In this document: piece by piece, positions 1 to 64,000 of the stretch
Position numbering within the stretch: position 1 is the stretch's first letter
Layout of the letters: every line of letters begins with the position of its first letter
Assembly (NCBI GenBank): GCA_907165135.1
Contig: OU015566.1
Location: 3,782,001 to 3,846,000 of the forward strand
DNA length: 64,000 bases
Direction of reading: 5' to 3'
Source of the DNA: Oikopleura dioica
Taxonomy: Eukaryota > Animalia > Chordata
Made by a program: the position numbers and the translations under genes
The notes under the pieces: generated by a model
What the model was told of the DNA's origin: nothing
Seen by the model: the letters and a program-made list of their open reading frames with translations, nothing else
Database searches by the model: none

Positions 1-11691: not shown

Positions 11692-12820
11692 TTTCTGGTG
11701 ACTTTTGAACAGTTCGTTCGCTTTTTAAGGAGGGAAACAAAGATAAGGCAAATGTCAGAAGTCGTGCCGTTCCTACATAATTTTGATGACTTGGACATTT
11801 GTTCGGCAAAGGTCGGTCAAGTGCGCAACTACAGTAATAAGGGTCCGTTTTTTCATTATCTATGGAGACGATGAAGAAGCTCAACCCTCTGGTTTTTCTA
11901 TGAAGGCAATGCTCGTTCCACCGGAAACGACCGCGTCATCCCCAAGCGACAAATGTCAGCGGTTGCTCAACCAGGGTGGGCACACCCAAGGGCACGCATA
12001 CGTAACACTTTTTCTTCCTCGGTGACGTTCACACCGCACACACATTTTCACGCTTATCCGACTTTTAGGCACTGCTGACTCAATAATTAGTTGAAACAGG
12101 GGTTTTTTTATCCGTTTTCTTTTCCGAGAATTTCGAGTATTCTTAGGTTTAGGTTGGAGGTTGATGCGAATGGTCAATAATTTTTGCTAGGGTTTGACCT
12201 AGGGTTAGAGTTAGGGTTCAACTTCAAATCAGTCCATAAATATTTTATTTTGAAAAAAAATAATTATTAAAAAAAATAATTGCTGAAAAGATTATACTAA
12301 AAAAATAATTATTCAAAAAAAACATATTAAGATTTAAATAATTAAAAAAAATTATTAAAATATTAAAAAAATAATGAAAATTTTAGCTAAAATTTTAACG
12401 ATATTAATCTTTAGTCTTAGTTTTATAACAAAAAGTTCAGAAAAAATAATTTGACCAAAATGAGATGAATGAGAAAATGTGATAAAATGTGAGCTGAACG
12501 GAGGAAAATAGCGGTGATAAGAGGAGGTTTCGTGTGTTAAATTTGTTCCGGCAATTATGCCCGAGAAATTGGGCTGATTGAACAAATTCGCTTCGAGGTG
12601 CGCCGAGACCGTGTGTATCGGACAGAAAAGGCGACGGGCGGAAACGCTGCCACCACCACCAGACCGGGCTCAGGCGCGCCCTTCAGATCACGGCCAAAGA
12701 AAAACAAAAACTTTAAGAAAAAACGACAATAACACTCTCTAGAATCAACAAGAGAATAGTTCACGGCGAAAGTTGAAATCGGTAAGAACTGTACTGTACT
12801 GAAACAATCTTAAATTCGAC

Positions 12821-13034
12821 CCGGTTAACTCTAGAAAATCCCAAAAACCATTCAATTTGCATATCAATCGACTGGAAATTAACTTTTAAATAATTTTAAA
12901 CATGAACCGCGGTAAAACCGCCTGTTTAACTGCCCGGTTCGACCGCGGTTCATCGGTTAGTTGATTATGTTTTTAATTTCAAGTCGATTGATATCCATAT
13001 TGAGTGATTTTGGGGTTTTTATAGAGTTAACCGG
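12821..13034. mobile_element. Foldback (long imperfect palindrome) element in an intron upstream of the LARP6 coding region
   Basis: Arms CCGGTTAACTCTAGAAAATCCC...CATGAACCGCGGT and ACCGCGGTTCATC...GGGGTTTTTATAGAGTTAACCGG are imperfect reverse complements over about 95 bp. Confidence 0.75.
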
Positions 13035-13471
13035 AACGAACCGCATGGTTCACCGTGTGGTTCAATCGTGGTTGAACTTGGTTTTTGACTTTGTGCATCA
13101 TAAATCCGAATTTATTTTGAGCCTCTTCTGATAACGCAATAAATCATATTTCAAAACTGTACGAAACTTACACTTGATTGATTTCAGGGTTCTTATATTG
13201 CGTGAACTTGCCTTGGAGCAATTTCTGAGATTCCTAGAATCCGAACGTCCTGTCACGGGGAGAAGGAGACAAAAAGGCCACTACTCGCCGCGGCGGAACA
13301 AAGAACAACAACTCTCGACGTTCGGCCAAACAGACTTTTTTAAACCCTTTATCGCAACAAAAACGAAAAAGAGAGATAACGAAGCTGCAAGAAACAAGCA
13401 TCAGAAACAAGAAGATTGCCCTACATACTAAAGAGAACTTTGAAGAAAGAAAGACGATCCTTTTCTTTTGA

Positions 13472-15799
13472 ATGTCATATTATTATGGATACCCTTACGA
13501 TGGCGGATATACGATTTATACTCAAGGACCTCCTCCACCACCTCAAGGAAAATGTCAAAATGACATGTCTCCAGTTTGTTTTTTATTTTTTGGTTTAAAA
13601 AATGCGTTGTTTTTTTTATTTTATTTTGATTAAAATCTTTTTTATGGAAATTTAATAAAATTTATAAAAAATATATATTAATTTGGCAGATTCTCTTGTA
13701 TTATTTTTAGTTGAGTGGATACCCTTATTTTTCGTATTTTTTGACGCTCAAAAAGGCTTTCCCGTCCCACCACCTTACTATCCTCATCAACCTTATCCAA
13801 TGAGCCAGTTTGTCCCGACACCGACAGATTCAACTTCAGAAGCAAATTCTGAATGTTCAAGGTTTGAAACAGGCTTGCTGAAATAAACACTTGCTGACTG
13901 TTGTTTTTTGAAGTTCAAGCAACGGCGGTCTGCTGTGTACAAAGAAGCTGACGGAGAGCGTGCGTAAACTTTGCGAGGCGACTTTTTCGAACGCCGGCTT
14001 ATCCAGGGTAAGGGACACCGCAAGCGCATTGCCGCTGACTTTCAAATCCACAGATTTTCATTTTCTCAAGAACATCACATCTCACATGTGTCTCGAACGA
14101 CTTTTAGTGCTTCAGCTCTCTATTGAAAATTTGGCAACCGAAAATTTTTCAAGCTTTCTGTCATTTCGTTTGATTTTTCGAGGATAAATTGCTTATTTTT
14201 AGGAACCATACCTTGTCAAACAAATTGCAAGAACGACAGCTGGCTACATCTCGATCAAGCTTATCGCAAGCCTAAAGAAAATAAGAAAGATAACTAGGTC
14301 ACTTCAGGTAAGAAATATTATCAAAGATCAACGCTAGAATGGGGAGGTATCTGAAACCGACAAAAAAGTCGACAATTTTTACGTGGAAATTTTCGACCAA
14401 TCAGAAGCCCTGATTTTGCTTACAGTACTTACTTGGCCAGTCTGGCCAAGAGCAGCCGAGAAGCCGCCCACGCAAAATTTTTCGAAATTTTTTTGTCGGT
14501 TACTGTCGCCACCCCGCTAGAATGTCTGATAGAAAAGATAAGGAAAGTAATCATTAACAGATTTTAGATCTTGATCAATGCTCTGCGAGAAAGCGAAATT
14601 TTCGAAGTTTCTGAATGCTCCACCAAGGTAAAGTCCTTTTCTTATCAAGTCTTAAATTTTCAAAATTCAGGTGCGTCGAAAAGAACCGCTTCCGGAAACG
14701 CTGAAAGCAAAAAGATCGATCACGAGTGTGCTGGCCATCAATGTGGCGGAAGAAGACGCCGAAATAGAACGACTCTCGTCGCTGTTCAAAGAGTTTGGGA
14801 GAATTCAGCAAATGCGAATCGTCCCGCCCGATCGAAAATTGCCAGTTTACCTTCACGTGAGTCGACTTGTTTGACAGGCGCTTGTCGGCCAGAATTCAAC
14901 TGCTACTGCATTTTGTCAGCTTTAGCCTAGAAATCTTATTTTTTAAAGCTTGCCAGCGAACTCTAGAATAAACCGAATTGTTCAGGGATACGCGACACAA
15001 GTTCCAGAACTCGGGAAAGAAATCTGCGCGATTGTAGAATTTGAAAACGAAGAATCAGCGAAAAACGCGGTCGCTGGATTTTCAGAAAATGACCTTTCCC
15101 AGATGCGAGTGGCGTTACTTGGTCCCAAGCTCAGGCGCAATTTGTACCACGTTAACCATGACAGGTAAGAAAGTTCACATTCATTTCAGTCTCAGAAAGG
15201 GTTCATGATAAGGGGACTCGGGCCCAAAGAGGGTCCCCTTGGAGGCCCCTTAGGGGGTCAAGGTCAGGGTTAGGGTTAGGGTTAGAGTTAGAGTTAGGTT
15301 CGTTATTTTAAGGGGGTGCCTAACGAAAAACCTCCGATTTATGATTCTGATTGACAATTTTATTCCAGTTTTGAGGATGAAGAAAGCGAAGAGTTTCTAG
15401 TTTACTGACTAAAATGGAGTATATTTGTGCTTGCATTGAAATTTTTTACAAAAAATTTTCTGTTTCAAGAATTCAATCTCTCATTCCACCATTTTTTCTT
15501 GAGTTCTTTTGATAGAAAATTGCATTTTGAGTTATTTTTTACAAAATAAGGAGCGAACTAGCCCTCATTTATCTCAAGCATTGTTTAGGCGCTCTGGGAC
15601 CTCATCCTGCCAGTCGTCGATCATCTCCTCCCTCGATACGTCGCTAGAAGAGTGCCACATCACCGACACGATTGGCACCGACACCGACTCGGGCATCTTC
15701 TCGCCCCGCTCAAAAGCTGCAAATCAAGAGCAATCCACTTCTTCCAAAAATTTAACGCCCAGTAAAAAGGTAGAAACTGAAGAAAATTCAGAAGATTAG
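13472..15799 (+). CDS. LARP6: La-related protein 6 (LAM + RRM)
   Basis: LAM (FSNAGLSREPYLVKQIARTTAGYISIKLIASLKKIRKIT) and RRM (FKEFGRIQQMRIVPP...ICAIVEFENEESA...MRVALLGPK). Pro/Tyr-rich N-terminus. Confidence 0.85.
15263..15300 (+). repeat. Interstitial telomere-like TTAGGG/TTAGAG repeats in a LARP6 intron (similar degenerate tract at about 12188-12220)
   Basis: gtcagggttagggttagggttagagttagagttaggtt seen directly. Confidence 0.8.
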
Positions 15800-15966
15800 C
15801 GAAAAAGAAAAAGAATCAAATTAAAATTAAATCTATCAATTTTCTCATTTTGTCAAAGAGGCTGTCTGTAGACTTTTCTGTACACAAACGATTCAAACTA
15901 CTAAAAGTAACACACAAATAAAAAAAAATCAAAATATGTTTCGTTCGATTTTTTTTTTATTTTTTA

Positions 15967-16545
15967 TTAAATAATTGATTCGAAAGAATCAAGTTGTGAA
16001 TAAGAAGGAAGAAAGTCATTCAAATCTGGTTTCTCCTTGATGAAAGTTATGTTTTCTCCATGAAAAGAGGCCTGTTCGTAAGTTGGAATTGAGTCCGGAC
16101 TGTTTCGATTGTCTTCGATCTGAGCTGACAAAATTTCATTCGGCTCTTGGGCGTTTTCATCTGTGAAAAAGGTTGAGTAATTGCATTAATAATTTATGAT
16201 TTTTACTGACTTTGAACCTTACCTGGCAGTTCCAAGAGTTTTTCTTTTAATCTTTCGCAGTAGCAAGTTGAAATTCTTGCGAAAAACCAACCACTAATGC
16301 AGCCAAAAATAATCGATAATATTCCAACGACAGGAAACAAGTATACAAAAGCAACTGAAACTAAAATAAAAAAGTTATTATTGATAATTCATCATACAAG
16401 GGCTGTGGCAATATGACCTCCCGAGGAAAAAGCAAAGAATATCATCGATAATACCAGCCATTAATAAACTGTAGAGGGAAACTCCAATACAAAATCCAAT
16501 GAGTCCACAAAAGCACTTTCCCAGTGAAGAACATTTGAAACACAT
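15967..16545 (-). CDS. Two-TM Cys-rich membrane protein with cytoplasmic PY-like motifs
   Basis: Three exons with GT-AG introns: MCFKCSSLGKCFCGLIGFCIG...VFLFPVVGILSIIFG-type hydrophobic segments, tail containing IPTYEQA and LPSYSQL. Confidence 0.6.
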
Positions 16546-16791
16546 TATTTTTTCTCTCCGTTCTGATCGGTATGATACGGTTGATGTAAAGTGCAGAATG
16601 CATATGACAAAGCCCCTTGGGAATGCATAAATGGATGATATTGAATCATATGTCACGTGTCTTCTCAAGGTCAAGTGATCTAGCTTCTTTGTAGGATTAT
16701 ATGCAGAATACGAAGTTTTGGTATGTACCGAAGCATAAATATTTTTCCGTCGAAAAAGGATGAAAAATCTTGAGTCATAATTCGAGCGGAA

Positions 16792-19700
16792 ATGAAAGGC
16801 GACAAAAACCCTGATGAAGCAAATTTATTTGATTGCTTTAAATTCCCCAAACCTATGAGAGATAGAAGCAAAAGAAGATCGTCTTCAAAAAGTATCGTCT
16901 CAAGTAAAGGAGTTCCTGAGTCTGTTGGCTGGATGGAGGTCATGTCGAAAGTTCGGTTAGTTTCTGCGAGGAAATGATCTTTTTCAGTTGATTTTAAGGG
17001 TTGAAAAGGCGGAAATAGAAGAAGTTGAAAAGGCTGAACCTGTGTGGGCTGAATTCTACATCGAAGAAAATGCGGAGATATACGACGATTTAGAAGTTGT
17101 ATATGAACGGGTTTTTCCTCAATAAAAAGGATAGCAGTCTGAAAGAAAGAAAAGCCTTCGAAAAGTCTGATATCAAAATTGAAAGTCTTCGTCGAAAACC
17201 GACTCGACGACAAAAATCATCGCCTCTCATCGACAACATGACGGAAAAACTCTTTGACAATATATTTGAAGGTATTTTCTTCCTTGATTTCAGCAAACTT
17301 ACTTTTCAGATTTTCTTCGATCCGAGACCTTGAAAAAAATCGACGAGTATGTCCAGGAACAGCCGGTTAGGCTGAAACCGATGAATTCGGTTGAAAACAG
17401 CTCGACAAATACAGAAACAGATTTGACGATCGAAAGCGATCCTACTTCTATTGAAACGACTTACAGAAAGTCGTCGGTAAAAGAACGGAGATCCTTAAGG
17501 GTGTACCAAGCGAAAAAAATCAAGTTTCATTCCGACCAAGATTGCTTGCTATAATTTTCGAATTCAAGCTTGGTAGACCCTTAAGTCGCCGAAACATCGA
17601 AACCCTTCGAAATTTTCTCAAAATTGAAGACGAAAAGTCACCATCAAGAATGAATGATGCTCAAATTGACGGATTCTCGAGCTCCGAGGAATCCTCCTTT
17701 CGATTCTTAAGGCCGGAAAGTCAATCAAAGAAGCCAAAGAAACGAAAAATTAAAAAGAAAAGAAGGGAAGATGCTGAAATTATCAAAAACACCCTTTCGG
17801 CGAAACCGTTTTTGAAAGTTCTCGTGAAGCATTTGTTGGCTCTCGAATAAGCTGCAAAAACTGAACACGGTCTTGCGTAGGAAAAAGTACTGGTATATTT
17901 GTAGTGCTCCGAGAAGCGAGCGAGAACGAAGTGTGTAAAAGTGGCAGCGCGCTCCGCATAAATACGTTGCGCGAGAAAAACATGAAAACAAGATAGAATC
18001 AGGATCGGCTTTTTTCGTGAACCACAACAGCCCCCCAGACGATGATGATTCTAGGGTGATGAGTAGAGTTGACTGGGCGCGCTGCGCAGGTTTTGAGCAC
18101 GAGCACGGTGATTCGGAAGAGAAGAAGCAGGCGATCAGGGTGAAATTGTAGAAGAAGAGAACTAGAGATAAGTTGTAAGTGTAGATTTACCAGGGCGAGA
18201 GCTGGATTTGGAGTTGTAGAGAGAAGCCAGGTAGCGGCGAGATTGAGAGAAGTCAGGATTGCCAGGGCAGTAGCTGGGCTTGTAGATGTAGAGGCAAGTA
18301 GTACCAGGGCTAGAGCTGGGTTTGAAGAGCGGTGAGGATTGCCAGGAGTAGGGCTGGTCTTGGTAGATTTGAGTAGTAGTGCCAGGGCTTGAGCTGGGCT
18401 TGGTGAGAGTTGATTGAGGTTGAGGAGGTTGCCAGGGCGAGTGCTGGGCTTGGAAGAGAGAGGTGTGCCAGGACGAAAACTGGGCTTAGAAGTTGAGATT
18501 GTAGTTGTCAAAGTAGTTGACGTAGTAATTGTCGGAGTTGTAGTTGAGAGTCTGCGAAGTCGATCAGCTGAGTTTCGTGCGTCTTGAGTCGAGCGCAGGG
18601 TAGAGATGAGAGACAGGAGAAGCGAGCGAAGGATGCATCGTACCCCCCGAGCTGAGGACGAGCAGAGAGTTGAGTTGAGAAGAGAGGAGTAGTATTTGTA
18701 GTTGTTAGTATTTATATGAATTGGTGAAGAGGTGAAGAGATTAAAATTTTTTTTGTAGTTTCGGCGATCAAAATCATGTCAGTAGAGTTGAGCGGAGGTC
18801 AAACTGTTAAGTTGAAGATGGCGGGAAGATCTCTCGCGAGATTTAAGTTGAACTTGAGTGGCGATGTGGCCAGGACTCGAAGATTGAGAGAAGATCGCTC
18901 GTGAGATCGACGTTGGCGATTTTGATGCAGAGTGCCGTTTGAGATGTGAGGTTTTGGCGGGAGATTTCCATGTGTCAACGGAGAAAGGAGTTGAGGGGAG
19001 GTCGAACGCGTTGAAACTGACGTTGACGGCGTTGAGCACGAGAAAATCGAGGTAAGTGGCTCAGACGGTTGAACTACCTTTTTAGGGCACTCTTTATGTG
19101 CCGAAAACTCGACACGAGTAAAGAGTGACGCGCGTACGCGGTTTGATTCATGCGCCAGCTAACAGTAAACCAGCGAGAGAGAGGTTGTTGTCGTAGCCAA
19201 CGTTGAGCGCAAGGAAACAACGGCGGGGATGTCCAGAGGTGGCCAGGTGACGTTCGTTCTCTACCAGCGAAGAGTAGACGAGATTCCAACAATAAAAAAT
19301 CGAAGTTTTTTAGATGAAGGGCGAGGGTTCTAGTAGTCCTGGTACCATTTATGTTGGCTCTCGAATAAGCTGCAAAAACTGAACACGGTTCTTGCGTAGA
19401 GAAAACTGGTATATTTTGTAGTGCTCCGAGAAGCGAGCGAGAACGAAGTGTGTAAAAGTGGCAGCGCGCTCCGCATAAATACGTTGCGCGAGAAAAACAT
19501 GAAAACAAGATAGAATCAGGATCGGCTTTTTTCGTGAACCACAACACATTCCTCAAAAGAAGCACTTCAGTAAGTTTTTCTTCTTTTCGAAACTTTTTTG
19601 AGTGGAATTCTAGCGTGGAAATAGAAGATGATGAGCTTTATGAAATGCTGCTTAGTCGAGGAACAGCCGATGAAGATCTTACAGAAAAACTATCCAACTG

Positions 19701-20225
19701 CACTGTTCTCGCTGAAAATCTCAATAACAGGTTTGTTCTTTATCGAGAAATGATTGACAAAACGGTCATTTGAGGCTACAAAAATTGAATGAAAACCTCG
19801 ACAAGCAGTTGGCCCAAGAGCCAGTTGATGCAAAAGAAAATAAGAAACAGCTTGAGCCGTATAGAACTCCCAGGTATTCCTTATTGAGGTAGCCGTTTAA
19901 GCTTCTCTCAAACTTCAGTCCTACTAAATTCGTCGTGCCAAAGACAGCCAAGCCAATTCGTTCCTTATCCGTTCCTGGCTCCTATCTTCGACCTTCCAAG
20001 AAGAAAGGTAAGATAATCAATCAAATAAATCCACAAATCCGTCCTCTAGAAATCATGCCCGACAACGACTACTATGAAGAAGACCAAACTCCGCTCAACT
20101 CCGAGCTCACCCTGCTCTCCTCCTTCACCGACTGTAATCGACCCGCTAGTCATTCGCTTTCAGACATTTCATCGCGCGTCTCTGTCCGAGATCTCCGTCG
20201 AAAATTTGAAAAATCTGCTGAATAA
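16792..20225 (+). CDS. Unknown multi-exon Ser/Lys-rich protein, interrupted by the LTR element
   Basis: ORF segments flank the insertion. Removing the element and one CATT restores ...KVLVKHSSKEAL, then a GTAAGT intron, then HVEIEDDELYEML... The gene ends SVRDLRRKFEKSAE*. The 5' exons are not fully resolved. Confidence 0.5.
17834..19546 (-). mobile_element. Non-autonomous LTR retroelement (1713 bp; TRIM/LARD-like)
   Basis: About 195-bp direct repeats at 17834-18029 and 19352-19546 with TG...CA ends and a 4-bp TSD (CATT). On the minus strand, a PBS-like TGGTACCAGGA follows the 5' LTR and a G6 PPT precedes the 3' LTR. No gag/pol similarity recognised. Confidence 0.93.
18190..18487 (-). repeat. 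Repeat-spacer array of 20-nt hairpin motifs inside the LTR element
   Basis: Seven copies of CCAGGRC-N4-GCTGGGCTT-like motif (+ strand) at 18190, 18262, 18304, 18342, 18382, 18432 and 18468, plus a partial copy at about 18227, separated by non-identical spacers. Confidence 0.85.
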
Positions 20226-20239
20226 GATTTCAAAAAGTT

Positions 20240-20311
20240 TGACCCCTACGTGATTCGAACACGCAACCTTCTGATCTGGAGTCAGACGCGCTACCGTTGC
20301 GCCAAGGAGTC
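20240..20311 (-). tRNA. trnW-CCA: tRNA-Trp (CCA)
   Basis: GACTCCTTGGCGCAACGGTAGCGCGTCTGACTCCAGATCAGAAGGTTGCGTGTTCGAATCACGTAGGGGTCA: cloverleaf, CCA anticodon, A/B boxes, downstream T5 terminator. Confidence 0.97.
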
Positions 20312-20454
20312 AGCTGACAGCGCCGCTCCTTGGTGCAAATATATCGGCAATAGATGCATGCTTGTATTGGTTGAATGAGTCATTTCGAAACGCAAAATTC
20401 AAACAAGAAAGAATCCATTGAAAAACGCAGGGAACGAGAAAGTACCTAGAGAGA

Positions 20455-21415
20455 ATGTCCCGTTTCGTGAATAAAGTCGCGCTAGTTACAGGTGCTGCCA
20501 GTGGAGTCGGACGAGCGATCAGCAGAAAACTAGCAAACGAAGGCTGTGCTGTTGCCCTGGTCGATCTGAATACAGACTCCTTGGCGGAAGAATTCGAGTA
20601 TTTGAAGAAGAAGAATATGCAGGTCTCTGCTCATGATATCGACTTGTCGGATGTTTCCCAATTTGAACAGCTCATGGAAAATGTCATCAAAGGTAAACTT
20701 TAGCAGCAAAGTAGTTTCTCTTTTTTAATATTAATATTCTTAAGAGCATGGTCAACTAAATGCACTTTTCAACAACGCCGGAGTCATCGGAGCGGGAAAA
20801 ATCGGCGAACTGGACCCTGATACATTCGATCAGCTCACCGCCATCCATCTCAAAGCGCCTATATTTCTCACACAAGGTTATCTTTTCTCGCTTTTATTAC
20901 TTACAAAAAGTTCAGCGGCGATGCCATTCCTGTCAAAAACACAAGGCGCAGTGGTGAATACTTCTTCCGCATCTGGGACAACAACCTTTCCTCTCCTTTT
21001 GACGATGTACGGGACCTTGAAAGGAGGACTGGCTCATTTTACGAAGTACACAGCAGCTCATGGATTTAGGCATTCGGGAGTTCGGGCAAATGCGATTGCT
21101 CCAGGTTCGTTTTTTCCAATTATTTGCTTTTAACGCACTTTTCAAAAAGGTGTGATCCGAACAGGAATGACGGAAAACATCTACTTTGACGAAGAAGTGG
21201 GCAATTTGGAAATGCAGCAGTGCGTTCGAAATGCTGCTCCTGTCGGCGGCGGAATCATTGACGTAGAAGACTTCGCTGCCACGGCTGTTTTTCTCGCTTC
21301 AGATGAGGCGAAGAGCATTACTGGGCAAATCTTGACAATTGACGGCGGACGAGGAGTGATTCCTGATGAAGCTTTTATGACTAAATTGAGCAAACCCTAC
21401 TGGATGAAAAAATAA
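20455..21415 (+). CDS. Classical short-chain dehydrogenase/reductase (FabG-like)
   Basis: VALVTGAASGVGRA, VVNTSS, catalytic YGTLK, VRANAIAPG, ITGQILTIDGG across 4 exons. Confidence 0.92.
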
Positions 21416-22819
21416 ACCACCTGATCATCCCAGTTGAAGATGAACTCAAAGAACTCTGTCTAAACTTACCCTTATTAAAATGTAATGCATGCATTTTTTG
21501 ACTAAATTTTGAGTGGACATATCAGAGAAATGTCAGTGGATCTCCTCGATGATGTAATTGAATGACACTTCTTTATTTTACCGGTTTTCTGATTGACTGA
21601 AGGAAGCAGTTATTCAATAGCTAATTGACGTTAGCTTTATTGGCAAGTTGATTATCTAGCATTTGGTTCGTACAAGAAGAAGTTCATTGAGAAGATTTCG
21701 TAGGTCCCAGTTTAGGGCTCTTTTGTACATAAAATCATTAAAAAAACACAAAAGTTGCTGAATCTGGAAAAATATGCTTGATGCAGACTTTAATCAAGGT
21801 GATTAATTAAATTCTGGAAGTTCGCCTGTTCTGTGATCTTGACGCAAAATTGATCCAAAACATGATGTTTAGCGGCTTTCTAGGTTGCTCTTTTTACAAG
21901 TCGACAGAAATACAGTGTAAATATCTGGTTCACTGGTTTTGGTTTAAACAAGGATGAGCAATGCACTTTGAAATCGACGATGACATATCGAAGCTTTCGT
22001 CTTTGCATGTTGGATAATCGTTTTGATTAACGGTTAACTTGATTCCATTACAATCTGGAATATCAAATTGCATGCAATTGTCTCTCCAGTGCGAAGCGAT
22101 TTCGCGTCGCAAAAAAGCGAACTCGCGAGAAACCTGCCAAGCTGGTAGGATGAAGAAGAAGCTTTGATTTTAACACAGACGTTAAAATAATTAAATTTTC
22201 AGGGAGAATCTTCAGCCAAAAGGTTCAGCAAGGCGCTTTCCTGAGTGCTCTTAGATAAAAATCTACGGAAGATAGTGCATTATAAAATGAAAATGTATCC
22301 GTCGTTCGTTCGTTATAACTGCGGTAATGGTGTTTTTTTTTCTATTTTCACCTTGATTTGCCAAAACTACTATTAGTTGCTATTTACTATAAGTAGGCCT
22401 TTGTTCTAACAAAAATCTGACCCAGTTTTTTGGCCAGTTTGCCCTGCTCCGGAACTCTGCCTGAAACGATCATTTTCCGGACGAGGTAGACTTGCTTTGT
22501 TCTTTCATGGAATTGGGGTCAGTGTCGGAGCTATCTGTATCCATACGAGTCTTAACCTTTTCATTCCCTTATTCTCCGATGCAGCAACAGTTTGCAGCAA
22601 CAAGTACCGGATTGAACTGAGCAGTAGACATGTAAGTGGCAAAAGTAAAAACAAAAGCATTTATTAAAGATTTTCGTCATTGGCACCCGTCAAGGTACTA
22701 TTGGGATTTTTAGACAACAATTATCTTGCAACCTCAACGATGCATTTTTAAACGCGGCTCTTTCTTATCCCCGTCATTCAATTAATTAAATCATATGGCT
22801 AGCGCCTTTGAGCGCTGAG

Positions 22820-22853
22820 TATAAAAGAAGGGGAGCTGTGGATACAAATCATT
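22820..22853 (+). promoter_or_regulatory. TATA box plus Inr-like element
   Basis: TATAAAAG at 22820-22827 and TCATT about 30 nt downstream; leads into spliced exons and the small ORF at 23322. Confidence 0.55.
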
Positions 22854-23321
22854 AAAAAAACTCACTTGTCTTTTTAGATCAAGAACAAAAAAAAAGAACC
22901 TTTTTCAAAAAGATGATTCTTGGATTTTTGTGAACAGGGTCAAAATTAAGTCCTTTTCTTATTCTGAACGAAAAATTGCTTTAGTAGAATCTTGATACTC
23001 GCGGTATCCTTAATTTTGACCCGATTTTAGTCACTTATTCTTTCCGTTTCCGCGAGTTTTCTTCCCGAATCTCGATTCCAGCAGCGAGATCTCACTGAGG
23101 TAAGAATTCTAGGGCTCCTGAATCTAGCCGCAAGATTCTAGGGCGTCAACGGCGATCCAAAAAAGGTCTCCTAGACCTAGATAAGGGCGTCACAGCCTTA
23201 ACCCTAGCCAATCTCACCTTTTTTCCTGATCATTTTTGTCTATTCAATTTTTCGACAATCATTTCAGCTCTAGAAATTTCCCAACCTAGAAAACATCGAA
23301 TTTTAGAACTACAAAAACTAC

Positions 23322-23396
23322 ATGTCATCCCCTTACGATGACGACACTGGATCAATGAGCAACTTCCTCCTCAGAAAACGAAGCTTCCGACTTTAA
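23322..23396 (+). CDS. Candidate 24-aa micropeptide MSSPYDDDTGSMSNFLLRKRSFRL
   Basis: First ATG after a GTAAG...TTTCAG intron (23100-23269); upstream frames contain stops; AATAAA at about 23433. Confidence 0.4.
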   Translation: MSSPYDDDTGSMSNFLLRKRSFRL

Positions 23397-23488
23397 ATGT
23401 TGTCAACTACTAACTACCCGTAAAAAATGATTAATAAACGGATTTGCTGCAAGATATTTTTTTTATTATTGCATCGGAAAAGAAAGAA

Positions 23489-24333
23489 TTAAAAGAAATT
23501 TTGCGGAAGTAGGAGCAGAAATGAGGCTTTGTTCATCAGACAAAGTTCGCAGTCTTCATCATTTGCTTGTTTCCAAGTTTAAAATATCCAAATTAATTGC
23601 GGTTTTCAAAATGAGGAATATTTTTTAAACTTGCATAAAGATTGCCAACGCCTCGTTTTTTCTTCGTCAGGACTTGGCGGGCCAGTTCTTTTCGAATTTG
23701 ATCGTACCACATCCATGTTGATAAGAAGCCAGCGTCAGCTTGAAATTTCGGTAGATTAATTTATTCAACTGATACTTACAATTTGGTGCTTTTTGCATGC
23801 CAAAAGATTCTGTCATCAAATTGCTCAAGCATTCTGAAAATGATATTAAAAAATATGCAATATTCAAGCGCTTCTAGGGTTACTAGTAAAAAGTCCACTA
23901 CTATTCTGAATAGTCTCTTCACTCGACAGGCCGTGGACACCCTAAAAGACTGTGCTCGGCAACCTGTGGAGAAAACCTGAGTCAGGGTCTCGAATAGCTG
24001 AGATGAAAAGCCGCGCAGCGGTTTTTTTAAAAACGAAGCCGCAAAGCGGCTTCGCGAATACTACCTATGGTACCTTACAATCTAGAAAAATTTCTAGCGA
24101 ATTCTAGCTGCGCGGATTTTCATATCAGCTCTTTCCAACCCTGACTCAGGTTTTCTACACAGGTTGCCGAGCCCATCTTAAGGAGGTGAAGCACCCCCTG
24201 AAAAATGATGAGAAAATGCCTTCAATGTCTCTAGGTCACCTAAGTCATCGCAATTATCAATTGCCTCTCTCGTAATTTTCGCATCAGCAAATCCCGTCAT
24301 CGAAGCAATAAAGACCACCCATATCGTTTTCAT
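23489..24333 (-). CDS. Small secreted precursor with KKKR basic site (prohormone-like)
   Basis: Signal peptide MKTIWVVFIASMTGFADA. Exons 24333-24240, 23833-23780 and 23738-23632 are joined by phase-matched GT-AG introns. The C-terminus is either unspliced (stop at 23593) or a further exon to 23489. Confidence 0.65.
23954..24172. mobile_element. MITE family 1 (CCTGAGTCAGG-bearing TIR), intronic copy
   Basis: 35-bp TIR GCTCGGCAACCTGTGGAGAAAACCTGAGTCAGGGT, 1 mismatch between ends; internal GCCGC-NNN-GCGGC hairpins. Confidence 0.85.
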
Positions 24334-24745
24334 ATCTTTTCCGATTCGATTCTCAACTTTCCTTGTTCTTCTCCTTTCAGAAAAAGTATTTAAATCTTAA
24401 GGTTATTAATAATTATTCGAATTCGTCTCCGCAAGTGGGGTTACTTCGGTAACCGCATATCTTTCAGGACTGATTTTGCATCGTTAATTTTATGCGAATG
24501 CTATTGGAATGGCAAATGAGCGCGGTTGACAGATAGAGTGCAATTAAAACCGTAACGATTTATTATTAAAAACGCTGCAAAATGGGCTCCCTCGAGGAAG
24601 GAAAAGAGCAACGGCTGCAAAATTGAGTTGTTGACACCCTTAAGAATAATTCTTTACGAAGCCTGCTTTGGGGAAAATAATCATTAGCGTGCTATTTTGA
24701 GTCGAATTGCGAATGATGTCAACAATAATATCTGTCCGATTCTGC

Positions 24746-25423
24746 TTAGTTTTGAATAAAAACAGAGAGAGACGAAATTATGGAAAGATTATTTTGTTGT
24801 TTATTGTTGCTGACTTGAGAACTCGTGTACAGAACGTGAAAGTAAATTATCATTTCTTTGGGGACAGAGCTGTCAAATTTCAGATTTTTTGAAGAAGGAT
24901 TTTTAATATCCCTGGGGGACTTGGTCGGAGACTTGTGGAGCCTGGTTGGAGATTTGTTCAATTTGAGTGGAGTTCTGGGGAACTTGGTTGTCGTCTTGGG
25001 GAGTTGATCGGAGACTTGGGGGACCTGGTCGGAAGTTTGTGGGAACTGGTTGGAGATCTGCTCGATTTGAGTGGAGTTTTGTGGAACTTGAGTGTCGTCC
25101 TGGGGGTATTGGTCAGAGACTTGTGGGACCTGGTCGGAGACTTGTGGGAGTTGGTTGGAGACCTGAGCAGTCTGGTTGGTTTCCTGAGCGACCTGGTCGG
25201 AGACCTGAGGAAGCTGGTCAGAGACTTGTGGGAGCTGGTTGGACACCTGGGCGTATTGGTCGGAAACCTGAGCGGTCTGGTTGGTTTCCTGAGCGACTTG
25301 GTCGGAGACCTGAGGAACCTGGTTCGTGACCTGGGGAACTTGGTCGGAGACTTGCTCGGTCTGGGTATCGTTGGTGGGGTAGGCGGAGACGACGGCGAAG
25401 GTGAAGACGGAGAAAAGCTTCAT
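24746..25423 (-). CDS. Secreted Gln-rich protein with 7-residue QVSDQVP repeats (3' end unresolved)
   Basis: Signal peptide MKLFSVFTFAVVSA followed by about 20 heptad repeats. An apparent 1-nt deletion in a C-run near 25000 shifts the frame in the middle of a repeat. Confidence 0.7.
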   Translation of the reverse strand: MKLFSVFTFAVVSAYPTNDTQTEQVSDQVPQVTNQVPQVSDQVAQETNQTAQVSDQYAQVSNQLPQVSDQLPQVSDQVAQETNQTAQVSNQLPQVSDQVPQVSDQYPQDDTQVPQNSTQIEQISNQFPQTSDQVPQVSDQLPKTTTKFPRTPLKLNKSPTRLHKSPTKSPRDIKNPSSKNLKFDSSVPKEMIIYFHVLYTSSQVSNNKQQNNLSIISSLSVFIQN

Positions 25424-26062
25424 GGTCTAAATAAGGCATGAGAAATAGCTATTAATTGAACAATTAAGGCTTCAAAAGAAGGTTTTTTTAATTGTAGATA
25501 ACTAGAGTGTCTGCTGTGAAAATTCTCGAGTTCTTGACAAAGAATAAACCTCTAGAGAGCTTTACGTTTCTTATCTTTTAAGCCTCTCTTATCGTGTTTG
25601 CCGTAAATGAGCGTTACTCTTTAGCTCTTAGGATATCTCTCGATTTCTCTTCTCTTCGTTTTCTTGATCCCTTACCTTATCGGTTTGTGAAGAAGACTTC
25701 TTTAGATTTGGTTGCTTGATTTATTTCAAGTGAAGATTTCTTATCGGAGTCGCGCTTAAATACTGTTTCCGAGAGCACCATTTCTGGCGGTGGTGGCGCG
25801 TGATAGGCGCATGCGCGCTATCAAGTGTGCCAATCGTCACTCGATGTTTTACGAAACTTTTGCAGTTTTTATGATGAGCAAGACGCAAGTACGCTTGTGC
25901 CAATCGCTGACGAGATGCTGAATTCACTCTCGTACAAGTCTTATTCACCTGTCCGCTTATCTCATTTCTCAGTCAAAAGCTGATGCTTCGTGGTCTTGTC
26001 TACCAGGCACTTTCTATCAGGAATTGCTGACGTATGCTGTTAGGCCAAGATATCTGTGTTGA

Positions 26063-26636
26063 AACCTGACTCAAGGCCCTGAAACAAGGCTGAAAGAGTT
26101 TTAATACAGTGAAAACTCAAAATTTGCCTACTCGAAATTTGGCCGGTTTTGATCGAAATTGGCTGAATTTTGAATCTCAAAAAGACTCAAAAATTGGCCG
26201 CTTTTTCAAAAATAAAAAAATTTGCATCAAAATAGACCCAAATTATGGTATTTCTGACCATTTTTAGCTATTTTGAAGCGTTTAAATCATCTAGAATAAC
26301 TTTATTTTGATAAAAATGACTTAGAACAAGCAAAAAAATTGAATAAAATTCATCAAAAACGTGAAAATCATGCCCATATTCGAAAATTTCGAAACTTTGC
26401 TTTTTTGAAGAGGAAGCTTGGCTACCCGGCAAAAAACTCAAAATTTGGCCGCTTTTTTCGGAAATTTGGATCTGAAAACCGGCCAATTTTTGAGTTTTCA
26501 CTGTATAAAGCCGCATAGTGGCTTTTTCAAAAACAAAGCCGCGTAGACTCTACGCCGTAGAGTGCTACCGTTGCTTTGCCGAAATATCAGCTTTTCAGCA
26601 CCCTGACTCAGGACTCTACACAGGTTCCTGAGTCCA
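26063..26636. mobile_element. Degenerate MITE family 1 copy split by a nested insertion
   Basis: AACCTGACTCAAGG at left; AAGCCGCATAGTGGCT and CCCTGACTCAGG...CACAGGTTCC at right. Confidence 0.55.
26107..26503. mobile_element. Tc1/mariner-type MITE with TA TSD
   Basis: TA|CAGTGAAAACTCAAAA ... TTTTGAGTTTTCACTG|TA; internal AAAACTCAAAATTTGGCCG subrepeats. Confidence 0.85.
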
Positions 26637-27333
26637 AAAGAGAGCACTTAGAGGTCAATCTGACCCAAATTGAGACAATATCAAGAAAGCTCAAAAATAC
26701 CCAAATAACAAAAATATTCATCGTGCGATTCTGCACCGTTCATTTTACAAGTTTTCCGTCCTTAGGACTTTCTGCGGTCAGTGTCACCAAGAACACGACC
26801 GCTAAAGCTAAACATTTTCATATTTACCAAAAACAGCAGCTTTGCAGCTTTTCACGATTTCGCCCGAACTTACCAATATTTAATATTTTTTGAAAATATA
26901 ATATTTTAATAAAATAATATTTTTGAAAAAAAAACAAATGAAAAATACTTCTTTGAAAGAATTGATGGAATAAGCTGAACAGAAGCGTACCAACAATAAA
27001 ACACGATGTAATACATCGAATTAAAATGACCTTGTTGCAGGAAGCAATTTTGACTAGAAGTCATTATTACTGACCGTCAACAAGAAAATGGAGTCGTCCA
27101 TCCAATTGCAAAACAAACCCTCATTGGTCCATCAACAATCTCCTTTTTGACAATTGATGCACAAATGCTTTGTTTCGTAATTCAATCCACGACTCTGTTT
27201 TCATGCTTTTTCGCGCAGCATCCCCAAAAATCAGTCAATCTCCTGAGCGGAGAAGAATCTTTCGGAATGATCAGATGTGGCTATAAAAAGGAATCTCCTT
27301 GTCTGTTTTTCGTATTCCAAAAAAAAGGGAGCA

Positions 27334-28023
27334 ATGGCTGAGCAAGAGTCGAAAGAGCTAGCTTTGAAAATGGAGAAACTCTTGGCCAACGCTGATACAA
27401 TCATAAGAATAATCGACACTCTGCTGGTGCTGAAAGCGAAGATGCGCGAAGAGAATGAGTTTCTCGTCAAATTGTTTGATGATGAACTGAAAGCCAAAAG
27501 GGAAAAAGAAGTTTTTGATACCGACAATCAAAAGAAGATAGAAGCCATCAAAGAACAACGAGATAAAGCTAAGGAATGGCTCGAGGGTTAACTACTTTTA
27601 GTAATGGGAATAGGGGAAAAGGTTGAGCCAAACAAAGAAACGATTGAACGACTACAACAAAACAATGGCAGAACTTTCCGATGAGTACTACTCATTGGAT
27701 CATCATTTACCAACCAAGGCCACAAGTTTCGAAGCTTCAGAGTCATCAGCGCCTCCCGCAAAGAAAACAGAGGACCTGGTGATCGTGATCGATGACGAAG
27801 AGGATGAATCCAACGAAGTTTGGGTTGTATTCGAATGATAGATAAAAAAAGTATGATTGATACCGTATCAGAAAAACAACCCAGAAAAGGCGCAAAAGCT
27901 ACAGAGTCTTCAGAGCCTCCCGCAAAGAAAACACCGGTGATCGTCATCGATGACACCGACGAAGATGACACTGACGAAAATGAGAACTCCTACGATGTAC
28001 TCGAATCGTTGACCGATCAATGA
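27334..28023 (+). CDS. Coiled-coil protein with tandem PPAKK-VIVIDD(E/D) repeats (NLS + SIM-like); exon joins uncertain
   Basis: MAEQESKELALKMEK... coiled coil, then APPAKKTEDLVIVIDDEEDE and EPPAKKTPVIVIDDTDEDD from a local tandem duplication. Confidence 0.5.
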
Positions 28024-28588
28024 TACCGTATCAAATCAGAAAAACAACCCAGAAAAGGCTCACCAGCCCCGAAAGTACCAGGACCAGATGGCAAATCAAT
28101 GATTGAAATCATACAACTATTGGGAAGTCGACTCTACTCTAAATTAAATCCCGTCCTTACAGTAACTGTTGAAAATTATTATGTACTGAAAAACTGAAAC
28201 ATTCATTGATACTGAGAAATAAATTGGAATAGACGGAACTATCAAATGTTCACCATCAATAGGAGCAAAATCATTTTTCTTGGGGCGAGTGAGCCCGAAT
28301 TCTCGAGCAAAGGAATTTCTTGAATGCACGAGCGAGCCAATCAGAGCGCGCGCTGATGTTAATTTCCCATTTTCGAGAATTTACGACTGAAGCTCAAAAG
28401 ACAAAAAAAGAGAAAAGAAAGCATATTTACTGGAAGATGGAATACTGTAGTAACAGGTTTTTTTTTATACTGATGCAGGACTCTTGTAACTTTTGACTGG
28501 GTTGAGATATTTAAGTTCTGTAACTTGCAGGATGTAGCTCAGAGGTTAGTTACGTGATTTGAATAGGTTTGGTGTAGATAGCTATTCT

Positions 28589-28665
28589 GGTGGTGGAGTA
28601 ATGACGTCATCAAAATGCATTATGAAAAGAGACCTCAAGATTGATGACGTCATATCTCCACCACC
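28589..28665. promoter_or_regulatory. Inverted repeat carrying two CRE palindromes upstream of RFC5
   Basis: GGTGGTGGAGTAATGACGTCATCAA / TTGATGACGTCATATCTCCACCACC; TGACGTCA at 28602 and 28645. Confidence 0.6.
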
Positions 28666-28839
28666 AATGGTGCAAATGACACCAAAAGCTTATTTAACAT
28701 ACTACAGACACTCTACATTACTCTCCAAAAGAGAGAAATGAAAAATGTTGAGTGGAAAGTATTCAAAAACGTTAAAAACCTGTTAGTGAAAAGACATGAT
28801 GTTAGTATTTTAATTATTCAGAGTGAGAAAGAGAGAAAA

Positions 28840-31043
28840 ATGAGCGCGAAGATTATCGGACTTCCGTGGGTGGAGAAATATCGACCCAACAAGCTGGATG
28901 ATTTGATTTCACACCAGGAAATTATTTCTACAATTCAGAAGTTCATCGGTGAGTTTTCTACCTTCGACATTTAAATGGGATACAGTATCTACTGTATAAA
29001 GAAGCTAGCACTTTTCATCCTAGGGTCGGACTTCCTTCCTTAATTTTTTGCTTACTAAGGGTCCTTTCCTTAGTAAGGTAAGGATTTTTTCCTTACCCTT
29101 TTTCGGATTTCGGCGGAAAAAAATCCTTACCATACTTCCTTTATTAGTTTTCAGAGATCCTTAGTAAGGATCTTCAATCCTTAGCGATTTTTCCTTAATT
29201 CCTTTCCTTACTAAGGATTTTTAAAAGGATTTTTTCGACGGCCTACGCATTTGGAGAACGCTTTTATCAAAAAACCTTTTCAAAAGCCTTAGTAAGGAAA
29301 GAAATTAAGGACGAGTTGTGAAGGAATTTAAGAAAAATGTCTCTTGCCAACTTACTGACTGCTATTTTCATCAATAAGAACATTTTTGCAAATCGTACCT
29401 TATCAATTCCTTACTAAGGTTACTAAGGCCTTAGTAAGGATGGCCCTTAGTCCTTCCTTAGGCATTTCCTGATTTTCATCAAAATCAAAACCCTTACCCT
29501 TAGTAACTAAGGAAACCTTAGTAAGGGGTCCGACCCTAGTTTTCATCTTCATTTCATCCTCTTTAAAGTCATTTTTCAGACAACCAGCAGCTTCCCCATC
29601 TTCTTTTCTACGGCCCTCCCGGCACGGGAAAGACAAGCACAATTCTAGCAGTGGCGAAGCAACTCTACGGCGTCAAGAATTTCAAGAAAATGGTTTTGGA
29701 ACTGAACGCGTCGGACGATCGAGGAATCGGAGTCGTCAGAAGCGAGATTTTGAACTTTGCCTCGACTGCTTCTCTTCACTGCAAAGGCTTCAAAGGTAAG
29801 ACTTATCGCGTTTCTACGGAAATTTAAAGTCACGTTTTCCAAAGCCGAAAGCAAGCGCGATTTTCTCGACAATAATCAAGTAACCCCGCGATTTTTTAAT
29901 CCAATGATATATATCAAACAAGGATTACGAGCCTCTATGTAGTGCTTGAGCTTATTTTTAGCAATTTTACTCATATTTGCGATTTTAGTGATTATTCTTG
30001 ATGAATGCGACGCAATGACCCGCGATGCTCAAGCTGCTCTTCGGCGAGTGATGGAAAAATACACGAAAAACGTTCGATTCTGGTAGAAAACTAATTTAAG
30101 TCCACTTTTGAACGCGTTTTTAGCTTGATTTGCAATTACTTGGGCAAGTTGATTCCGGCGATTCAAAGTCGCTGCACTCGATTTCGCTTTGCGCCGCTGA
30201 GCAAGGACCAGATGATGCCGAGAATCAACCACGTCGTAGAAGAAGAAGGAATCAACATTGACCAGTCCGGTATGGAACTGCTGCTCAAATTGGCGGAGGG
30301 AGATATGCGAAGGAAACGGTTTTATTTGACTCCTTTCTTCGGTTTGGGGTAAATTCAGGCGACAAGAACCTGTGACACGAACGTAGGCCCTGTGTAGAAA
30401 CCTGAGTCAGCGTTCTGAAAGGCCGTAAAGCTGCTCTTAACACTGACTCAGTTTTCAGGCAGATTGAGAAGCTGCTTGAGTCTCAGCCGGAGCAAAATAA
30501 GAGCGTTACTTTGCGCGGCTTTTTTGTAAAACTATGCGAAGCCGCAAGTCTCGAACCGTTCTGATAGAAGCTTGAATATCTTGCAAGCCTCGCATTTGGC
30601 GTTCAACAAAGTTACGGAAGATATCGTTTACAAAGTTACAGGCCGGCCGAATCGAAATGACATCCGAAAGCTGATGGAATGGCTCCTCAATCAGGACATC
30701 AAATATTGCATCGAAAATATTCAGGTTCTCTTTTGTAATAGAGCGTTTTCTTTCTAAATGGTTATTCAGGAATTGATGATCGAAAATGGACTGGCGCTGA
30801 ACGACGTCTTGACCGATCTTTACGAAGAAGTTTGCGAAGCAGACTTGCCAGAAATTCCCAAAGCTGAGCTTCTTTCGGTAAGACCATTCTATGAACAAGG
30901 AAAGGCACTGACTCTTCTATTTCAAGACGCTTGCTGACATCGAGTACCGATTGAACATCGGCGCGTCCGAGAAGATCCAGCTCGCGGTCATCGTCGCTGC
31001 GTTCTCCAAAGTCCGCAACACCGTCCCACGAATGGAAGAGTAA
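28840..31043 (+). CDS. RFC5: Replication factor C subunit 5
   Basis: [67 protein letters not shown]. Confidence 0.95.
29023..29536. mobile_element. MITE family 2 in RFC5 intron 1 (TA-flanked)
   Basis: TA|GGGTCGGAC...GTCCGACCC|TA with at least 7 internal CCTTA(G/C)TAAGG palindromes. Confidence 0.85.
30388..30548. mobile_element. Degenerate MITE family 1 copy in an RFC5 intron
   Basis: CCTGTGTAGAAACCTGAGTCAG, ACTGACTCAG and GCGCGGCTTTTTT...AAGCCGC motifs. Confidence 0.6.
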
Positions 31044-31174
31044 CTGTTAACAATCACAGACACTGATAAATCTCACTTAGGATAATTTTTGAATAACTTA
31101 CACTGCCCTCTTATCAACACATCATTTTCATCTCATTTTCAACTAGATTTGTCTAAAAATCCTAAGATGTTCAG

Positions 31175-32708
31175 ATGGAAAATATCGACAGATTGTTGGT
31201 AGAATCCTTTCTTGCTCAAGGAGACATTGCTGGGCTACTCAGATACAAAGAAAACCCCACTCCTCATCCCAGATCTGGCCATCGTCTCTGTAAGTGAACT
31301 TTGAGAAGTCTCGTTTTAATGGAAAAAATTTAGGCTTCATAAATGGATACTTGTGGCTGATTGGGGGCTACGTTCATTTTCTCCCGCTCTCGCGAGGCCC
31401 ACGAGTTCCAATGATGGAAATAGTCGACAAAGAAGTGTGGCGATTTGACCCGATGCTGTCAAACTGGAAGAAAATGGAAGTGGAAGGAGAGCCGCCGAAA
31501 ACAATGGCCTCTCATGCTCTCTGCTCTTCTGGTACGGTTACAGATCAGTTGATTGTACGTTAGAAAATGAGCAACATCTTTAACCGTTTCCTGGGTAAAT
31601 ACATCTTCGTCCATGGCGGCTCAAAACTGCCCTTTGGAACCACAATCCGCAAGAACCTGCATGTTTACGACACAGAGCTCAGTCGCTGGTCAAAACTCGA
31701 CGATCATCTTAACGAAGAAAACGACTTCATCCCCGAAGGCGTCTACGGCCACTCCTTAGTCATCGTCAAAGACTCGTTGTATATAATTGGCGGCACGGCG
31801 GGGCAACAGTTTTTCAACAGTGTTAATCGGTAAATGGACCTCTTTTACTCAACTCCTCATCATCATTTTCAGCTTCGATCTTGGGGAAAAGAAATGGGAG
31901 CGAGTTTTCGATCATATTGTAATTTTCAACGAAGAAGACGACGTTCCAAGCGGACGCTATCGACAAGAATGCGTGACTTACATGGAGAGATGGATCTTCA
32001 TGATCGGTGGCGGGACGAGCGCGGAGGTTTTTAGCTCAAGAAGAATATTTGTTTTTGACACGTTGGAGAAAAAATGGACACAGGTGAATATGCACGGTTT
32101 TCTCACTGATTATTGAGTGGAAGGCCAAACTGGCGCTTTTGATCTTATCAAAGCTTGCTTATTTATCTTGCTTACACCCGCAGTCAACCATTTTCCTAGT
32201 TGAAAGCGAATATATCAGAACCAGACGATCTCGAAATCCGCGAGTTCCAGCCTCCAGACGTTCGCTGCCACTCTTTGGCTATCGACGGCTCAACAATTTA
32301 CATGGTCGGCGGGTTTCTTTCTTCTTCACGAGAAGGAAGAGCAGCAGGAACGTCAAAATGCTCCGATGCTATTTGGAAGCTCGACATAAATCCAGGTTTA
32401 TTTTCTCCCAAAACGTCTAAATCTTAATCCTTTTAGAGCGACTGTCAGAAGAAAAATACAACCCGAAAATATTGACCCTCAACTGGATAAAAATCCAGCA
32501 AAACTTGCCACAGCCAATTTTCTTCCACGATTCCGTCTACGCCTTCGAGCATGGCGAGATCTTCGTCTTCGGCGGAAACAACAAAAACGGGAAACGAAAC
32601 AACGATCTCACTAGACTGCGCATTCAACCAGGTTCGTTGGAAACGCTTTCAAAAAAGGTCAAATACCGGCATTTCGGAGAGGAAAAGACCAAGTTTACCT
32701 GTTTGTAA
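31175..32708 (+). CDS. KLHDC10: Kelch domain-containing protein 10-like (3' end approximate)
   Basis: PRSGHRL, GGSKLPFG, GVYGHSLVIVKDSLYIIGGTAG, GRYRQE, GGGTS, RCHS, PIFFH and PGSLETL follow the KLHDC10 repeat order. Confidence 0.85.
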
Positions 32709-32980
32709 TATTTTTGCTACGAATAATAAAAAAACGTAAAACCAATGAAAATCGAGCGGTTGGTGGATAATTAATGAAATCATCGATTCGCTGTTTTGGC
32801 AGAAATTGCAGACTATGAATTTGTTTAAAAATAGTGCGACGCAAGTTATGTTGGTTAGCTCTTTGTATGATGCATTTTTTAATTGGTACTTTATTAATTC
32901 GTTTATACCATAGTTGCACGCTGTTTGGAGTGTGTTGGTATGTTTTCATAGATGATAATTAACGCTGCGTAACCTCTTTC

Positions 32981-33138
32981 TGCGCTGGGCAACCTAAGTA
33001 GAAAACAAGAGTAAGGTTCTGAAGAGTCTATATGACAAGCCACGTAGCGGCGTTTTCAAAATCGAAGCCGCAAAGCGGCTTCTCAAATAAACTCTCCAGA
33101 ACCTGACTCAGGTTTTCAACGCAGGGCGCCGAGCCCAG
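32981..33138. mobile_element. MITE family 1 copy
   Basis: GGGCAACCTAAGTAGAAAAC...GAAGCCGCAAAGCGGCTTC...AACCTGACTCAGGTTTTC...GCCGAGCCCAG. Confidence 0.75.
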
Positions 33139-33389
33139 ACCTCTTAATCGCCATTTAGACCAGAGTCTCAAGAGGTAAGAAACGAGAAAGAGAGAGTCAG
33201 ATGTAAAAGTCTATAATTTATTCCAGTCTAGTAGAACTTGTAGGAGTAAAGGCACCTGGAGGTAAAGAAAGAGCTGTTTTGTTCCACTCAAAGAGAAGCG
33301 GAAGAGATAAAAAGTCTAAATAAAGAAATCGTGAAAAAAGCTGGAATTGACAGTGGGGGAATGCGATGATTTTTTTGTTCTAAATTGTC

Positions 33390-35997
33390 AGTTTTGCGGT
33401 GGCTCTCGATTTGTATTTTTCGTTTTTTTTGCATTTATTCTTCGGCTGGCTTTTCGTCAACGATGGCGAGGGGAACTTCTTCTAGAAAAAAGGGTTTAAT
33501 TGACGTGGAAATTAGATCTTCCATTCGGCCTCCGCCCAATTTTCAAGATAGGAGGTAATTTACGAAACGAAAGACGCTTATCTCAAGTGCGCGCGGCTAA
33601 GAATAACTTACCAGTTTGAAGAGCTTTCTTCTGCTTTCGCTGTCTGTGCTTTTTGACGGATACCTTCCACAGGACGTAGAAAAAGTCGCAGAGGACGATG
33701 GCGACGGAAACGAAATTCATGAGGAGCATGTAAACTAGGAACATCTTCTTTTCTTTTGGTCGAGAAACCCAGCATGGAATGTTGTCATCCTGAAGAAGGA
33801 AGGTTGATCACTCAATTATATCAAAGAATTACCTGGGAGCAGGCAAAGTTATCGTATCCATTCTGCCATTCTTTGTCACCAAATCGACAGGCATATTTGA
33901 AGGGGACATCGAAGACGTTCCAGAAACCGCTCTATAATGAAATGAATTAATGATTCTTGATTTTCATCTCTTACGACGCCGGAGGTGATGTGCTGCTGAA
34001 CTTGGAGAAGATAGAGGAGGTAGATGGAGATCATTTCAAGAACGAGCTTGGCAAAGAGATGAATGACGTACCACTGCTTCAAAGCTGGAGCCCAGATGAT
34101 GTCTTCGGTTCCGCCGACTCCTTCCATGTCGACTGCTCGGCGCTAGAATGAAATAATAGGGGAGGAGAAACGAGAAAGGTTTGCACCTTTTTGGTCTTGA
34201 ATTTTCGAAGTTTGTTGGAGTACAAAACGTATTTTGGATCGGTTTGGTAGCTTCGAGTGGAGGCCGAATCGGTGAAGGACTTTTCATAACCTTCGACTTG
34301 CGCTTGAAATTGAAAATGAAAAAAAGGGATACGAAACGAGTCTTTTTACCTTTGAGGAATTCATATGTAGCGTTGTAGTTAGCAGCGACCATCGAGAAGA
34401 TCATGGTAGGAAAAGAAAGAATGAGGATCTGCATCGCCCAGAATCGAACGTGGCTGATTGGTGCGAACATCGTGTAGCACATTTGCTTGCAACCGGGCTG
34501 AGTGGTGACGCACTCGAAGTCGCTCTGCTCATCGCCATATGCAGCATCGCCAATGGTGACGGCGGGGATGAGTCGGCAGAGGAAAGTTAAGGCGACCCTG
34601 AAAAGAAATTAAAGATCACTTTCGACAAGAGTTGAGAAAAAATTCCTCTCAAAAAGAGTTGAAAAAGAATTTAAAGAAAAAATCCTTAAATGATGTCTAC
34701 CCCCTTAAAATACCATGCAATGCCCATTGGAGTTGAATAATGCAATAATCTCTGTGAAGTAGCATGTAAAATTCCAAAAGCACCCGTGTCCATTTATTTT
34801 TTTTCTCTATTTCAATATCTATAAAAACGTATGTTTTGATAATTATAATTATATGCAGAGTTTGAAATTTTCGTGACTCGCGAGCGGCTCACTTGAGAGC
34901 GAGCGAGCACGAGCATGATGCTCTTTGTGCTCCCGAGCACATTTATTTCAGAGTTCGCGCTCTTTGCGCTCGCGAGCGCATTTCATTTCGCGCTCTCGCT
35001 CTCTTGGCTCTCGAGCACTGGTCAAAATTTGCTCTCGCTCGATTGGCTCCCAAGCTGAAAAATCTGACTCGCGAGCAGCTTTCAAGGGCCTAAAATGATT
35101 CGGCGGCCCCGTGACTAATTCCATATGAGTCTCTGTCACAGGAGTTAGCACCTCGCGGTGGGCATGTTTTATCTGTTTACTCTCGGCTTTTCGCATTATC
35201 TGCCGAGATTACGGACCTAATGAAGCTAACATAAAACCGAAAACACCAAAAATAGATCCGCAAAGAAATTTATTTATGAAAGTGAATAATTATGCAAAAA
35301 AATTACTCTTTTAATTTTGCTCGCGAGCCGCTCGTGAGTCAATTCCATGGCGAGCACGAGAGCAGCCGCTCCCGCTCGTCTAGCTCCCGAGCATTTCTGA
35401 CATATGCGCTCGTGCTCTCTGCGCTCGCGAGCGGGTCCAAATTTGGGCTCGTGCTCTTTTGGCTCTCGAGCCAACTCATTTTCATGCTCCCGCTCCCCTG
35501 CTCTCAGGGCAATGATAAATTTTTGCTCTCGCTCTTTTCGCTCGCGAGCATTTGCGAGCATTTCAAACTCTGATTATAAGTGGCCTGGCGTTTGAATTTT
35601 CATCAATAGCGGGCTCGACGGCGCTGAGGGACTTGACGAGCGTTAAGTAAACATTCTGTTCAGAGGAAATAAAAGAAACATATATTCATGGGGGGATTTG
35701 GTCTAAAATCTCATTCACATATGCCAAGTCCCCGAGCCAGGGTGATTTTTGGTTTCTATGACGAGATAACGAATAATTGAGTTTTTTTTTTTGAGGCTTT
35801 TTTCTAGTTTTTTCGATAAATTCAAGTTCTCAAAGAAGTTGACCAAAAATAAATTTTTGAGAACTTTTAAATTTTCTCCATTTTAAGCCCCCTCAACATG
35901 AAAATCACCAATCTGTCGCGCTAATATCTTACCAGACATGTCCAAAAGGAGTCGAGTATTTGAGCAATCTCTCCGAGATCACTTGCAAGCTGTCCAT
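33390..35997 (-). CDS. Connexin (gap junction protein), intron-containing; C-terminus approximate
   Basis: MDSLQVISERLLKYSTPFGHVW, YGDEQSDFECVTTQPGCKQMCY, PISHVRFWAMQI, CWVSRPKEKKMFLVYM. Confidence 0.92.
34856..35572. mobile_element. hAT-like MITE in connexin intron 1
   Basis: 13-bp TIR CAGAGTTTGAAAT; 8-bp flanks ATTATATG / ATTATAAG (7/8 match); dense GCTCGCGAGC subterminal repeats. Confidence 0.88.
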
Positions 35998-36573
35998 CCT
36001 ACTGTTCTTCTTCTATTTGTGGTCTCGTGTCTGTATTTGGAAATTTCGAAATTTCTGTCAACTTGGCAAGATGCAAGCTACCGGGCGGTGAATGTTGGCT
36101 CTTGGCCACGAATGCGACAGAATCATCGTGCCCAGCGGGCCGAACGCCGCGCAGAAAAAGGGATGCATAGTTTTTTGAGCTCCACTACGCACTTATAAAC
36201 ATGTACTGAGGGATTTTGCCTGCTTCAGTGGAGGCGCCGCGGTTTTAGAATGACACTCCTTTCGCAGACTTTTTTATAATTATTTTTCGAATTTCACTTT
36301 CCTGAATTTAGTTCTGTCGATTTTTAAGAACGATTTTTGTGAAAAAATGGTTTTCTAATTTTCTCTAGTTTGTTTTTTGTTGTGTACAAGCACTTATGAA
36401 GAATGTAGTGGAGCGTAGAAGGATATTTCTGAAAGCAAAGAGCTTGTTAAGTGTTATGAGAGCCTCGTCGATTGGCGAGAGCTTACTGCGCTTGATAAAT
36501 GATATCTCCAATTCCATCGCCTTCGATGACGAACAGAAAGGTTTGTTTCTAAGTTTTTATTATGAGTTCTTGA

Positions 36574-38668
36574 TCAAAAAAGTTTGACAAGCAGCAAAGA
36601 AAGGATAGAAAAGATTGAAAAAGAAGCAGCTGAGCTGGTCACTTCTTTTGCTGTTGTCGGTTTTTTCGTCGTTGTTGTCGTAGTTGGCGGCGCTGTTGTC
36701 GTAATTTCGCAGAGTCCAGCTTCAAGTTGATCAAAATTTATTTTTTGTTTTCCGTGCATTTTGCTTTGAAAGGTTTTTTAAGAAAAAAGGGGTTATTTTT
36801 CCGTATCAATTTTAAATTTACAATTGATTGACTTTTGTCTCTTTTGAAACCTTTCCTTTCGTATTCTCCGTTAAGAGCTTCGCATCTTTTATGAATCTCG
36901 GTCAAATCGTCGAGAGCTTTTTTCATTGCCTCATCCATGTTGTATTCTTTGATGAACCTGTTAAAATATTTAGAAAAAATGACAAACCTCCATAATCTTT
37001 TGCTACTCCGTAATTCAGATTGTAGTAATTTGAAAAGCTAGATGAAACATCATCACACATGGCAAATGTGTTGTAGTCGACGCTTGATGTAATTTGCGAA
37101 GAGTAATAAGCCTTGTCCTCGGTCATATCAAACTCTGTCTCGTTTTCTGCTTCTCGATCTAAACAATATTGTACATTAGAAATATCACCGCCTTACCATC
37201 AACAGGAGATGTATTGTTCATCGCCTCTTCATCCGACTTCGCATACCAATTTTCTGTAGAAGTACTCATTGTTGTCGTACTGATTGTTGTCGTACTGCCG
37301 TAGTCAACGGTTGAGTAGGAGCTGTAGTCACTGTAAGAGTAGGAACTGTAAGAGCTGTACGAAGAGTAATCTTTGAAAGGGATCCATTATTTTTAAATAA
37401 TTATTAGTCAAATTATGATAAATTTGATCAAATGAATAATCCCTTTGCAGAGGAGTACCAATCTGAGTCGTAATAAGACGAGTAAGATCCGTAATACGAA
37501 GAGTACGATCCATATGAAGAATAAGAGCCAGCATTTTCCCAATAATAGGAGGAGGAAGAACCATAATACGCAGAATACGAGCTATAATAGGAAGAATATG
37601 AGCCATATGACGAGTAGGAGCCATAATATGAAGAATATGAGCCATAATACGACGAATACGAAGAATAATCGTAACTATAAGAAGAGGAGTCGTAATAGCT
37701 GGAGTCGTAGTATGACGAGTAGGAGCTGTAATATGAAGAGTAGGAGCCGTAGTAAGACGAACATGAAGACCCGTAATAAGAAGAATAAGAATCATAATAG
37801 GAAGAATAATAAGATGAGTATGAACCATAATAGGATGAATACGAGCCATAATAAGACGAGTATGATCCATAATAGGAAGAATAATAAGACGAATAAGAAC
37901 CGTAGTATGACGAGTAAGAACCATAGTATGAGGAGTAGGAACCGTAGTATGACGAGTAAGAGCCATAATAGGAGGAATAATAACTTGAATATGACGAGGA
38001 CGACCCATAACTTGAATACGAGTCTAGCCAAGAATATGATTCATATGAGCTAAGCCCAGATGAGCTGTAATAGGAGGAGTCGTCCATACAGACAAAGGGA
38101 ATATATTCGCCGTCAATCCATGTTCCGATCGGAGATACTTTTTCGTCCGTCTCCGCAGTCCTTGATGAAGAGTCAGGACACTCGATGGAAGAAGTAGCGG
38201 ACGAATAGTTGGGGGAATAAAGGGAACAGGTATCGCTCGTATAACTTGAGTATCCATATGGATTGCTGAATGGATTCGCCAGCTTGCTACTTTTAGCTAT
38301 CGGTTTTGCTGTTTTCTGGAAGGAAGAGCCATAATAGCTGGAGAAGCCGCAATCTTTTCAAAGCTTTGAAAATCTTGAACCTTAAAAAATTTTCACTATC
38401 TTTTTTAGCTTTTTCCTGATGGACACTGAGACATTCCAGCCGACGGATAACTAGATCCTCCCGCTCCAAAGAGACCTAGAACGATTTTTATGAATGATTT
38501 CAAACTCTGATCAATCTTACCATTTCCATTGAGACTTTGGTCAACCTCATTGCAGAATTGCTCATTCAGTTCAATTTTCTCAACATCAACACATGCAATT
38601 TTCGGAAGTGGAGGGCCAGGAGGCGCTTGCGAAAATACAATCGCCAAAAAATGAAAGCGGAGAATCAT
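36574..38668 (-). CDS. Secreted, probably GPI-anchored Tyr/Ser-rich repeat protein
   Basis: Signal peptide MILRFHFLAIVFSQA; about 200 aa of SSYYGSY repeats (37428-38087); Thr-rich stalk; tail TSSAASFSIFSILSLLLVKLF*. Confidence 0.75.
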
Positions 38669-38958
38669 GCCGGTGAAATATCTCGTTTGAATACGAGAAC
38701 TATGGAAAGAGGGGGGGAAGAACTGGCCTTTTCTGAAGGTGAGCGCTGTCGGACGATGTCAGAATTTCCGGAATGGTACGGTTTCACAGAGAGGAAGACC
38801 TTTGAATGCCAAATATTCTCTATTTTACGATCTATGCAGCGATGTTTTTACCAAAGAATCAATTTTATAGCGTTAACTTTTGATGGATGAAAAGATGACA
38901 CAGTTTATTATACTAAATGATTTTTATTTTAGAATTTCAGACGAAAATAGGATTTGGT

Positions 38959-41900
38959 TTACAATTGAGATTTAATCAGATGATAGTATGCTCCTCGCTT
39001 GTCGATAAGATCTTGATGCTTGCCGGATTCAACGATGACACCGTTGTCAACAACAGCGATGACGTCAGCATTGATGACGGTGGAGAGTCGGTGAGCGATC
39101 AGGATTGCGGTTCGGCCTTGTCGAGCTTTGTCCAGTGCGTCTTGGACGATCTTAAAAGGCTTGATAAATTCATTGTTTTTACTGAAAATCTACCTTTTCG
39201 CTTTCAGTATCGAGCGCACTAGTAGCTTCATCGAGAAGCAGAATCTTTGGCTTTCGGATCAGAGCTCTAGCAATGGCGATTCGCTGCTTCTGACCGCCAC
39301 TGAGTTGCGATCCCTTTTTGCCGCATCGAGTTTCGAGCCGTTGAGGAAGATCCATGACGAAGTTGTAAGCGTTTGCCTCCCGAAGAGCGGTTTCAATGTC
39401 GGCATCGGAAATCGAGGAGACGCCAACTTTGTTCGGTTTACCGCTGTTTTCTCCATCGTCGAGGCCGTAAAGAATGTTTTCACGGATGGTTGTGTCTTTT
39501 CAGATTTCAAAAACGGCAAAAATTTTATCAGAAAAACGAACAAGAAAATTTTGAAAGAAAATTTGAAATCCTGGTGACAAAAGCACAGGTTCCTGCTGAA
39601 CCAAGCCAACATTAGCTCTGAGCCACTTCAAATTGATATTCTGAATATCCATTCCATCGACCTTGATGTTTCCAGCAGTAGCGTTGTAAAATCGTTCCAA
39701 GAGGCTAATACATGTCGATTTTCCACAGCCAGATTGGCCGACAAGAGCGAGAGTCTGTCCGGGCTCAACGTTTGTTTGGATGCCCTTGAGGACAGGGAAT
39801 TCGGCTCGGGTTGGATAAGAAAACTCGACGGCAGCGAACTCAACCTTGCCCCTGATTTCAGGTTTTTCGCCTTCTGTTGATTCAGGGTCGATGTTGAGAG
39901 CGGTTTCGAAAAGTTTCACGATTCGACGAGCAGCGAGATTTGCTTTGCCGGAGTTAGCGGCTACACCGGCGGATTGGGCTTTAGTTGGGATCGAAGTGTT
40001 TTTCTAGCGAAAAAAGCCCTTTTTGAAGTCATGAATTTTCCCTTTCCTGAGCTCATTCCAGCGAAAACAAGAGCGAAAAGGACTCTCATGACGTCGGAAC
40101 TAGCGCTAGAATCGATGTAGTCATTGTCAATCAACCAGGATGAGAACCAGAAAGTAGTCGCGTACATGAAATGCATGCATCCAAGAGTTGCACCGTACAG
40201 AAGTCCGTACTTGAAGATTGTCTTTCCTTTTCGAGCAGCCAAAGCGTCCATATTGTTCGAGTAAAGTTTGCAGAAGTGCTTTTCGCGGCCGAGACCGGCG
40301 ACAGTTCTGATGTTGTTGGTCGTTTCGGTAGCGACTTTGCTCGCTTCTTCGATGTTCTTCTGCTCTCCGTCGCCGTGGTTGTTCATCATCACCTGCATCA
40401 TCAACGCGTTTGTAATGATGATGACTGGCATAAACGCAAACACCGCAAGTGACAGCTGCCAAGAGTAGTAGAAGGCGATTCCAAGACCGCAGCCAAAAGC
40501 GCCGAGGTTCATGACGCCTTCGCCGATTTTTCGTCCAGTAGCGCCTTGAACCTTTCCAGCATCAGAGGCAAGTCGGGCAGTCAAGTTACCAGTCGAGTTC
40601 AATGGCTCGTCGAAATAGCTCATATCTAGAGAGGGGCTCAATTTTTTTTAATATTTTAAAATGAATCTAAATTTTATGATTTGAAATTTTTGAGCCCTTG
40701 ACGAGTCGGAGAAGCTTGGCGAAGGATTTCTTTCGAAGTCGGGTAGTCAAAAGCTCACCAGAAATTCCAAACATCAAGTGGAGAATTCCAAAGCCGAAGA
40801 AAAGTGCAACACCCATGATCACGAATTCGATAGCTTTCATATTGTTCAAATCAACGAGTTTTGCTTCGTCGCACCATTCGTGGTTTTCTTTAATTTCGGT
40901 GATGTTCAGAGGAATAGTCAATTCGTCGAAAAGCGTGACGTCAGCAGTTCCATTGGCGTAAGCAGTACTATCTAACTCTTTAATTTTCTCATTCCAAACG
41001 CAGTTAAACTGGGAGTAGTTGTCGAGGACACCGGCAAAGATAAGGGCCCAGAGTGGTTGCACAGCTCCGGTAAAAAGGGCAAAGATGGAGCCAATCGTGA
41101 TGTAAAACCATTCAGGGCTGTTCATGCCGAGAATTTGGCCGAAACCGACTTCTGGGAGGCCTTCTCGCTTGGCGATTTCTTCTTCTGATTCTTCCTCGCC
41201 ATCCTTTTTCTTCTCGGATTTTTCGGATTCTTCAACACTTGATTCTTTCGATTTCTTAGCTTCTACGACTTGATTGTTCGATTCAGCTCCTTTCAAAGAC
41301 GTCTCACTTTCGACCTTTTCCTGTTCCATTGAGAAAGATTGCATGTTGCAGAGTGTTTTGTAGACGCCATCTTCGATTTCTTGGAGAGAAGCGTGATTTC
41401 CTTCTTCCATTTTCTTTCCGTTTTTGAAGCCAATAATCTTGTCGGCGTTCTTGATCGTAGATAGTCGATGAGCGATGACGAGGGTAGTTCGGCCGACGGA
41501 GGCTTTTTCGAGGGCTTGCTGGACGATCTTTTCGGACTCAGTATCGAGGGCGGAGGTGGCTTCATCGAGGAGGAGAATTTTTGGGTTTCGGACGAGGGCT
41601 CTGAAAAAATGATAAAGAAAAATTCCCTGAAAACAAGGAAGACTCACCGAGCAATAGCGATTCGCTGCTTTTGACCACCAGAAAGGGTCGCTCCACCTTC
41701 TCCAACATTCGTTTCCCAAGTCGAAGGCAGCTTCTGGATAAAATCCAAGGCATTCGCTTGCTTGCACGCTTCAGTGATTTCTTCCTTCGTCACATCGAGT
41801 CTTCCAAGAGTGATGTTTTCTTCAACAGTTCCGTCGAACAAGACAGGTTCTTGGCTGACGACACCGATGTTTTCTCTGAACCAGGCGAGATTGAGACTCT

Positions 41901-43473
41901 TGAGCTCTTGCCCATCGATGAGAATTCGACCTTGAGCTGCGTCGTAAAATCGTTGGATGAGTTGGAAACAAGTCGATTTGCCGCAGCCGGAAGCACCGCA
42001 AAGAGCAGTTGTTTTACCAGCTTCAGCTTTGAAGCTCACGCCAGAGAGGACGCCTTGTTCTTTTCGGGATGGATAGGTGAAGTCAACATTCTGGAATTCG
42101 ATGGTTCCTTGGATTACTGGCTTGGCACCCTCCTCGGAGTAGATGTCGATTTCAGGAACTCGGTCGATGAGCTCAAACACAGAGTAAGCTGCAGTCGTCG
42201 CAGTTCCGAGGTATTCAGCATTCGTGGCAACCATGGAAATCGCAAAACCACCGATGAGAACGGAGAAGAAAACGATGATCTTGGTTCCAACATCGTAGCC
42301 CTCGTGAATGACCATTTCCGAACCATACCAGAAGGCGATACCGTAGACGGCAAACATCGAAAGATTAAAAAAGCCAACGGCGAAGCCAGACATGGCAGCT
42401 TTCTTGATGCCTTGAGATTGTGCTTGCGCCAATGGCTTCGAATATCGTCCATTTTCAAAGCTCTGCCCGTTGAAAGCAGTAACAGTCTTGATTGAAGCAA
42501 GAACTTCTTCAGCGACGCCACCAGCTTCGGTGTAATTGTCGAGCTCTTTTTTCGACTCGTTCGACTGCGCCACCATCCAAACAAATCCACCAAGAGCGAT
42601 CAACGGAATCGTAGCGATACAGACGAGGCCAAGCTCCCAGCCGAAATAAAGAGCGATAGCGAGACCGGCGACCGTTTGAAAGATCGACTGAATGACCATT
42701 CCTACTTTGTCGGCGATGCCTTCCTGGATCTTTTTGATGTCTTCGAACATTCGGGCATTGATTTCACCGACGTCGACGGTGTCAAAGTAGCTCATGTCCT
42801 GGCGAACAACGGAGGCAAAGTATTTTGCTCTATTTCGGGATATCAAAATACCTGACTGCCAAAACGCCTTGTTCCCTTGATATCCTTTCCTGATTCTGTT
42901 GATTTGATTCTCCGCAGAAAGCATCAAAAGCCAAGTGCCAATCCATCCAGTAATCCATTCTGTAGCGCCGAGTCCAACAAACCACCAGATGTTTTTCATC
43001 ATGGATGAAGTGGCTGAAATGCCATCATCGAAACCCTCGAACATGTCTTTTTCGGTGTCGGTGAGAGTTCCAAGCGTAAGTTTGCACATGTCAGTGACAT
43101 TCCAAAAAGCAGAAGGGTCTTTTTTCAAGGTTAAAAAAATCAATGATTACTCATGAAAATTTTCCTCTATTAAACCTTTCCTTCTTCAGAAGCATTGAGG
43201 AGATCAATATCTTCCTGTGGGCAGGCCTGACCGAGTTTTCCGACAGAGACGAATTCGCGCATCGCTCCGCCAAAGAAAACGATCATCAGCGGCTCGCAGA
43301 TTCCAACGACGATGTACATCAGCCATCCGATAGCGATCATAAGCTTGTCCGAGCATGTGGCAAAGCGGTACTGAAAGAACTAAAGGGGGGAAGAGGAGAT
43401 AGAGACTTACGAGCTTGAAATATGGAACAGAGTTTTTTGGCGCTTCATCTTTCTTTTCTTCTGTCGCGCCCAT
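38959..43473 (-). CDS. ABCB1: P-glycoprotein / ABCB1-type full ABC transporter
   Basis: Two TMDs and two NBDs (GASGCGKST / [22 protein letters not shown] twice, [11 protein letters not shown] twice, IAHRLST). Confidence 0.95.
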
Positions 43474-44161
43474 TCCTATCAAAAAATTCTAGCCCCCTTA
43501 TCATCAGTTAAAAATTCAGTTCATCGGCGGAACATCAGAAGCCTTCTGATTCAGAAGGTGTCATCAAAAAACGGTATTACCTGAAGAAAAAAAAACTTCA
43601 ATGAAATTCGTGCAAGAAAAAATATATAAAAAGTTTCACAAAAAGAAAGCAAATAAAATAAATAAAATCAAAAAAGCAAAATAAAACTAGCATATAAAAA
43701 TGATGAAAAAATACCTTTTCGACCTTTTCCAACTAGGCCACGAGCAGAACTGAAGATAAAAATTTAAACCGATACAATTCTTGAAAGGTGTTCTAGAAGA
43801 ATCGAATTTCTAAGAATTTTTTTTTTTTTGACCTTTCAGCGTTAAATTTCAACCATTTTTCTTTTTTTATTTGACGATCAAAAAGTGAGTAAATACCGCT
43901 GAAAAATTATGTCAAAATTTTCGCACCCCAGTAATGAGCAGTTTAGAAAACTTTAAAAACGTCAGCCGCGCAAAGAGGATTTACCGCCTGTTCAATTGAG
44001 AATGGAACACGTGAACACCACTCTTGCTTAGCTGCTGCTCATCTCTTAATTTCTCGTGCAATAGAGTTCAACTTAAAATTAGAACTTTTCAGATCACTTC
44101 TTAGAAAGTTGAACCAAAAGCTATTCATCAATTATCACAGCCTCAGTTTTTTCACTGTTTT

Positions 44162-44498
44162 TTAAGGGGGTATATATCAAGAATCGGATTTCCCTGCAGT
44201 TTTTGTCCATTTTTTACAAAGTAACTCCCTTATTTTTCGGCTCAAAACTCATTTCAGCCAGTAAAATATTTTTTCGGAGCAAAAAATTAAGATTTCTTGA
44301 GATTTAAAGATGCTTTTTGGGAAAAATTCGATATTTTCGATGAAAAATTCTGTTAAAAAATTTTTCGAAATTTCCGCTTGCATAAGAGATAGATAAGGGT
44401 CTAAACTTTTACTTTCCACAATAAAATAAGGGTGTGACAATGTTAAATTTGGGAAAAAACTCCAGCGAAATGGCTATTCTTTATGTCTACCCCCTTAA
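44162..44498. mobile_element. TTAA-flanked GG-terminal MITE (Kolobok- or Harbinger-like)
   Basis: TTAAGGGGGTA ... TACCCCCTTAA; the same right end appears alone at about 34695. Confidence 0.65.
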
Positions 44499-45363
44499 AA
44501 TGCAATGTTTATCAGAACCCCCCTTTGTCTCTTACCTCAAAAAAGGTCAGCCTAAAAAAGTACGTTGCTCAACATCAAAACAGAAATTTTGTCAGACGCA
44601 TTCCTAAGACAACTCAGGCGGGCACTATCTGATTGAGCCCTCTTTTGATACGGTTCTTATCACTTTTTCCTGCGGCTTTTATTTTGAGCGTGTTGGAAAG
44701 AAAATATTATTTCAATCTTGAATTTTTATTTTTTGCGATATTCTAGCCGGGCCATTTTGATAAAGTCGTTGAGGTCGATTCTGCCTGCGCCGGAGCCAGT
44801 GGGAGCCGCTTAATTTTAGGTTCTTGAGGGAGTATTTTTATGAGATACTTACATTCGAAAGCGAGAACGGGATCAGGATATTTCAAACGTTGGAGATTGG
44901 TAAAAGCGTTTCCAAAATTGCTAAATTGGATTTTAGATAAAAATAATTTTTTTCATCAATTTTTTTGGGGCTCTTTTCTTACCAAAAAACAAAACTTTCG
45001 AAGGAAAAAATCCAAAAAGCAAAGCTTAGTTTCATTTTTTTAATTCTCAGAACTGATTTAAGATCCGTCTTTTCGATATTCTGATTTTGATGCCATTATA
45101 TATTGGAGCATATTATATACTGAATGTTTTATTCAAAAAGATATCGGTTCACGCTAGATCTCTCAATGATCAAAATCGACGTTCTCTGAAATCATTTTTC
45201 GACGAACATCTTATTCTGTCTGAATTGACACGGTATCAGCAGAATCGAATTTATTAAGGGTGTCAACAACGAATTTTTTTTTTTGACGAATTTTTATGAA
45301 AAAGATGTTTTATTTATATACTTTTATATACAGTCTGTTTATGTACAGAAAAGAAAGGAAGAT

Positions 45364-46687
45364 CTATTCGCAAGTTCCAATTTCTTTGATGTCAGAAAAC
45401 TCCTCGCTACAGCATTGTTGGCGATTTGGGTTGAAGATCAGTCGGAAATTGTTACTGTAATTTCCGCAGCACTGTAAATGCGTTTTCATATTGAGAAAAA
45501 AACATCGATTTTTTGAAAGATTTTTTTCAATTTTTTAAAATTTTTCTGAAAAAATTGAAAAAAAAAATTTGAAAAGCATAATTTTTTTCTTATTTTTGAA
45601 AATAATTAATATCATTATTAATAAATTATTTGAAAAAAGACTGAAAATCGGCGTCCATTTTTTTAATAATTGATTGAAAAAACGCTCCTTTTTGCGATTA
45701 TCTCCTCCATTTCCAGGGACGTGGCAAGTAGCCTGTCGGTCGAAATCATTTTCCTGAATAAAATATTTAAAGATTCGTCTTCTTTTTGTCGTCTCTTCGT
45801 CATTTTACCTCACTCAGGAGCGGATTGTACGTCTCCTCGACTTCTCTCAACTGAAGCGCGAACTGTCTGTCGCATTGGCACAATTTCCATCTTAATAAGT
45901 TACAACAAGTTCGTTTGAAAATAAGGGTGTACCGGCAGGTATTGGGAGTGTTGTAACAAACGATGTCATCGGCTTTTCCGTCGCCGTCGTTGTCGACGAC
46001 GCTCCAGGAGTAACTCTTCATAGTTCCATCGCATTGACCATCTGACTCATCATTTGCGCACCAGTAGCACTAGAAACAAGAGTTTTTTCTGACAAACTTT
46101 TTATATATAATATAATATAAATTAAATTAATTATATAAATTAATATTAATTATATAAATTATATTATATATTTAATTATATGAATATATATTTATAAATA
46201 TATATTTAAAATATAATATAATATTTTTTTATAAAATAAAATTTTTTCCTACCTGTTTCAGTCTTGAGCAAACAGAGTCGATTCCATCTTGCGCCGGCCC
46301 TTTTCCAGCTGTCGAGTCATGAACAGCATAGCCGGGAATGCAGTGGCATCCGTAGAAACAATATCTCTCGAAAAGATAGTCGGTTCGTTGGACTTGCTTG
46401 ACCATTTCCGCCAATTGGAGCAGTTTTCGTGCTGTTCCGAATTCGCGTCTTTCCGTCGTCGAGAGCTCGAAACCCGACTTCATTTTCGAATAAGTGGAGC
46501 TGATGATGTCCCACTGTCCGCCCAATCGCTCGCCGATATAGCTCGGTCGACGACGAGAAAGGACCAGCTGGTTTGGATCGATGTGCGCGTCGAGAAGCAT
46601 TTGCGTCGCGTTGAAATCGCCGTGATTCTGCGCCGGAAGCGAGAAAGAAAAGGAGAAAAACGAGGAAATGATGCCGGAGAGCTTCAT
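45364..46687 (-). CDS. Secreted PLA2-like protein, predicted catalytically inactive, with a C-terminal CC..CC domain
   Basis: Signal peptide; LQLAEMV, YCFYGCHC, GKGPAQDGIDSVCSRLKQCY, LCQCDRQFA. The His48/Asp49 positions align to Leu/Lys. Confidence 0.85.
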
Positions 46688-46874
46688 TTTTTGGCTTTTC
46701 TTTTTCTAAAAGCTGAAAATGGAGTATTTAATATTACCTGGATGAGAAGAGCGCGCGGTTGGTTTTCGTAATCGGCCGCAGGAAGAGCTTAACAATTCAA
46801 CGTTTTATACTGTTTTATTTGATTCCCAGCGCTTTCGAAAAAAAATTATTAACGAAAAATGAAATGTGATCATA

Positions 46875-47087
46875 TTTATTTTTTCCTCAAAAAGTCATTT
46901 TTTGGCCCAAAATTTCGATTCGAGAATTTTTCAAAAAGAAGAGATGATTTCTAAAGGGCATTAACTTGATAAAAAAATGAAACTTATTATCAATTTGATA
47001 CCCTTAAGAAGTCATCTCTTCCTCTGTTATATTAATATTCTCGATTCGAAATTTTGGGCCAAAAAATAGTTATTTTAGGAAAAATAA
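46875..47087. mobile_element. Foldback palindrome (about 100-bp arms)
   Basis: TTTTGGCCCAAAATTTCGATTCGAGAAT...GAAGAGATGATTTCTAAAGGG mirrored by CCCTTAAGAAGTCATCTCTTC...ATTCTCGATTCGAAATTTTGGGCCAAAA. Confidence 0.75.
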
Positions 47088-48500
47088 GCCCAATTTCAAA
47101 ATTACCGACTGTAATTTCAAAATAAATAAAACAACTTATTCCTTGCAAATAAAAATCTTTTTTTGTTTTTATTTTACCTGTTGATGAAAAGTAAAAATTT
47201 CTTCTTCTCTCGAATAAAAAACAAAAAACAAGTCAATAAGTTCTGATTTGGTCTTTCACAAGATCGCGATTTTTGTCTGATGCAATGGATTTCGACCAGA
47301 TGATTTTTATAAAGAACCGCGCGCGCTTTTTTTCTACGCGGTGGGGCGCGAGAGCATTCCTGGCGCAGTTTCTAGCGCTTGCGAAGCTAAGCGTTTTTGG
47401 GGTTGAGTTGAATTTTGTGGTCGACCTCCGAAGGGTTAGATTCAATTTGAGATTGGAGAAAAAACTTTAGACTCGAGAATTTAAAATCATCAGCATTTTG
47501 AGCCAGAATCTTAAAGGTCTTTTTCTAAAAGCCGCTGAGCGGCTTTTTTAACCCTAGCCGGCAAAAATGATTTTTCAATTCGGCTTTGCTAGTTTTTATA
47601 AAGACTCGATTGTTAATTTCGCGAAGCAAAAATTTTTCAGTTTCAATTTTTATTAGAACGGCGGATCGGCTTCGTGAGCCTTTTTTAGAGCTGGTTGTTT
47701 AAGCGCATTATCTTTTGGCGCTTTTCTGGCGGTTGCTTTGCTAAAAAACGGCGATCGCCAGGCTCCACGTTATAAAAGTGACAATTTAATCCTCCAGTGG
47801 GCCGCTCTCGATTGCGTGAAATCATTGAAGTCCTCGAAGTGATCGAGCAGCGACCAAGTGAGCCAAATTCGGCCACTCACTCGAATTCCAGCCAGGATAA
47901 ACTCAGACGCAAAAACGAGGAGTTGTTAAGAAAGCAAAGCCCAACGAGCGGGGAAAATATCCAATGAACTATAATTTGCACTTTCGAATTGGACCATCAG
48001 GGCATTCAATGAATTCATGCACTTTTTGAAAAAAAACGGACTTTTACTTTTCATCATTTTTTAGATTTTTTTCTCTCACCATTCCCATCGACCCCAAATA
48101 CCGCAGCAGCTGTTTGGATCCTCCCTAGACATCCCCAGTTGTAGATTATCCATTTCAGATTGCAATGCATTCAGTCCGAAATAGATTCATCAGCAAAACA
48201 CTTTCTTTCTCAACATAATCAATTGTCAAATCGACAGCGATGGGGATGATTAGAAAGCTATGCCTGTACAATTTGTCAGTGAGACGGATTTATTTCGATG
48301 GACAAAGGGATGAGAAGGATGAGACTGAACTCAGTATTTATAAAAAGAGCGGAAAGAAAAGAGAGAATAATCAAAACCGAGATAAAATCGAGAAAAAAAT
48401 GCGCTGTATTTTTCATTTCCTCGCGTTTTTCTCATCTTTTTTCCTTTGGGTAAAATCTTGTTTTTTGTCTTCTAAGAAGCTTCTTCGTTTTAGGTACAGT

Positions 48501-48662
48501 ATGGGAACTGTTGGATACGGAGTGATTCCCCAGCATCACAAATCTAGCCCGATGAAGATCATCGAGTACAAGAAGAAACGTGCTTTCAAACCGACTTCTG
48601 GGAAGAAAATCGGAAGAACTGGAAATGCCGAGTTCAATCGATTGCTGAATTTATATCTTTGA
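48501..48662 (+). CDS. Possible small basic ORF (53 aa) after a splice acceptor
   Basis: TTTTAG acceptor then MGTVGYGVIPQHH...EFNRLLNLYL*. No homology recognised. Confidence 0.25.
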   Translation: MGTVGYGVIPQHHKSSPMKIIEYKKKRAFKPTSGKKIGRTGNAEFNRLLNLYL

Positions 48663-49635
48663 AATTTTTAGAATAAATTTCACTTCACTCTACTACTTTC
48701 AAAAACTATGGTTTGATTTCAGACCAATCAAATTTTCACATTCGGCCGGTGGGCCAATAAGATTCCCGAAAATAAATGGTTTCTTTTTTAATAATTTATT
48801 GATTAATTGTGAAACAATGCCAGATCATCATAAAAATCTCAAACGTTTACGGATGTGTCTAAAAAAGATAAAAATTGCGGAAGCATTAAGGTCTCGATTC
48901 CGGATTGCCAGGTGGATTTACATTGATCTGCGGGCTCTGACGATTATCGTTTTGGAGGCAGCTTGACACTGGACGCGCTTATCATCAAAAAATAAAATAA
49001 CTCGACAGTCACTGATAAGCAACACTGTTATGACCTTGACTCACTCCACCAGGGTCCAGTTTTTTATCGAAAGGAGAAAAACTCGTTTTTCAAATTCGAA
49101 AATTCGAAATCTAAATAAGGAAAAATTTGATTTGAGCAAGGTTCCAAGTCATTTAAAATTGAATAACCGTCAAATCGCGACATGTTCTTGCGGGCTCCCA
49201 AAAGGTATCAATGCAATTTTGAGCCGAGATTTTTTTGACAGTCACGAGAAATTGACAGTATCAATGCGCTCGAGCAGAAGGAGGGGTGGTTATCGGAAAT
49301 TCTAGAGCGCGTCTAACGTGCCCCGCGTAAGGTGTTTACAAAAACGCCTTGTAATCGACTCATTTACATTGTTAATGAAAAAGATAAGACAAGCAGCCTT
49401 CGGGGTATCACTTTTTTAGAATATGATGATGCACTCAAATCAGGGCCGGGCCGAGACACCACAGGAAGTTATTCAGGATAAAGTCACGTGTTACACCGTT
49501 GTCCAGGAGGTTCTATTTGTGCGGGACCTTAAGTAACCTTTTTTAGAGGAATTTCGAAAAAAAATTAATGTTCAATTAATGTTCAGAGTCCTTAATTCTA
49601 GATCCATCATTTGACATCAAAACTAGACACCATAA

Positions 49636-50988
<1,353 letters not shown>

Positions 50989-52251
50989 GAATTTTTCTGA
51001 AGAATCGACCACTAATAAATCTCTTCATCAAATTTTTGCTCATTATGTCAACTTTTCATGTACCCATATTTCCAATAAATACAGTATGAAAATCTCGCAT
51101 CAAGCAAAAATCTCCTTCTTTCCAAGACTTCGGAAGGAAGAATCCTCCATCTTCCTTCCTTCATCTTAGCCCACTTCACGGACCCATTTAATCCATAAAC
51201 GAACACGTTTTCGTAGACTAAATAATATTCATAAGTTCGCATTTGCCCGTTTTTATCAGCCGATAAAGTCGAGAGTAATCGAAAGAGTAAAGAGTGACAC
51301 TCGCTCTTGCTTATGTCAGGAAGTACGTCCTGGGAGCAGGTGTAAGTTTTTACGGTAGATAAAACATAATCGGGAAGTTACAATACTATTGCATGGCGTG
51401 GTAAGACAATTGTCCTATTTCCCTTCTTATGTTTTTCGAGCCAGTGAGAACGGATGATCTATTTTTCCCGTTATTCAAGAGCCGGATTTCGATACAGACT
51501 GTACAGTAATTCGGGCTTTTCATAATACAAGTGACCTAGATTAATACCTGTTATTACAGTAAGGGAGACACAATGACTCATGCGCATGAAAAAAAACGTG
51601 CGAAAATAGAAACAAAGCTCCTGTGGGTCCCGTCAATTCGTGGCACCGACATGACCACGAATTGACCGCCAGTACTTGATCAGTTCCAGTTGTTTGAATT
51701 ATTGAAAAGGGAGTTGTTGATTTGGATTCGCTGAAGTTCGTCACCTTGACTTGTTGCGAAAAGGAATTTCGGAATTATCATAACGCGACTTTTTGATTCT
51801 TTTTTTCCTGCCTTTGCTTTTTCTTCGCTGGTTTTCGTTGCGATACCCTTAAGAAAAAATCTCTCTTTGGAGCACTTGGATCAAAAACGAAGAATTTGCA
51901 TTCGATAAATTCTTGAGACTTTATTCGATGACGATTTTCAATTTCTATTTCTTTATTCGCTGCATTCCAATTCCTTTCTTACGCAAAAAAAATTGGGCAA
52001 GCCAAAAGCAAATTGCAAAATTGAAGAACGTGTAACGTTATTTGAGCTAAGATTCTCGCGCTCTCGAGGAAAATAAGACGCTGATTGACGGTGCTTATGA
52101 ACAAGCCACTCTGTTCGGCCAAGTGTCCACAAAATTAACAACACTTTTGGGTTAGCTCATCTTTCAAGCTAAAGTATACTCGGTTCTTCAAATTCTTGAG
52201 GGAAAGAACTCTTGCTTGCCATAGGAAATAATTCATAATCCTGCCCCAGAT

Positions 52252-52491
52252 CAGGGCTCTGCAACCTGGGTAGAAAACCTGAGTCAGGTTCTGAAGAATT
52301 AAAACGAAAAGCCGCGTAGCGGCTTTTTTTCAGAAACGAAGACGCGGAGCGGCTTTGCCATTTTTTAAAAGATATCGAAAGAAAATCAAGCGAAGCCGCT
52401 TTGCGGCTTCGTTCTTAAAAAAAGCCGCTACGCGGCTTTTCGATTTAACTCTTCTAAACCTGACTCAGGTTTTCCACACAAGTTGCCGAGC
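52252..52491. mobile_element. MITE family 1, most complete copy (plus partial copies to about 52582)
   Basis: CAGGGCTCTGCAACCTGGGTAGAAAACCTGAGTCAGG...AAGCCGCGTAGCGGC mirrored at the other end; long TIRs. Confidence 0.85.
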
Positions 52492-53235
52492 CAAGCCCGA
52501 GAAATCAGGGCTCAACTCGGGAATCTGTGATGAAAACCTGAGTCAGGGTCCTTGATTTTTCTAGGAACCTGAGTCAGGTTTTTAACATAGTTCATTTGTA
52601 AACTAGTGGGAGCCTTGTGTATCCCTTTTTTTATCTAAGCAAGGATATATTGCATTTCGCGGAAGTTTGCCATCACATTTGTTTTATTACGTGTTATGAG
52701 AACTAGGGGATTCGCCTTGAATACTTTAATTGACTCCGGAAAAAGAGGACGATTGGCGCGCACCATTTATCGCGATCCCAGTTCATCCCTTAGATCCATC
52801 CTTTCAGCAACGTTTTCCTTTTCCTTGATGCAGGATCTACCCTCTTTCTAGGGCAAGCTGGGGGCAATAAGAATTCAAAATATTCGAGAAAGCAAGGAGC
52901 ATACAATTTGTTTCTTACGCGCGACAGAAGAAGCAAATTTCTCGCAAATAGTTTTTTTCCCGTAAAAAAACGTGAGACGCGGCGAAGAATTTTCGAACTA
53001 GTGTAAAAACGAAAAAAGCCAGATGCGGGAATTTTTGACGAGTAAGAAAATATCACTGGGTCGTTACTTATACAACTTTTTTTGCCAGGTAGATAGGTGC
53101 GACCGTAAGGGTATTTCCGCAATATTTACCTTACGCAAGGAAAATATTTATAAGGCGTTTCGCGGTGTATACCCTTAAACAAGGTACACGTCTTGTATTT
53201 GTTGAACGTTTCAAATTGATTTAACAATAGTTTAT

Positions 53236-54092
53236 TTAAGGATCCCCCCGTCGACCATGGCCAAATTTCAAATTTTCAAACAACGATTTTGCCCCTTACA
53301 CCCTTAAGGCTACCTGGGTCGAGATGGCCATCTTTGAGGGTAAATTACTACCCTTTATTTCTTACGAAAAATGCCCTTTAATAGCTAATTCAATAGATCT
53401 ATCCTAGATCTCGGATCGTGACAGAGCATTTTTTTCGATTTCAAAATTTTTTTTCAGAAAATTTGCCCTCAAAGTTGGCCTCTCGGTCTAAAATGGCCAT
53501 TTTCAACGCTAAATTCAGGCGAAAATTTTCATACAAACCTATTTTTCCTTTTTGGATACATAAAGTCAAAAGCCTGCTCTACAATCGTGACAGAGCAGAT
53601 ATTTGGATTTCGAAGGTTTTTTTAACAAAATTTTCAAAAGATTGGTCTAGTCTTCACAAATTCCGCATTTTTGCTTGGTAAGCTTCCATTTTCCCCGGTT
53701 TTGAACTGAATTTAATTTTCTGGGGCAATTTTAAGCTTCACTACGATGTTAACCAGGCCATAAGCTTTTATTTAAGCCCTTAATCAGCAAAATCGGAGAT
53801 GAAAATTTTTCCGTCAAAATTTGAGGCGCTAGCATTTCCTATAGATTTTATACTTTACAGTGGTTTTTGACCGTGAAAACGTTTAGATAGCCATAGGGTC
53901 ATTATAGAGTTTTTTGTTCCTCAGAACCTGAAGAATTCGATTCTTTGGTCAGAAAATGGTTTAAGGGGGTACCCAAACTCGACCTAGGTACCCTTAAGAC
54001 TCCAAGTGAATTTGGTATCTGAATGTAGCTAAGAACGAGTTCTAGCGCAAAAAATGGTTTATTTTTGGATACCCTTAAGAGGAGATCCTTAA
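53236..54092. mobile_element. Nested TTAA-flanked elements
   Basis: Outer TTAAGGATC(C/T)CC TIR (11/12 match); inner element 53304-53997 with TIR TTAAGG(C/G)TACCT(G/A)GGTCGAG (18/20 match). Confidence 0.7.
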
Positions 54093-54686
54093 ATGAGACC
54101 TTAAATATTGATCAGAAATCAGAACTTTTGAATTTTCCTCAATAAAATAACACTTTCTTGTTTGATTTTTTTTTGAAAACAAGGCATTTTTTGAAACTTA
54201 CGCAAGTTTCTAGTTCTTGAGTTCTGTCCGCTCCAGCCAGCAGATGTCAAATTGATCCCTGCCGTGGCCCGGGCTGAATTGGATGGCCTAAGACATTCTC
54301 CCAAACACTTCACAAAACCAACAAAGCTGGAGTGCCAACCAGCGTGGAAAATATTTTTATTGAATCTGCCATTTGTAGCAGCTCTGTTTTCCAACTTTTA
54401 GAATGCACGATTTTTCGCTTCGATGGCAAAAAATGACACTTTATTTTGAAAATTACTTTTTGAAAAAAGGGAAAATGAATCTCAACATGAAAATTGATCG
54501 TTTTTATGACTATTGAAAAATAGACTTGACGCAACTTTCAACTCTTGTAACACCATTGAATCGCGGCCAACAATCATAAAAATCGACCCAACGCGAATCA
54601 AGTTTGGAAGTAGTATAAATTTTATTTTACCACATCAGATCGGTTCAGAAATTAATCAGAAAGAAAAAAAATTCGGCGAGAGAAAA

Positions 54687-55028
54687 ATGGATGAACTAGA
54701 ATCGGCCCTAACACCACCAGAAACTGGAGATTTCGATACAGGTAATTACGGTCAGAAAACTAAAGAAGCTTAACAACTACTTTCTTTGTCTCTAGAATCG
54801 GACGATTTCATAGAAGATACCCTAAATGAGCTGTCCGACTTCGATGAAGAAATAAACTTCGATGCCTTCGAGAACCCAAACGAAGTGCGACAACGACTAT
54901 CCCGCCGAGAATCCCGTCTTTCTCAAGTCTCCCAGACAGGCCGCAAGAAGGGCAAAAGAAAGGGGCAGCGACAAAGCAAAGTCTGGAAAAAGGGGTGGCA
55001 GCGAAAATGGACAAGTTCGAAGCGATGA
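54687..55028 (+). CDS. Small bipolar protein (acidic N-half, Arg/Lys-rich C-half)
   Basis: Two exons joined by a GT-AG intron: MDELESALTPPETGDFDT / ESDDFIED...GRKKGKRKGQRQSKVWKKGWQRKWTSSKR*. Confidence 0.5.
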
Positions 55029-55099
55029 GATGAATACTTCTTGTTTTAGGAAAATTGGCAGTGAAATTGTTAAATACAGTGAAACCACTCGTTAGTCGT

Positions 55100-55781
55100 C
55101 TTCTTGTAAACTCGAGCAGCTAATTTGCAGGCCGATGGAAAAACTCGAGTTGAGAGTCGATTCCGTTAGGGACGGTTTGCAAAGTCGGTCGAATCTTTGA
55201 AAGAATCAATTTTCTCCCTGTAGAAAAAGAAGAGGGCTTACGAATGAGATTCACGAAGCGAAGTAGACTCATTGACGGAAAGATTATCTTCCGAGTTCGA
55301 AATTTGAAACGAGACTCTTCTTTTTTCATTGAAGAAATTTGGCACTTCAAGAACTGGTTCAAACGAAAGCTGGTTCGAAATCGTCCGGTTTCTTCTTATT
55401 CCCAACGGAGCTTCAAGAAATCTGAAAGAGAGGGGGAAAGATGGAAGGGAGAAAAAGGACTTACGCTCTAGAATCCAGCGATTTGAAGACATTTTCCGAC
55501 TCCGAGTGGCTCAAATTGGAGACGGACTTTGGCGACCCTCGAGGCGTTGGAGTAAATCGATGAATCGAAAAAGGGTTGAGCTTGTACGAATCTGCTGATT
55601 CACGACTTTCTCTAAGCTTGGACAACAAGTTCTTTTGCGCTGTTTTATGATTGCTTACGTGATTGAAGGAATTTTCTCTTGGGCGGATCGAGAGAGCTGA
55701 ATTTGGGCGTGAATTTCGCGATGCGTCTTCATTTTCGTACTCAATACTTATTTCGGGGATATTGGCGCTTGTTACGTCCAT
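55100..55781 (-). CDS. Unknown Ser/Arg-rich protein (3' end approximate)
   Basis: MDVTSANIPEISIEY... exon with GTAAG donor, continuing in frame in downstream exons. Confidence 0.45.
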
Positions 55782-56089
55782 CGAATTTCGATCATTGAGG
55801 GTTGACAGAACTGATGTTATTTTCTTATTTTAGGTTTTCGCTAAAGCTTCATAAAAATTCGACCAATCAGAGGTCTTGATGAAAAGGGTCGTTATTCTGA
55901 TACACGGGAGTAGAGAATGACATTGAGTACAGTTCCTGAGATATTAAACAACGCTTCTGAATGACGACGAACATGCTGAAAGAACTCGGCCTTTATGACA
56001 GTCACAAACATTCAGTTACAACGAGGACATAAATAATAGATATTTTGATTGATTAAATTGACTTTGAACCATTTCCTGAGATGCTCTTC

Positions 56090-57905
56090 TTAATTTGCTT
56101 GTCGTATAATTTTTGATTTCAGCATCAGGATCACCCGTCCAGGGAAAAATCATGCGCTTCCATGTTGAGTGGCAGAATATGCAGCAAGTAAGGTTCGCAA
56201 GAGCATCGATTACATAACCGTTGTTGACGAAGACGATTGGTTTCGTGTCTTGGAAGGTTATCTTTAACCTGGATATTTCCTTGATTTCAGTTATAACATG
56301 TTGTTTTTGCTTGAAATTGAATTATCCAGTCATAAAAGAGAATGCAGCATAAATCTGTGACTGTGCAGCAAGTCGCTAGAATCGTACATCGTCTCAAAAG
56401 TCGATACATGCCTTCTTGCTGAAGAGGATTCGTCGCGGAAATGTGCTTCGGATGCAATTTCAAGGGATAGAGAAACAGGAAGAGAAGGAGGGATTGAATA
56501 AAGACCATCGATCCAAGTCCAAGCTACAAATTGAAAAATGAGCTTTTGGACATTTCGAGACATCTAGATACATCTCAAGACATCTCAAGACATCTAAGAA
56601 CATCTTAAGACATCTGAGAAGATTTGCATACATCAAAACAAATCTCTGTGATAGAGGGACATCAAAAGACATCTTAGGACATCTCTAGACATCCAAAGAC
56701 ATCCAAGGACATTCTAAGACATCTTAAGACATTTCTTCATCTATTCAATGATTATCTCACCCATAAGCTCCATTCATCATCGTCCTGGAAACAGATTCCT
56801 TCGAAATATCCATTTTCCTTCCGTTTACCACAAATGATCACTTTTGGGTCGAAGAAATGAGGCGCTACAGTGATATTCGAAGCAGTAACAACAAAAATGA
56901 TCGCTGCCAAAGTGAACTTGTTCAGTTTCCGGGACCATTCGGGAAAGTTGTCGGAGAGAATCGGATCCTGGTAGAATTTATTTTGACGAAGCCAGAGAAA
57001 CAGGTAGATGAAGTAGAAAGTCGTGATGAAAATGACGTTACTGTTCTTTGGCTTCAAAAATAATTTCGGATTTTGGGAATTTCGAAAAAGGTTGAAGCAT
57101 GCCTGGCTAATCTTCTCGGTCACCCGGCATTTTAAATGACTCATGTTTTGTTGGTAGTTTGACCAGACGAGGAAGGAGCATAGAATGATGTCGAGGAAGG
57201 AGACAAGGAGGAGTAAGGCGAAAGAAACGCGCCGTAGTTTTGGTTTGAAAGGACTTTCATGAGATCATAAGAGTTATATAACATTAGTTGGGACATGTTA
57301 GGGACATTTAAAGACATTTTAATACATCTAGGGATATCTTCAGACATCTAGAGACATTTGAAGACATCTAGAGACATCTGAAGACATCTAGAGACATTCA
57401 AAGACATCTGGATACATCCAAAGACATCTGGATACATCCAAAGACATTTATCGACGTTGTTATCTTTTCCATTAAAAATGTTTTCTGATCTCAATCCTGA
57501 ATTCTCCAAATCTAAAAGAATAAACCGACAACGCACAAAACAGATAAATCGCGATAATAAGGCTCACCCCTGCAATATTGCCGGAAACAATCTAAAACAA
57601 CTCAAAATGTAAAAGATCCAAAATTATGTGATTCCAACCTGTTCAACTTTATGATCTCTGTATTGAGTAAAATTTCCTTCCTGATCCCAGCAAAATTGTT
57701 CCAAGCTTTCATTTTTCATTTTCATTTCTCGTTTTTTCCCGTTTTTTTTGGAATTTATTTGAAGAACAAGTATTGAAAGAACCGCTGAATAAGAAAAGTA
57801 AGTGACAAGTGCATCGATTCGAAATTGAATTAAAGCCGCTTGTGAGCTTTTATCTTTTTTATTCGTGTCTCTGAAAGATTCTGAATGTGCTGCGGCCTGG
57901 GGCAC
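56090..57905 (-). CDS. Multi-pass (7TM-like) membrane protein, lineage-specific; borders approximate
   Basis: Successive hydrophobic exons (VIFITTFYFIYLFLW; FTLAAIIFVVTASNI; VFIQSLLLFLFLYPL; CTILATCCTVTDLCCIL; DALANLTCCIF..WKRMIFPW). Confidence 0.5.
56555..56740. repeat. 10-bp minisatellite (AGACATCYNA), copy 1
   Basis: Tandem gacatct units in an intron. Confidence 0.85.
57285..57432. repeat. 10-bp minisatellite, copy 2
   Basis: Same unit and orientation as at 56555-56740. Confidence 0.85.
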
Positions 57906-58380
57906 GTGTGCCAGGCGCTCGGAGGAGAAGCGGGTCAGCGAAAAGTTAATTTAGTCGGATAAGGTTCAATTAGACCAGTTTATAGCGGCTTTATCAAGAT
58001 GCATAAAATCTTGAGTGACGGGCGGGCCAGATAAAATAGGATTTTTCTATATTGAATGCGATAAAAAATATTTATAAGTTGAAACGAAAACTCCAGATGA
58101 AGATTTTTATTTAAAATTCTAGTGCCAATTTGAATAGAAATAAAATCTATCTAATAAGACCATGTGAAAACGCTGATTTTTCAACAATTGAAATCAAGGA
58201 AGACTTTTAAAAATCATGAAAAATCGCTAAAATTGTCCCTTTTTGGGCCGCTTCACCAATATGGGTTAATTTTCAAACCTTTTTTTTTGTGAAAATTTAA
58301 CCTTTTGAATGGATTTGAAAAGTATTTTCTTTTGAATTTTTTTCTTTGAATTCTCTTGTCGCAATTCTTATCGCAATAAG

Positions 58381-58490
58381 TTAAGGGTACTGATTGGGCG
58401 AATTAGATGCGATTTTCATTTCTTATCCTAACCATGGCCCACTTTGCCACCTGTCGACGCCACAAATCATCAGACTCGTTAGTCCCTTAA
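58381..58490. mobile_element. Tiny TTAA-GGG MITE
   Basis: TTAAGGGTACT ... AGTCCCTTAA. Confidence 0.45.
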
Positions 58491-58924
58491 ATGTTTCTCT
58501 TGTCTTTGCTGCTCCCTCAAAATTAGTGACTTATTCACTTCTCGCATTCTTGCCATTTTTCTCTAGAATTTGAATTTTGAGGAAATTTTTGAAAAAAAAT
58601 TTCTTCAGTTTTGAACACAACTCAACATTTTTCTTTCCGAAAAGGCGAATGAATTCATTTTTATGAAAAAATAAACAAAAATAATTTTACGGAAAAAATT
58701 TTGTTATCAAAAATGTTTGATGTGGACACCATAATCGGTGATTTTACCTGATTGGTGTGCAATTTTTAGTCGTCCTTAAGGTCGTACAAGAAATCGACTA
58801 TGAGGAAAACCGGGACGTAATTCTGACCATACTCGCCGTATGGGCTATCCTGGAGACATATGGGTAATACTGAGTCGTAATAACTGTCACTAATATTTTT
58901 CAAATTGTTTATTTATCAGATCTA

Positions 58925-59130
58925 ATTAGAAGAGTTTTCAATAAGATCAAGGATGAACTCAATTTCTTTCATGAAAACGAACGAAGCCCTTATGACCTCA
59001 GCATCGTCCACAATGTCGGGTAAATTGAGCATGTTTCGAAGCATCTGAATGCAGTCCCTTTCGGAATTCAGCGAAGAAAAATCGAAGCTTTCGCCGTTCA
59101 TTAACTTTCTTCTTAGACAAATGTCTCCCT
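58925..59130 (-). CDS. Probable terminal coding exon of an unknown gene
   Basis: GDICLRRKLMNGESFDF...IEFILDLIENFSN* after an AG acceptor; upstream exons unresolved. Confidence 0.3.
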
Positions 59131-60049
59131 TTGAAATAAAAAATCTACTTTTTATTTATAGTCAAAACACGCAAACCTAAGTCGATTGTACAGTTGGATA
59201 AACAAGATTCTGATCACCAACGTCATGCTTCCAGTATTTGTAACTTACAAATTTTGTAAGTATGATCAGTCTCCCATTAGGGTGGCTCACTTTTTCAACA
59301 ATTTCTCATCAAAAGAAATTGAAGAAGAATCAACTGTGAACCCTTCTGATTTCGAATAAGACGTCATAATTACGAGCGCAAATGTCCCAATGATTCGTTT
59401 TTCAATGAGCCTGGTGCGCGATGCATTCTACGATATTTACATACTCGTAATGCGGAGAGTTAATATTTGCCCTTTCCATTCTCATCTTGCACCATTTCTC
59501 GCAAAAAATAGCCTTATTCTTGGATAATTTTCGTGGTTTCTTCCGACGAGAGATTGCTAATAAGAAGAAACGAAGGGGATCGAAAACATGGCCCAGCCAA
59601 ATGGGCCACGTAAAAGCGGCGCAACGATGAGTTCGTACTCTCCGGGTTTTCCTCAACCAGGTATTATTTTCATCAAAAATTTTAATTAAGTTAGAATAAA
59701 GTTTCATTCTCAAAATTTTTTAAAACTGCAATCAAAACTCCAATAAGCTCTTATAAGTAACGTAAACTTAGGTAAAACCGTTTTAAGGCTCTCCACCTCC
59801 ATTTTCCGGGGGCTACGCACCGTCCACTATTTACTCAGTTATGGTCACAGAAAAAGAAAAAAAAATCAGAAAATGCATGAATCACGCACTTTTCCACTAT
59901 TCCACGAAAATTGTCATGTGGCTCTTTTTCGGGGCCACAAATGTTCGAATTCGAACTCTATTAAAAGAAGTACAAAAGAAGAATGTTTGACCTTCTGAAT
60001 AAAAAAAAAACTGAGACCAAAGTTAGCGCCTGTAAATCCTCCTCTAGGA

Positions 60050-61440
60050 ATGAATCCACATGCGACTTATGGAGCGCCTTTTTACACGACGAATCCTAGT
60101 GGGATGATGCACACTGGAATGGTAAAATAAAACATCGCCAAAGTCCCCTAACTCTATCAAAAGACACCAAAATCGGGAAATACAAGACGAGGCAACACAA
60201 GTCGGCCAAGCGATGTCGTTTGCTGCGATCAGACATATGCAAAATCAAAGCAAGGGATTTTCAAGCTGGTGATGTTGATCGGTAGCTTCATCGCTTGGGT
60301 TTGCTGCGCTACTACTCCTTATGTCAAGGTATGTCTAACTACTCCTTTCTTTTTTGCCATCGTTTTTCTTCAGAGAATCTACCCAATTGGCGGTGTAACA
60401 TGGCCCTTCCACATGGTCATGTTCTTCACCGTCACGGCGAATCTCGCCTTGATCGTCGTCTACGCCATATTTACCTCTGGATACCACAGACGTCGCAAGC
60501 GCAAACCATGGCCAACTTACGAGGTGATAAACTTTTTCATAAACTTCATGTAGAACTTCTGCAACGATGGTTGTTTTCAGTTGTATTTCAACATTTGGCT
60601 CATTTGTTGGTTCTTCAGCGCGGCGATGATTGAATCGTTTCATGCTTGGCGATGGCATTATGGGCCCTACACGGCGGCGAGTTATCCAGGTAAAAAATCG
60701 CATGTAGAACTTATTCTCACTTTCCTCTTTTAGGAATGGACACAAACAAGTACTCCCACACATCATACAGTCAGCCTCAATCGAATGTTCCAACATCGTA
60801 CTACTCCGGCTGGGACATGAAAGTTTGGTGCCAGCGATATCCGGTAATCATAATCAAAATCCGCTTCTCTTGATTTCAACCGATTTCTAGGCCGATTGTC
60901 AGCGAAGAATGAACGCAGCTCTGTACTACAATCCCTGGTGGCCGACTCACATTTGGATTTGCATCAATCTTTGGATTCTAGGTAACCCTTTCCATTTTCG
61001 ATAAAAATTCAAATTGAACCCTTTCAGTGATCGTTTCTATCGTCGCGACAGTGTATGCATGGAAAGTAAACAAGATGTACAAAGATTTCATCGACGGAGT
61101 GAACGAGAAAGTGAAAGATATGTCGACCAAGAAAGACATCAACACAAACTACATGGATCAAATGCTTTCCAAGCTCTCAAAACCAAAGAAAAACGCAAGC
61201 GCGGTAAGCCAAAGTCCCTTATCTTCAATTCTTATTGCTCTTTAGTCCTCTCAGAAATCGCTTCTTTCGAAAAAATCGACAACAAAACCGCGAACATCCT
61301 CTTCCAACGAATCCAAAGAAAAGCTTCCGCGAACTTCATCGGCTTCCAAAGAACGCATCAATTCTACTTCGACGAAAAAGCCAAGAATGAGCAGCTCCCA
61401 TTCCAGACGCCCTTCTGTAAATGACACTATTGAAATATAA
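60050..61440 (+). CDS. MARVEL-domain membrane protein (MAL/plasmolipin/CMTM-like)
   Basis: DQTYAKSKQGIFKLVML followed by four hydrophobic segments; GT-AG introns keep frame; Ser/Lys-rich tail. Confidence 0.75.
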
Positions 61441-61871
61441 ATCAACGTTTTTCTTTGAAAAAAAGCTCTTTTCCTTCAAGCAAGCCGAAGTTAAAACTTT
61501 AGTCAGAATTTGTAAAGAAGCCGCGCAGCGGCTTTTTCAACGATCAAAGCCGTAAATTGGCTTCGCCATAGCTTCCAAGATAGATGGACGAATTAGAAAT
61601 CTAGTTATCGAGGGTTTAAATGCTCCAGAAAAGTCCGCAGGGCCCCTCAGGGGCTCATCTCGACAACAAATTAAGTCAGTCTCGAGACTGAGCAAAATTA
61701 TGACCTCACGGAGGAACAAATCTCCGAGGATCAGGCGCGTCTCTCAAATATCGCCGTACAAAAGTGTCTGTCTCCAGATTCGATCACGATCGCTGTCTCA
61801 GATCGCCCCTTATCTATCTGATAAACTTCTCAGTTTTTTCGTGAATGTATTTCGAAACGATGGAAAACCGA

Positions 61872-63830
61872 TCAGAGAGGTAAATCAGGACGAAGTTGAA
61901 AAAAGGCGCCGACGAGGTAGAGACTGCCCGTGATCAGGACGGTCGTGATTTCGGTGGGGAGGTTTTCGAGGGATTCGTTGACCGAGTTGAAACGCAACGT
62001 TTTGAGACCCATTTTCGTGGCGGTGGATTCGATTTCGTTGATTTTTTCGAGTTGCTAAAAGGTATGTAGTATTTTTTCTGAAGAATAAGGTACCTTTTCT
62101 ATTGGGAAATTCTTGTCCGGAATCTGCGATTTCTCCGTCGTTTTTGCAACATTGGGAGAAAGTATCAAATATGACGGTTCCAAATCGGCGACGATGTCGA
62201 TCAAAGGCTTCACTTTCCGGTCTTTAGTCACGTTCATCAAGACTGCCAGGTTTCCTTCTTTCATTTTCGCAGCCCAATTAACGCATGGTCGCAGCGATTC
62301 TGAAGAAGATCAGATGTTATCCACAGACCGGTAATGCCAGATATTCGCGTTAGAGCAGATATAGTAATTGGGGAAATAATGAGCCCCGCTCCAGCTATTC
62401 TGGACCAAAAATAAAAGGAGTTCTTATTTGAACCTAGTCACTCCCTGCTCAAATCATTGGAGAGCGCCGACCAAAAAGACTTATTCCGTAAATCCCGGTT
62501 CTACCGGAGAATTCGTTAAGGAAACCATAAGTTACCCTCTAAGTGTATTGGTTGGGCACTTATTATTTCTTTGCAGACTAGAAATCACCCGTTGTCACTT
62601 TAATTCGGTCCGGTCTCCGTCTGGACATGAATCCATTCAACCTCGGAAAAGGGAGCCAAGAGATAGTCAATTGCTAGCTGAGATTTATCGGCTATCGATG
62701 TTACAACTCTAGGACAAGTTTTAACTAAAAGAAGATTCAAAAAGAAAGCCTAAAATTTGATATGAAATTCCAAGTAAGCTTCGTTAGCTGTACTTATCGA
62801 AGACAATTACATGAATATACCATGATTATGACTATTTCGACTGTTACTACCGGCAGTAATCTACCGTAGAATCGTAAGTTCCTTTGGCGAAAATTTGTGT
62901 TTCCTTACCTAGAGTGTGCGCTCCATCAAGCAAAACTTTCAGCTTCCTTTCGCCGGTATTGTGCCAAACGATCTGTTGTCGCCCAGGCCAAAAGGTCTTA
63001 TTCAACCCTTCCATTTCTTCCTTCGTCGCGGCTTCGTCCAGCGACTTCCCAAAGAAAGTCCGAACGGCTGTGAGCGCAACGGAAGCGTTGCACTTCATCG
63101 GCCCTTCTTTTCCATACAACGATTCGCGCAAGTTCTCGGAAGGGATGAGAAGAGGCGTAATGATCTTCTTTGCTTCTTCGAGCAGCGTTTTGTGAGCTTC
63201 CGTGTACTCCTGGCGCGTAGAAATGAGGGTGGCGTTTCTACGGAAGATTCCGGCTTTTGCGCGAGAGATTTCTTCGATTGTGTGGCCGAGGATGGACATG
63301 TGGTCGTAGCCAAGAGCTAGAATTGAGGTTTATTTGAGATAGAAAAATCTGAAAGCCGATGAAAAACGAAGAAATTAGGAAAATTTTGGAGCCCAACCAG
63401 TTATATAACTCCCTTATGAAATTTAATTACCAGCGCGGTGGTAACAAAAACATTCACCGTGCTAGAAACTGACCTGTGACGCAACAGACACGCGGCATAG
63501 GCCCGACTGGGAACAGCGAAGTCGTGCAAAAAGTGCCCCCGATTCCCACTTCCAAAATGACCACATCGACTCTCAGCCTCGAAAAAGCGTGAAAAGCGAC
63601 CAACGTCAAGAACGAAAAATAGGCAGGGCGCTGCTCTGGCTTCAGTTGCTCGTAAATGTGGTGGAAGCTGAAGGCGAAATCTTCGTCGGAAATCGGCTTT
63701 CCGTCGATTCTGATGCGCTCGTTCACTTTGCATAAGTGGGGAGACGTGAATAGGCCGGTTCTGAAGCCTTTTTCGCGGAGTAAACTGTCGATCATCGCTG
63801 ATGTTGTCCCCTTTCCCTGAATTTAATGAT
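61872..63830 (-). CDS. FPGS: Folylpolyglutamate synthase (5' part lies beyond the window)
   Basis: GKGTTS, GLFTSPHL, ERIRIDG, ILEVGIGG, LGYDHMSILG, KAGIFR, WPGRQQ, LDGAHT, TGSLYLVG. Confidence 0.93.
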
Positions 63831-64000
63831 GAGGTAAGATGAAATTAAAAAACTTCACTTGAGGCAAATTTTCATAAAAATTTTTTTCGTGCTCAGAAGA
63901 TAGAGCAGAAAATTCTGAATCGAATAGGCTAGATTTGCCCCGAAAATTTTGACTTTATGACGTCAAAAATTACGTAATAAAGTCCAGATTAGGGCATCTT

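What the first reader, a model, noticed from the sequence alone, without database searches (positions are those of the whole stretch)
18190..18487. CRISPR-like repeat-spacer hairpin array inside a eukaryotic non-autonomous LTR element
Seen: seven copies (plus one partial) of a 20-nt motif. On the element strand it reads AAGCCCAGC-N4-GYCCTGG, a CCAG/CTGG stem with a 9-nt loop, separated by different C/A/T-rich spacers. Start-to-start distances are 72, 42, 38, 40, 50 and 36 nt. Three of these are not multiples of 3, so the motif changes reading frame and is conserved at nucleic-acid level rather than as peptide. A TATAAATA on the element strand (18716-18709) lies about 220 nt upstream. Inference: an RNA scaffold of repeated protein-binding or processing stem-loops (packaging or multimerised Gag-binding sites, or a small-RNA precursor), possibly expressed from an internal promoter. 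It is not a true CRISPR: no cas genes, and repeats are degenerate.
Basis: partly seen in the sequence, partly recalled or inferred. Interest (0 to 1): 0.85.

Follow-up and report, generated by a model that had tools for sequence, protein, structure and literature searches.

The report
Degenerate tandem repeat in LTR element
Seven look-alike 20-base motifs sit in the non-coding tail of a small gene-less retrotransposon of the tunicate Oikopleura dioica; they are a decaying tandem duplication of a kind common in such elements, and the tools give almost no support for the proposed RNA hairpin scaffold.

Summary
Seven copies of a 20-nt core (CCAG-N8-CTGG plus flanks) lie at 18190-18487, against 0.16 expected by chance. 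They sit inside a 1,713-bp gene-less LTR element (17834-19546, sense strand minus) with 196/195-bp LTRs, TG..CA ends and a 4-bp target duplication. The window is Oikopleura dioica (Okinawa), chromosome record OU015566.1.

The CRISPR-like picture is overstated. Alternate spacers are related to each other, and TRF finds a 78-nt double unit and a 36-nt unit. This is a degenerate higher-order tandem repeat.

The hairpin reading has little support:
- The array RNA folds no better than shuffles (z +1.09 on the element strand).
- Single units fold at -3.4 to -5.5 kcal/mol, within the shuffle range.
- The four stem pairs never vary, so they cannot be tested. One closing pair is G-C in five copies and A-U in two, which is only a hint.

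No Rfam, Pfam or PDB match was found, and no true protein relative. The one protein hit is a bacterial repeat protein.

Best reading: a minisatellite in the 3' non-coding part of a non-autonomous LTR retrotransposon, ordinary for such elements. I did not fetch other copies or the autonomous partner, and have referred that step.

The parts
17834..19546 (-). Whole gene-less LTR element, 1,713 bp, sense strand minus
   Evidence: Direct repeats at both ends. Length and flanks. No ORF with a family match.
17830..17833 (.). Left copy of the 4-bp target-site duplication (CATT)
   Evidence: the same four bases directly flank both ends of the element.
17834..18029 (-). 3' LTR on the element strand (196 bp, TG...CA ends)
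   Evidence: 192 of 198 aligned columns are identical to the other LTR (1 mismatch, 5 gap columns). 132 nt are 100% identical.
18030..18041 (-). Polypurine-tract-like run (six G on the minus strand) next to the 3' LTR
   Evidence: Read (sequence after the left LTR). The assignment as a PPT is inferred.
18030..19351 (-). Internal domain, 1,322 bp, non-coding, G-poor on the sense strand
   Evidence: 8-15% G and 33-43% C on the minus strand over 18134-19033; only short ORFs, none with a Pfam match; no Rfam match worth the name.
18190..18487 (-). The array: seven copies of the 20-nt core plus one partial copy. A degenerate higher-order tandem repeat.
   Evidence: copies. (TRF periods 78 x1.9 at 80% and 36 x1.9 at 81%). 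(related spacers). (folding and pair counts).
18709..18716 (-). TATAAATA on the element strand, about 220 nt upstream of the array
   Evidence: Its function was not tested.
19337..19347 (-). Primer-binding-site-like stretch beginning TGG, 4 nt after the 5' LTR on the minus strand
   Evidence: Read (sequence before the right LTR). No cognate tRNA was identified. The only tRNA in the window (Trp) does not fit by eye.
19352..19546 (-). 5' LTR on the element strand (195 bp)
19547..19550 (.). Right copy of the 4-bp target-site duplication (CATT)

Best explanation
The array is a short, decaying minisatellite. A unit of roughly 36-42 nt was duplicated head to tail, one 78-nt double unit was duplicated again, and small insertions, deletions and substitutions have since blurred the copies. 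It lies in the 3' non-coding part of the internal domain of a 1,713-bp non-autonomous LTR retrotransposon of Oikopleura dioica, about 150 nt upstream of the polypurine-like run and the 3' LTR on the sense (minus) strand. Shown: the element's anatomy, the tandem and higher-order structure, the related spacers, and the lack of stable or co-varying hairpins. Inferred: the origin by slippage or template switching during replication or reverse transcription, as proposed for the tandem-repeat regions in the 3' untranslated part of plant Tat/Ogre elements (PMC7004042). Also inferred: if the better-kept 20-nt core is recognised by anything, it is recognised by its sequence (as C-rich single-stranded RNA or as duplex DNA), not through a stable stem-loop.
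For: Tandem structure: TRF reports periods of 78 nt (1.9 copies, 80% matches) and 36 nt (1.9 copies, 81%). Alternate spacers are related (pairs 1-3 and 2-4, z 2.8 and 2.7). Between the two 78-nt units the spacers are 66% identical and the cores 80% identical. Similar minisatellites are frequent in this window and in this genome (1.4-2.6 Mb of tandem repeats). Element anatomy. No coding capacity or known RNA. Hairpins are not favoured. The stem is invariant. Short tandem arrays in the 3' untranslated region of LTR retrotransposons are a described, common feature (PMC7004042).
Against: The core is kept better than the spacers, most clearly between adjacent sub-units (18/21 against 11/22 identical columns). 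CCAG and CTGG stay exactly 8 nt apart in 7/7 copies, even where the 8 nt between them differ at 6 of 8 positions between two copies. One pair that would close the stem across a one-base bulge is G-C in 5 copies and A-U in 2. These hint at some constraint on the core, whether hairpin, paired half-sites or former reading frame. Only one copy of the element could be studied.
Confidence: 0.55

Rival explanations
1. On the element's RNA each core forms a small stem-loop, and the row of stem-loops binds a protein repeatedly (packaging or Gag binding) or is processed into small RNAs, perhaps from an internal promoter.
For: CCAG/CTGG is complementary and invariant in 7/7 copies with fixed 8-nt spacing. 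A closing pair is G-C in 5 copies and A-U in 2. Only 14 of 500 shuffles reach that count, a control that related copies can exceed without any structure. A TATAAATA lies upstream on the same strand. Some Tor elements of this species do have an internal promoter (PMC4402516).
Against: The stem is 4 bp with an 8-nt loop. Units fold at -3.4 to -5.5 kcal/mol, and 29-97 of 200 shuffles fold as well. The array RNA has z +1.09 on the element strand, and the hairpin row is absent from its minimum-energy fold. The consensus fold is -3.6 kcal/mol. Invariant pairs carry no information. The two co-varying copies belong to the same spacer sub-type, so one ancestral copy may account for both. No Rfam family matches.
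Confidence: 0.15
2. The cores are duplex-DNA binding sites for a host factor, clustered as an internal enhancer- or insulator-like module. This would resemble the row of Su(Hw) sites in the Drosophila gypsy element (established knowledge), or the internal regulatory sequences inferred for Tor elements.
For: A short conserved core, more variable spacers and a fixed half-site distance are what binding-site clusters look like. Tissue-specific Tor expression depends on sequences inside the elements (PMC4402516).
Against: No factor is known and no binding data are at hand. The core occurs nowhere else in the 64-kb window. The strong strand asymmetry of the whole internal domain is not explained by this reading.
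Confidence: 0.15
3. The array is the decayed remnant of a Ser/Thr/Pro-rich protein-coding repeat, from a gene of a full-length element or a captured host gene.
For: Each copy was read in its own frame on the minus strand. Residue 1 is Lys in 7/7 copies. Residue 2 is Pro in 5, Thr in 1 and Ser in 1. Residue 3 is Ser in 7/7, residues 4-5 vary, residue 6 is Pro in 7/7 and residue 7 is Gly in 7/7. Of the four variable sites in the five conserved codons, three are silent third positions. The 78- and 36-nt periods are multiples of three.
Against: The copies lie in two frames (4 + 3), and one frame has 2 stops within the array. The open frames are expected from composition alone, because a G-poor strand lacks TAG and TGA. 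There is no Pfam or PDB match. Two word-based searches found no homologue. These see only proteins of 0.55-1.75 times the query length, so they say nothing of longer or shorter kin. The one hit of the exhaustive search is a bacterial protein with a 12-residue repeat, a short-repeat coincidence. With only four variable sites, the third-position excess is not significant (about 0.08 by my hand count).
Confidence: 0.08

Closest known systems
Tandem-repeat regions in the 3' untranslated part of LTR retrotransposons (plant Tat/Ogre lineage; PMC7004042 and the work it cites)
   Same: A short head-to-tail array with variable unit length inside the element, downstream of where genes would lie and upstream of the polypurine tract and 3' LTR. 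No coding role.
   Different: This is an animal (tunicate) element, gene-less and far smaller. There are only seven copies. Variation between element copies was not examined here.
TRIM, and the larger LARD class, of non-autonomous LTR retrotransposons (PMC6934838, PMC3532108)
   Same: Terminal direct repeats of 100-250 bp, an internal domain bounded by a PBS-like and a PPT-like stretch, and no genes.
   Different: At 1,713 bp it exceeds the size limit of under 1,000 bp quoted for TRIMs, and it is far below LARD size. Copy number and partner are unknown.
Tor elements of Oikopleura dioica (Ty3/gypsy-like, some with env; PMC4402516)
   Same: Same host. LTR retroelements dominate this assembly's repeats. 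Some Tor classes have an internal promoter and internal regulatory sequences.
   Different: No gag, pol or env remnant is detectable here. Sequence kinship with any Tor element was not tested, because fetching one was left out.
Su(Hw) binding-site array of the Drosophila gypsy element (established knowledge, not tested here)
   Same: A row of short conserved cores separated by variable spacers inside the transcribed, non-coding part of an LTR element.
   Different: The gypsy array lies in the 5' untranslated region and its binding protein is known. Here the array is in the 3' part and no binding is shown.
CRISPR arrays
   Same: The superficial repeat-spacer look.
   Different: The host is a eukaryote and there are no cas genes. 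The repeats are 20 nt and degenerate. The spacers measure 16-52 nt and are related to one another.

Membership tests
LTR retrotransposon, non-autonomous | Two direct terminal repeats with TG...CA ends | tested here: met
   196 and 195 bp, 192/198 columns identical, starting TG and ending CA.
LTR retrotransposon, non-autonomous | Short target-site duplication flanking the element | tested here: met
   The same 4 bp lie on both sides.
LTR retrotransposon, non-autonomous | Primer binding site next to the 5' LTR and polypurine tract next to the 3' LTR | tested here: inconclusive
   On the minus strand a TGG-initiated stretch lies 4 nt after the LTR, and a run of six G abuts the other LTR. No matching tRNA was identified. 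The plus-strand orientation fits worse.
LTR retrotransposon, non-autonomous | No gag/pol coding capacity | tested here: met
   Only short ORFs, and none matches Pfam at E up to 1.
LTR retrotransposon, non-autonomous | Several genomic copies and an autonomous partner sharing LTR and PBS | not tested
   There is only one copy in the window.
TRIM | Total length under about 1,000 bp with terminal repeats of 100-250 bp (definition in PMC6934838) | tested here: not met
   The repeats fit at 196/195 bp, but the element is 1,713 bp.
CRISPR array | Prokaryotic genome with near-identical repeats and unrelated spacers of regular length | tested here: not met
   The host is a tunicate. The cores carry 0-3 mismatches. 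The spacers are 16-52 nt and pairwise related.
Array of structured RNA stem-loops (packaging or protein-binding scaffold) | Stem-loops more stable than composition predicts | tested here: not met
   Units have z -0.05 to -1.13. The array has z +1.09 on the element strand and -1.69 on the other strand.
Array of structured RNA stem-loops (packaging or protein-binding scaffold) | Compensatory changes that keep the pairs | tested here: inconclusive
   The four stem pairs never vary. One closing pair is G-C in 5 copies and A-U in 2, and those copies are probably related by descent.
Array of structured RNA stem-loops (packaging or protein-binding scaffold) | The array is transcribed on the element strand | not testable with these tools
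Tandem-repeat region of LTR retrotransposon untranslated parts | Head-to-tail repeats in the non-coding part next to the 3' LTR | tested here: met
   TRF periods of 78 and 36 nt. The array ends about 150 nt from the PPT-like run.
Tandem-repeat region of LTR retrotransposon untranslated parts | Array length and units vary between copies of the element | not tested
   This needs other copies, and that step was left out.
Protein-coding peptide repeat | All copies in one open frame, with homologous proteins | tested here: not met
   The copies lie in two frames. No family or true homologue was found, within the length limits of the word-based searches.
Known RNA families (Rfam), including ribozyme- or 5S-bearing non-autonomous LTR elements | A match to a curated covariance model | tested here: not met
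   The only match at gathering score in the window is tRNA-Trp, outside the element. Inside the element there are only chance-level hits at E 0.15 and 1.9.

The most novel reading that the evidence does not exclude
The 20-nt core is a selected recognition module that a gene-less LTR element of Oikopleura carries in seven copies. It would attract a protein supplied in trans: a particle protein of an autonomous Tor-like element acting on the RNA, or a host factor acting on the DNA as an internal enhancer or insulator. The fixed 8-nt half-site spacing and the one co-varying closing pair would be its footprints.
Probability: 0.12. Interest if true: 0.55.

Novelty: new member of a known kind. Interest (0 to 1): 0.22.

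Why it matters
As it stands, little. Small non-autonomous LTR elements and tandem repeats in their non-coding parts are both well known, and this genome is rich in minisatellites. Two points give it modest value. First, non-autonomous LTR elements have rarely been described in animals, and I found none described for O. dioica in the papers searched. Second, the insertion looks young (near-identical LTRs, intact target duplication) and abuts open frames of a host gene in one of the most compact animal genomes. It may therefore be a useful presence/absence marker. If the core proved to be a selected binding module, it would offer a way to see how gene-less elements are recognised in this species.

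Tried and rejected
1. CRISPR: rejected. The host is a eukaryote, the repeats are degenerate and the spacers are related.
2. Stable hairpin array: not supported by single-unit, whole-array or consensus folds.
3. Known RNA family, including the ribozyme- or 5S-type cargo seen in some non-autonomous LTR elements: none found.
4. Coding remnant: no Pfam hit, no PDB hit, and two word-based protein searches were blank. Those searches see only proteins of 0.55-1.75 times the query length, so they say nothing of longer or shorter kin.
5. The exhaustive search gave one hit, P0001, with an identical 7-residue stretch at the same 12-residue period. I rejected it as kin. Its E-value sums 11 repeated stretches of one short motif. 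Relatives of its C-terminal domain include a hypothetical protein of the planctomycete Candidatus Uabimicrobium amorphum. Its contig is not on record, so its DNA could not be compared.
6. The bacterial promoter/terminator scan is irrelevant to a eukaryote.
7. The two large inverted repeats elsewhere in the window are not related to each other.
8. Plus-strand orientation of the element: rejected. No TGG follows the left LTR, and no purine run abuts the right one.

Full report
WHERE THE WINDOW COMES FROM. An exact look-up of the window's intron-less actin gene (49852-50988) places the window on NCBI assembly GCA_907165135.1, record OU015566.1, a 14.5-Mb chromosome. Two papers name that assembly as Oikopleura dioica from Okinawa. 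It is a tunicate, not human.

THE OBSERVATION. Reading the sequence and a pattern search confirm seven copies of a 20-nt core, all within 18190-18487 on one strand. Shuffles of the window give 0.16 on average and never more than 2. Three of the six are not multiples of three, and the copies fall in two reading frames (4 + 3). Seven of the eight CCAG-N8-CTGG sites in the window are these copies. The loop is 8 nt, not 9. A partial copy that keeps one half lies between the first two copies. TATAAATA is present at 18709-18716 on the minus strand. The octamer occurs 8 times in the window, so by itself it is weak evidence for a promoter.

THE ELEMENT.
- Direct repeats of 196 and 195 bp lie at 17834-18029 and 19352-19546. 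They start TG and end CA, and 192 of 198 aligned columns are identical: 1 mismatch and 5 gap columns, with 132 nt identical without a break.
- The same four bases flank both ends.
- On the minus strand, a stretch starting TGG lies 4 nt after the right-hand repeat, and a run of six G abuts the left-hand repeat. On the plus strand neither feature is found.
- The 1,322-bp internal domain has only short ORFs, none with a Pfam match at E up to 1, and no Rfam match beyond chance level.
- This is a gene-less LTR retrotransposon of 1,713 bp. That is too long for the usual TRIM definition of under 1,000 bp and far smaller than a LARD.
- The near-identical LTRs and the intact duplication suggest a recent insertion. 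The few LTR differences are mostly single-base gaps, which may be errors of a nanopore-based assembly (inference).

WHAT THE ARRAY IS.
- Tandem Repeats Finder reports a 78-nt period (1.9 copies, 80% matches, 8% indels) over 18255-18402, and a 36-nt period (1.9 copies, 81%) over 18425-18492.
- The six spacers are 16-52 nt. Alternate spacers resemble each other (1 with 3, 2 with 4; z 2.8 and 2.7 against shuffles).
- Between the two 78-nt units the spacers are 66% identical and the cores 80%. Between adjacent sub-units the cores are kept better than the spacers (18/21 against 11/22, 15/20 against 18/30 and 16/20 against 11/17 identical columns).
- The array is therefore a degenerate higher-order tandem repeat with a better-kept core, not a set of repeats separated by unrelated spacers.
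- Comparable minisatellites are common in this window. The genome paper reports 1.4-2.6 Mb of tandem repeats.

THE HAIRPIN TEST.
- On the element strand, the seven units fold at -3.4 to -5.5 kcal/mol with z-scores of -0.05 to -1.13. Between 29 and 97 of 200 shuffles fold at least as well.
- The 321-nt array RNA folds at -41.6 kcal/mol against -45.5 for its shuffles (z +1.09). Its minimum-energy structure does not contain the row of hairpins.
- The opposite strand gives z -1.69.
- The four CCAG/CTGG pairs are identical in all seven copies, so they are uninformative.
- RNAalifold gives -3.6 kcal/mol for the consensus and adds one closing pair across a one-base bulge. That pair is G-C in five copies and A-U in two.
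- This is the only positive hint for pairing. The two copies concerned belong to the same spacer sub-type, so a single ancestral copy may explain both changes. The same two changes are also silent third-position changes in the peptide reading. I count it as a hint, not evidence.

THE CODING TEST. Read in its own frame on the minus strand, each copy gives Lys (7/7); then Pro 5, Thr 1 and Ser 1; then Ser (7/7); two variable residues; Pro (7/7); and Gly (7/7). Three things weaken this.
- The sense strand of the internal domain is G-poor (8-15% G, 33-43% C over 18134-19033). TAG and TGA are therefore rare, and long open frames arise from composition alone. The array has 0, 2 and 0 stops in the three minus-strand frames, against 11, 6 and 3 on the plus strand.
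- The copies use two frames.
- No protein family, solved structure or homologue matches either open frame. The word-based searches see only proteins of 0.55-1.75 times the query length, so their blanks say nothing of longer or shorter kin.

The exhaustive search of one frame returned one protein, P0001 (E 1.1e-10, 11 stretches). It has about 25 copies of a 12-residue repeat whose first seven residues equal one array copy. Relatives of its C-terminal domain include a hypothetical protein of a planctomycete, so it is bacterial. The score is the sum of one short motif repeated on both sides. I treat it as coincidence. Its DNA could not be compared.

MOST LIKELY MECHANISM. I commit, at about 0.55, to a minisatellite. 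It would have formed by slippage or template switching in the 3' non-coding part of the element, as proposed for the tandem-repeat regions in the 3' untranslated part of plant Tat/Ogre elements, and it would have no hairpin role. The better-kept core, the fixed 8-nt spacing and the single co-varying pair leave room for constraint on the core. Two copies differ at 6 of the 8 inner positions and still keep that spacing. Three rivals remain:
- a stem-loop or RNA-binding row (0.15);
- a duplex-DNA binding-site cluster like the gypsy Su(Hw) row, plausible because Tor expression depends on internal sequences (0.15);
- a decayed coding repeat (0.08).

WHAT I LEFT OUT.
- I did not fetch other copies of this element or its autonomous partner by pattern scan, look-up or accession. 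The likely partner belongs to the Tor family, which the literature calls endogenous retroviral.
- Open frames of the plus strand abut both ends of the element.

- Early in my reasoning, before the host was identified, I noted which neighbouring copies share a frame. That amounts to placing a frame change. I did not carry it into notes or this report.
- In my reasoning I also recalled from memory some tRNA 3' ends, yeast LTR ends and transcription-factor consensus strings.
- I read by eye, in thought only, how the host frames would continue across the insertion and a guessed intron. I offer it only as the lead in Noticed in passing.
- My notes and scripts list coordinates of repeat copies and spacers, not of stops or frame changes.

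VERDICT. This is an ordinary kind of feature in a new, small LTR element.

Noticed in passing
window 17542-17850 and 19534-19773 (+): Open frames on the plus strand run into the left LTR and out of the right LTR, so the element seems to sit antisense in or next to a coding exon of a host gene. No Pfam family matches either piece. The pieces were not joined.
   Followed up: partly
window 20239-20312 (-): A tRNA-Trp (CCA) gene, the only tRNA in the window, lies about 690 nt from the element's right LTR. Its 3' end does not fit the PBS-like stretch by eye.
   Followed up: partly
window 18134-19033 (-): The sense strand of the element's internal domain is strongly G-poor and C-rich (8-15% G, 33-43% C), against about 20% each in the window. 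A is not raised, so this is not a G-to-A hypermutation pattern. It remains unexplained.
   Followed up: partly
window 15262-15298: An interstitial run of six telomere-type hexamers (GGTTAG register), about 2.5 kb from the element.
   Followed up: no
window 24746-25423 (-): An ORF of 225 aa built of 21-nt (7-residue) tandem repeats with 84-105-nt higher-order periods. It has only weak coiled-coil-type Pfam hits.
   Followed up: no
window 37328-38087: Repeats of 21, 42 and 75 nt, with ORFs of about 200-226 aa open on both strands and no Pfam family.
   Followed up: no
window 56549-56732, 57303-57447 and 9092-9320: Two arrays of a 10-nt GACATCTAAA-type unit about 600 nt apart, and a TTGTCAAA-type array with 21-51-nt periods.
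   Followed up: no
window 12815-13040 and 23951-24175: Two inverted repeats with arms of about 68 nt and 87-90 nt between the arms. They are not related to each other and could be small foldback elements.
   Followed up: partly
P0001 (protein from an ENA metagenome contig): A secreted-looking bacterial protein with about 25 copies of a 12-residue repeat and a C-terminal domain shared with a Candidatus Uabimicrobium amorphum hypothetical protein. No Pfam family matches.
   Followed up: partly
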